A DNA stretch of 59,990 nucleotides, counting the filler, from Dugesia japonica (lineage: Eukaryota): NCBI GenBank assembly GCA_001938525.1. It is 5 parts of 5 records of this genome, joined end to end, with 100 filler letters (N's around TTAATTAATTAA, not from the genome) between each part and the next. Parts side by side here need not be neighbours in the genome. Positions count along the whole stretch, not along the records: positions 1 to 9,922 come from MQRL01643449.1; 4 more parts are not named here. One strand, 5' to 3'. How positions within the stretch are numbered: position 1 is the stretch's first letter; each line of letters starts with the position of its first letter. The notes beneath the pieces were generated by a model, which was given only the letters and a program-made list of their open reading frames with translations, made no database searches and was not told the origin of the DNA. A program made the position numbers and the translations under genes. This document shows, in pieces, positions 1-59,990 of this stretch.

Positions 1-2
1 AT

Positions 3-1367
3 CAATCAGAAATATCTTATTGCATTTGGTGCACGAGAAATAAAGAATTTTTGCCATGCGTGAAATGTAACTATAAATGCTGTTACGATTGTATCACTAA
101 CAATCTAGGAACGCTCTATATCGACTCTGTCAATGAAAAGAATTGGTTGTGTTTTGTTTGTGATTGTGATCCAATTGAAAATCTACAAAAAGAATATTAT
201 AAGTTCAGTAAATTATTGAGAAATGAAATCGAACCATTGGCTCCCGAAGGAGCTGCGTCGTCTATTGATATAACATCTCCCTATATTCTTGTTGACGAAT
301 CTGAAGATTCATATAAAAAATTTAGTCGAAAAACTGCTATAGGATCTCAAGATTTGGATTCAATTTTGAATATGTATGAAAAGCAAATCAAAGCATCATT
401 GGAACTGGAAGATGCCAATATTCCGTCAATATTGTCTGAAATCAACTCAATTAAAACTGAGCATTTATCCACAGCGATTCACTCAATAAAAAAATGTTTA
501 TCAGCATTTGCTAGTGACCTCACCAATCTTGAATCGCGAGTTTCTCAGGCCGTAACAACAAATAACCAATTGACATTGAACAAACTCACGTCATTATTAC
601 GTATTCTAATTCAGCATCATATTTTCAATAGGCTGTCTCACCCTAAAGCAAGAATTCAAGATGATTTGAAGGCTTCATCAAATGATAAATCGTCATCGAA
701 TAATGCCATAGTAATTCCACCAATCAACAATAATAACAATAACAACCAGAAAATGGTGTTTATTGTTGATCCGAAATACTTGAAAAATACGAAAAGGAAA
801 TTACCTGTAGAGAAATTAGCTGTGGATTTAAACAACGGAAAATCTAAAGATTTCACAATCAGTGATCTATCGAGAATAATCAATACTCTTGCTAGCAATG
901 GTGGCAATAAGCGTTCTATGAGTGTCGATGGAAATTCGTCTCAAGGATTTGTTGCTAAACGAGCGAGATTTTATGAGGAAGAATCGAGGGAATCTGTGGA
1001 GTTGAAAGCTGAACGTCAAAGAAGATCTCTGATAACTCCGTCTTGGTTGAGTGATTTCAAAGTGGAAAAAGAAAACGATAACATCCCATTGGAAGAGAAA
1101 GATAGTGTTGCTGGGGACGATGATGATGATGATGAATGGACAGATTATCGGTTCAAAGACGATTTAGCTCCCCGAAAACGAGGAAGGCCTCCAAAATTTC
1201 CGAAATCTAGTCCGCCTGAAATGAATAATGATTTGATGAGTGATTTACCGAAAAGAGCTCGAGGAAGACCGAAAAAAAATCTTAATCTAAATGATAAACA
1301 ACCCCGATTTTATATTCCAAAATTGAATGGCGATGCATTGCTAACAATTGATAACAATGATATTTAG
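3..1367 (+). CDS. ADD (ATRX-DNMT3-DNMT3L)-type PHD finger + AT-hook chromatin protein, paralogue 1 (5' end outside window)
   Basis: Frame is open from base 3: YCIWCTRNKEFLPCVKCNYKCCYDCITNNLG...NWLCFVCDCDPI matches the ATRX ADD PHD pattern (CxWC...CxxC...CxxCIxxNLG...WxCxxCxxxP). C-terminal RKRGRPPK and RARGRPKK are AT-hooks. Stop TAG at 1365-1367. The ORF-track start at 51 is an internal TTG. Confidence 0.85.
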   Translation, partial: QSEISYCIWCTRNKEFLPCVKCNYKCCYDCITNNLGTLYIDSVNEKNWLCFVCDCDPIENLQKEYYKFSKLLRNEIEPLAPEGAASSIDITSPYILVDESEDSYKKFSRKTAIGSQDLDSILNMYEKQIKASLELEDANIPSILSEINSIKTEHLSTAIHSIKKCLSAFASDLTNLESRVSQAVTTNNQLTLNKLTSLLRILIQHHIFNRLSHPKARIQDDLKASSNDKSSSNNAIVIPPINNNNNNNQKMVFIVDPKYLKNTKRKLPVEKLAVDLNNGKSKDFTISDLSRIINTLASNGGNKRSMSVDGNSSQGFVAKRARFYEEESRESVELKAERQRRSLITPSWLSDFKVEKENDNIPLEEKDSVAGDDDDDDEWTDYRFKDDLAPRKRGRPPKFPKSSPPEMNNDLMSDLPKRARGRPKKNLNLNDKQPRFYIPKLNGDALLTIDNNDI

Positions 1368-2739
1368 ATCTTTTCCCATCACTTTTGTGTGTTATTCATT
1401 TATTATTAGTGAAATTGTGTTTGTGTGTGACCTTGTCTGTGTGTGTTTGTGTTTGTGTGTGATTACATCAAATTGTTTAATAATGGGATTGTATATATAC
1501 AAATCATATTTTATAGCATTTGTTATTCGATTTCTTTGAAAAAATTCTCAGTAAAGAGAAAAGTATTAACCATTCTCTTTATTTTATTGATTGACTCTAT
1601 TATAAAAACATGAAATGGAACGTCCATTTATTATGCAATATTAATGCTCCCATACATTTATTGGCCTTCATTATGGGTGCGTAGAAATTAGCATCTCTAT
1701 CTATGTTACTAAGCATACATAGAAATATTAGGTTTTAACATAATTAAGGACGCGTAATATTATTTGTTTCATGTTGCTATTTGTGCTATCTCTTTGATAC
1801 CAATGGAGCAAGTTCTTGTATTTTTTCTTGAGTCGGCTTCATTATGAAATGGAAATGAAAATANNNNNNNNNNNNNNNNNNNNNNNNNNNNNNNNNNNNN
1901 NNNNNNNNNNNNNNNNNNNAAGGTCTAAAATGCTGTGATTTTACTGGTGTATAGACTGTCCTTTGTAATAGAAGCTGCGAAAATTTAAACAGTTAGGTGT
2001 ATTGGAAGTGTGTGACCATCGCTAAGACAGAAGTGTCGCGAAAGGAAGCCCCTCAAGAGTGAACTGGGATAATTAAGCTTTTGAAAGATAACGGTTAACA
2101 AGATCAGTAAGACATGTCGAAAATGTGCATCCAGCTTAAGCACCGAATTTCGCTAGGATTATCACATTTTTCTCTTTGAGGAACTTCTTGCGTCTACGTC
2201 AGTTGAGAACATAAAATATAGTCAAAGCCATCATTTGTGAGTATTTAGAGTCGAAAGATCGAGTTTTTGTGACTAGTATTACTCCGCTTCTGAAACAGTG
2301 CTTCCAAGTACACAACAATGGTGGAGGATACCTGATATTTTGTGTTTAAATGAATTTTTGCTACAACCTATTATTTGAAAATTCTGCATCAAAATAATTT
2401 TTTATAAAATAAGCTAAATATAGTTTTTAGATNNNNNNNNNNNNNNNNNNNNNNNNNNNNNNNNNNNNNNNNNNNNNNNNNNNNNNNNNNNNNNNNNNNN
2501 NNNNNNNNNNNNNNNNNNNNNNNNNNNNNNNNNNNNNNNNNNNNNNNNNNNNNNNNNNNNNNNNNNNNNNNAAAAAATGTTCAACACAAGAAAGGTCTAA
2601 AATGCTGTGATTTTACTGGTGTATAGACTGTCCTTTGTAATAGAAAATTTCTAGAGTTTTTGAACTTTCGTTTCTCAAGTACTTTTCTAATCTCGATATG
2701 ACAGAAATAGAATGGGTTATACACTTATTCATGGAGTTT

Positions 2740-3015
2740 GAAGCTGAAAATCTTGAAAAGTAGCTTGAAGAGTATTTTAGAAAATTATTTAGTTTTGAAA
2801 GGAATCGTTGCTGAAAACGAACTTCNTGAGTTTTGGACATCTTCAGACATCAAATTTCCTCTATTGAGCAACAAAGCAAGAGAGTTCTTTTACCATTTGG
2901 AATTCTTTGCGAGCATGGATTTTTAGAGCTCACAGAAATAAAGTCAAAGAAGCGTGAGATGCTTTAAATGGTTGACGAGGAACTGCGTGTTTGTTTTTAT
3001 GGGATTGCTCCTAGA
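2740..3015 (+). mobile_element. Decayed hAT (Buster/ZBED5/FAM200-like) transposase C-terminal dimerisation region
   Basis: FWTSSDIKFPLLSNKARE..LPFG..LTEIKSKKRE..MVDEELRVC across frameshifts resembles the Buster-type hAT C-terminus. Confidence 0.7.
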
Positions 3016-4030
3016 GAAACAATAAAATTTCAAGATGAATTGCAGAAACCAATCAATATGCTTTTAAATTTTTGCTTTTTCTAAATGGTTAATTCATATT
3101 TTATTTTTACTCAAAAACTGTATTTTCTGATTATTTGTTTTTTATTCTTTTGGTTCCTACTTTCTGGCTACTCATCTTAATTTAACAGAATATCTTCAAG
3201 TTTATTCTCGTCTTTTTTGCTTTGTTCACATATATTCTTCGAGATCCGGATACATGCATACCTTCACGTGTAAGTGTTATTTCGATGCATTTTGCTTGAC
3301 TGAGACAATTTATTTCCGTGGTCGGAATAGATGATTTTATGCAGTATTATGACTTTTTTCGACTATTTATTTATAGTTTACAATTTGGCTTTTGCATCTT
3401 AATTGATTTTATATTCACTCATTTTATTTGGTTCGCTGTGATTCTAATTTTTTTATCATCTTATTTTATTCCATTTATTTTTATATAATCCTTCTTTTAA
3501 ATCAAATGTTTTATTTTAATTAGTTCTATTTTTATAAGGGACTATTTTTTATTAAGGTGCCAATTATACTCTTTCTTTGTTTTAATCCACTGATGATTTA
3601 GATTGTTATTTCCACGAATTATTTTTCTTTTGTTCGGGTTTACTGATTTATTCTTTTATTCTTCTTTTATATAGCAATTTCTGCTTACTTGGGATCTGTT
3701 TCATTTGAATTCCTATTCATCTTTATTGATAGATGGTTATGTGGCCCTCTGTTCTTTCTTACTTAATTAGTTGTTTACATAACAAATAGATTGTAAACAC
3801 TTCAACCATGTTATAAAAAACCTTTTCTACAGATTTACTTTAATTTTATAGCTAAAAATTAATTTAATGCCACCATTAATTTTCCCTTATTGATTAAGTA
3901 TCGGGAAACACTTGTGCTAGACCAGTTTACTATTCTTCACTATTCTCAAGTTTAAATAAAAAAAAGTAAATAAATGTGAAATTTAAAACGATCAGCATTA
4001 TATTTTGGTAAAATTAATTTTTATTACTTA

Positions 4031-4200
4031 CTAGTCATACTCGGCTACGCATTGCTGTGACTCAGTATAGTTGAATGAAACAGAAAAGAAAAGAAAATGA
4101 ATACGTTTCTAATATATTTAATTTTACAATGCTTGTGGATATGCAATATTTTTTGTTGTTCCTTTGGGCCAGATGGGCCATAAGATGATATAAAATTTAC
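4031..4200 (-). mobile_element. Helitron 3' end
   Basis: Minus strand encodes ...PKGTTKNIAYPQAL* (end of a Helitron Pif1 helicase). It is followed by a degenerate subterminal hairpin (GTCACAGCAATGCGTAGC) and terminal CTAG followed by T. Confidence 0.75.
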
Positions 4201-6354
4201 TATAGGATATTCGTATCTATGCACAGGTAATTTCTTCAGATTGTTATTCTGTTTGCACGATTATCTTACATCAACATTAAGGCATACAATGACGAAATTG
4301 GTTTTTAAGAATATTTTCCATAGAACTTAGCAGTACTTTGAAGGGAAAATATTACAAAGAGATAAATAATAAATTTTGGGATTTTTTGTAAAAAATAATA
4401 TCAACTCGTAAAATAACGCTTTATCAGAACATAGCAAATATTTCTATAAAAAGAGAATGTATTTATGCATGTATAAAAGCAATTTAAAAAATTGTTCTCA
4501 TTTATTTATAAGCGCAATATTTTTTTGTAATGAAATACGAAATTACGNAGTAATTCTCATTTCAGTACTGGTATTTCAAAATTGAAAAATCGACTTGTAT
4601 ACTAGAATTCCGTGATTGGACGTTCTAATCAACACTAGTTACAATAAAATAACATTTATTGACGATGGTTTATTTTCTATAGATAGCAAAATACTTGAGG
4701 AAATTAACAACAAGAGTGAAAACTCACTTTGGGTCAAATGGTAGGTCCGTTGTCCTAAAGATCGATGGTTTTAACAGTTTGCTTTCATGTTTTGAATTTA
4801 TTGAAGAATAGAATCAATACGTTTAAAGAGAGAGAACGAATTTGCAACATTACAACAGAATGATAACTAACATCATTAAGTCCTATTCATATAGAGTAGC
4901 TGAACTATTCAAAAATTAACGAATATTGTTGAAACAGAACTGGAATCCGAACGAAACTGATATGTCTTATTGTAAATACATGCTAATAATCAAGATTGGC
5001 TTCATCCACCAATCATCTGCAAATCAAAATAAGTTTTAATTTCCACTGATGGAATTGAACTAAGAAGATATTTGAAAACATTTTGGAAAGTCATCGTTTT
5101 TATATTCGGCTGAAAAGAAGAAAATAACTTCATTCGTACAGAGACGTAAGAAGGCATTTGTAAATGGGCACTTGTAATAGGTTCATTTATCAAAGATCTA
5201 CTCAGAAAATGAAGTGAAGCTTTCTTAATTTTATTCTGATAAAAATTTGTATTAATTTAATTATTTACCGAGTGTTCCCAAATCATTGCTGTGGTTCTGT
5301 GTTGATCAATAATGAAAAATACTGCTCGTAAAACGTAACTCCTTCAGNTTCCATATAATAATATTTTCGAATTTTGTTTAAAGATAAGCATAAAAATTTA
5401 CGAAAATTTTGATTGTCTAATAACACTTTCGATTAAATAATTTTTTTTATAATAAAAACAAACAATAACTCATACGAAGTGTAAGAATATGGGATAGACT
5501 TGGATTAATTCATAAATAAATTTCAAATCCATATGGCAATTGAGTAAGAAAAAAAATCTGTTAAAAAGGTGTCGTGAGCATCAAATAAATTACGTGTGCA
5601 AATGTTCTGTTCCCAAGGATAAATTATTACTGTGTGCAATCTGATATTTTATTACAATTTGTAATTATTGTTTGTATTAAAGATGAATTAATTATTGATT
5701 GCAAATTAATCAATGAAATTCTATCAACAGGTAATTAAATTACATTACCAAGAATAGACAAACGCAAATCCAAACCATTACAAATAAAGTTAAGATAATT
5801 TCAATTTTAATGGAGGATTAATACGAAATTTNAACCTAATTGATTTTGAGATTTATGGAAACTAAATTATGAAGAACATGGATAATTATTTAAAATTTCA
5901 GATTGTTAGTGTCTACGGAAATTGTTATGTAAATCATTTATTAGGAAAAAACAAATTTATCTGCCACGTTGAATTTTTAGAAAACTAATTTAAACAAATC
6001 TTTTCAAAAATTTAACCTTTTTAATTAATTAAACAATAAATTGTGGAAATAGAAATTTTTTGTATTAAATTAATTATTTAAATCAACAGAAAATGAATCA
6101 ATATCCAAAATGTAAAAAAGAAGAGTGTATGTCAATTAACATATTAAACAAATAGCCAATCATATCATTTCTTGAATCCGATTGAAATTCGAAATTTATT
6201 ATGAGAATCGAAATGAATTTTAAAAACATATTTACAAATTTAAAAAGCGAATACCGGGCAAAAATGTGAGCACAGAAAAACAATAACAAAATTGCAATAT
6301 CTATTACAAAACTAATCTATACTGTACAAAAGATGCCGATTATAAAGTTTATGA

Positions 6355-8016
6355 TTATTTTGAATCCGACATATCAGACGAATTGCGCAGATCTTCATGA
6401 GAACCGTTTGATGTTTCTCCAGTGTGGCCAACGAAATCGAAATATTTTCGAGGACGTCCGCGTTTCTTCTTGGGTTCATCTGAATCGTTGATGCTGTTGT
6501 TAAACGTTGGAGAAATACCCCGTTTCAATGGTTCACTTGTCGATAAACGTGGTCTTCCACGCACAGGAACAACGACTGTCGTATCGAAGGTCGGTTTGGG
6601 AATGATTACAGTTTTACTGAGTATCTTTGAGATATCGTCACTGAGAATGCTCTTTCTATTGGTTGGGATGATAAATTTCGCTGCAGGGAGAGACGTGCGT
6701 TCCCATGACCAGGTTTTGTGAGATGTTGGCTGTTTGATAATATCTTCATCATCGAGACAATCGAGAGATTTTTCACTGTTCTCCTTCAATACAAACGGTC
6801 TCTCATATTGAATTGGAGCTGGACTAACAAGATGAGAATTTTTGTTTCGATTGGTTATTGGAATAAACTTTTTCAGATCAGAATTATAATGACCTCCTTC
6901 ACTCATCGATTGACACGACGACAAATTATTGAAATCAAGATTAAATTCACAACTCGTTTCTTCTTTGATATCGATAGTATTTGTTCGAGAAAGACTCGAT
7001 TTGTCATTCATAATATTCGATTTGATGGGATTTATTTTCTTTTCTGCTGTTGTTTTTGTACTCAATTCTCCCCAGGACAACCTTTTCGGACTGAGTCGAG
7101 TTTCGAACGACTTTTTACCGAGTTTGGAAGAACTGGTGATATGGCGATGATTTGATTCCTCTTCGCTATCATCGATTGATTTGAAAACTGTTGTTGCCTG
7201 ACTCAAATCTGAATGGAGAGCATTGATTGGCGGAATTATGATGTTCGATTCGGATCTTAAACGCACACTTCTTCGTTCGATATCCGATGATCGTTTAGAA
7301 CGTTTCCGTTTTGATAATTGATTTTCTTTTGAAGGGGTACTGAACATTTCCGAGTTGAGATTCGGTGAATTCTTCATATCAAATTGTAATTGGATCTTAT
7401 TTAGTTGATCGATTTGAGAGGAAATCAATGATAACGATTGTACAGAAGGAATAACAATTCGTTTATCACATAGATTATTATCATCATCTTCTTTCGTTTC
7501 AACAATCTCAAAATTACTCGTCAATCTGTCTTCATCAGCCAAACATTCTGGAGATCTTTGTACGCGTTCATAATCGTTATTTTCAGGACTGTTTTTCGAT
7601 ATTTCCATTCGACTATGTTCCATTAAATACACATAATTATCTTCATTATTCAATGTGTTCATAGGCTCTTCATTAACAATACAATGCTGAGGTCGGCCTA
7701 ACCTCTTAAAAACGTGATGTTTCATAACGACTTTCATTAGAGGCATCAAAACGGTTTTTATATCATTAGTTCGATGTTCAGTTACCGCTCTATTAACCAT
7801 AGTTTCAATTTTTTGTACATCGTGTAACATAGAATAAATATTCATTTTTATCACATCAAATAATCGAGGCAACTTCTCATTATCAATTGCATCGATGTTT
7901 ATTAATAAATCATGAATTGAATTAGCCAATTTGTCATTACTAAATAATCCCTCATATCTATGAAGCATATCATACATTTCACGATCTTTTAAATAACCAT
8001 TATTATCATTAATAAC
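6355..8016 (-). CDS. ADD + AT-hook paralogue 2, exon 3 (helical region, disordered linker, AT-hooks); spliced product 642 aa
   Basis: Acceptor TTTTTCGTTAG joins in frame (VINDNNGYLKDREMYD...). The region is alignable to paralogue 1. AT-hooks PVRGRPR and KKRGRPRK. Stop TAA at 6355. Confidence 0.85.
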   Translation of the reverse strand, partial: VINDNNGYLKDREMYDMLHRYEGLFSNDKLANSIHDLLINIDAIDNEKLPRLFDVIKMNIYSMLHDVQKIETMVNRAVTEHRTNDIKTVLMPLMKVVMKHHVFKRLGRPQHCIVNEEPMNTLNNEDNYVYLMEHSRMEISKNSPENNDYERVQRSPECLADEDRLTSNFEIVETKEDDDNNLCDKRIVIPSVQSLSLISSQIDQLNKIQLQFDMKNSPNLNSEMFSTPSKENQLSKRKRSKRSSDIERRSVRLRSESNIIIPPINALHSDLSQATTVFKSIDDSEEESNHRHITSSSKLGKKSFETRLSPKRLSWGELSTKTTAEKKINPIKSNIMNDKSSLSRTNTIDIKEETSCEFNLDFNNLSSCQSMSEGGHYNSDLKKFIPITNRNKNSHLVSPAPIQYERPFVLKENSEKSLDCLDDEDIIKQPTSHKTWSWERTSLPAAKFIIPTNRKSILSDDISKILSKTVIIPKPTFDTTVVVPVRGRPRLSTSEPLKRGISPTFNNSINDSDEPKKKRGRPRKYFDFVGHTGETSNGSHEDLRNSSDMSDSK

Positions 8017-8062
8017 CTAACGAAAAACTTGAATAAATATTAAAGTCAATGTACTCACTTAC

Positions 8063-8230
8063 ATCTGTTAATTCAAAACAACCACAAATAAAACAAACAC
8101 ACTTCGATTCATCATTTAAATGACCTCCCTTAACACAAAATTTACAGAAGTTTCTTTTACAATTTTTGCAATGAATTAAAGCTCGACTTTCACACCAATA
8201 ACATAATCCAGACATATTGTTGTGATGAAG
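8063..8230 (-). CDS. ADD + AT-hook paralogue 2, exon 2 (PHD/ADD finger)
   Basis: LCYWCESRALIHCKNCKRNFCKFCVKGG...KCVCFICGC. Acceptor TTTCAG, donor GTAAGT, phase 0, then a 46-nt intron (8017-8062). Confidence 0.8.
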
Positions 8231-8304
8231 CTGAAATAAATTTTTAATAAAACAATAAAAGGAATCAAAAATTAGATAAAAAAATTTATTTAGCACATTC
8301 TAAC

Positions 8305-8403
8305 CTTTAACATTAATTTTAAAGTAGTAGTATTTTCGTTAGTAGAAAATAAATGGCTAAATTTCTCATTTAGATTCATTAAATCATCAAGCACATTTAC
8401 CAT
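8305..8403 (-). CDS. ADD + AT-hook paralogue 2, exon 1
   Basis: ATG at 8403 (first in-frame ATG after a TAA). Encodes MVNVLDD...KLMLK, ends AAG|GTTAGA, phase 0, then a 74-nt intron (8231-8304) ending TTTCAG. Confidence 0.65.
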
Positions 8404-8874
8404 TTGTAACACATAATAATATAATTTAGAGACTGATATTTAAAAAGTTAGAACGCATTGAATTATGTAAGGAAAATATTAAATACGACTTACAATTAAT
8501 ATTCTGAATTCGCTCTTAAGATAATGCAAATTTAAACAAAATTTAAAGTATTAAAATATTTACTTGTTTAAAATTTATAATTTTTAAATATTTAGAATTT
8601 TGTCATTAATAAACAACAGAATTTATTAATGTTTGTTTTTTCAATTTTTTAAATATTTTTTCCAAAATATGATCAAATTTATAATGAATTGTAATAAATA
8701 CTAATTACTTTACATACGTATACACAAATTTTAAATTAAAACAAACAACTTTGATGTTTAAATATGAAATTACAGAATAATTAAATAAAGCATGTAAAAT
8801 AAAAATATTTATTAATTCATCAAAAAACTCAATTTTTTAAAAGATTCATATATTGAATGCAAAAATGTCATGCA

Positions 8875-9114
8875 CTAAAATTGCTTCCTTCGTTTTCCAG
8901 CTTTCACAACGTATTTGTTTATTAGGTTCACAGTAATCCAAATAATAGTGAGAATACACCATCCAAATAATAAGCCAACTACACCATGAACATATTTACT
9001 TGAAACATTTGTGTCATAAAATATGTATTTGTTGGGTTCCTTATTGGCTTCTTCCAAAGTTATGGCTTGTGCTAAAGTAACGACGAGACTAAAAAGAAAA
9101 AGTGCACTATTCAT
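8875..9114 (-). CDS. Small (79 aa) type I membrane protein of unknown function
   Basis: Signal peptide MNSALFLFSLVVTLAQA, ~24-aa ectodomain, TM segment VHGVVGLLFGWCILTIIWITV and basic tail KAGKRRKQF. Intact single-exon ORF. Confidence 0.7.
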   Translation of the reverse strand: MNSALFLFSLVVTLAQAITLEEANKEPNKYIFYDTNVSSKYVHGVVGLLFGWCILTIIWITVNLINKYVVKAGKRRKQF

Positions 9115-9922
9115 ATTAAAAAAAATTTAACTAATTAATAATATCATAGATTATATATAAGTACACACATGAACTGGTGTGTTTTATTGGATCAATTGCT
9201 GTTGTTTTAACGTGTTTTTTCTTACGTAATTTTCAGTTTTCATGTAATAAATTAGGGAGCTTGAAGTTTGTTTATATTTACATACTTTTTACATTTGATA
9301 ATATCAGCTGATTTTTTAAATGTAATTTAACTCTATCGATAGATTTTTACATCATTTAAAAGATTAATTACAAAAAATTATAGATCGTCGATTTTAATTT
9401 TTTAAACTTAATTTTTATAAGATTGTTAATTTCACAACTTTCTTGGAATTATCTTTTTATTATTTAGATTTTTATAGAATTGTTTACTTTTAAATTTTTT
9501 AAGTTTTCGAAATAAACTACTATTTTTATTGTTCTTTTAATTAATATTTAATTAGTATTCTTGATTTCTTATATATAATGTATTTATAAACAAAAAATCG
9601 TAAAATAACAATTCGAAATATAAAAATAACCGTAAAAATCCGAAGAACTCAGAAAATACCGAAAAAATTTTCTTGATAAAAAAAATTGATAAAAACAAAA
9701 ATTAAATAAAATAAGCAATCTAAGAAAATTGTGAAACCATAAAATATAAAAACAATTTAGACCCAATTAATATATCCGGAAAATGACTAAAACAATATTG
9801 TTGTCTGTATTTCAAAAAACATTAATTACGTTATGGAATTATAGGACCACAACACAAAAATAAATGAATTTTAAACATGCGAACATATGGGTGCCAAGTA
9901 TCCAGTTTTGAACCGGACAGTC

Positions 9923-10022
9923 NNNNNNNNNNNNNNNNNNNNNNNNNNNNNNNNNNNNNNNNNNNNTTAATTAATTAANNNNNNNNNNNNNNNNNNNNNN
10001 NNNNNNNNNNNNNNNNNNNNNN
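9923..10022. other. Artificial scaffold-joining spacer
   Basis: 44 N + TTAATTAATTAA (stops in all frames) + 44 N. Confidence 0.95.
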
Positions 10023-10369
10023 TTATTAGTATTATTATAATAAATTTGGCATTTACAATACTTTATTAAATTATCTATTTGTTAAAAAAATTATTCCAAT
10101 TAAAATTTACACATTTCATATCGTATTTTAAGTGATATATTTAAATTTCTATATTACTATTAAGTTATCATAAAATATTGTTTAAAAGTATTAATTTTTT
10201 TTATGAAAAAATATTTTTAATATATTTTAAATAAATAAATATTTTAAATGAATATTTTTTTCGTGAATCACAAAGATTTTTGATTGTAAATGTAGTTTTT
10301 TTAAAGTTATATTTTTATAAAGCTGATTTATTAATTTAAAATTGAATTGCTTTTATACAATAAATCTAT

Positions 10370-10930
10370 TGAATGTCAGAACAATTCACTTTAATGACTC
10401 CAACTAATTGGGTAGCCTATTCATCTGATAGATAGGGTCATTGGGAAAACATCCTGAAAATAAATAGTCATTAAACTACAGCCAAGAACGCCAGGAAATA
10501 TCGAATTGAGAAGATAGCTATTTCTGTATGACAGACTTACTCTCTAGTGTAAAATTTAATTGAAAATTTAAATTACACCTAAAAGCCTTTCCATGTAAGC
10601 GTACCTAATATCAATTAGAAGAAGCTGGAGTTGTTGCTTGTTGTCGATATAATACTCGCCACGTGAAAGACACAAGAATAACCTGTGTGCCTGTAGATTT
10701 TGTACATCAGACATTTGGTGTTTGTGTGTCTTGAGAGAGTCAATCACAATGCAATGTCGGTGCTGGGTAAAATTAATTACCTACTCCAATATGCGTCTAT
10801 GGAGGTAACCCATTAGCTGAGGATACGATCTCCATTAAGTAAAATGACATATTCTTGTTAACCTCCGATCAATTTCCTTTCTAGCTTTTCGTCTAGGCTT
10901 CCAAAGTGATTAAGTCTGCATTCATTGAAA
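10370..10930 (+). mobile_element. Possible decayed LINE (RTE-like) AP-endonuclease fragment
   Basis: LNVRTI and NARKYRIEKIAIS resemble the APE N-terminal motifs (WNVRT, KYxIDIAALSE). Many stops. Confidence 0.35.
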
Positions 10931-11508
10931 CATTACAAAGAAACAAACACTGAAACTACAACTTGATATCAGTTGAATATCTATGAAATTTTCGTGATTT
11001 TATTTAAAAATTTGGCCATAAAAATTATAATTGCGTCTAAAGAAAAAAAAATGATAATATTCAAAAAAAAAATTTTCTTTTATAGAATTTTACTAATATC
11101 AATTTTATTATTTTAATTATTTTTTACATGAATAATTATTATAATTTATTCGTTCGATTAAAAGTTAACATCAAACCGGAAAATTTACTTGATTTTTCCA
11201 TAATTTTTAAAGTGGCTTTTAAAAAATTGTTAAGAAAAATTTTCTTTTCACTATAGTAAAAGTTTTTCGAAAATATTTTTATTAAAATGATTTGTAAAAA
11301 AATATTTAATGAAAAAAAAGACACATAAATTTTCAATTGTTTGAAAAACTTTTTTAAAGGCTTTTTTATTTTTTAATTTATATTTTGTTTTTGTAATATT
11401 TTTATATCGTTTGAATATTAATTTATTTATTTTAAATTTAAATTTATTTAAAATTTTTTTTATTTAAATTTATTTAAATTTTATTTAAATATTAATATAA
11501 ATCGAGAG

Positions 11509-11663
11509 TTCATTAAAATAAAAGCTTCGATCAAAAAAATATTTTTTTTGTTTATGATAATAATTCTAATTTTCGACTTTGTCTTCGTCATGAATGGACT
11601 TTTTGAAATGAATTCTGAAAAACGATCAAGGGTTACGTCCAACAATTATTCTCGCAATAATTG
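11509..11663 (+). mobile_element. Short Penelope-type fold-back element with hammerhead-like motif, copy 1
   Basis: Inverted arm TTCATTAAAATAAAAGCTTCGATC...TTTCGACTTTGTCTTCGTCATGAATGGAC, then the tail GAATTCTGAAAAACGATCAAGGGTTACGTCCAACAATTATTCTCGCAATAATTG, as in the other copies. Confidence 0.7.
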
Positions 11664-13080
11664 NNNNNNNNNNNNNNNNNNNNNNNNNNNNNNNNNNNNN
11701 NNNNNNNNNNNNNNNNNNNNNNNNNNNNNNNNNNNNNNNNNNNNNNNNNNNNNNNNNNNNNNNNNNNNNNNNNNNNATTCCTGCATATTGTGATCACAAC
11801 TCCTTCACAAATTTACAATTGATAATTCCATTCAAAAAGAAAAACGTTTTAATTGACATAAATAACCATTTGACACTACATTTTTTACTATCGAAATCGA
11901 ATGAAATACAGCAACATTCTAGTAGAAACAGAAAAGGAGCTTAGGACAACATGGCAAAACTCTTTGCACACATTCATTGTAGGTAGTGCCGGATCCCGGT
12001 TCAAAGAACAACTCTTCAATCCTTAAGTTTCAAAAACACTAAGGTAGACCGAATATCCTATGAATGGGGTTTTTCTACAATTAAGAATTCGTACAGAATC
12101 TTAAAGAACTTTGATTGAATATGAAAAGAAAAATGAAAAATATATTGAAGTAAAAAGAAAGGAAATAGAAGAAATAGTTAATAAAATAAAACTTATAGAC
12201 TGTAGACAACAACTGAACGACGGAGTCAATGTGAGGTCACTAAGGACCTGTTCAACTGTGCTGTGTTGTTTTAATAAAGGCTTGATTTGGAAAAAAAAAT
12301 TTTTAATATAAGAAGTAAAAACAAATAGAACATTGCTGAAGAAGAGAATAACTAGATTGGTGATCATCTCATAAAATAGATTCTGCGAGAATAGATTGTC
12401 AAATAAAAAGAAAGATTTGGTGCTGGACGTGACACATAAATCCGAACATAAACAGATTTTGTTCAAATAAGAGTGCGACAAAATGTTTTACTTGTAGAAG
12501 AAATGGAAAAGAGATGCAACAGAAATTATCATCGAGCCGAAGAATGTTATACAAAGTTAAACAATAAAAATAAGATTTTAGACTTGATCATTGATATCAA
12601 GAATTCTTATTAAAATTTTATAAAAAATAAAGAAAATTTTTCCTTTTATATATTTTTCTATGTTTTGCATTGAAAACTTTTTAATGAAAAATTATAAAAT
12701 TTTAAATTTTTTCAACGTTTTTCTTCCATATTTATTGACAAATAATTTTAAATTAAAATTAAATCAATCAAAAAAATTATATTTCTAAAAATATTTATTG
12801 ATTTGGCAATCTTTTTGTCTAATGATTTTGTCTAAAAATGACTTTCGAAAATTTTAAAATAAAATCAATTTTTCAAAACAGAAATCTATTTAATTAGTTA
12901 AATTGATTTTATATTTAAAAAATGCGATGTGAAAAAAAGACTGTAGGAAAGTAAATTAAATAAATCTTTATTAAAATGATTAATTACAAATAAATCATGT
13001 AAATGTAAAATAAAATTGAAAATTAACATTTAAAAAAATTCGTTTTATATAATGTTAAACTGTATTTTTTTTTTAATATA

Positions 13081-14633
13081 GAGATAAACCTCGATATAAC
13101 GTACATATCGGTGCAATATCGAGGTTTTGGATATTTTTTTTATATAGCGAGTACGTAATAACTAGTCAATATGATCTAATCATGATTAATATAATTAACA
13201 CATTAAAAGCACATTACCAATGAATAAAAACACTCTGAGATAACAAATTTTATTTTTAAAAAAAATTCTTTTATTGAAGTTTGTTTTCTTGTTGGTTTCA
13301 ATGAATTTTGAAATCTGCTTTGAAGGGATAGAAATAAATTTGTTGATATTTCTAGATGCTGTTTTGGTGAAAACATTAAGAATCTATGAATAGTATCCAA
13401 TGCTTCATTCAACTGGCCAACTGTTGGACAAATAGTTTTTTGAGAAATGTGCATATCTTCGTTTTCTTTTCCATATTCAGATGACAAATTATTGTTTTCT
13501 GTAACCACTGAAATTATTTCTTTAACTGTTAATTTTTCAGTAGTCTCTTTACTAGAGTTAAAATCAATCAAGTATTGTACAAGTACTTGATATTCGATGG
13601 GAAGATATTGCATATTCTCAATGATTTTAGAAACATCGCTTTCCAAAAGCGATGGTGAAGGATGAGTTTCAGTACGATCAACAGACTGAATAATTTTGGT
13701 ATGCTTCCAACCGTTATAAATGCATTCTGAAGTTTCTTCATTCTATGAAGCTCGTATTATTACAAATGTTTCAGAAAAATTGATACTTTTAAGTTTAAGG
13801 AATTTTCAATTTCAATAAAATTTGGTTTTCTATCACGTTTTCTGTCATTTATATAGGTTAATTTATGAACAGTTTTTGATAATCTACAAATATCAGCNAN
13901 ATATCTAGAAAAGATAGTTTTTTTTAGATTCCTTACTGAAAAATTCGGCGACATTTTCATAAAACTGGGTTTAGATGATTCTTCTTATATTTAATAATCT
14001 TCATTTTTTCGAATCGGAACAATGTTTTTTTCTTTGATTTTTTAACATATTGAAAATAGATTTTGAAAATTATATTTTTTGGTTATTTTTATTATTTAAA
14101 CAAAAATATTAAAGCANNNNNNNNNNNNNNNNNNNNNNNNNNNNNNNNNNNNNNNNNNNNNNNNNNTATCACGTTTTCTGTCATTTATATAGGTTAATTT
14201 ATGAACAGTTTTTGATAATCTACAAATATCAGCGACATATCTAGAAAAGATAGTTTTTTTTAGATTCCTTACTGAAAAATTCGGCGACATTTTCATAAAA
14301 CTGGGTTTAGATGATTCTTCTTATATTTAATAATCTTCATTTTTTCGAATCGGAACAATGTTTTTTTCTTTGATTTTTTAACATATTGAAAATAGATTTT
14401 GAAAATTATATTTTTTGGTTATTTTTATTATTTAAACAAAAATATTAAAGCATTTTTTTAAATAAATTTTAAAAATTCTCCGGAACAACATAAATTTTAT
14501 CGAGGTATGCGTAATATCGAGGGATTTCCGATTTTAATATGGAAAATAATTTGTACCGTACAGACCACAGGTAAAACGTGCGTTATATCAAGGAATACGT
14601 CTAATCGAGTGAGATAATATTGAGGTTTGCCTG
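13081..14633 (-). mobile_element. Tigger/pogo-like DNA transposon, internally deleted
   Basis: TA-flanked imperfect TIRs GAGATAAACCTCGATATAAC / GATAATATTGAGGTTTGCCTG. ORF 13203-13646 ends EALDTIHRFL...KQTSIKEFF, typical of a Tigger C-terminus. Confidence 0.75.
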
Positions 14634-15750
14634 TATTTAATAAATTTTTATTTTTAAGAAATTTTAAAGGTTAGTTGTCAATTTTATACAAAAATCCATT
14701 CGGACTGTATCTGTTTATCTGAGTTATGATACATTCATATTCGATAACTTTTCGGTTTCATATTACTATGTCTATTGAATAATGCTATAAGAAGTTTAAA
14801 ATAAAACTAAGTTTGTTAAAACATTTTACCCTTATTTCAAGTTATATATTCATTATATTTATTAGCAGTCATAAAATCGTAAATTGTTTAGATATCTTTT
14901 TTAACAAAAAATAGCATTTAACATTTTGCACTATAGGCAATTTATAGGTAAAATTTGCGGTCTACCTCAAATCCATCATCAATATCTCATACTAGTGAAC
15001 ACATACACACAAACATATTTTTAGTCAAATTTCGTATTTTGACAATATACTTTACAGATAAATATGCATCCACACTTTCCACACACACATACATAATATC
15101 ACTTCGCATTAATGTCACAATACCTATAAAAATTTGAAAAAAAAATTTCAAAATAGAGCAAAACTTAAAATTTACAGAAATTTCCGTCAATAATTAAATC
15201 ATAAAAATAAAAAATAAATTTGTAAAAACAAACCCTTCTAAATCCGTTTTTGAAAATTTCACACACCAAAATAATTCATACTACCTTTTTTTCTCAACCC
15301 AACCATTCTATTTCTTAAAAAAATAATTTCATCAAAATATACTGCTTACTATCTTTTAAACTTTATCCATTAAATCAATAAGCCAACAAACAACCTCAAA
15401 ACTAATACCATCACATAAGTCAACATTTAACCTTTCCAACAATATCAAATTCATCTAAATCGGACAACTACTCACAACACCAAAACGATTTAAGAAAAAA
15501 TGCACGATAACCCATTGCCTGATCTCATGCTCTCACATCTACCTACTTGTATTTAAAAATTCTGTAGGACAATGTAATGCATCATTTACGTTGTCAGTGA
15601 TAATTGAATCAGCACTCTGATAATATTTTGGAGTACCAGAAATCATTTCGATGATTGTATTATTCATTTTTATTNTATGTACATTACTCTTTTTGAAATA
15701 TCATCTTCTGTCAGTCGATTGTAGTTGTTAAAAATTGATGTAAAAATGTT

Positions 15751-15938
15751 CATTTAAAATAAAAGCTTAGATCAAAATTTTTGTTTTTTTATTTATATTT
15801 GATAACAATTCGATTTTTCGACTTTGTCTTCTTCAGGAATTGACAGGAAAAAAAATTTGATCGAAGATTTTATTTTAAATGAATTCTGTAAAACGATCAA
15901 TGGTTATGTCCAACAATTATTCTCGCAATAATTCCAAT
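15751..15938 (+). mobile_element. Short Penelope-type fold-back element, copy 2, with target-site duplication
   Basis: Same arm and tail structure. TGTAAAAATGTT is duplicated at 15739-15750 and 15939-15950. Confidence 0.8.
15806..15842 (-). ncRNA. Minimal type I hammerhead ribozyme motif (intact core)
   Basis: Minus strand CAAUUC-CUGAAGA-A-GAC(AAA)GUC-GAAA-AA-UC-GAAUUG: 6-bp stem I, 3-bp stem II, canonical CUGANGA/GAAA core, AUC cleavage triplet, vestigial stem III. Confidence 0.7.
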
Positions 15939-17089
15939 TGTAAAAATGTTATCAATATTTATCATTTTTTGTGGTATTTCTATAATATCTTCCAAAATAC
16001 CAGGAATTGCAGGTAAATTACCTACCCCAACTTTTAATAACCAATTATTATAAATAGTTTGAGTATTGATTAGCATATTAGTTGATAGCTTTATAGTTTT
16101 AAAACTTTTCCACAGTGGACTTTTTTAATAAACTTTTCTAAAATTTCAGTTCGCTGTTCTCTTATTACAACTGCAGTGTTAGGCAAAAATATTCTCCAAT
16201 AACAATAACTTTATTTCAAAATGGTTAGTCAACACTTGTTATTTCTCGACAAAATTTATAAATACACCGCAATTCATTTCTCTTTGTTCTGGTGTTTGTT
16301 GCTGACGTGATTTTCTTCGAAATTCTGTATTCAGTGATTGTTGAAGTTCTAATCATTCCTGACTCATTCTTTCAACATACTGTCACTGTTATGTTAAATG
16401 TTCATTGAGATGCACAGCTCTTTCATTTTCTGTTTCTTGATTTCTTCTACAAAGCGATGAAGCGGAAATTTTTGTAAACGTATCATGACTCTGTCTTGCC
16501 ATTCACCTGGCCGGTTGAACCCTAGCTAAATGAAGTCTTCTTTCAATTTCAGGGGATCTTTGATTTTTTGCTTGAATAAATAAAAAATTATGGATTTAAA
16601 AAAATGACAAATAATTAAAATTACAACTTACTGAATTGATCTATTTATCTATTTTTCTTCAAAGAAAATTAAATATGTACTTTATTTTAACTTTATTATG
16701 TGAATAATAACTAAAACATTTGAAAAAATAGTTAGAAATACTAAAGTTTGAAATAAACAATACAATAATTCGACAAAACATACATCTTCAAAAAATCGAT
16801 TTAGTTTTAATAAAAAGTTTTAATTCATAAAGTCTAACTTAGTTAAAATTTGTGAATTTTCATATGATTACGACAATTTTCAAGTGTATGCTAATTATTT
16901 TGATAATCTAGGTTCATTGTGTTCTATAATTACTAATCAGATGCATTTAGACTTATTAATCTATCGACAAATAATGAAAATAGATTTTGGATAATAAACA
17001 ATTTATGTCACATTTAAATAATTTTAAAATGGAAATATTTATATAACATTTGTGGATAATAATTTAATCAAAAAATGAGAATCTTTTAC

Positions 17090-17314
17090 TTCATTAAAAT
17101 AAAAGCTTCGATCAAAATTTGTTTTTTTGGTTTTTGATAATAATTCTATATTTCGACTTTGTCTTCGACAGGAATTGACGAAGACCAAGTCGAAATATAG
17201 AATTATTATCAAAAACCAAAAAAACAAATTTTGATTGAAGCTTTTATTTTAATGAATTCNGAAAAACGATCAATGGTTACGTCCAAAAATTATTCTCGCA
17301 ATAATTGCAATTGT
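17090..17314 (+). mobile_element. Short Penelope-type fold-back element, copy 3 (78-bp inverted arms + tail)
   Basis: Near-perfect inverted repeat 17090-17167 / 17179-17256, then a ~58-nt tail. Flanked by AGAATCTTTTACTT (17078-17091) and AGAACTTTTTACTT (17315-17328). Confidence 0.8.
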
Positions 17315-17399
17315 AGAACTTTTTACTTATCAAGAAAATAAACATTAATTGATAGATACAAATTTTAGTAGCTCGAATTGTTGATCTGGTTGTTGAACT

Positions 17400-20300
17400 G
17401 GCCTTTAATTTAGTTAATGATCCGACGGTTACTCTAGTTAGTTGTTCTATAGATGTTGTTGAGGAAATAGGCGATTTTATTGTATTTGAATATGTAGGAT
17501 ATGTCTTTTGATAATAAAATATATGATAAATACGATGTTTTGAAATGTTTTTTGAAAGAAGAAGTCCAAGTTGGTGGTTCTCTTTATGTTTATCTTGTTG
17601 ATCCGGTTATTGAGTCAGATTTTTATAGGTGTCATGAAATTCTTAAGCTTGGTGTTTCACACTTGAATATGAGATAGATTGTATTGCCTAATACCTTGGT
17701 AGAGAAATTTTATAATATAATTAATGAGATAAAACAGGCTAAGATTCAGTTTGGACTTCATGTGGCATTTATTAGAGATCATGAGGTTAAGACTTGTTGA
17801 AGTTTGATCGAGCTTTTCCATTGAAAGAGTTCTTTGAGAAAGGTATAATGTCTTAGAATGAGAAAATTGTTGTAAGGTCCAAATTAGGTAGTAGTTTGAT
17901 CTTGAGCAGGTTATTAGAAATTGATTTTAAGTTGACTAAAGTTAGTTATAGGTTATAGTTAGTTAATAGGTTGCCAGGAAATAATCATATATTAACACTG
18001 AAAACTTATAAAAGAAAAATTCAATCGTTAACTTTAAGAACAGTGATACTTTATGTTTTCTGTATATTATTCTTGCTGTACTTAAATGTGATAAAATTAA
18101 CAAAACACATAGTTATCGAGCGTCTGAATATAAGGAATTCTTAAAGAAACTGGTGTTTGATGAAACTGACATGTTGATGAAGTTTGTAAATATTCCAAAG
18201 TTTGTGAAAAATAATCCAAATCATTCCATAAATTTATTTTCTTAGAATCCAATTAATATTTGTGACAATGACGATGGTATCATTATGAAATATCCAGGTC
18301 TTGATATTATTCATTGGAGTAGGGTTGAAAGTAGTCAAAAAATAAATGTTTTGTTGCTTGAAGATGGAAAAAAATAACATTACACAGCAGTAATGAATTT
18401 GAACCGACTGATGAATCGGGATAAAAAAATGAAAGTGTGCATATTAGATCAATCTTGAGCGAAAATTGCTTGAATGGTTTTAGGAACGATATTTCTTTAG
18501 AGACACATATTCCTCTTTGCAGTAAAATCCAAACAGGTACAAATTTATACACTGATACAATTCAGTTATTGATTAACATGTACATTTAATTTGATGGTAG
18601 TATAAGATATGGTCTTACCTTTGTTTACAAGCATCATGTGTTATCTGATGAAAATATTGATCCAAGTTTACAGATTTCTCAAAGACTATTACACCATTCT
18701 TGGTTATTGACGCCGACTTTGAATCTATTCTTGAGAAGGATGAAAAATGTCTTCATAAACACTTGCCTATTTCTGCAGGACTTATATTGGTTAATAATAT
18801 TAGTAGCAAATTTAAGTATAAATAATTTGTAGATTTAAATTTTGTGTTTGATTATTTGAGTAGGAAATAAGTAAGACCGTTACTAATTACTATAAGAATG
18901 AAAATAAGGAAATTGTAATTTCTTCTACTCAAGAAGTTGAATTTAGACTTTTGCAACATGTTATTTGTTTAAAAAAGAAAACAATAAACCGGTTTATGAT
19001 CATGATTACTTTACTGATAAATAAATGATAAATAAAAGAACACAAGTTTGATTTAGACTAAAAATTGTTAATTATTAAAAATGTGCAAATGTGATTTTTA
19101 TAAAAAAAATACAATTAAATTCGATAGTGTGTAATTTTAGGGTTGCTCCAAGCGTTACCGTTTCTATATATTTTAATAAAAGAAAACCTATATTACATTA
19201 CCGTTCTCAAAGATATCTAATGGCGGGCCTAAGGCCCCTCACCACGTGTAAACAAGATGTAAAATGATTTAAACGTAAGACTTTATATCAATTACAACAA
19301 ATAATTTAGTAACTGATTACAGTTTATTAATTTACTTAGATTAAAATTACAAATCCATTAACGATAACACAATAAGAAACTATTGGATTATCGCAATTAA
19401 TGAGTGTTCTACAACAACTAAATCAATATTATTATTTGTAGTCGCTAGAAGAGATTTATTTAAAAAAAACTACGATTTATCAATAAATAAAACTATTGTA
19501 AATAATTAGCCGATAAATTTATAAATATGATACCCAAAACTGGTAATAAAGTAAATATGTTGAAATAAATAAAATATTAGAAAAAAATTATGCGAATTAA
19601 ATTGTCTCAATTGAAATTTAGCTTAAATATTTAATAGACCTATTGTTGGTTGAATGCAACTAAAAATTTGTAGGCATTTATACGAATACCTAAAGTATAA
19701 CCTTGAAATTATTAATTTTAAGCAAATATATTTAACCTGAAAATAGCAATTTAGAATTACTATTTTTAGTAACCTTATATATTTAAATAAATTAAAATAA
19801 ATGTTTTTTTGTTTCTAATTAAAGTATAATTATTATTCATTAAACTCTGAATTTATTTAAACAAATATTTATCGTAATTAAACTTAATCTAACTTAAATA
19901 TTAAATTAAATTTGACCTTATTTTATTTAAACAGATTTATGGACAAAACTTAATGAATTTTATCTTTACAATCCTTACAGGTGATAGGATTGTTAAATTT
20001 TAGTGAATTTTTCTGTTTGCAGATATTAGAGGAAACAGATGAAATGTCTCCTGATGAAATTACAGATCAAACTTATAATAAAGCTCTTGAAATATGGGAA
20101 ATTATTGGATGTAACAGCCTACTTGACTACATTTAAAGCTTGGTGTATTTCTTTTGTGTTATTTCTATCAGAAATTTAGACAAAAATCTATGGCTCACTA
20201 TAGACTTAAACCACTTGCTCTTTTTGGAATTCCTGGAATGCTTGTTGACTTTAACTGATCCAATTCAGTTATTTGCTAACAGTTACATGTACACTTAATT

Positions 20301-21967
20301 TAAGGGTGGTACAAAAGATGGTCTTATTTTTGTTAACAAGCATCATGCGGAATCTGATGAAAATACTGACTTTTTATACATGGATATATATAATTTGTAT
20401 GTTTGGGCTTTAAGACAAAAGATCCAGTATGGTGATTTTGAGTGGGTTTAACGTCAAATTAAATGATTGCTTGAATGGAAACTAGGATTCATATTATGGT
20501 TATTCTTTCTAGGTTGATATAGAAATTCCTAATGAATTTCAGGATTATTTTTCGGATTTCCTGTTGCTACTGAACGCCAAAGTCCTTCTGGATTTAAGTT
20601 GGAAAAGTTGTGTCTAATACATTATCCAAAGAATAATTATGTTGTTTATTAGAGATTATTACAAATGTACTTATAATTAGCTGTTAAAATTAATAAAGTT
20701 CATAGAGCTTTTAAGTTTATTCAGGACAAAATCTTTAAGAATTATATTGATGATAATATTCAATTAAGAACACAAAGTAATTCCGATCTTGATAAAAATT
20801 ATTATAAGCTCTTAAATAAAAGTTGTTAAATGTGTTTGGAGTACTTATCAAATATTCGTATTCAAAACTAGATTCCATAAAGATTTGTTCACAAAACCAA
20901 ACTATATCCATCACTATTTGTTTATTAAAAACAAATTAAACCTCTGTTTCAATTGGAAATAATTTTTCAATTTATTAAATTTTAAATAACATTTTTATCT
21001 TATTATTTAAGTTTTCAATTAAAATATTTGTGAGAGTTTATTCTTAATTTTTGTACAAAGAATTNNNNNNNNNNNNNNNNNNNNNNNNNNNNNNNNNNNN
21101 NNNNNNNNNNNNNNNNNNNNNNNNNNNNNNNNNNNNNNNNNNNNNNNNNNNNNNNNNNNNNNNNNNNNNNNNNNNNNNNNNNNNNNNTATTCTTTATGGA
21201 AAATCTGTAGAAAATCTTAAGAAACTTATGAATCTTGTACTGTAAATCGGATAAAAACCTGGTAACTTATACATCGAAACCTAGGTTTAGGAAATCCATT
21301 AAGATAACAATGACTTGATTGATGTCTTACTTCATGAGGAATTGGTTTGTTTGGATAGACTTAATTATATTGATTAAAAATTTCTTGATCTTTTGAAATT
21401 GAGGATGCACTAATTAAACTTAAGAAATATAGGATGGAAGAGAATTGTAGGATAAATATTATGGCTGGTGATACTAATAGCTTCTTCCTTGAAGTTAATG
21501 ATATTAAATTAGATAAAGTATTGAGTTTGATCGTGAGAGATAATCGGCTCGACACTTCAAATTATTGCAAAACACATCATCTTTATAGTTATAAGTTGAA
21601 TTCGATTTTATGGAAGTTCAAGGATGAAAATAAAGAAAACGAGTATAAAGAAAGGGTGTTTGTGAGGCATGAGTGTTATCTCCTTCTTGGCGTAAATGAG
21701 ACCATGAAAGCTATGAATGTATCACTTAAATATACCAACATTAATCATCAGTCTTACCTTGATTATTAAAACAACAATCAAAGAGTCTCTGTGGACTAGT
21801 TTAGGATAGGTACAAAGAATCACCAAATGTACAATTTTAATGGTTCTAAAGTAGTTTTAACTAATACAGATGACAAAAGAGTATGTATAGAAAAAAATAA
21901 AAGTCTACCATACGATCATTATAATAGTTCGATCCATAATGATGATGAATCAATCAATTCAATATAA
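17400..21967 (+). mobile_element. Polinton/Maverick protein-primed DNA polymerase B, pseudogenised and interrupted
   Basis: Ordered motifs across frameshifts: KNSDTLCFLYIILA, RNCLNGF..LETHIPLC, ADFESIL (exonuclease), VYDHDYFT, YMDIYNLYVWAL (motif A), KLLNKS..YGKSVENL (motif B), AGDTNSFF (motif C), LDTSNY..KFKDE, DDKR..LPYDH. Confidence 0.85.
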
Positions 21968-22457
21968 AAGTAATGATTTTATTTGTTAATTGAAATAAAT
22001 TAATTNNNNNNNNNNNNNNNNNNNNNNNNNNNNNNNNNNNNNNNNNNNNNNNNNNTTCCAGTCAAAACAATCATATCAAACAAAACCAGATTTTATTTGA
22101 AATAAATATTAGTTTGAAAGTATTTTTGTTCTATCTTTATGTATTTTTTATTATTTTATGAAAATCCTTGTTGATATTCCTCAGAGGAGACTCCAATATT
22201 AAGTACTTGCTTTANNNNNNNNNNNNNNNNNNNNNNNNNNNNNNNNNNNNNNNNNNNNNNNNNNNNNNNNNNNNNNNNNNNNNNNNNNNNNNNNNNNNNN
22301 NNNNNNNNNNNNNNNNNNNNNNNNNNNNNNNNNNNNNNNNNNNNNNNNNNNNNNNNNNNNGAGATTGACCACTTATTTTGATTTATTTTATCAATACTAA
22401 AGTTTGATAATTTTTACCTGTATTAATAATAATCATTGAAGACATTTTTATTGAATA

Positions 22458-22538
22458 GATGATTCTGTGGTTATAATCTCGATATGAAAACTTTTACAAC
22501 TAATCAGTGGTGAGTTCGAATCCTTTGAATGACCTTTT
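22458..22538 (+). repeat. Possible degenerate tRNA-derived (SINE-head-like) sequence
   Basis: B-box-like GAGTTCGAATCC, partial end complementarity (GATGATTC / GAATGACC), followed by TTTT. I cannot fold a full cloverleaf. Confidence 0.3.
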
Positions 22539-22818
22539 AAATTATACTTTTTTTGGATTTTGCCAGTCTCCTATAAGGTTTGGAGATTTTAGGTGATGAT
22601 ATTCAGAATCATCGTAAAGTTTGTTTTCGAATGTTGCCAATTTCGTTAAATTTCGAGAAACCTTTATATTTTTTCGAAAAAAGTTACCAATATAGAAGGA
22701 CAGCATTACTATCTTCGTTAGAAAGCATTTTTCCGAGACGGTATTTTAACTTAGTTTAGTCAGTTTTTAATTCTCAGGTCAATGATACCAAGTTTAAAGC
22801 CATACGTGTTATCTACAC

Positions 22819-23108
22819 CAGTGGTTCCCAACCTTTTTTCGACTCCAAACCGGTCAGCGTTCAAAATTTTTGTCGTGGACCACTAAGATTTTTTTTGATA
22901 TTAATTTATTGACAAACTTAATTTATTCGAGGGAATTTGTAAATTTTCTAGGTTTAAAAAATGATCAAAAATATGCGTTTTTTTCAATCTCATTATAATC
23001 ACGGGAAGACAGTAGATGAATTTCTCAAAAGTATATAAATGAATTAAATTGAAATGTCCCTGTGGACTTGTGAAACTTACTCCACGGACCTGGGATTGGG
23101 GACCACAG
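22819..23108. mobile_element. hAT (Charlie/Buster-type) MITE
   Basis: TIRs CAGTGGTTCCCAACC / GATTGGGGACCACAG; 8-bp TSD ATCTACAC / ATCTATAT. Confidence 0.8.
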
Positions 23109-23974
23109 ATCTATATCGATTGAAATGAGAGCAAAAATTCAAAATTTGTGATTTTTCCAGACAAAACTTCATTTATTTCATCCTAGATACAATTTGACGA
23201 TTCTTAACAAAGTCATTCATGATCAGCAAAATATTCTCCATCAAATAGACATAGTGATTTTAAGTTTTGAGATGAAAAAGGTTTTACGAAAATTTTCTAT
23301 CCCCGTCGAATTCTGCATCAATTTTATGATTTTTTTTTAAAAATTTGGGTAATTCATTCGTATTCAAAAAAAAATTGATTTAGAAATTTAAACCAAAATG
23401 ATCCAAATTCCATTAAAAGATCAAATTTTGGATTAATTAATTAAATTAATTAAAGGATTAAATTTCTGATTGTCATTAAATATTTAATTAACATATCAAA
23501 TTTTAGATAATCTCATTAGTAGGGCAATCTTTTTAACCTTATAAAAAAGAAAAATTTGACTTTTTTTTGACCAATATTTTGACTTAATAATGAAATTTTT
23601 TGAAAAAAATTTTTGACTTTATGTTTCTTTTTTTAAACAATTATGACTGCTTAACAGTTTTAAAATTTAAGAAAATTGAGCTTTATAAATGAAAAATATA
23701 TCAAGACTTTACATTTTATTGAACATTATAACAAAATAATTTTATTACTAAATTTCAGGGACAAAGTTTCGGTCTTTTGCTAAAGGTTTATTCAACATAG
23801 AAAAACTTCTTTTGACACAAGCTGAAGTAGGCTGATTTTTCATTAAAAAAAATTTCCATTGGTGAAATTGATTTCTTTTTCATCTNCCCTATTTTCATTG
23901 TTAGGGCAATCTTTTATTTACCATGTAATAAAGAAACATTTGACTTTTTTGATCAATATTCGGACTTAATAATG

Positions 23975-24048
23975 AAAATGAGTCATTGCACAACATGATT
24001 AAGTTGGCGTGGGGATGGTACAGTCCGTCACTATCTACCTACCTACCT
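23975..24048. mobile_element. Candidate Polinton/Maverick right terminus
   Basis: Ends ...GTCACTATCTACCTACCTACCT, matching the motif at 54874-54893, 54953 and 57567. Contains TGAGTCA. Lies on the same scaffold as the pPolB remnant. Confidence 0.45.
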
Positions 24049-24396
24049 AAGTTATAAAATATTTCTCCCAGAATTTTATAGCAAATATCATTCGAGGAAT
24101 CTCATATATCCCAAAGGTATAGAGATCTTAGTAAATATGCAAACGAAATAAGTCATGCAAATCATATCCGATTATCAAGATACGAAAACATGTTTCATCC
24201 GAGAACTGTAGGATTCCTTCACATTTCTGAGGAAATGACTCATTGCTTTCGAGGTAGAGTTTGAAACTTTATTTCTATTTCCGATTTCAAATTAATTTTT
24301 TCTTTTCAAAGTTATCATCGATTTGATTGATTAGAGCACTTCTTTTGAGTGGTCTATTGATGAAACGATTTTTAACAAATTCTGTTTTTAAAACAT

Positions 24397-24469
24397 GACA
24401 AAATCGAAATATAGAATTATTATCAACAACAAAAAAACAAATTTTGATCGAAGCTTTTATTTTAATGAA
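24397..24469 (+). mobile_element. Fold-back element family, copy 4 (single arm)
   Basis: GACAAAATCGAAATATAGAATTATTATC...GATCGAAGCTTTTATTTTAATGAA, ending at the same base as the inverted arms of copies 1-3. Confidence 0.7.
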
Positions 24470-25122
24470 NAATGGTTTTTATTTAATTTAATATACATTA
24501 GCAAGACGGAAGGTATTCTGTAGCAGGAATTTCATATAAATATACAAATCTAGCAATGAATCAATTTTATTATTTTAATTATTTATATTTGAAAATTTGA
24601 TGAAAAAAATTGTCTTCACATTAACTGACAAAATGAATTGTTCACGAATGGAGCTTTAATAAATATTTTGCAAGCTAAATTATATTAAATTATTTTTATA
24701 GCGATTATTTTAAATTAGAAATTACCCATTTTAAAATTCGTTTTAATATTGGAAATGCCCACATAAAATCCGTGGATCAATAAATAAAATTCTATAGCCA
24801 AATAAAGCACAATACAAATGAAACATATGCAAAATATGAGTTGAAAAAATTTACACAACAACTGTCTTGGTTTCCGAGGTCTTCTAAAGTATATTTATAT
24901 AGGTTTCGTATAAATGAAATATTACGTATAAATTCTTTTCCAATATACTCGACGATCTACATTTTCGATAACAACATCATCGGAATTTGTTAACAGTAAT
25001 TGATTTTCATCTAAAAATATCTACTTTGCAAATAAATTTGGAAGTAAATACCTAGTAATTATCATAAATAGAATTAGTTCATAAAATATAAATAATATAT
25101 TATGGGAAAACATTAAATATAT

Positions 25123-25222
25123 NNNNNNNNNNNNNNNNNNNNNNNNNNNNNNNNNNNNNNNNNNNNTTAATTAATTAANNNNNNNNNNNNNNNNNNNNNN
25201 NNNNNNNNNNNNNNNNNNNNNN
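25123..25222. other. Artificial scaffold-joining spacer
   Basis: 44 N + TTAATTAATTAA + 44 N. Confidence 0.95.
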
Positions 25223-25476
25223 TTATATATAATACAGATAGTTTAACTTGAAGTTGTGAATATAAATTTGGAAACACTAACCAGATTACCCTAGTATCCA
25301 CTTTTTTCCATGAAATTAAATTATGTTGTGGGGAAATCAGTTATATAATTTTAAGGTTTTGAAAGTCGCGTTAACAAAAAAATACGACAAGGGAATTTGG
25401 ATTGAAAAGAAAACATGCATTCATATGGACACAATATATGAAGATAATATGTAGTATTTTTAACTCGTAAAGTCAA

Positions 25477-25845
25477 ATGATGGATGTTTCGCAATCTTAT
25501 AAAATCATAAATATGTTTAGTAATAAGTCTAAAATTCAATTTTGTTCTGATCTTGTTTATACATATGAATGTAACGGGTGTAATGCCACATACATTGGAG
25601 AGACTTCCCGTCATCTCTGTACAAGAATTCAAGAACATCGACGAGTTGGTAGTGGAAGTAATATTGCTGAACATAACATTAATTGCAAATCAGTTATCAG
25701 TATAAATAATTTTAAAATTTTGTGCAAAAACTTTAAATATTATTGCGAAAGAGTCATGTGTGAAGCATTGATAATTAGATCAATTGATCAAAAAATTAGT
25801 GTTCAAACTGGTCTTTCTAAATCTTTATTAAATGTTTTTAATTAA
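25477..25845 (+). mobile_element. Penelope-like element GIY-YIG endonuclease (3' end of ORF)
   Basis: LVYTYECNGCNATYIGETSRHLCTRIQEH...IAEH...FKIL...EALII matches the PLE GIY-YIG domain. Confidence 0.85.
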
Positions 25846-25970
25846 TTTGATTTATTGAAAAGATGGCATAAATGTTTACATAATCAGAATCTTTTATGTA
25901 TAATCATTTTTTAAAAAAATGAAATAAATATTATTTAAATAAATAATTTTCAAAAAAGAATTAAATTATT

Positions 25971-26011
25971 GTATCCGAAGATGATAATTATGCTGTCGAA
26001 ATATGTTATAC
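25971..26011 (+). ncRNA. Decayed hammerhead ribozyme motif in Penelope 3' repeat
   Basis: (U)GUAU-CCGAAGA-U-GAUA(loop)UGUC-GAAA-UAUG-UU-AUACA: stems I and II pair, one substitution in the CUGA core. About 125 nt after the GIY-YIG stop. Confidence 0.55.
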
Positions 26012-29000
26012 AGAAATATATAGTTAAATAGCGTTTGAAAGTTTGAAAGAATTGCCAATTTTCTTTGATTATTTATTTATTATTATAGATTATTACATTT
26101 ACAAGTAAATAATTTCGACTGAGCTATTAATATAAGCTCATCGCGATTCGTAGGAAATAAGAAAGAGTGGGTATAATCCTTTCACTTTTTATTTTAATTT
26201 ATTTCTTGGGAGTTTTCAAGATTATAGGAATGTGTATCACATTTATTTCAACAAATAAATGTCAGACTTAAAGTATGTTTATTTTATAATTCCATAAATG
26301 TTTTTTCAGAGGAAGTACAAGCTTTGTGACGTCATATTTAATCTGGTTTTTAATGATATACGACATATTATGTTCAAATGTATGGAAAATTGCGTAACAT
26401 AATTTATGAACGCCGTCTATCGTAAAAGCAAAATTAATCTATAACAAGCGTTTACTATATATTTACCATATTTAAATATTATTCAGTGAAATAATTAACG
26501 AAAATTTTCCAACTTTAAAAATAATATTTTTGTAAATTTATTTAACGTAAATAAAACATTGTTAATGCTCCAAAAAATATTATGAATACTACTATGTATT
26601 AATCAATAATATAAAATTAATAATTTTAATTATCTTTATTCTTGTTCAAACGTGCAAATAACAAGACAAAAGAAAACAATTTATTGTTTCAACCAAATAC
26701 GAAATCATCTTGTTTTGTAAACAAATATCAAACNNNNNNNNNNNNNNNNNNNNNNNNNNNNNNNNNNNNNNNNNNNNNNNNNNNNNNNNNNNNNNNNNNN
26801 NNNNNNNNNNNNNNNNNNNNNNNNNNNNNNTTTTTGCTTACAAATTGCACATAAGAAAACTTTTATAAACATTAATATTTAAATAAAATAGTTGCATTAC
26901 TATCTACTGATAAATAGTAGTAGTATAAAATAAACTTTCAATTTCAATTGATACAATTATCAAGGTCCTCTTTGGTGTATAAAAAGTTTTTTTTCAAATA
27001 TAAATGTATTTTATTGAAAACCACCAAAATCTGCTAAGCCTCTGTTATCTAAAAATGTATGAATTGTTAAATTGGAGATAAAATGAAAATATATATAAAA
27101 ACAATATTAATTGTTACACTGTGATTCATTCATAAATCTTAGTTTTGTTTAATATCTTACTAACAATTTTATCACTGGATATTGACATTTAGTATTAGGC
27201 AGATTAGTTATTATCAATAATCTCCTGTTTGTTTTCATGAATCTTGAACTTCATACCACCTATTCATAAGTATGTGAAATGAAATATTTTCCGTTTTGTC
27301 AGTGACTTGAGCTCACATTTTATTTATTTTATGAGCTTAACCAAATTAATTAATTTATATTTATCAAAATTTTTAGACATAATTTATTACAATTAACAAT
27401 TTGTTTTCAGATTATTAAAATACTGAACATATTCGTTTTTAGTGACGAGTGTCACATTGTTTTAATATTATTTTTTAATAATATATTTTCTTTTGATCAA
27501 TGCTCCACAACCTTTTCTCACTCATGGAACCATAAAGCTGTTTACAGAATCCTACGGTACAGAAACTATATAAAAAATGAAAGCCTTTAATATTATTAAA
27601 CAGAAATCACATTTATTTACATAATTTACAAAATTATTATTACTGAAAGAAGTTTTGCTGAAATACACCAGTGTGATGTGGTACTACTATAGATACAAAG
27701 AGTAATTCCCTGTTTTTTTCTATAATTTAAATTTTGTCAACTTCAAACCATGTCTAATTTTATGCTAAGGTTTATGTAAATATTTCAATTTATCTGTAGC
27801 TCATGTTATTTTGGCGACAGAATCTCCAAATTATTTTAAACTCATGTTTTACAATTTTAAATAATTTTTTTTTTCGACATTAAATAATTTCGACTACCAA
27901 TCCTATCACATTCTAACTTCAGCTTTTAATTTTGACAGCAAAATCAATTATATATTTAATTTTTTGTAACTTTGTCTTTCTTCTTTCAAATAATCTTTTT
28001 ACAAAAAAATCGATTTATTTTATTCCGAAATTTAGATAAGCATATTAAAAATACCTTCACTCTCACAATTATAAGACGGAAAACGGAAATCAGCATCCAG
28101 ATATAATTTATCATCACTTTTTCACAATTGTTCATTTTCAATGATAGATTAATTAACTAATTAATTATTTTTTTATAATTAAGTAATTAATTAAATCTGA
28201 CATATTAAATAATTAATTAATTTTAATTAATTAATTCTGCACATTTAATAAAATAAAATGCAAAAATAAAAATATAAAATATAACGTGCTATTATAAAAA
28301 TTATAGGAGAAATTTTTTATTAATAAAATTCAATATTTTCTTTATGTATTTTAAAATTTTGATTGCTTTTTATTTTTTATTTTTTAAACCTATTTTTAAT
28401 GATTTTTTATTTCAACGTTTAACGTACTATGAAACCTCGTTAATATTTATATTCGAAATGTAATCAGGACTAATCAAAAATATTTAAAATAATTAATTTA
28501 CATTGAGTTATAAAACTTAATAAAAATACACTCAAGCCTTGATTTGCATCGAAATCTGTTGCAAGAAATACTGAAAGTTAAAATGATGCATATCGAAACG
28601 TCATATTTTATGTGATTTCATATATTTTTTGGTTTACAAGAGAAATACAAAACTATTTTTACAAAAACTTCAATTAATTTAAAAAGCATTATTATAAAAG
28701 GATATGTTGAAATGCCATATTTTTCTATGATAAAAAATCAAATATTTCAGTTACGAAATTTTTTCCAAAATTGAGCAAGTCATTATGAAAAAAATCTAAC
28801 AAAATACCGTAAAGATCATCATCATTTATATTATCGACTTCAGTCGAAAAAACTTGTACAGGTAATTAGATAATTAATACACCCTTCGAAATTCATGTAT
28901 AAAAAGATACGTGTAGAAAAACTGTAAATAAACAACTATATTTAGTGTAAAAACCATGTAAAATGCTGAGAACTGTACGATATACATACGAATGAAACAT

Positions 29001-29379
29001 GCATAACAATTTTATTGAGCAATAAAATTTAATATACATACATAATTCATAATAAAAAATAAGCACCGCAAGTTAAAAAAGAAATCTGTTAAATCAAAAT
29101 TAAAACTACATAGAAAACTCAAATTTCAAAACAAAATAAATAAAAACAATATTGTATTGAATTTATGTAATATTTCGTTATCTAGGGTAAAATTTTATTA
29201 TTTATTTAAAGCTAAACTGAAACTTTGTAGATAAAAATACATTTTTTCACTTCCTAAAGTAGAAAATATTCAAATATATAACACTATGCAGGACTGATAA
29301 CACGAACTATTAATTAAATATTATGACCTAATAAACTGAAACAATTAAATTATGTAAAATGTTATATAAATGTCATAAG

Positions 29380-29680
29380 TAGGTTTGCCAACTCTCCCGT
29401 TTTTGCCGGGAGTCTCCCGGAACTGGATTTCATTTCCTGTCTCGGCGTTATCTCTGACTCGGGTGATATAATCCTCTCGTCTTTCCGTTTTTGCAAGATT
29501 TTTTTGTTTATATCCTTTTGGTATTAATCATCATATCGTTAAAATCACTCACATCATCATCAAAGTAAGTTGTCAAACATAAAAATGAAAACCACTTTTA
29601 TATTTGTCAAGCGTTATAAATTATAATGTTTGCAATTTTTTAATCTCCCGGGTTCGAGGTTGTAGGTGTTGGCAACCATA
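29380..29680. mobile_element. hAT (Tip100-type) MITE
   Basis: TIRs TAGGTTTGCCAAC / GTTGGCAACCATA; TSD GTCATAAG / GTAATAAT; subterminal CTCCCG repeats. Confidence 0.8.
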
Positions 29681-31004
29681 GTAATAATAAATGTATAGAT
29701 ATGAGTCCTCGAATAATTGAATTTCCCAGTAACAACTGTTAAAAAGATAGATTAAAATTGTAGAATTTAGTTTTAAAATTTTTCAAAAATCTATTTTAAG
29801 AGTTTTAATGAAGATTAATTTGTTGTGAAAAAAGTATTAACCAATAAAAATTGATAAAAATAATTTTTAATAAAAGATTTGTTCTAGGTATACTATTTTA
29901 TTATGTGAAATATGTCTGAAATTAATAGTTTTGTTATTGAAAATAAATTGTCGTTGGACGATTTTTACTAATAACTACATTATAATAGTGATTAATAAAA
30001 TATAAAAGTTATAATAAAAATATTTATAAAATAAATGCATTTCAACATAAAATATAAAATTCAAAAAAATATTTTTTTGTAAATTAACTTTTGCATAAAC
30101 CTTCTTAATTTCTAAAAATTACCATAAAAAATTCACAAATTATAGATGCTTTTTTATGAATTTCTGCAGGCAATTTTATCACTTTTTATTTAAAGGAACC
30201 GATAAAACATATTAAATTACTTATATTTATATTTGCCGAATATTGAAATGCAGACAATAAGCAAAACATTTGAAGTTCAAAAATTTTCATTGCAAAATTA
30301 TTAATTAAAAGCTAAATTGTGATATAACGCTTGAACTAAATATGTAAAATTATTTTTGTGTATAAAACTAAGATTTATATATTAAAATTAAAAAATGAAA
30401 AGTAGAAAAGAAATGAGAAACAAAAAATAAATTTATGCATGTGTATTACATGGGAACTAATTTCACTAAAATTTCTTTTAAAAATAGGATTAAAATCTAT
30501 TTACTACCTCCAAACCATAAAAAACTGGATTTTTTATTTTACAGTAAATAAGAAAGTAAAGTTATATTTTCAATATATATTTATGAATGTTTATTTGTTT
30601 GTTTGTCTCGTATGCGATACAACTTTGGTGAGTTGTTGTGAGCACGTCCACGAAAATGTCTAAATTAATACAACCATAAAATCTTTTATCTAAAACCTTT
30701 AAAGTCATTTTTATGATCTTTTTAATTACTGAAAATTTTTCAGTAAAGTCAAAAAATCTATTAAAAAGATTTAAAATTTTAAGTGATATAATAGAAATAG
30801 GTTTTTGAGTAAAATTTATTAAATTATTTTCTAAATAATTTTTGAATTACAAATAGAGGTCAATTGAATATGGGCACTATTGTGTTCATAATTAAACTAA
30901 GTAACACTTTTTGAAATATATATTATTATCAAAAATATGATATTTAAACAAATATCATTTAATTTCAATTTTAATTTTAATGTAGAATTATTAATAATAA
31001 TTCT

Positions 31005-32660
31005 ACAGGCACTAAACGAGAAATTTTCGCTGCATTACAAACTTTATTCGATCAATACAACGAATTAATTTGATTGTTCAGAAATGCCCTTGAACAAATG
31101 CCAACTGATGACTACAAAGTTGTAGTTAAACAAACAAAACACCTGTCCGCGAACACGGAAGACATTACAATATACCAACATTTGATTAAATGCAATTTTT
31201 ATAGTTGACAAAGAATTTAACTCATGTGATATAATTCTTCATCACAGAAATTATGATGTTCAGCGAGTCTCAGAAACTCATCGTTAATACAACGGATTGC
31301 AATATCCGATTTTATTTTAGCAAGGAGAAGATGCATATCGTTTCAACATTGTAATGAGAAATCCATAAACAAATGAGAAAATGAATAAGAAAGTTAATGA
31401 TATGAATTACTATTCATATCGATTGATAATTCGAGAAAAAACTGAAAATCATATCTTGGAATATTAATGATTGTTCCATTCATTGTCGATTTGTATGCGA
31501 AAATTGAAATCTTTAATAGATTTCATTGTCAAGCATCATATTTTCGGAGAGACATGCTGTTGGATGTATTCTATTGAATGACAAAAAAGAGGTTTGCCAC
31601 ATGCACACGTTTTGATCAAATTTATCAAGTCATCTTAGCAAAAATACCAGATGTCGACATTGATCGAGACTCATTTCAAGTCGTCACCAAAATCATGATT
31701 CATTTTCCATGTGGCTTACTCAACAACAATTTACCATGCGTGTCTGATGGGAAATTCACGAAACGAAGCCCTAGAGACTTGTTTTCAGATAATATCACTG
31801 ACAATTATGAATATCCACTCTATATTCGAAGATAAACTGAAAATAGTGCAAATCTATCACTTTAAAAGTACAAAACAATGATGAAGTCAAAAATCATTGG
31901 GTTGTCAATATTCCCCATTACTCTCTAAAACTTACAAAATACACATCAATGGCGTGTATTACAATTCAGTGAAATCGATCAAGTAAATTGGCAAATATGT
32001 CAACGAAGAAAGCAATATGGTTGTTTTTAGAGTAAGAAATGCAACTGCATCCATCAATGAAATATAACAATGACAACTGGGACGCTGCATTTGTAGCAAT
32101 AAAGCAGTATGGCGCATTTTATCATTTACAATCCAAGAACGACATCCAACAGTTGTTCATTTGGCAGTACACCTTGAAAATGTACAGCGCGTGTACTTCA
32201 CAACAGAAAATGCACGTGAAAGAGCATTTTCATCACTGCCAACCACGTTAATTATATTTTTATCATTGTGAAGGAATTATGTTTGCAAAGACGCTACTGT
32301 ACTCTGTGATGACAACATACTACACATGGAATGTATCAGCGAACAAGTTTCAATAATGCAAACAAAGTAAAGCAGTTGAAAGACATCCGAATTTATATTC
32401 GACTGACTCATTAGGCCTACATATTATGTCTACACAGTGTTCATCCAAAAAATGCAGAATGCTTTTACTTGCAATTACTGTTAATCAACGTACGTGGACC
32501 AATATTTTTCCAAAAGCTGAGAGCTATAAGCAGTCAAGTATGTGACACTTATCGTGAAGCTTGATAAGAATTGAATCATTTAGAAAACGATGCAAATTGG
32601 GACACTTCACTCGCTGACGCATGGAATACTGCTCAACCAAAGTAAATACACACGTCACTT
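31005..32660 (+). mobile_element. Helitron Rep (HUH endonuclease) region, pseudogenised and internally deleted
   Basis: Motifs QRVSETHR..LQYPILF, YYSYRLIIRE, VDLYAKIE, WMYSIE*QKRGLPHAH, MIHFPCG..CVSDGK, YPLYIRR, SVKSIK, HLAVHLEN, YTVHPKNAECFYL. Confidence 0.9.
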
Positions 32661-32935
32661 AGAATCATATAAACAGAACTAAAACATAAACACTTTCGTT
32701 CTTTGAGTAGGTATTAGCAAGTTATATATATATATATATATATATAGATATATAATGAAATTTAAATATTTTCAAAACTAACATTAAAATAGTTTCTTTT
32801 ACTATAGTGTTGAGCCAACAGCGTACGGAACTACACAAAACGGATCGATAAAAGCAATAAGTATGGTGTTTTGGTTGCTCACTATTTAAGCCAAGAACCG
32901 AAGTCAATTCGAGTTCAGATATAAAATTCACTAGT

Positions 32936-33232
32936 CAAAGAAATTGTGACAGGAAAGAAAAAATGGATAATTTATGGTAATCCACATAAAGAAAACCCGT
33001 GGTTATTTCTAAACCCAACTCTAGGGCCAGTGCCCAAAGAAAGACTTTACCTTAAAAAAGTATTGAGTGTTTTCTGGGATTATTAAGAAATAATTTTTTT
33101 TGACTTGCTAGAAATGACTCAGACAATAAATTCAGATGTCTATTATAAAGTTCTTGACCGTTTAAGAAAGGCACTAATTGTCATAATTATATGGTTTGAT
33201 CAATAAAAACGAAATAGTTTTCTATCACGACG
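32936..33232 (+). mobile_element. Mariner transposase catalytic-domain fragment
   Basis: IVTGKKKWIIYGN..KKVLSVFWDY..LLEMTQTINSDVYYKVLDRL..IVFYHD corresponds to the mariner TGDEKW...WD...HDN motifs. Confidence 0.8.
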
Positions 33233-33652
33233 GGATATCATATCATATTGAGGACCAAAAGCAAGGTGGTCAGATCTTGAAAATAAGCTAGAGGATTGAG
33301 TTTAATTAAGTTTTACTCTTTGGAGTTAGTAATAGAAATTTCGATTCATTAAGTGAGCTTGTTATTATAATACGGATAAAATATTAATCTAAAAATATTA
33401 AATTTTTATGTGGGTCATAATACAGCGTGGTTAATAGCCCGAAAATACTGTCATTTAAATAAATAAATAAAGTAAACTTTTTTTTGATCTATAGTTTTTA
33501 TTACTATTGAAATGATTATATGAAATCAATCATTAAATCTAATAATAATTTTAAAAATAAGGAAAATAGTTAAAACTATTTAATTAATTTATAAATAATT
33601 ATAAAAATAATCAATTAAATAAAATTTACAATAATTATAAAATGGTAAAATT

Positions 33653-34027
33653 TTAATTACATTGAAAGGCATTTGCAGCTTGTAATAATGTAGTAGCAGC
33701 CAATTGTTGCTGAGTTGGCACAGGTGAAATCATTGGGAATCCGTTGACATTTATTAAAGTATTAGGACAAATCACACTTGGCCCCATAGACATAAGATTT
33801 CCATTATTAGAAGCTAACAATGCTTGTAAATTTAAAGAATTCAAAGAATTTGATTGCAACCCAGTTTGGTTATTCAATGATAGATATGATGCCAGTTGAT
33901 TTTGATAAGACATTAGGGGATTGATCATAAATCCTAACTGATTTGTGTGGTGGTCTCTATTGATTACTGATAGTTGTGAGTCAAACAAATTCAGCTTTTT
34001 GAATGGAATAGGTTTGTCTGATGACTG
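33653..34027 (-). CDS. Terminal coding exon of an unidentified gene (Q/N/L-rich low-complexity C-terminus)
   Basis: Acceptor ATTAG|CAG. Open frame QSSDKPIPFKKLNLFDSQ...QQQLAATTLLQAANAFQCN*, GC above flanks. Composition resembles tails of RNA-binding proteins or transcription factors. Confidence 0.6.
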   Translation of the reverse strand, partial: QSSDKPIPFKKLNLFDSQLSVINRDHHTNQLGFMINPLMSYQNQLASYLSLNNQTGLQSNSLNSLNLQALLASNNGNLMSMGPSVICPNTLINVNGFPMISPVPTQQQLAATTLLQAANAFQCN

Positions 34028-35038
34028 CTAATTATACACGAAATCAAAAAACTAGTTAGGAATTATTTTGTAAATACATTAAAATAAAATCATTTGAAAA
34101 TATTTATAATTGACATAAATTCTAATTTCTACAAAAGCAAATAAAACATAACTGGCGTTGAATTCTACTACAAAGTCAAAAATTCTGAAGCATCATAAAT
34201 ATAAATATAAAGAAAATAGAAAATATTTTATTTAATTCAAAAAAGTAGCAAAAATTAAAAAAAAATCATTAATATTTAAAGCATGAAAAATTAACAGCCA
34301 CGAACATCCAAAAGAATAAATGAAGCATAAAGCTAAATGATGAGCTTTACCGATAGTTGTTATTGTTTTTCATTCTATTAATTTGACCTACACCATAAAC
34401 ATAATAATCCATGGAATAATAATAATAAATGCCAACAATTTACCTAAGATTTAACTTAACAGGTTCTTAGAAATGATTGTTTTAGTTGTAATAGAATAAA
34501 TAAGAAAATATTTCAATTTTACGAAAACAAAATTTTTGGTTTGAATTTAAAAATAACTGATTTTCTAGATTGATAATTTTTAATTTGTTTCTAAATAATT
34601 TCGCTGTTTTCATCTAGCACAAGAAAACAATACAATCATTAAATGTTACTGTAAATTTTATCAAATAAAAATATTCCACTTTATTTTCAAAAGAATGAAA
34701 TAAAAATTTTGTTTTATCAAAAATAAATTTTAATTAAATCAATAATTTTGAGAAACTTCATATAAAATTTGATTTTATTTCATTCAAACAAAAAAAAAAT
34801 GATATACAAATTGAAATTCAATCAAAATATTTAAATTATTTTTCTTGTGCTTTTCTGGAAGATATAATTGAAAATTTTTGATTTTAATTAATATTAATAA
34901 TTTAAAATAATAATAATGACTTTTCAATAATTTTAATAAACAATTGAAACTCGATATTAACGAAAAATAATGTTCTGCAATTTTTTTTAAAATAAATTAA
35001 AACGAAATAAAGTTTTCAGATAAGAGAGTAATTAAAAT

Positions 35039-35138
35039 NNNNNNNNNNNNNNNNNNNNNNNNNNNNNNNNNNNNNNNNNNNNTTAATTAATTAANNNNNN
35101 NNNNNNNNNNNNNNNNNNNNNNNNNNNNNNNNNNNNNN
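35039..35138. other. Artificial scaffold-joining spacer
   Basis: 44 N + TTAATTAATTAA + 44 N. Confidence 0.95.
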
Positions 35139-35743
35139 TTTGTTTAAATAATTTTGATTTTTTAAATTTTAATAAACTTTGATAATGTCGACTTTTGAAA
35201 TACAAAATCTTATTGGCAACAATGTAGAAATTAGTGGCATTATTTATATAATCATTATTAATCTCATTATACTTTTTGACTCATTGTAACTTATTTTAAT
35301 TTTAAAAGCCACGAATTAAGTTATATTAACATAATCTTAAGTTCTTAATTGCAATTAACCTAATTAAGTAATTCATATATCTCAAAATCTTAATAGATCT
35401 TTTTATTTTATTATTACAATAGTGGAATTATAATAATGTAAATAAAATAACAGCTTTATTAAATTTCATAGAATAATTTTTAATTACAGAATAATAATTA
35501 AATTCCTTGATTTAATTAACAATCTGTAATTCTAATCTCTTAAATGTAATTATCAAAATTCATATAATTTGATAATAATAATTATCATAACAAGAATAAT
35601 AATTCTGAATAAAGATAATTTTTTAATAGATTTTTAATTTATTAAAAATTAGTGCAAATAAAATTAATGTTTAGCTTTTTAAAATTTTAAGTAACATTCA
35701 ACTTATATTTTTAGATTTTTAAGTTAACCAATCAAAATTTTAT

Positions 35744-35979
35744 CAAATAGCGTTTAGCTAAATGAAAAAGAGCAATAACAAGTCTGTGATGCCCTTAGAT
35801 GTCCGGGGCCGCACGCGCGCTACAATGGCAGTAACAGCGAGTTTAATTCCTAGCTANNNNNNNNNNNNNNNNNNNNNNNNNNNNNNNNNNNNNNNNNNNN
35901 NNNNNTTGAAATTATTCCACTTGAACGAGGAATTCCTAGTAAGTGCAAGTCACTAGCTTGCGCTGATTACGTCCCTGCC
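35744..35979 (+). pseudogene. Orphan 18S rRNA fragment (3' region)
   Basis: GCAATAACAAGTCTGTGATGCCCTTAGATGTCCGGGGCCGCACGCGCGCTACA...GAACGAGGAATTCCTAGTAAG...GATTACGTCCCTGCC. Only ~235 bp, in non-rDNA context. Confidence 0.9.
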
Positions 35980-36239
35980 ATTATCAAATGTCAATGAAAA
36001 GAAATTCCAGCGGATTCAAAGCTAGAGGTGGCAGATCTTTTCCGAAAGGAAATAAGAGGAGTACCAAACGTAGCGGGTTTTAGCATAATGAGGATGATCT
36101 AACAGGTTCGGACGAATCTTATGCTCCCCCTACTCCTGTTTTCACCGGACCTCGCCATGGGTCTGGTTTGATGGACCCAGAATACTCTCTGCGCACCTCG
36201 GACTCAGCTGGACTCTGTGAGCTGTATAAGTGAGCAATT

Positions 36240-36345
36240 TTGTCATTTTATGCCACAGTAAAGTGCGCTTTCTTATCAGTATTTGCCACAGTATAGGGCG
36301 CACAACTATTGTCATATGCCACAGTACAGTGAGAACTATTATTGG
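36240..36345. repeat. Degenerate ~31-33-bp tandem repeat (three units)
   Basis: TGCCACAGTA recurs at about 36251, 36284 and 36317 with similar flanks. Confidence 0.6.
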
Positions 36346-36559
36346 ACCTAGACAATTTTCTTGTCTGAGACNNNNNNNNNNNNNNNNNNNNNNNNNNNNN
36401 NNNNNNNNNNNNNNNNNNNNNNNNNNNNNNNNNNNNNNNNNNAAAAAGTTTAACCTGTTGCAAACGGGTTAAACAAAGATTTGAGGTCCCCCGTAAAATC
36501 TCTATTTTAAATAAAGATATCTTTTGCATTTGATATGCTATTACAAAGCGATGCGAAGG

Positions 36560-36900
36560 AACAATGGCACGAAACAAACACGAATGAGAATTTCAATAGA
36601 AATGAAACGTGTGAAACTTCATCAATTATCACTCCCCTTCTAACTTTCCTAACAATTTCAAATGTACTATCATTTTCACAACGTAATCTTTCAGCACTCA
36701 ATTCTAAATGTATTTCTCCTAATCTATTAAAACAACTCAAATTTATAATGTTAATTTGATCATCTGTATCTAAAAGACATTTAATTTTATTTCCGTGAAT
36801 TGATACCATAACACTTGTTTTGCCTAGCAATTTTTGGTACGAAATACTTGTTTTTAATTCTGCTTTAATTATTCCAACCAATTCTACTTTCCCATCCTCC
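36560..36900 (-). mobile_element. LTR retrotransposon (Gypsy-like) aspartic protease remnant
   Basis: VSIHGNKIKCLLDTDDQINII..LRCENDSTFEIV is a decayed retropepsin LLDTGA motif and flap region. Confidence 0.7.
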
Positions 36901-37470
36901 TCAAAATTTCCCCTCTTTAAGAACCTGTATATTTTTCTGTAACTTTTTCAATACTATTCCACTTCTCAACATCTTAAGGATAATCAATAACTTTCTTTAA
37001 CAGTGGACGGCTCTAACCTACTCCTCTACTCATGGAACTCTGTCATTTGGGTACTGCCTTTCAGAATCAATTTCATGTACTTCCTCATATCTATCGTTTG
37101 TATTGACTACTTCATTTGCAATAGCATATATTCGATTATATCAGTTAATTGGCCTTCCAGTAGTCACAATGCATTATGAATATTTCAATATTATCTCTTT
37201 TACAAAACACATTTGGTATTGATATATCTGTAATTGAATAGGTATTTACCACTGTCACTATGTTAGGTAAATCTTCAAATTATAATTCATTTTCAAAATC
37301 AGAACTATTACTTTAAGACATATTTAATTTACCATAAACCCAGATGAATAATTTTAATAAATATAGGGTAAAAATTAAAAAATCAATATAAATAATTTAA
37401 TCGCTTTCTATTTGCTGAAATTATAAATTATTAATTATTTCCTTTGTTGACAATCCATAATTATATATTT

Positions 37471-37471
37471 A

Positions 37472-37534
<63 letters not shown>

Positions 37535-37635
37535 NNNNNNNNNNNNNNNNNNNNNNNNNNNNNNNNNNNNNNNNNNNNNNNNNNNNNNNNNNNNNNNNNN
37601 NNNNNNNNNNNNNNNNNNNNNNNNNNNNNNNNNNN

Positions 37636-37694
<59 letters not shown>

Positions 37695-37708
37695 TAATAA
37701 AATAATAA
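37471..37708. repeat. (AAT)n microsatellite with assembly gap
   Basis: Pure AAT runs on both sides of an N gap. Confidence 0.95.
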
Positions 37709-38082
37709 TTTTAATAAATCGGGGGATTAAAACAATTTGAGTGGTTATTTGCTCTGTCAACTAAAGGAGATTTACTCAAACAACTCAATCAATCACATAT
37801 GTTTCAAACGGCTTGAGAAAACCAAAGTCGAAATATAGTTAATGAAATGATTGATAATAAATATGATAAATATTATGTNNNNNNNNNNNNNNNNNNNNNN
37901 NNNNNNNNNNNNNNNNNNNNNNNNNNNNNNNNNNNNNNNNNNNNNNNNNNNNNNNNNNNNNNNNNNNNNNNNNNNNNNNNNNNNNNNNNNNNNNNNNNNN
38001 NNNNNNNNNNNNNNNNNNNNNNNNNNNNNNNNNNNNNNNNNNNNNNNNNNNNNNNNNNNNNNNNNNACAATATATTAATCAC

Positions 38083-38479
38083 CTGCACCAAAGTGTAACT
38101 ATGAAAACTGCTGAAAGCAATGAAAATTATGCACTTGTTATCTTTTGTTTTAATACGAATAGAAATCATGCTATGGTCCTGAGAAGTTGCTCTCTTTCCT
38201 CTTTGATAATAAATATTATTTTTATTGTTATTGGTAATTTGATAAGACATCACTGGTTTTGGCCTCCTTAAGTAAGATATAATTGTATTTGGAGATATGG
38301 AGAAGGCGGAATATCCAGATGAGCATAAAGGAGGTTGATAACCAGATGGACATTCACATCTACCAACAAACCACTCGTCGACACATTTACCCACCCCACT
38401 ACATTTCTGTTCTGATTGTGAGCATGGTAAGGAACCAGATTTGTATCTAGGGCAACTATCATACAACAAATTTTTCTCT
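38083..38479 (-). CDS. Fat/FAT4-like cadherin exon (EGF + start of second laminin G)
   Basis: Acceptor TTTCAG, phase 2 matching the upstream exon across a 48-nt intron (38480-38527). Encodes CSGVGKCVDEWFVGRCECPSGYQPPLC..ISIRIKT. Donor CAG|GTGATT. Confidence 0.85.
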
Positions 38480-38527
38480 CTGAAATTGTATAGTTGATTC
38501 CAAATTAAATAATTTTATCAATCCTAC

Positions 38528-39372
38528 TCATTTCTAATGATGGTGGCGTTGTGTAGTTGAATATTTCTAATACAACCGACAAAATGTTGTACACCAGACA
38601 ATTTCACTTTGAGATTGCTTCCAATGATAACCCTCAAATTAGAGTATAAGTCCACAACAGTGGCACTCGATGACAAGCTAATATCAGATTTCTGTTGAAT
38701 TGTACTAAACATGTCATTTTCAAATTCACACTCATTCCATTCACTACAAGCTAAAATTGACACCAAAACATTGTTTCGATGAATATACAAATCGAGTTTC
38801 CACCAGTTTCCAGTCGACAACTCTTTCTTTGAGTCCCGCTGAGATATTAAAGCCAAATCTTCATAGATTGATATACGAATGCAGCCAAATGAGAGAGAGA
38901 TTTGAATGATTATAGAAGGTGACATAATTATTGTTACAAATGGAGTATCACTAAGAATGGTAGAAAATTCAAAAGAGATCTTCGATATAGTTTTAAATTC
39001 CATTTCTAAATACGACTGTTCAGGGAAACTTATTGCGGAATGTTGACATCGATCTCCATAATGACCAAAATGGCATCGGCACATGAACCCTCCCAACAAT
39101 GGGATACATTGTGTAGTACCAAGTTCAGAACATGGACTGGAAACGCAATGATTAAGCGGTTGTGTACAGAAGCTGTTTCCACTCCAATTTAGTTGACATT
39201 CACATTTGAATGCGCCTTGAATATTATTACAACTTCCGTGTTGATCACATAACTCGTCCCGATCACATTCATTAACATCATTTTCACAATTGTATCCCGT
39301 GTACCCATGTGGACATTCGCATACTGATTCACTGTTTACCGTTATTCCACAAATGCCACCATTATGGCAAAT
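38528..39372 (-). CDS. Fat/FAT4-like cadherin exon (EGF repeats + laminin G)
   Basis: Acceptor TATAG, phase 0. ICHNGGIC..CENDVNEC..CRCHFGHYGDRCQHSAISFPEQSYLEM..FVGCI resembles the FAT4 EGF-LamG junction. Donor GA|GTAGGA. Confidence 0.85.
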
Positions 39373-39782
39373 CTATACAGAAACAAATTAATAAAAAAAA
39401 TAATTAATTATATTTGATTAAAAACTTATAATAAAACTAATTGATAATTTTAATGAATGTAGCGATTTTATTGCTACTTTTTGGTAAAAATGATACTTTA
39501 AGTGAAATTTATAAATATTTTCTAATTATATAAATAAGGAATTTTATTGCGAATGCTAGGAAGTGTATATTTAACAATCTTATAGAAAATAAAAAAAATT
39601 ATAGTTCATTTATCGAAATCTTGAAATTTTTGAATGTTAAGAATATGATATAGAAAACAGATGGGTGACTCTTAGTAACCTCAAATTGAATACTGATCAA
39701 TGTAATTTAGAAGATTATATATCAACCACGTTACGACCAAATTATATCTAATATTGTTACATTTCTAATTAAGAAATAAATA

Positions 39783-40180
39783 CATAATAATAATATTATA
39801 ATAAAAACAATTATAATAATGATAATAATAATAATGATAATAATAAAAATAATAATTATAATAATGATAATAATAATAATTATAATAAAAATAACAATTA
39901 TAATAATAATAATAATGATAAAAATAAAAAGAATAATTATAATAATGATAATAATAATAATTATAATAATTATAATAAAAATAACAATTATAATAATGAT
40001 AAAAATAAAAAGAATAATTATAATAATGATAATAATAATAAAAATTATAATAATAATAATGATCAATAATAATATTATAATAATACTAATAATAAAAATA
40101 ATAGTAATAATCATAATTATTACTATAGTGATAATAATATACAATAATAATAATAAAAATAATAGTAATAATAATTATTA
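39783..40180. repeat. Compound AAT/GAT microsatellite
   Basis: Imperfect (AAT)n with internal higher-order repeats. Confidence 0.9.
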
Positions 40181-40186
40181 TGATCA

Positions 40187-40308
40187 TCATCAGACAAAAA
40201 TGAAAAATTGAGTTTTTTCAGTCTGTATTATTTAAACAAAGATTAATGCGATTATACTGAATATAAGATTCTTAATTTTTAAATTTTTTAGCAATTTTCA
40301 ATAAAAAA
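40187..40308. repeat. Dispersed repeat, second copy at about 44007-44170
   Basis: TCATCAGACAAAAATGAAA...CAGTCTGTATTAT..AAACAAAGATTAATGCGA..ATACTGAATATAAGA is shared. Both copies stop at CTGATGA on the minus strand. Confidence 0.7.
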
Positions 40309-40472
40309 ATGATAATAATAATATTAATAATATTGATAATAATAATGATAATAATAATAATAATGATAATAATAATATTAATAATAATGATAATAATAAT
40401 ATTAATAATATTGATAATAAAAATGATAATAATAATAGTATTAGTAATAATGATAATAATGATAATAATAAT
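40309..40472. repeat. Compound AAT/GAT microsatellite
   Basis: Imperfect (ATA)n. Confidence 0.9.
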
Positions 40473-41319
40473 TCATTTATTGCGGTCTATTGGAAAACGA
40501 TGAATTGCTAAATGTTTCTCTTCAGTTGAAATGCTCATGAACCCTTGTCATAAAGCATTATTTCCATGTTTTATGATAATTGTTATTCAGTCAATTCAGG
40601 TTACTAATAATACTTTATTTCTGTTGTATTCTTTGTGAATACAATTGAATATAATCAAAATATAAACAAACACAAAATAATAAGAAATCAGAAACTATTT
40701 ACAACAAACACTCCTGCTATCGGAAATTAATTTAAATTATGAGTAATAATAAATTATGGGAAACTCCCAATTCTTTCTAAATTCCCATCGAACACAGACA
40801 GTAAGTAAATAGTATTATCTTGTCAAACTGGCATTTAATAATAAATTTTTTTATACACCTCTATTCATTGATAATACTATAAATTAATTACAAAACGTTG
40901 ATAGATAAAAATACTTAATAATGTAGCATAATTATTAGAATAGTGATTATTTTACCATGATTACGATTACGTAATGGTAATTATAGCATGGTCAGTTAGG
41001 TTATCGTGAGGATAACATTGAAGAGGATAGAGCATTAGATGACATGATATATGAGATTGCGATCATCCGAGTATTACCAGGTTGACCTCCACTGTGAATA
41101 TAATCGCAACATCTGCACGCATTTGGCGTGATGGAGCAGTCATTGTTTTAACGAATTATTAGTGTTAGATAAGTGTAAAACATTCATCGTTGAATTTAAA
41201 AGAGAATTTGAATCCATAGAAAATTTATTAAAACACAAAAATAAATATAAATTAGATTTCTGAACAGTTGTCATTGATTTTCTTGTCGAAGTATTTCGGT
41301 TGCGGGCCAAATTATGAGT

Positions 41320-42727
41320 TGTGAAATATTTCGTGGCCGCAAAACAAAAATACCATAATTTAATAGTTAATACATAACTATGTTTTACTGGGTTTCCCAA
41401 AGTTTAAAATCAATATGTAAGTGTATGTAAGCAAATGTAAGTGCTTCCAAATAAGGAAAACATTTGTTGAGCATATTTGAGAAATTGTGGGAAATCCTCA
41501 TAACATAACCTTTTATACCAATCAATTAAGGAATTGTTTCGATAGCTGTTTTTATCTTCGATGTTTTCCTGTATCTCGATTAATTCGAACATTTTTAGAA
41601 TCACAATCAAATGGATTAGAAAATACATTTACCTTTACTTTATAATTGTTGAACTCATTAAATCGTCTGTCAAATTCATTCAATAACTCCTCTATAATTG
41701 TCTAATATTATTATTATGACGAAAGTATATTTAATGCTACAGCATGTTCCTTCACTAAAATAGTACTTTTGAGACAAGTTTCCAGTTTGAATTTGGTGTA
41801 ATAATAATGAAATTCTTCGTTCTGTGGATTTCATACAACATAGGAGATGAACAATGGATTTACCATTACCTCATAATTGTAAATGTAAATCATTCATAGC
41901 AGCAGTTATATCAGTCAGAAATGCCAAGTCGCATAATCAATTAATATCTAACAGTTCAATATCTCAAATTTTTTCCATTAAAAAGTCTATTATTTCTTTT
42001 CTTAAATTAAAGACTCTTTTTAATGTTAATCATTTACTACTATCTAACATCTGAAAAATAAAAAACATCACCAAATGCTCTAAAGAAACTTTCAAATTTT
42101 CTATGATTCAAAGACTGTTTTCTAATGAAATTCACTTTCTCAATAACTTCATCCATAACATTATTCATTTTCAGTACTTAAACTATAATTGGTTGTTGGC
42201 GGATAATTCTGTGATAATGATAAAATTTATTGGTATCACTACAATCATTGAACTTGACCAATCATAGCTGGAGCGTCATCTGTAGTTACGCCTACTAAGT
42301 TGTTTCAATGATTTTTGTTGACATCGAAACGAGGTTTCACAGCGTTAAATAAATCACATCCTCTAGAACGGTTTTTCAAACCTTCCATAGACAACAACTC
42401 TTCAAAAATCTTAAAATTTCCAGTAACTCCCTGAATATATATTAAAGGTTGGCTAATGTCGCCGATATCAGAACTTATTTTCGTCCAAGGCAATAATCAT
42501 TTTTTATGTCAACCACGAAACGTTGTCTTTTCTTTTATGCAACATTTTAATGTTTTCAATAAAAATATTCAACGAAATTACACAGCAATAAAAACGGCAT
42601 TTCACAGATGACAACCAAATATATCAAATTTTAACTCGACAATTTTTAATTATAATATGATAACATTTTTAAAATAATTTTTTTAATTATTAAATTTAAT
42701 TTGCGAGTCGCACTTTGGGAATTTCTG
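41320..42727 (-). mobile_element. Decayed hAT transposon (SPIN/GTF2IRD2-like)
   Basis: SDIGDISQPLIYIQGV..FEELLSM..RGCDLFNAV and FPQFLKYAQQMFSLFGSTYIC. TIR-like end GCGAGTCGCACTTTGGGAATTTCTG. Confidence 0.8.
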
Positions 42728-42789
42728 AATTATACCGTAAGATTAATTTTTAAAATTCTGTTAAACGTTATATTGATATTTTTCTTATT

Positions 42790-43570
42790 TTCAAAAATCG
42801 TTCTCAAAAAAACTTGCATCCAAATATAGATTTTACAGTTGAAAAAGAGATCAATTCAACAATTCCGTATTCTTGATATGATGCTTATTGAAAGAAAGAA
42901 TGCCTTCTTTTAAACAGAAATATATAGAAAGAAAGCTGGTACAGGTTTGTTTACAAATGTTGCCGGTTTTTGTAAAAAAATTTAAAAGTAATACGATTTA
43001 AGGATTAATTTATCATTCTTGGTCAATCTCTTTTACTTTTATTAAAGTAGATAAGAGTCTAAATAAATTAATTGAATTACTTCATAAAAATGATAATTCT
43101 AAATTATTTACAGAATTAGTCTAAAATGTTTTATCTTTAAATTATTATGAAAACTTTAAAAATTGTAAACAATCAATTGAAAACGCTCTTAAGAACATTT
43201 TAAATAAAAAATTGTATCTCAATTTTATACGGTTATAAATATGTTCAATAATAAATCTATAACTCCTTTAGGCTTGGGCACTGATCTGATCTATCAATTT
43301 AAATGTAATGGTGTTACTCAACATACATTGGAGATACTTCCCGCCATCTCTGCACCAGAGTACAAGAGCATAGTCGAAATAGTGGAAATAGTCATATTGT
43401 TGAGTATTGAAGAAAATCCATAAAATCAAAATGATTTTCTGATTTTAAAATCTTGTGCAGTGAATTTAATAATTATTGGGCGAGAGTGATGTTTGAAACT
43501 TTGTTGATAAAGGAATTAAATCCAAAAATTAATTTTTAGTTGACGGATTCAACATCGGTCTTACAATTAT
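42790..43570 (+). mobile_element. Penelope-like element remnant (RT C-terminus + GIY-YIG)
   Basis: HPNIDFTVEKE..LDM..TEIYRKKAGTGLFTN, then LIYQFKCNG..TYIGDTSRHLCTRVQEH. Confidence 0.85.
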
Positions 43571-43690
43571 TTTTTATCAATAAAACAAAACTAAATCATT
43601 TACATAATTATAAAAAAATTTTAATTTATTTCCAAACAAAAAATTATTTCTAAAAATAAAATTGTATTCATTATTATTTTACAAATCTAC

Positions 43691-43915
43691 TTTTACAATT
43701 ACAAGAATTATTGCGACGAAAATTGCTGATCGTATTTGAGATTTCATTAAAGTAAAAGCGTCGATCCAAATAATGTTTTTCTTATTTTATATATATTTTA
43801 TTTTTATAAGTTCTTGATAATATTTCGAATTTTCGACTTTATTTTCGTTAGGAATTGACTTTTTTATTTAATCAATATTAACTGTAGAAATAGAAATATT
43901 TTTTGGAATTAATTT
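43691..43915 (-). mobile_element. Fold-back element family, copy 5 (arm + tail, older)
   Basis: Minus strand GTCAATTCCTAACGAAAATAAAGTCGAAAATTCGAAAT...GATCGACGCTTTTACTTTAATGAA...CGCAATAATT..AATTGTAAAA. Confidence 0.7.
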
Positions 43916-45679
43916 ATTTTATTGAATTTTAATTGGTTAATAAAAAATAAGTAACGCNNNNNNNNNNNNNNNNNNNNNNNNNNNNNNNNNNNNNNNNNNN
44001 NNNNNNTCATCAGACAAAAATGAAATAAATGAGTTTATTCAGTCTGTATTATTCAAACAAAGATTAATGCGATAATACTGAATATAAGACGGTTATAATT
44101 CTAAATTTTTTTATTTTTTAAAAAAAATTCTTAATTTTTTAAATTTGTTAACAACTTTTCAATAAAAAATAAATTTATATAATAATATTTTATTACTTTT
44201 ACCTATAAAATGAAAGATGTTTTTTAAAATATATAATTTCTTTTTAAATTTTAGATTATATTAAAATTTTTTAAAACTTATGAAAATTGAAAATTATTTC
44301 AAAAAATAAAATAGAAAAACCTATGAAGTAAAAAAATCTTTTAAAATTTACTTTAAAAATAGAATACAATACTTATAGAAAAAAAATTTTTGAAAATAAA
44401 TTAAGATTTCAATAAAAATTGAAAAATTACTTTATATCTAAAAGATTTTTTAAAACTTTTTATTAATTTAGTAGAATGAGCGACCTGTACATTAATGCTT
44501 GGATTATGAAATCTAATCATTAACACCTCATACAACACTCTCTCCAAGTAATTCTTAAATTGCTTAGAAAATATTTTAAAATTTTAAATTTCAACATTCG
44601 CTTTGCAATTACTTTTATTTTTATATTTATGCTCAGCAATATTACTACCACCACCAAAAGGATTATGATATTGAACCCTAAATTATTTTCAAAATAGTCA
44701 ATGTATTCTAATATTTATAAAAATTTACTATTTAAAAATTAGCTTTGATTTAATAAAAATTTTATATTTATAACTCATTTAATAAAATAATTTAATTCAA
44801 AATATTTTCAAATTAATTTACATAAAAATAAATTTATTTAACTAACAACTGTTGGAAGGCTGTATTAATTCTGATGGAGTTGTAAATAATTGTTTCTCTC
44901 AACGACAATTGGATAGATAAAGGACATGAATGTAAATAATAACTAAACGTATTGTTGATGTTTAAAATATGTTTGAACACATCAAAATTATTTTGCCAAT
45001 GTGTTGTTTTATGGAATTGTACTAAGACGAAAGAATTATCAATTCCTCTAACTGGCAGTCTCAACTACTGACACTAATGATGACATTTGAAATAAAATAC
45101 AAGAAAGTTGTGTTTTGTATTAGATCTACCTCCAAGATGGATTTCACTTTTTATTAACACTTGGAAACGGGGAAAATACAGAAAGTGGACGTTTTCTAAT
45201 TTGTTGTTTTCAATGGAAACGTAAAAAAGAAAAATGAAACTAATATTTTCTTACACATAAGCATAATAAACAATTACTATAAACCATACCGGTTTGAGTA
45301 TTTTCTTCGCTCACCTGCATGCTCTGACTACGCGTCACATTATTTTTCTGTTTTATTACTTGTTAGCAACTTATCATAATCAAAGGTTTTCAGCATGTAT
45401 AATAATAGCAGTTAGTATTAACCTTTACACGTTATTTATTGTTTTACAACTGCCAAATAACTTCACAGTTTCTTTGTTTAAGTTTTAAATGTTTCATTTT
45501 ATAACTTATGCAAATAATGTAATATACAGATTAATGGGATTGTACCCACCTGTGACACATGCTTTCAAGTCCCGCTTACGCCGGCTGTGACTATAAATCA
45601 ATAATCAAGAACATAAAAATTATAATTAACGTTATCTTAAAGAAAATAGGTTTATTTTATAAATATTATTTAAATAAAA

Positions 45680-46165
45680 CGTTTTCAACCTTGTGCTCGC
45701 GGGCTACATGCAATTGTGAAGCTATTTCAATGCTCCAGAAGCAATGTATTAAAATAATGAAAGAAAATTAAACAAGATAAACATAAAAGAAAATGCTATT
45801 TAATCTCTCATTTAAAAGAAATTTGGAACAGTTTGAAAGTAGATTTCAGCAATTTACCATTATCAAACCCGTGGCTACATTTCTTGTAGAAACAAAGCGA
45901 AACATTACCGAAAATGGCAAATCTTTAATCTAAATTCTTCAAGAAGAAACATTAAGAAGTGAAGAAGATATTTTTATTATCAAAAAGATATATTAAAATT
46001 TCATGATCCAGATAAAATATTTTGAAATTTAGTTGATCGAAAAAAATCCATAATGTTTTGAAAAACAGCCTTGAAAATTAAATCCTATTTTGGCAAATAT
46101 TTAATTCCACCACGATTATTATAAAATAAAAATTCAGATCTTAATTTACTAATGCCAAACTTGAT
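45680..46165 (+). mobile_element. Decayed hAT transposase C-terminal fragment
   Basis: TIR-like CAACCTTGTGCTCGCGGGCTACATGC; FESRFQQF..PVATFL..NLVDRKK..ALKIKSYFG. Confidence 0.55.
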
Positions 46166-46575
46166 GATTGTTGACGATTGGAATTATTATTCATGAAAAA
46201 TTATCAAATGAAATGTACTTATTTGAATACTGATATATAAACAATATAAAAAGAATACAAACAATTTCCTTCTTTTTTTTACAAGAGTAACTAATGATGA
46301 TGGACATAGATGTTTTACAAATAGAAATTTTAAAAAATTGAGTTTTCTCATTATATATATGTATGTGCGTGTGTATGTTATAGGAAATGTATACTACAAA
46401 ATGTATGTTATAATAAAGGAGATAATGCTTACAAAGGACATAAAATTCACGTAAATTCTACTCAAGGAAATAAATCCTTTGAATGAAGTTTCTATTATAA
46501 CGTTATCAATGGAATTATTCTCATTTTATGAAACTCCTAAATATTATATTTTATAAAGTATAAATAAATACAAAC

Positions 46576-48870
46576 CTGTAGTCTACATTTCGCCATCAAA
46601 CTACAAGTTTCTCCAACATATCCATAGTTACATAAGCATTTTCTGTGGATATCTATTGTTGGATATATATTGATTTCTGTTGTATCATGTTCATCAGTGT
46701 AAAGTTGCTTGTAGTTTATTACTAATTTAGTAAAACATCCCCCGTGAAAATTACAGTATTTTTCATTGCATAGTTCTGTAATTATTTCTAGTATTTTCAC
46801 TTGCAACAAAATTTCTATTTGGTTTTTGTGTTCAGAGATTTTCTCAACAATCAAGTTTCTATTAGCTGATGAAGACCAAATTACCAAATAATATTTCAGT
46901 GGTTCAATTGCCATCAACAAGGTTGAAATCCGGAGAGTCAGTAAAAACCTTTTGACAGATTTCAAGTTTCTTATAATGGCTGATGTAAAAGGGTTTGATA
47001 ATCTTAAAATAATCCAATTAATTTGAATTTGTCGATCCTTAACTAATGCGATTTTCATGCGAAACGTTGAAACTACAGCTTTATGATAACCATCATGATG
47101 TATCACTTGAACATACGAGGTCTTACTCCATCTTAATGCTGACGAACTGTTAACAACGTGTAACCAACAATCTGGTGTAAGTAAAATTCCAAGAGGTACA
47201 TTTGGACTGCCCAGTCGACATTGATAATCACCAGTAGAATCCTTATCCGATGGCAATAGTTGAACAATTTTGGTCAATTGATACGGATGCTCACTGATTC
47301 CAAGAACAATGTCTGCATCTCTAGATTTACTTTCGCTATCATTTTCATCGTTTATTTGAATCAATAATGACAAAACATCTGATTGATTTACATAATCTAT
47401 AATAACAACTATTTTGAAATCAGTAACCACCTCCCTATCAATAGGTTTGTGAATTCTAATGATTCCCTTTCTGTCTATTAATAAATAACCTTGAGAATCA
47501 AAATATTCTTTTGTCAGAAAAAAGGCACCTTTTCCAATCGAATGATCTCGTAATACTCTATCGAGAGATCCTAGTGTTGCACCATCACCAATATTTTCTC
47601 TAATTTTTAATGAAATACTGATGCCATTATTATTTCTTGATTTATTAAATTTCACCGTGATTGATACAGTGGCGAATACGCAATCTGATTCATTATCTCG
47701 AGAAATAGCCTTGATCAAGACATTATAAACCGCTGGATAGTTTGAATATATATTATCGATATTGAATATTTCTCCAGAATCCTTTATCGAAAACGGAAAA
47801 TACTGACTACTATAAAGGCGGAGTTTTATATCTTTACTTTGTATCTGAGAGTTGGAGAAAATTTCAACTTTTCCAATAACTTGTTCAGATTTTAGATTTT
47901 TTTCAATGATAATATCATTACTTTTAATTTTTATTGAAGGAAAACTTGGTCGTGACAAATGACATACGTTAAATTGATGAGATGATGAATGAGCATTTGA
48001 TACTGCTATGAGAATAGATGATACGCGAAGGTTGATTGGCATGTGAATATAGCCGGTGTTCTGGCCAACAGATATGTATTGTTTTGATAACGTTGGATAG
48101 CTAGTCAGAAAATGATAAACCGATTTTGCTATTCCATTCAATTGATTATTCTCATTTGATAAAGGCACGTAAATTATTTGATTACCAAAGTTGGTCTCGG
48201 TAAATGAACAGTCTACAACCATGTTCCTCTTCAATGGCAGTACAAGATATATCATAAGAACATTAAATCTACCAATAGGCAAATCTTTTGGGTAATTCTC
48301 AATCGATACCCCTGATATGTAAAGAGATAACAAAACTATTGTCTCATTTAACGATTGTTTTATAACTTTTAAAGATAAATTACCATAATTTATTTGGTAT
48401 AAATTGACTAATGTTTGACTAGTTGTTTTCAATGAATATGTAGGAGGACTGTTAGTATTAGCATCGACAGAATCATCGTCTATTATTGGAGGTAATTTGA
48501 TAATATGGTCGATAGTTGGTAGCAAATAAACAAAATTTCGAAAAGCAAAATATGGAGCGTTGTCGTCTTCATCAATAATATTGATCATAATTATAGCAGT
48601 TTGTGATCTCCGAGGATATCCGAGATCATGAACTAATATAGTCAATGAATATTTTTGTTGGGTTTCATAATCGAGAGGGCTTGAAACTGTGAGTTGAAAT
48701 GACTTTCCATTAGATGACAACGAAGATGATAAAGAGGAAGCAAAAGATGATGATACTGATGAAATTAATGAAAATTGCTGATCACATGGTTTCCCAATAG
48801 CGATTCTGATCGTTCCGGATAATCCAGCATCTTGGTCGATAACATCAAGCATTATTAGAGATGTTCCTAT
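46576..48870 (-). CDS. Fat/FAT4-like cadherin exon (last cadherin repeats + first EGF), 765 codons
   Basis: Acceptor TTTTTCAG|ATA. Motifs DQDAG, LDYE, DEDDNAP, IDRE, NDEND, then EGF CLCNYGYVGETC. Donor CAG|GTTTGT, phase 0, joining KCRLQ|ICHNGG across a 7.2-kb intron. The gene is incomplete at both ends. Confidence 0.9.
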
Positions 48871-48935
48871 CTGAAAAATAAATTATTGTTGATTAATGAG
48901 AAAAAAATAATGGCAACCATAAGTTAAATTGATTA

Positions 48936-49075
48936 ATTAAAATAAAAGCTTCGATCGAATTCCTTTTGTTTTTGATAATATTTCAAATTTGCGACTAATT
49001 CTTTGTCAAGAATTGATTTTTTTGATTTATTCAAGATTTATGTTTATAATAGAAATATTTTATTGAATTAATTTG
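48936..49075 (-). mobile_element. Fold-back element family, copy 6 (inverted arm upstream of a PLE RT)
   Basis: ATTAAAATAAAAGCTTCGATCG...TTTGCGACTAATTCTTTGTCAAGAATTGA. The flank continues to match copy 5 (AATAGAAATATTTT..GAATTAATTT). Confidence 0.65.
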
Positions 49076-49299
49076 TTTCAGAACATTTAAATAATTATGA
49101 AACAATAGCTAACAAATGACTACAAACTTAAAGATCACAAAATGTGATCTGTGTTTTAATAGTATTAATTAATTAGTGTTGTTTTTAAATAAATTTTAGT
49201 TACCAAAGTTATTTATTCAATATCAATAACACAAAATAACAATGATTGAAGACCTATTGTCAACGCTTCTGACCCTTCTTCAACTATATTATACATACA

Positions 49300-49715
49300 T
49301 ATGACAGATCAATATTGAAATAACTATTAAGTTTGATTCAAAGAATAGTTACGAGTTTATCAGACGAATTAAAAGTTATGACTTGAAGAGTGATGATAAA
49401 TTTGGCTCATTAGATGTAACATATTTATATAGATCAATTACAATAAAAGGACCTGAAAATGTCATCGATATTGTAAGCGACTTCTTTGAAAGATACAAAA
49501 AACATACAGCTATTCCACAGATCACCAAAAATTATTTCAAATATAATTTGTGCTTTTACTCTGATAGCATTTTCATAGGTGAACACATTTTTAAAAAAAT
49601 GGTTGTCTTGCAATGAGTAACAATTTATTTCCAATTCTAGCGATAATTTTTATGAACTTCATTGAAAATCAAAAAAGAAAATTCATCTATGGTTTAGATA
49701 CATAGATGATATTTT
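49300..49715 (+). mobile_element. Penelope-like reverse transcriptase remnant
   Basis: KNSYEFI..GSLDVTYLY (motif A), LAMSNNLFPILAIIFMNFIE (motif B), WFRYIDDIF (motif C). Confidence 0.85.
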
Positions 49716-49815
49716 NNNNNNNNNNNNNNNNNNNNNNNNNNNNNNNNNNNNNNNNNNNNTTAATTAATTAANNNNNNNNNNNNNNNNNNNNNNNNNNNNN
49801 NNNNNNNNNNNNNNN
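49716..49815. other. Artificial scaffold-joining spacer
   Basis: 44 N + TTAATTAATTAA + 44 N. Confidence 0.95.
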
Positions 49816-50251
49816 ACTGCATCGGCAGAGGCCAAAGTTAAACGATACAAGATGTGCATGAAATTTAAGAAGGAGGCCGAGGGATCCCACACCCAAGAGA
49901 AAATCTGGAAAGGGCAGGTCGAGTCCCTCGTAGATATAATCCGGTCCTACCAAGACCGAGAAAGTATACTGGTCAACGACGTTTTAAAACTAAAAACGGC
50001 CATGCCCCTTAAACCGTNNNNNNNNNNNNNNNNNNNNNNNNNNNNNNNNNNNNNNNNNNNNNNNNNNAATGGTCGATAAGGGTGCTCAGACTTTGCGGTA
50101 ATGGCTTCATCATTGAATATGAATAAATTATTGTATTGCACCTTTGGTTGCTTTATTCTTACTGCTTATGTTATTTTAAAAACAATTTTGCGACATAACC
50201 AATAATCATAATTGATATAATTATTATACTAACTATCATTCTGCTTTTCAG

Positions 50252-50583
50252 TGCCTCAAATTAGACTTCCATCTAGCTTGTGCCGTTGCCACCGAATAAT
50301 CACCAGGTTGCTTCTAGAGCGACATCTCAAACAACAGATTGAACTCGCCCTGCTCAAACATCTCGCACAACGAAATAATCTTATAAAAAGGCTAGATTTC
50401 ATTGTTAAAAAACAGGGAGACCTAGCGGAACAAACGAAACAACTCATTCAAAATAAGATTGAATTTTTGAGGAGATATATCGCCGATCTATCTCACCAGC
50501 TAGGCAATGCGTCATGGTTACAATGGGACGACAATGACGACGAAGCTGCTTTCAACTTCTTAAATGATGATCCCACTCAGTGA
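50252..50583 (+). CDS. Putative spliced terminal exon encoding a coiled-coil peptide (possibly part of a mobile element)
   Basis: TACTAAC branch point (50227-50233), pyrimidine tract and TTTCAG acceptor. Heptad-like L/I pattern and acidic tail. GC above background. Confidence 0.45.
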
Positions 50584-51497
50584 TTAGACTCGGGTGCTAT
50601 GGATCTCATGTAATATGATATAAAATATAACTTAGCTTTAAACAATATGTTATTTGGTTATGAATATAATATCATAGGGAAAATAGAGAACCCGAACTAA
50701 AGGTGTATGAGTGTGAACCTCGCATGAAGTTGATGGTCAACCGCTCTACACTGAATATCTAACCAAAGGACGTTAGATTAAATTCTTGAAAGGATACCCC
50801 TGAGGGCCGTTTTTCCCCCGGTCAGCGCCTATTTCCACCATCAACTCAGGTGTAACCCCAACAAATCTAACCTCTATTCATAAATTACTTTGTCATATTG
50901 TCATAAAATTCCTTAGACACATAATTTATTATTTTTCATTCATAAATATAAATTAATAACAATAAATTATTAATTTAAACTTACCATATTTGTTGAAATA
51001 TTTTTCTTTGAATTCACTCTGTTCATATGTAAAATAAAAAAAATCATTAAAATAAATTAACAAATAAATATTCACTTATTTTATAATGGGTTTTTCAAGG
51101 TCATATACCGTTTTATTTATTTAGCTCAATTAAACAAAAATAAATAAATAATTTCCATATAATAATAATAATTAATTATCTATCATTTTTAATTTAATAT
51201 ACTTAAACAAAAGTTTTTTTAATATTAATTTAAAATTTATTAATTAAAAACTTTATAATTCAAATTTTATTAATCAAATTTTCAAACAAAAATAATCTTA
51301 AAACTTTTTAAGAATATATAAAACAATATAGATAATCTATAAAATCCCAAAATATTCTAAAGAAANNNNNNNNNNNNNNNNNNNNNNNNNNNNNNNNNNN
51401 NNNNNNNNGGCATTAATGTTGCACAAATATGACTCATGTTTATTGTTTTATTGAATTCTTGTTGCATTTTCTTTGTTAAAGTTGCATTAGTGTTACA

Positions 51498-51818
51498 TTA
51501 TTCGAGATGAGACACATCTAATGAGTCTAGTGCAATTGGTAGAAGTACTGATATAAAACCATCTTCTTGTTCATGCAAAACCTTTCTCGTTAATCTTCTA
51601 CCCATTGTATTTACATGCAATAATATAAGTCTTTTATATCTATTCAATACATCCTTTTGAGTTCTACATGTAGTTATATCCCTACTAAAAAATCCTTTGA
51701 TAATGTCTACAAAATTGTCAACAAAATAGAGTGGAAATGCCTGTAGAATTTTCATTCTCAACACGTTTGGCGATTTAATCAATACAGTAAAAAATGGAAT
51801 ACTTATTTCGAAATTCAT
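51498..51818 (-). CDS. Polinton/Maverick small conserved protein (QxGGFL-type), intact ORF
   Basis: QKDVLNRYKRLIL...RKVLHEQEDGFISVLLPIAL resembles the Maverick small-protein pattern QKxxLxxxKxxL...RxxLxQxGGFLxxLLP. Confidence 0.55.
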   Translation of the reverse strand: MNFEISIPFFTVLIKSPNVLRMKILQAFPLYFVDNFVDIIKGFFSRDITTCRTQKDVLNRYKRLILLHVNTMGRRLTRKVLHEQEDGFISVLLPIALDSLDVSHLE

Positions 51819-52687
51819 TTTTATTTAAATAAATATATATCTATTGTATGTTTATAAGAATATTTATATTTACTTTCTAGATATTCTATATATTATGGAG
51901 CTTCTATAACAATTTCTATGGATTTACAGGATATTTATAAGTATAGAAAACTATAGAAACCCGATAGAAAACTCATGAAACCTCATAGACACCATATATG
52001 AAACAAAAACTGTATAAAACGCAACTCTACTCTACTCTGCAAATTATTAAATAATACCATTGAATCATGTAAATTACTACAAACCAATGAACCTTAATGA
52101 GGGTTTGTACAGATAATGTGTATAAAGGGTTTCATTGTATTTCTATAAAGTTTTATATGATATTTAAAAGGTTTTTATAGAGGTTATCTATTATCATTGT
52201 GTTTCTATAATGTTGTATTAGTCGTATAGTGCATATATAGTATTTTTATATGTTTTTATAATGTTTTTATAATGCATTTAAGGGCATCTAAAGGGTTTAT
52301 ATATTTTTCATAAGATTTCATAGGTTTTCATAGGTTTTCATATGGTTTTTATATTGATTCTTATAGGGATGTATAGGGTTTTTATAATGATTCATTATGC
52401 TTCTGTAGGATTTTTTATGATTTTATTAGGGCTAATTTAGCATTATACTGTTTTTATATGGTTTTATGGTCTTATAAAATGTTATCGAAAATATATTAGA
52501 TTTTTTATCACATAATAAAGTAATAAACATACAATGAACCAATACATACACACACAAATACACGTTTAAAAAGGGTATAAGTCCTACCTTTACAACACAA
52601 ATTCAAGTCAAACAAAGACATTTTAACATGAGTGCAACTACAACAAATTGCATGAGTCATACTTGTGCAAGATTAAAAAAGACATTA

Positions 52688-53640
52688 TAGGTTGCAAGTA
52701 TGGTTTAACATACGAATATATTCGTCAAATACTATTCGATTAATTCAGCAAATATTTATAATTCAATATTCGAATACTTTTCATCATTATTCGTCGAATA
52801 CATGTTAATTATTATGAATCGTGATTTAGTTTTAAAAATGTATGCTTTAATTGAATTTTAGAAAATTACGATAATTTTAAGAGTTGTCACTATTATGTAA
52901 TAAATTCAATTTTTTGGTGTTTTATTACTTAAATTGATCTAAGTAGGCCAATTATTTAAATATAAATTCAAAATATAAATTATATTTCATATGTAATAAG
53001 CATTACTAAAAAAGTGACAGTTTAACATAAAATGTAGTAATATACGAATGCATATAATGATTTTAATTTTATTGATAAATAGTTTTAACGAAATAAGTTA
53101 CTAACATAAATATACCAAACAGTAAGATTCATTAATACAATTATTTAGAAAGATTTTGAATTTCACATTTTTTATCCCTATAAAAATATCTAAAAGAAAT
53201 TCTGATTAGATTTGGGATTTCTTTAAAAGAAACGGAGATGAAGCTTTCTGAACAGAATGCTTCCACAAGGTAACATGTAAACTATCTACTACAACACCCA
53301 TGTTGAACCATTTAAAACTAAAGCATAAGCTGGATCTTACCAGTACACGCTCAAAAGACTGCATCGCCGGTTCAAAAAAATGTACACCAACAATAAAGAC
53401 AATTCTTCCAAAAAATTCATCAAAAATAATGGATTTAGTAAGTTTTTATTATACAGAGAAAAAGGCCACAAGAATTGAAAATTTAAGTAAAAAATTACAC
53501 AGTGGTGAAAGATTCAGTCTTACTCTCGGCGATTGGACATGTATTCCCAACAAGCTATATTTCAATATTAATATTTATTGTAACTAATCTGTTTTTTTTC
53601 AATTTGGGGCTAGTCAAGCAAACTCTAAGTACTGTCAACG
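52688..53640 (+). mobile_element. Decayed hAT transposon 5' part (BED finger + first catalytic motif)
   Basis: Subterminal CGAATA repeats; IWDFFKRNGDEAF*TEC..TTPMLNHLKLKH (BED finger); RFSLTLGDWT..NKLYFNIN. Confidence 0.7.
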
Positions 53641-53649
53641 AAATTCTGA

Positions 53650-54470
53650 CCGCTGTGAGTAAAAAATTGACCGAGTCGCTCAGAAATTAACCAATTTAGC
53701 CATTGAGAGAAAATAATTGACTGATTTGCTCTAAAATTACCCAAACTGGTCATTACTAAGTAAATAATTGACCAAATTCACCTAAAAATTATCCAAAATG
53801 AATAGTCTAGAGGGAATAATTGACCAAATCACCAAACATTTTCCAATCAGGATGAAATATTTGACAAACATTAACCAAACCGAGTAAATAATTCATCAAA
53901 TTGTCCAAAATTGACCCAAATTAACCATTCCGAGGAAATAATTGACTTAATCTTCCAAATAATTAACCAAACCGAACAATCATGAGAAATATTGAACCGA
54001 ATTCATCTTAACCAATTAAAAAATGACCTTATTCAACCTCACCAAGAAAATTTAGGACAAAACTCCCATAAAACCAATCAAACATTTCCAAAATTGACCA
54101 ATCCTGAGGAAATATTCAATCAAATCACCCTAAAATAACCTAAAACCCACCGAGTTTGCCCAAACTGATTAAACCCGAGGAAATATTCGACCAAATTCAT
54201 TAGAACCAATTAAAAATTACCCAAATTTTCCAGTCCCGAGAAAAAATTTGACTAAATTCACCTGAACCAATCAAAAATCGACCTTTTTCAACCTCACAAA
54301 AGAAATTTTCAACCAATTTAGTCTATATCACCCAAAAATTACCAATCCCGAGGAAACCTTTGACCACAACGTCCAAAATATACCCAAATCAAGCAATTCC
54401 TAGGAAATAATTGACCAAATTCACCTGAACCAATAAAAAATTGATCTCTCTTGAACTCACCAAATAAATT
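53650..54470. repeat. Degenerate tandem array (~50-60-bp units)
   Basis: Recurrent TTGACCAAATTCACC and CCCGAGGAAATA motifs with strong A/C strand skew. Confidence 0.75.
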
Positions 54471-54873
54471 CTTAACTAAAAAGCCTATAAAATATTGCTG
54501 CTTAAAAAGCCTGAAAAATTTTTCCAACTAAATACTCAAGGAAATACAAAAACACTCGCCGCCTAAAAAGCCTTAAAAAGTTTCCCAACTAAATACACAG
54601 GGTAATTTAAAAAAACATGTAATCCTATAACGTTAAATTTCACCGATGAAATTAATCTGATGACATCATTTTTGTGCAAAATTTTTTCTTAACTAAATGC
54701 ACAGGGAAATTTAAAAAACAGTTGCGTAATAGTGTCAAGGAAAAAGTAATTACATTATGTAATGCCCACAAATGTGTGTTGCCGACTTTTTACATTAGAA
54801 AAATACAGAAACACTTATGTAATAATCCGATTACGTAAAGGGGCGGGGGATTACCAAATAGGTGCTGTTCTTA

Positions 54874-54972
54874 TGCGCCACTATCTATCTACTATCTCAT
54901 ATAAAGAATATCCTTCATAATCGTACTAAGAAGTCCGTATTCACAATTCTACAGTAGATAGATAGTAGCGCA
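54874..54972. mobile_element. Two back-to-back candidate Polinton/Maverick termini
   Basis: TGCGCCACTATCTATCTACT (54874-54893) and AGTAGATAGATAGTAGCGCA (54953-54972) are inverted copies, 19/20 identical. They start with AG plus a short tandem repeat. Confidence 0.5.
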
Positions 54973-56106
54973 CTGGATCACCCCCCTCCCATCTTCCTAG
55001 GCAAAGAAATTTTATAACAAAGATAATGAGTCATAGGTATGACTCATCGATGACTAGAACAAAGACAATGACTGATCGTTTTTATAGATCATGAGTCATC
55101 GTTTTTCTTAAAAAATTTCAAAGTCAGTGATCCAGTATCCTCGATTCTGATTGGTTGAAAATTTTTAAAGTTGTAATAATGAATCATCGTTTTTATAGAT
55201 CATGACTCAAACCCCCCTCCCCCGACAATAATTTTTTATCTCAATTTTTTATTTATTTTTAATTTTTTTTTAAAGTAATTTAAGGTCGTTAAAATCATGA
55301 GTAAGACGATCGGATAGAGAATTAAAAATTAATATAGGAATATGTAATGAATTTGTTCCTTCCGGTTGAAAAATGGGAACAAAGGAATTTAATTTTATGA
55401 AAACAGAGTCAAGTAGAAAGATGATATTGCACCGAACTTGATTTTGAACGACGCGCTTTGCATTGACGGAAAATTTAGTATATAAAAGTGTTTAGGGTGA
55501 CATCGTAATAAAATTATACTAATCAAAGAAATTATTAAAAGTAAATAAAAGCCGCCATTTTGAATTTTTTAAATGGCTTCTTGTACATTTTGGTAAAAAA
55601 TTAAAAACTATTTATACATTGTTTAAAGGATTAGTATGCGAAAATTTATACTTTACAAGAAAATCACATTAGAAAGAACAAAGGACTTTTTAAAAATATT
55701 TTAAAATGAATTTTTGGCCCCATTTCTTTATCAACATGTATCAAACTTGATATCATTAGAATGGTAATGAGATGACAAATAAATCTGTCATTTTTTCAAA
55801 ACCATTTGATAAATATGTTTTGAGTTATTCGTCATTTAAACTTTAAACATGAATAAAAAATGAATGAATTAATTACTGACAAATTGTAAATAGATAAAAA
55901 GAAATTAAAAAAGATTATGGAAAATTTAAAAATTTTTTATATGTTGCATTCGTGTTGCACATTTCATATTTAATAAAAATGAACACACATACAAATACTT
56001 TGTTATATTTTCATAGATTTCTATGTAATTTTGAAATATCTATGTAAGATAACACTCAAAAGACAATTATGAGAAAAATTTATTTAAATCACTGACATGT
56101 TCTTTA

Positions 56107-56385
56107 TTACACACTTAAAATTTCAATCAATGTGTCTTTATTTGACATTTCTTTATCATTTTCTTCATCTGTAGACTGTGACTTAATCATTTCCTCACCA
56201 ATCATATCCTTATTTGTACTTATGTCAAGCATTACTTTATAAGAAATATATTTATTTGGAGACATATCAATTATTTCTTCATCAATATTGACATCATTTG
56301 GTTGTGCATCAATCATTGTCTCGATAAGAATATCATCATTTGGTTGAGTATCGTGCATCTCTTACTCTGTTGATGCATCAATTTC
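56107..56385 (-). CDS. Fragment of acidic ORF with ~13-aa degenerate repeats
   Basis: MHDTQPNDDILIE / MIDAQPNDVNIDE / IIDMSPNK / MLDISTNKDMIGE. Runs into an N gap. Confidence 0.35.
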
Positions 56386-57566
56386 NNNNNNNNNNNNNNN
56401 NNNNNNNNNNNNNNNNNNNNNNNNNNNNNNNNNNNTACATCATTTTCTTGAAAATCATCTACTATTAAATAATTATTTAGATTAATATTAGTTATTATTA
56501 CCTTGAACCAATGAAGTTACATTTTCAATCATATCGTCTATAATATTATACAAATGCATTACTAATAATGCATTACTAATTAGTTGTTAAGTTTATATTA
56601 ATCCTTTGTTTATCTTACATTTTCGTTGCTTAACATGTATTTATAATGCATATATGGATTAATATGTATCAAATTTAATTATTCCCCGGGAGCCTTTAAT
56701 ATTTATATTTTAAATAGAATAGTATATTTGCTGTATAATGTGTATTATATGGCTCTATTTGGCTTATTGTATATATTTACCTATATGTATAGGGTTTATG
56801 GTATCTTTTAACAAGTGCAATTGATGTATTTGTATGTATTTAATGTTATTAGGTTTACTATGAGTGTATTATATGAAATTATTAGGTTTTTGTATTATAC
56901 AAAATACCATACGACTATATTGAGTTATTTGTATGTATTATATGACTATAGTGTGAATTTTGTGTATTTAAATGATTTTATTAGGTTAAATATATTTATT
57001 ATATGACATTATTGGATGCATTTTATGACATTATTTCGTGTATTAGGGGTATTAGATGACATCATTTTATATATTATGTGTATTATATGAATATATAGAG
57101 TATATTATGCGTGTATTATATCACTACATTGTGTTAACTGTATGTATTATAATTTTATAGATCTTAATGTTTATTATAATAACATATTTTGGTTTATTAT
57201 ATGTATAGGACCTAATGGTTTTCTATGTATATGACCCATCTAGTTTATTGTATGTATACTACTTGTTGGTTTCATCTGTNATAAAATTCAATTGAGGTAT
57301 ATGTGTGCATTCTATGACTCTATTAGATACTTTTGTGTATTATATGTCCTAATGAATTTATTTTGTGTATCATATGATTATATTGGGTTTATTGTGTGTA
57401 TTTATTTGTATGTATTAGGCTTATTCTGTATATTTAAGTGACTTTATTGAGCATTTTGTGTTCATTATATGAATGATTAAATTAAAAAAGTAATGTATAA
57501 ATTCACTGATTCAATACATTTCATGTGTGATTTATTGTTCAGTTATTGGAAAACTCTAACAGAGTT

Positions 57567-57610
57567 AGTAGGTAGATAGTGGCGCACTGGCCAACTACAT
57601 CCACGCACCC
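57567..57610. mobile_element. Candidate Polinton/Maverick terminus fragment
   Basis: AGTAGGTAGATAGTGGCGCACTGG, same motif as at 54953. Confidence 0.45.
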
Positions 57611-59091
57611 ACATAAAAAGTAAAGTACAAATTAAGTTGTGACATTGTGTGAATCTTTTATTTTCTGAAGGATTACGTACTAGATGTGCTATGAAATTTA
57701 GTGCTTAAGACGATTACATAAGTTTTACTTTTGTGTGAATGTTTTGAATTTCTTATTTTTCTTTAATTATTTTTGTTAAATTATTCTATATAAATTATGT
57801 TTTGTTTTAATCATAATAAATTTATTTATTTTACAGCATAATTTTAAATTTTAAAAATGTTGATTTAATTAAATTAATTAAGTTAATTTAAAATATTGCA
57901 AATATAAATACAAAATTATAAATTAAAAATATTACAATACAAAATTTATAAAAATTACTAAACATAATTACTATCAATAATAATTGAAATTAAGTACAAA
58001 AAATAAAAAATGAATAAAATATCATAATTAGTAAATTGATAAGGCATACACATAACAAATCAAATACAATATTAACATATTTGGAATGTTTCCACCAGAA
58101 AGAGATAAAGAATTTTTCTCATTGGATATTGGAATTTCCCCAGATAAACATTACCATTTCAATTCCACTAGGTGGATATAAAATTTCTTAAACGAAGAAG
58201 TGTGCACTTCTTGACATATAGAGCTAGAATAGTTTAAACACAACAACCAACTGCTAACTGACATCATAATAAGATACACTATTACTGAATATATAATATT
58301 TTAGAGTAACATACTCATTTGAATACAGTATCAGAAGGATATATCAAAGATGAAAATAAACCAAATCAATATATAAAACAATATTTCTGAATCCATATAT
58401 ATTAAATAACATTATAATTTAAATTTTATATTAAAATCGTATTGATTGTGATTATCAATATTAAAATATTATCAGTTATTCCACTTTACTTAAATTGTTT
58501 TAGAACACAAAATTTCGAATTTAAATTTTGAAATGTGAAAAAATTAATTATAAATTAATAATCTAATCGAAAAATTCAAAAAAAAAAATTTCTTAAAAAT
58601 TAACATTAAATAGCTTTAGGATAAATAATACTATTTTAATATTTAAAGCTCAAATATTGAATAAAACTCGTTCTTATTATAATATAGACATAAAGGAATT
58701 CAATAAATTAATTAATTATAAAAATATCAACAAAATTATGCAAAAATATTATAAATCTTTTAAAAATTACTTAGTCAACTTTTTTTTAAATATTTAAAAT
58801 AATTGGCAATTTCATTGGCCTTAATTTTTGAACATAGTTGTTTCACTGAATTAAAAGTAAGGTCTGAAAATAGATGCAGGTTAAAAATTACTATTTAACA
58901 AATAAATGATTATCAAATTATTTCAATGTTTGTAATTTTAGTTTTCCTTGATATTAACTAATAAAATTTATACCATTGGATAAATCATTTAATAATCAGT
59001 TTGTTCAAAGGTGTGATAATTTAAGGCATGAATTATCATATTTTAAAACTTTTATACAAATTATATAAAATTAATTGTCAGATTCTAGAAA

Positions 59092-59462
59092 ATGAAACTA
59101 TCTAACGGCCAACCAAAATCATCTGATGATTCGAACAAAGAAAAACATTCTGAATTTTTTGAACAGTTTGAAGAAGCTTCTATTTTCAACTCTCTCATAA
59201 CCTATTTGTATTTCTTCATTTTAAAATGTATGGGAAAATTCAGGGATTTTCTGCGTAACTATGGACTTGAAAAAAATCGTCTCGCTGTGGACTCAACAAA
59301 AAACAAAGGGTTTGCACCGTTATATGTGGATTTTGAAGCATTTTATACAAGGAATGTTTACCGAAGAGTTCGTGATTGTGTCAATAAACCAATTTGTAGT
59401 GCGCCTGGAGGATCAGTTAAAGCAATGAATCGAGTTTCAGATGATTATAATTGGTCATTTAG
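59092..59462 (+). CDS. SPTLC2: Serine palmitoyltransferase long-chain base subunit 2 (LCB2), exon 1
   Basis: FEE..ITYL..G.FRDFLR..GFAPLYVDFEAFYTRNVYRRVRDCVNKPICSAPG..RVSDDYNWSF is the LCB2 N-terminal signature. Donor AG|GTATAA at 59463. Confidence 0.9.
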
Positions 59463-59719
59463 GTATAAATATACACTAATTTATATCATATTTATTTTAG
59501 TCGATTATTTTGGTTAATAATTATAAAATATAANNTTATAAAATATAACACCAAAACATTTTATTAATANNNNNNNNNNNNNNNNNNNNNNNNNNNNNNN
59601 NNNNNNNNNNNNNNNNNNNNNNNNNNNNNNNNNNNNNNNNNNNNNNNNNNNNNNNNNNNNNNNNNNNNNNNNNNNNNNNNNNNNNNNNNNNNNNNNNNNN
59701 NNNNNCACTTTTTTAAAAT

Positions 59720-59990
59720 TTTTAACCATTGATCTGTGAAATAAAAAAATTAAATATTTTCAAAATTACGAAAATAAACTAAGGCGTAGATCAAAAAATT
59801 TTAAAAAAAATGTTTCTTTTTAAAATTTTTTATTAAAATAACAAATTAATTCCTGAAGAAGATAAATTCGAAAAAATAAAAAACGTTTGTTTGAAATAGT
59901 TTTTGTTATTTTAATAAAAAATTTTAAAAAGAAACATTTTTTTGAAATTTTTTTGATCTACGCCTAAGTTTATTTTCGTAATTTTGAAAA
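59720..59990. mobile_element. Fold-back element related to the hammerhead family (89-bp arms, runs to window end)
   Basis: Inverted repeat 59757-59845 / 59902-59990. The spacer contains AATTC-CTGAAGA-AGATAAATTC-GAAA. The tail motif AACCATTGATC lies at 59724-59734. Confidence 0.7.

Follow-up and report, generated by a model that had tools for sequence, protein, structure and literature searches.

In Drosophila, dADD1 (CG8290), a partner of dXNP, is a helicase-less protein bearing an ATRX-type ADD domain and an acquired DNA-binding module (PMC4249797). In mammals, ATRXt comprises the N-terminus of ATRX without the SWI/SNF domain, localizes to heterochromatin, and binds the partners of ATRX (PMC13074095). 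In the chromatin proteins SPBP (TCF20) and RAI1, an AT-hook and an ePHD/ADD-like zinc module occur together (PMC3799622). The ATRX proteins of flatworms, such as those of Calicophoron daubneyi (CAL8068666.1) and Clonorchis sinensis (KAG5451062.1) and the 1935-aa model of E. canadensis, carry the PHD half of ADD (eight Cys, CxWC) followed by a helical block, as well as a GATA-like finger (Pfam ADD_ATRX), an acidic loop, a long linker, and the SNF2 and Helicase_C domains.

From a window of 59,990 nucleotides of the Dugesia japonica genome (GCA_001938525.1), we analyzed the piece at its beginning, and describe here two helicase-less genes, A and B. The two proteins match flatworm ATRX in the PHD half of ADD and the subsequent helical block, which appear in the same order, but differ from it in the GATA-like finger, acidic loop, long linker, and SNF2 and Helicase_C domains, found in neither of the coding regions recovered here. 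They resemble dADD1 in being helicase-less and in joining an ATRX-type finger to a DNA-binding module. Nevertheless, dADD1 is a product of gene fission and insect XNP is devoid of ADD, whereas in flatworms an ATRX-type gene persists alongside A and B; furthermore, the module added to dADD1 is MADF instead of AT-hooks and, unlike B, dADD1 retains ADD in full, GATA-like finger included. ATRXt is likewise a helicase-less ATRX N-terminal protein, but is an intron-retention splice isoform of ATRX itself with a complete ADD, while A and B are separate, highly diverged genes. The likeness of SPBP and RAI1 to A and B is one of architecture only: the former are large vertebrate proteins in which the ePHD/ADD-like domain is C-terminal and the AT-hook lies upstream of it, and neither was present among the relatives found for A and B. 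No description of the A/B family was found in the literature on flatworm ATRX or on this architecture.

Gene structures and the spacer

The coding region of gene A (3-1367, plus strand) is a single open frame of 454 codons and TAG, of which the 5' end is cut by the edge of the piece, six residues ahead of the first Cys. The protein, of 454 or more residues, comprises an ADD-type PHD finger with eight Cys and the helix next to it (21-227), a helical block (348-692; predicted helices in residues 116-230), and two AT-hooks at 1167-1202 (PRKRGRPPKFPK; RGRP core 1179-1190; read from the sequence) and 1248-1280 (PKRARGRPKKN; core 1260-1271). Both AT-hooks are kept in L001, the orthologue in a second species (Logan sample SRR33002330), which is 54% identical to gene A and ends at a similar point. 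Because the 5' end is missing and the corresponding region lies off the piece, gene A may still carry a GATA-like finger upstream. In L001, the exon starts with 'xEC' 15 residues ahead of the first PHD Cys, with an intron upstream, and this 'xEC' might close a CxxC knuckle.

Gene B was modeled in this analysis on the minus strand as three exons (8403-8305, 8230-8063, and 8016-6355) separated by introns of 74 and 46 nt, which are bounded by GT..AG and all in phase 0. Exon 1 contains 33 codons from ATG and no Cys. Exon 2 encodes a shortened ADD-type PHD finger, with the eight Cys across 8078-8203. Exon 3, of 553 codons and TAA, encodes the helical block (approximately 7633-7989), a disordered tail, and two AT-hooks with RGRP cores at 6550-6561 (PVRGRPRLS) and 6451-6462 (PKKKRGRPRKYF), both identical in L002, the orthologous contig of the second species. 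Altogether, gene B is an intact frame of 642 codons. Its orthologue (P0002/L002) is 47% identical with islands of conservation and the same C-terminal end, and L002 shares the three-exon layout and the conserved exon 1, of which the DLMxLNEKF motif and the GT donor were found at L002:108-203. The share of gene B 31-mers was 0.89-0.92 in 14 small runs versus 0.98-1.00 in DNA runs, and an intron-free mRNA is expected to give 1839/2019 = 0.91 by our own arithmetic. By this word share, gene B is likely expressed and spliced.

Each gene possesses two RGRP cores flanked by K/R, and all four are kept in orthologues that are only 47-54% identical overall. The second hooks of A and B scored 13.2 and 14.9 bits, respectively, against Pfam AT_hook, for which the cut-off is 17.4 bits; the call is therefore at the level of motifs, and the hooks are regarded as predicted DNA-binding motifs. 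By eye, no RGRP AT-hook was seen in the ATRX-type sequences P0003, P0004, and P0011.

Neither protein continues into a SNF2 helicase or methyltransferase, as had been stated in the preliminary description: both frames end in a stop codon, the C-termini are conserved in each case, and Pfam detected no SNF2 or Helicase_C domain in A or B. A tBLASTn search with full-length flatworm ATRX queries recovered no SNF2 segment beyond chance in the piece (in the local BLAST, places 8619-8655 were masked). A weak SNF2 match at 2789-2887 (E 0.01, 33 aa) was dismissed as chance, given the tiny database and ten long queries, and a second weak match is on the opposite strand and not collinear with it.

The spacer between the two stop codons (1368-6354) is AT-rich and contains both N gaps of the piece, 1864-1919 and 2433-2571, which lie about 500 nt or more past the stop of gene A and 3.8 kb from that of gene B. 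Since both gaps fall within the spacer and not in either coding region, no reading frame crosses them. Directly 3' of each gap there is an exact 54-nt repeat (1920-1973 = 2592-2645), so that both the 5-kb distance and, in the strict sense, whether A and B are neighbors depend on the scaffold. Of the tail-to-tail pair about 5 kb apart claimed earlier, the strands were confirmed (plus for A, minus for B), albeit the distance and adjacency are only as firm as the scaffold. The spacer contained no ORF longer than 75 aa and no ATRX-like coding segment by tBLASTn. The scans of 1-8600 for Rfam families, tRNAs, and tandem repeats gave nothing relevant, with no Rfam family or tRNA in the spacer. An ORF at 2738-2926, taken by eye for a hAT dimerization remnant, had no Pfam support and was dropped.

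The finger and the helical block

In both A and B, the finger is built on eight invariant Cys arranged as CxWC-x7/8-CxxC-x4-CxxC-x13-19-CxxC. Across an alignment of 13 sequences (A and B, the orthologue of each, and nine ATRX proteins of flatworms), these eight Cys and the CxWC Trp do not vary. When the four A/B-type fingers were used as a profile, the ADD of human ATRX was matched in its PHD half with an E of 1.6e-9, and the next PHD with 0.024. The finger of gene A matched ATRX ADD best among PDB sequences (phmmer; E 1.3e-4), and its AF2 model (pLDDT of about 90) retrieved ATRX ADD as every one of the top nine Foldseek matches, a check which had been suggested beforehand. The best VIA-align match of the same model was 2lbm (Z 7.8 across 81 residues), and its best structural match in ESM Atlas was an arthropod ADD_ATRX cluster; an ESM Atlas feature search with gene A gave a weak lead. 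As for gene B, hhalign between the B-type fingers alone and ATRX-type fingers gave a probability of 95% (E 2.6e-8). The B finger alone had no phmmer match in PDB and, modeled alone, reached a pLDDT of 67 and matched RING about equally to ADD, i.e., non-specifically. Pfam found no ADD or PHD domain in either protein, and weak B-box matches for gene B. Overall, the data support the fingers of A and B being PHD fingers of the ATRX-ADD type.

The two fingers represent the PHD half of ADD to different extents. Gene A retains a helix of the ADD C-terminal type after the finger (residues 56-75; pLDDT of about 90), which was aligned to ATRX 214-296. Gene B lacks this helix, as its exon 2 stops five residues past the last Cys. 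In its finger, the NLGR loop is shorter by about 10 residues, and the Trp that precedes the last CxxC is missing. The GATA-like finger is absent from gene B since exon 1 has no Cys in B (nor in L002), and tBLASTn detected no GATA-like segment anywhere in the piece. The architecture proposed earlier was recovered in both genes as a C4C4 finger, helical block, disordered tail, two RGRP AT-hooks, and stop, except that the finger corresponds only to the PHD half of ADD.

The helical block is common to A and B, with 32% identity over 79 aa (E 4e-8), and in gene A residues 140-230 were predicted with an AF2 pLDDT of >90. No relative was found in Pfam or by sequence in PDB, and the structural searches returned only generic helical bundles (Z 6.8 or lower). 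The preliminary description took the helical region as a feature of A and B, but the block also sits 100-200 residues past ADD in the full-length ATRX of flatworms (trematodes, a cestode, and Macrostomum). A local HMM detected it in the full-length ATRX of Calicophoron, Paragonimus, Opisthorchis, and Clonorchis, and also in the truncated model of Heterobilharzia and the 1935-aa model of E. canadensis, with SNF2 present in every one of them; the block is present in Macrostomum as well. Within the hit set, the stand-alone ADD proteins of insects gave no match to the block. Judging from these sequence comparisons, the helical block is a module of flatworm ATRX and is not private to A and B.

Origin of genes A and B

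In the tree, A grouped with L001 and B with L002, and the two pairs formed a clade (support 99/96) that was sister (97/92) to the ATRX-type protein P0003, which has a complete ADD. A and B thus fall within the N-terminal sequences of flatworm ATRX. As both have long branches, long-branch attraction could have exaggerated their association with each other and with P0003. From the tree, the species of the window would be placed outside the flukes and tapeworms, as a monogenean or a member of a free-living lineage such as the triclads. When 1.84 billion representative proteins were searched by profile, A- and B-type genes turned up in just one other species, which supports a narrow subfamily and agrees with the lineage-specific family envisaged before. 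The second species possesses an ATRX-type fragment (L004) in addition to the orthologues of A and B, and the full-length ATRX proteins of other flatworms carry ADD, the helical block, and SNF2. Thus, A and B are regarded as old extra paralogues and not as a split ATRX. Orthology of the dADD1 type does not hold either, as flatworm ATRX proteins elsewhere retain ADD, whereas fission of the insect type leaves ATRX without it. The ADD was found to be kept in the ATRX of relatives, which answers the earlier question about ATRX for those flatworms. Intact ORFs, kept intron positions, invariant Cys, and AT-hooks conserved at 47-54% overall identity suggest purifying selection on A and B. The two are diverged paralogues, as reported for the pair.

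Altogether, we propose, with a probability of about 0.75, that A and B are old, diverged, helicase-less paralogues of the 5' part of flatworm ATRX that gained AT-hooks. Descent from ATRX is indicated independently by the finger and by the helical block, which follow the same order as in flatworm ATRX. The 5' part of a flatworm ATRX gene would have been copied, the PHD half of ADD and the flatworm-specific helical block retained, the SNF2 helicase lost in both genes (and the GATA-like finger in B too), and a pair of AT-hooks gained near the C-terminus of each protein.

It is improbable that gene A is instead the 5' part of the real ATRX gene, with the helicase exons elsewhere or mis-scaffolded away, and that B is its decaying duplicate. 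The contig of gene A (1-1863) is indeed connected to the remainder only via N gaps, and short, probably split 'ATRX' gene models are known in Echinococcus, but gene A stops after a tail conserved in L001, and there is no GT dinucleotide from the conserved PKLNG motif to the stop (the last 80 nt or so), so that splicing past the stop has no donor in that stretch. Moreover, A and L001 cluster with B in a clade of their own, apart from the ATRX-type P0003 and P0005, and the sister species holds an orthologue of A plus an ATRX-type fragment. Decay of B is at odds with a frame that is intact over 642 codons, with the invariance of its eight Cys and the conservation of its introns, and with the 14 small runs that match the word share of spliced B mRNA. 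We regard as very improbable a generic cross-braced zinc finger, of the RING, B-box, or plain PHD type, that resembles ADD by chance in an unrelated lineage-specific AT-hook family. The lack of an ADD or PHD call in Pfam, the weak B-box matches, and the RING-like fit of the B finger modeled alone would suit such a family, whereas the finger and the helical block both lead to flatworm ATRX in the same order, the profile separates ATRX (E 1.6e-9) from all other fingers (0.02 or worse), and hhalign reached 95% with the B-type fingers alone.

Predicted functions and implications

A further alternative, which had been put forward for this locus, is that A and B are stand-alone readers of the H3 tail (K4me0, K9me3) on AT-rich DNA, forming a split-ATRX module for heterochromatin or TE silencing. 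The finger is specifically ATRX-ADD-like, the AT-hooks are present and conserved, and dADD1 provides a precedent for a stand-alone ADD protein in heterochromatin (PMC4249797). In human ATRX, however, the 6D/E mutant of the acidic loop abolishes H3K9me3 binding, and the GATA-like finger supplies Tyr203 of the K9me3 pocket (PMC12900699). The loop, D-x-D-G-K-D-E-N-C ahead of the first Cys in flatworm ATRX, is replaced by QSEISY in A, LVGDT in L001, and HNNMSGL in B, and is replaced in L002 as well; the position matching human ATRX Glu252 is Tyr in gene A, and B is devoid of the GATA-like finger and thereby of the source of Tyr203. With the acidic loop gone in both and the GATA-like finger gone in B, reading of H3K4me0/K9me3 in the manner of ATRX appears unlikely for A and B. 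The split-ATRX part of the proposal conflicts with the separate, third fragment of the ATRX type in the sister species and with ATRX elsewhere in flatworms, which combines ADD, the helical block, and SNF2. We thus consider this alternative unlikely, albeit less so than the two above.

If A and B are helicase-less paralogues of ATRX as we propose, they would be nuclear chromatin proteins placed on AT-rich DNA via the AT-hooks, and the finger and the helical block would then offer ATRX-like surfaces for protein binding. Independently of a helicase, such proteins may serve as adaptors for the binders of the ATRX N-terminus or compete with these binders, much as Drosophila has dADD1 alongside dXNP and mammals have the ATRXt isoform. 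More tentatively, flatworms other than flukes and tapeworms might have independently evolved dedicated helicase-less ATRX-N-terminus proteins with newly acquired AT-hooks, a counterpart of what gene fission produced in insects (with MADF in Drosophila), in which the helical block is a partner surface common with ATRX, and A and B might target or antagonize ATRX-dependent chromatin functions at AT-rich repeats.

The appealing idea that A and B read H3-tail marks is corrected here as unsupported, since the GATA-like finger and the C-terminal helix are missing from B, its NLGR loop is ten residues shorter, and the acidic loop is lost in both. If true, the descent proposed here would be a second, independent case of the ATRX front end, which binds histones and partners, turned into a separate protein with a DNA-binding motif of its own, and would argue that the function of the ATRX N-terminus is separable from remodeling, as the work on ATRXt and dADD1 suggests. 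The helical block is an unannotated module of flatworm ATRX, distributed from Macrostomum to flukes and tapeworms, and offers a concrete target for mapping interactions in parasites that matter to human and veterinary medicine.

Gene models and conservation of the two genes

Gene A is a single plus-strand frame, open from position 3 at the piece edge to the TAG at 1365-1367; its start must lie off the piece, because only six residues precede the first Cys. Gene B (8403-6355, minus strand) comprises three exons, all in phase 0, namely exon 1 (8403-8305; ATG, 33 codons), exon 2 (8230-8063; 56 codons) and exon 3 (8016-6355; 553 codons plus TAA), with two GT..AG introns of 74 and 46 nt. The piece (1-9922) is AT-rich, its GC content (20-39%) peaking in the two coding regions. 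The stop codons of A and B are separated by a spacer of 4987 nt, into which both N gaps fall (1864-1919 and 2433-2571), so that the two frames are gap-free. An exact 54-nt direct repeat (1920-1973 and 2592-2645) starts right after each gap; the spacing of A and B, and strictly also their adjacency, is therefore scaffold-dependent, and the sequence enclosed by the gaps may have been scaffolded redundantly or derive from an alternative haplotype. Just downstream of the gene A stop lies a TG-rich, imperfect tandem array (1414-1464; period 16, 3.2 copies). Separately, an ORF of 79 codons at 8875-9114, on the same strand as gene B (minus) and 470 nt upstream of it, has a hydrophobic N-terminus and a basic tail, with a single membrane span predicted; no Pfam family was found for it, and it may encode a small membrane protein.

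Pfam called neither an ADD nor a PHD domain in A or B, and its AT-hook scores in both were below the cut-off. When the two proteins were aligned, all eight Cys of the fingers were in register, the helical block was common to both (32% identity over 79 residues; E 4e-8), and the AT-hook pairs matched with an E of 4e-4, each protein bearing two K/R-flanked RGRP cores near its C-terminus. When 5.8 billion proteins were searched by a word index, one match per gene emerged, P0001 for A (49% identity by BLASTP; 54% in a global alignment with the longer ORF) and P0002 for B (45% by BLASTP; 47% in a global alignment with the full model). Both matches came from a single Logan sample (SRR33002330). The A/B type is lineage-restricted, as the preliminary description had proposed.

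The contigs encoding these orthologues, L001 (A-type) and L002 (B-type), are unspliced genomic DNA. L002 has three exons as in B, including the Cys-free exon 1 (DLMxLNEKF), while a splice acceptor of L001, 40 nt ahead of the first Cys codon, indicates at least one upstream exon in A-type genes. Of the tails, each orthologue pair has retained the AT-hooks, the C-terminal ends and several short islands, the remainder having drifted. This pattern, together with the invariant Cys and the shared intron positions, argues for purifying selection on A and B and against their being pseudogenes. A motif, I-[VI]-I-P-P-I-N, was found in both gene A (708-728) and gene B (exon 3, residues ~255-265), and is absent from L001 and L002; its sharing reflects either chance or local exchange between the paralogues.

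The share of sampled gene B 31-mers was 0.98-1.00 in DNA-like runs and 0.89-0.92 in 14 small runs from five studies. The value expected for a B mRNA lacking exactly the two modelled introns is 1839/2019 = 0.91. These shares fit a spliced, expressed gene B, albeit they are no proof of it.

ATRX-type finger and helical block

The fingers are of the ATRX-ADD type, as initially supposed. Among PDB sequences, the best relative of the A finger was the ATRX ADD (E 1.3e-4), aligned to its PHD sub-domain, and a profile of four A/B-type fingers matched the ATRX ADD with an E of 1.6e-9, the next finger being the CHD4 PHD (0.024) and RING fingers scoring 0.1 or worse. An AlphaFold2 model of A residues 1-240 was confident for the finger and the following helix (pLDDT ~90). 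In the Foldseek search of this model against PDB, the nine best matches were all ATRX ADD, followed by the ADD of DNMT3L/3A/3B and then by ordinary PHD fingers. VIA-align, which is independent of Foldseek, likewise placed an ATRX ADD at the top (2lbm; Z 7.8, 81 residues, ATRX 214-296), and the best match of A in the ESM Atlas was an arthropod ADD_ATRX cluster. The B finger modelled alone was of low confidence and its fold matches were not specific. For B-type fingers alone, hhalign against an ATRX-type finger profile gave a probability of 95% (E 2.6e-8), with 10 residues of the NLGRxxLxxI loop deleted.

A profile of the finger plus the block detected 79 matches among 1.84 billion representative proteins. 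After P0001 and P0002, the best matches spanned both modules, and comprised P0003 (730 aa, UniParc only), Echinococcus models termed 'Transcriptional regulator ATRX', Fasciola ATRX models and Macrostomum proteins. In P0003, the block comes after a complete ADD, whose GATA-like part is matched by Pfam ADD_ATRX. The PHD finger of this ADD recurs in near-identical form at the C-terminus (residues 661-726), most likely as an artefact of the draft assembly or gene model. In several ATRX proteins with SNF2, a block-only local HMM located the block 100-200 residues C-terminal to the ADD; these were the full-length proteins of Calicophoron, Paragonimus, Opisthorchis and Clonorchis, a truncated Heterobilharzia model and the 1935-aa E. 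canadensis protein. Within the match set, neither the ATRX proteins of fish and priapulids nor the stand-alone ADD proteins of insects gave a match to the block. Neither a Pfam family nor a PDB sequence relative of the block was found, and by structure it matched only generic helical bundles.

Altogether, the region shared by A (348-692) and B (7633-7989) is a conserved helical module of ~110-130 residues (ILxxIxSV ... C..F..DI..LE ... F.S.YR.H.F.RL) that follows the ADD in ATRX across Platyhelminthes (P0007, P0009, P0010, P0056, P0082, P0011 and P0073). Its presence in SNF2-bearing proteins identifies it as an unannotated module of flatworm ATRX; the region noted at the outset is thus indeed common to A and B, but not specific to them.

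Derivation from the ATRX N-terminus

The absence of a helicase from A and B, claimed in the preliminary description, was borne out. Each frame terminates in a stop codon, the C-termini of both proteins are kept in the orthologues, and no GT dinucleotide occurs in gene A between the last conserved motif and the stop. When five SNF2-bearing flatworm ATRX models were searched against the piece by tBLASTn, finger and block segments were recovered without any SNF2 segment. Furthermore, the convergent orientation leaves no room in the spacer, as scaffolded, for downstream exons of either gene. The Echinococcus ATRX models P0080 and P0081 (E. granulosus and E. multilocularis; 504-518 aa) also lack the helicase, but they are probably split annotations; P0082 of E. 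canadensis, which clusters with them at 90% identity, has 1935 aa and includes SNF2 and Helicase_C. A and B both derive from the ATRX N-terminus and are conserved; they lack the helicase, and each carries two conserved AT-hooks.

The sample containing L001 and L002 also contains P0005, a 65% identical orthologue of the P0003 block region, and therefore that species has three genes, ATRX-type, A-type and B-type. In the phylogeny inferred from 218 columns of the finger and block, rooted on Macrostomum, A grouped with L001 (95/95) and B with L002 (100/100). The two pairs formed a joint clade (99/96) sister to P0003 (97/92), and this group was sister to trematode and cestode ATRX, although the long A and B branches demand caution on the exact placement. 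An alternative, raised initially, is that A and B represent a split ATRX. We reject such fission because other flatworm ATRX proteins retain the ADD, and the second species possesses an ATRX-type gene fragment besides the A- and B-types. The simplest reading of the phylogeny is that the ATRX 5' region was partially duplicated in a flatworm lineage other than flukes and tapeworms, and that a second duplication, predating the split of the two sampled species, gave rise to A and B.

Proposed histone-tail reading and possible function

The observation in the preliminary description largely stood, but its proposal that A and B read H3 marks found no support. Flatworm ATRX proteins keep an acidic loop ahead of the first PHD Cys (D-x-D-G-K-D-E-N-C; SDGMDEQC in human), which the alignment showed to be absent from A, L001, B and L002. 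A six-fold D/E mutant of the human loop (D207, D208, D212, D214, D217 and E218) abolishes H3K9me3 binding, and Tyr203 in the GATA-like part forms the K9me3 pocket (PMC12900699). Compared with a full ADD, gene B lacks in sequence alignment the GATA-like finger, the Trp ahead of the last CxxC and the C-terminal helix. Any GATA-like finger of A would be encoded off the piece; the L001 exon starts with 'xEC' 15 residues ahead of the PHD, and this could represent the end of a CxxC knuckle. With the acidic loop gone from both proteins and the GATA-like finger gone from B, ATRX-style H3-tail reading is, judged from sequence, unlikely in B, and in A it lacks support.

No description of the A/B subfamily was found in literature searches on flatworm ATRX and this architecture. 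There are precedents for helicase-less relatives of ATRX: dADD1, which gained MADF domains, is a partner of dXNP in fly heterochromatin (PMC4249797), and ATRXt, though devoid of the remodelling domain, still shares with ATRX its localisation to heterochromatin and its partners (PMC13074095). SPBP/TCF20 pairs an AT-hook with an ePHD/ADD-like module, similarly to A and B, but is of unrelated lineage (PMC3799622). In a genome of 70-80% AT, the AT-hooks would tether A and B to AT-rich DNA, and the retained finger and helical block would present ATRX-like protein-binding surfaces. Independently of a helicase, A and B may then serve as adaptors for the partners of the ATRX N-terminus or compete with these.
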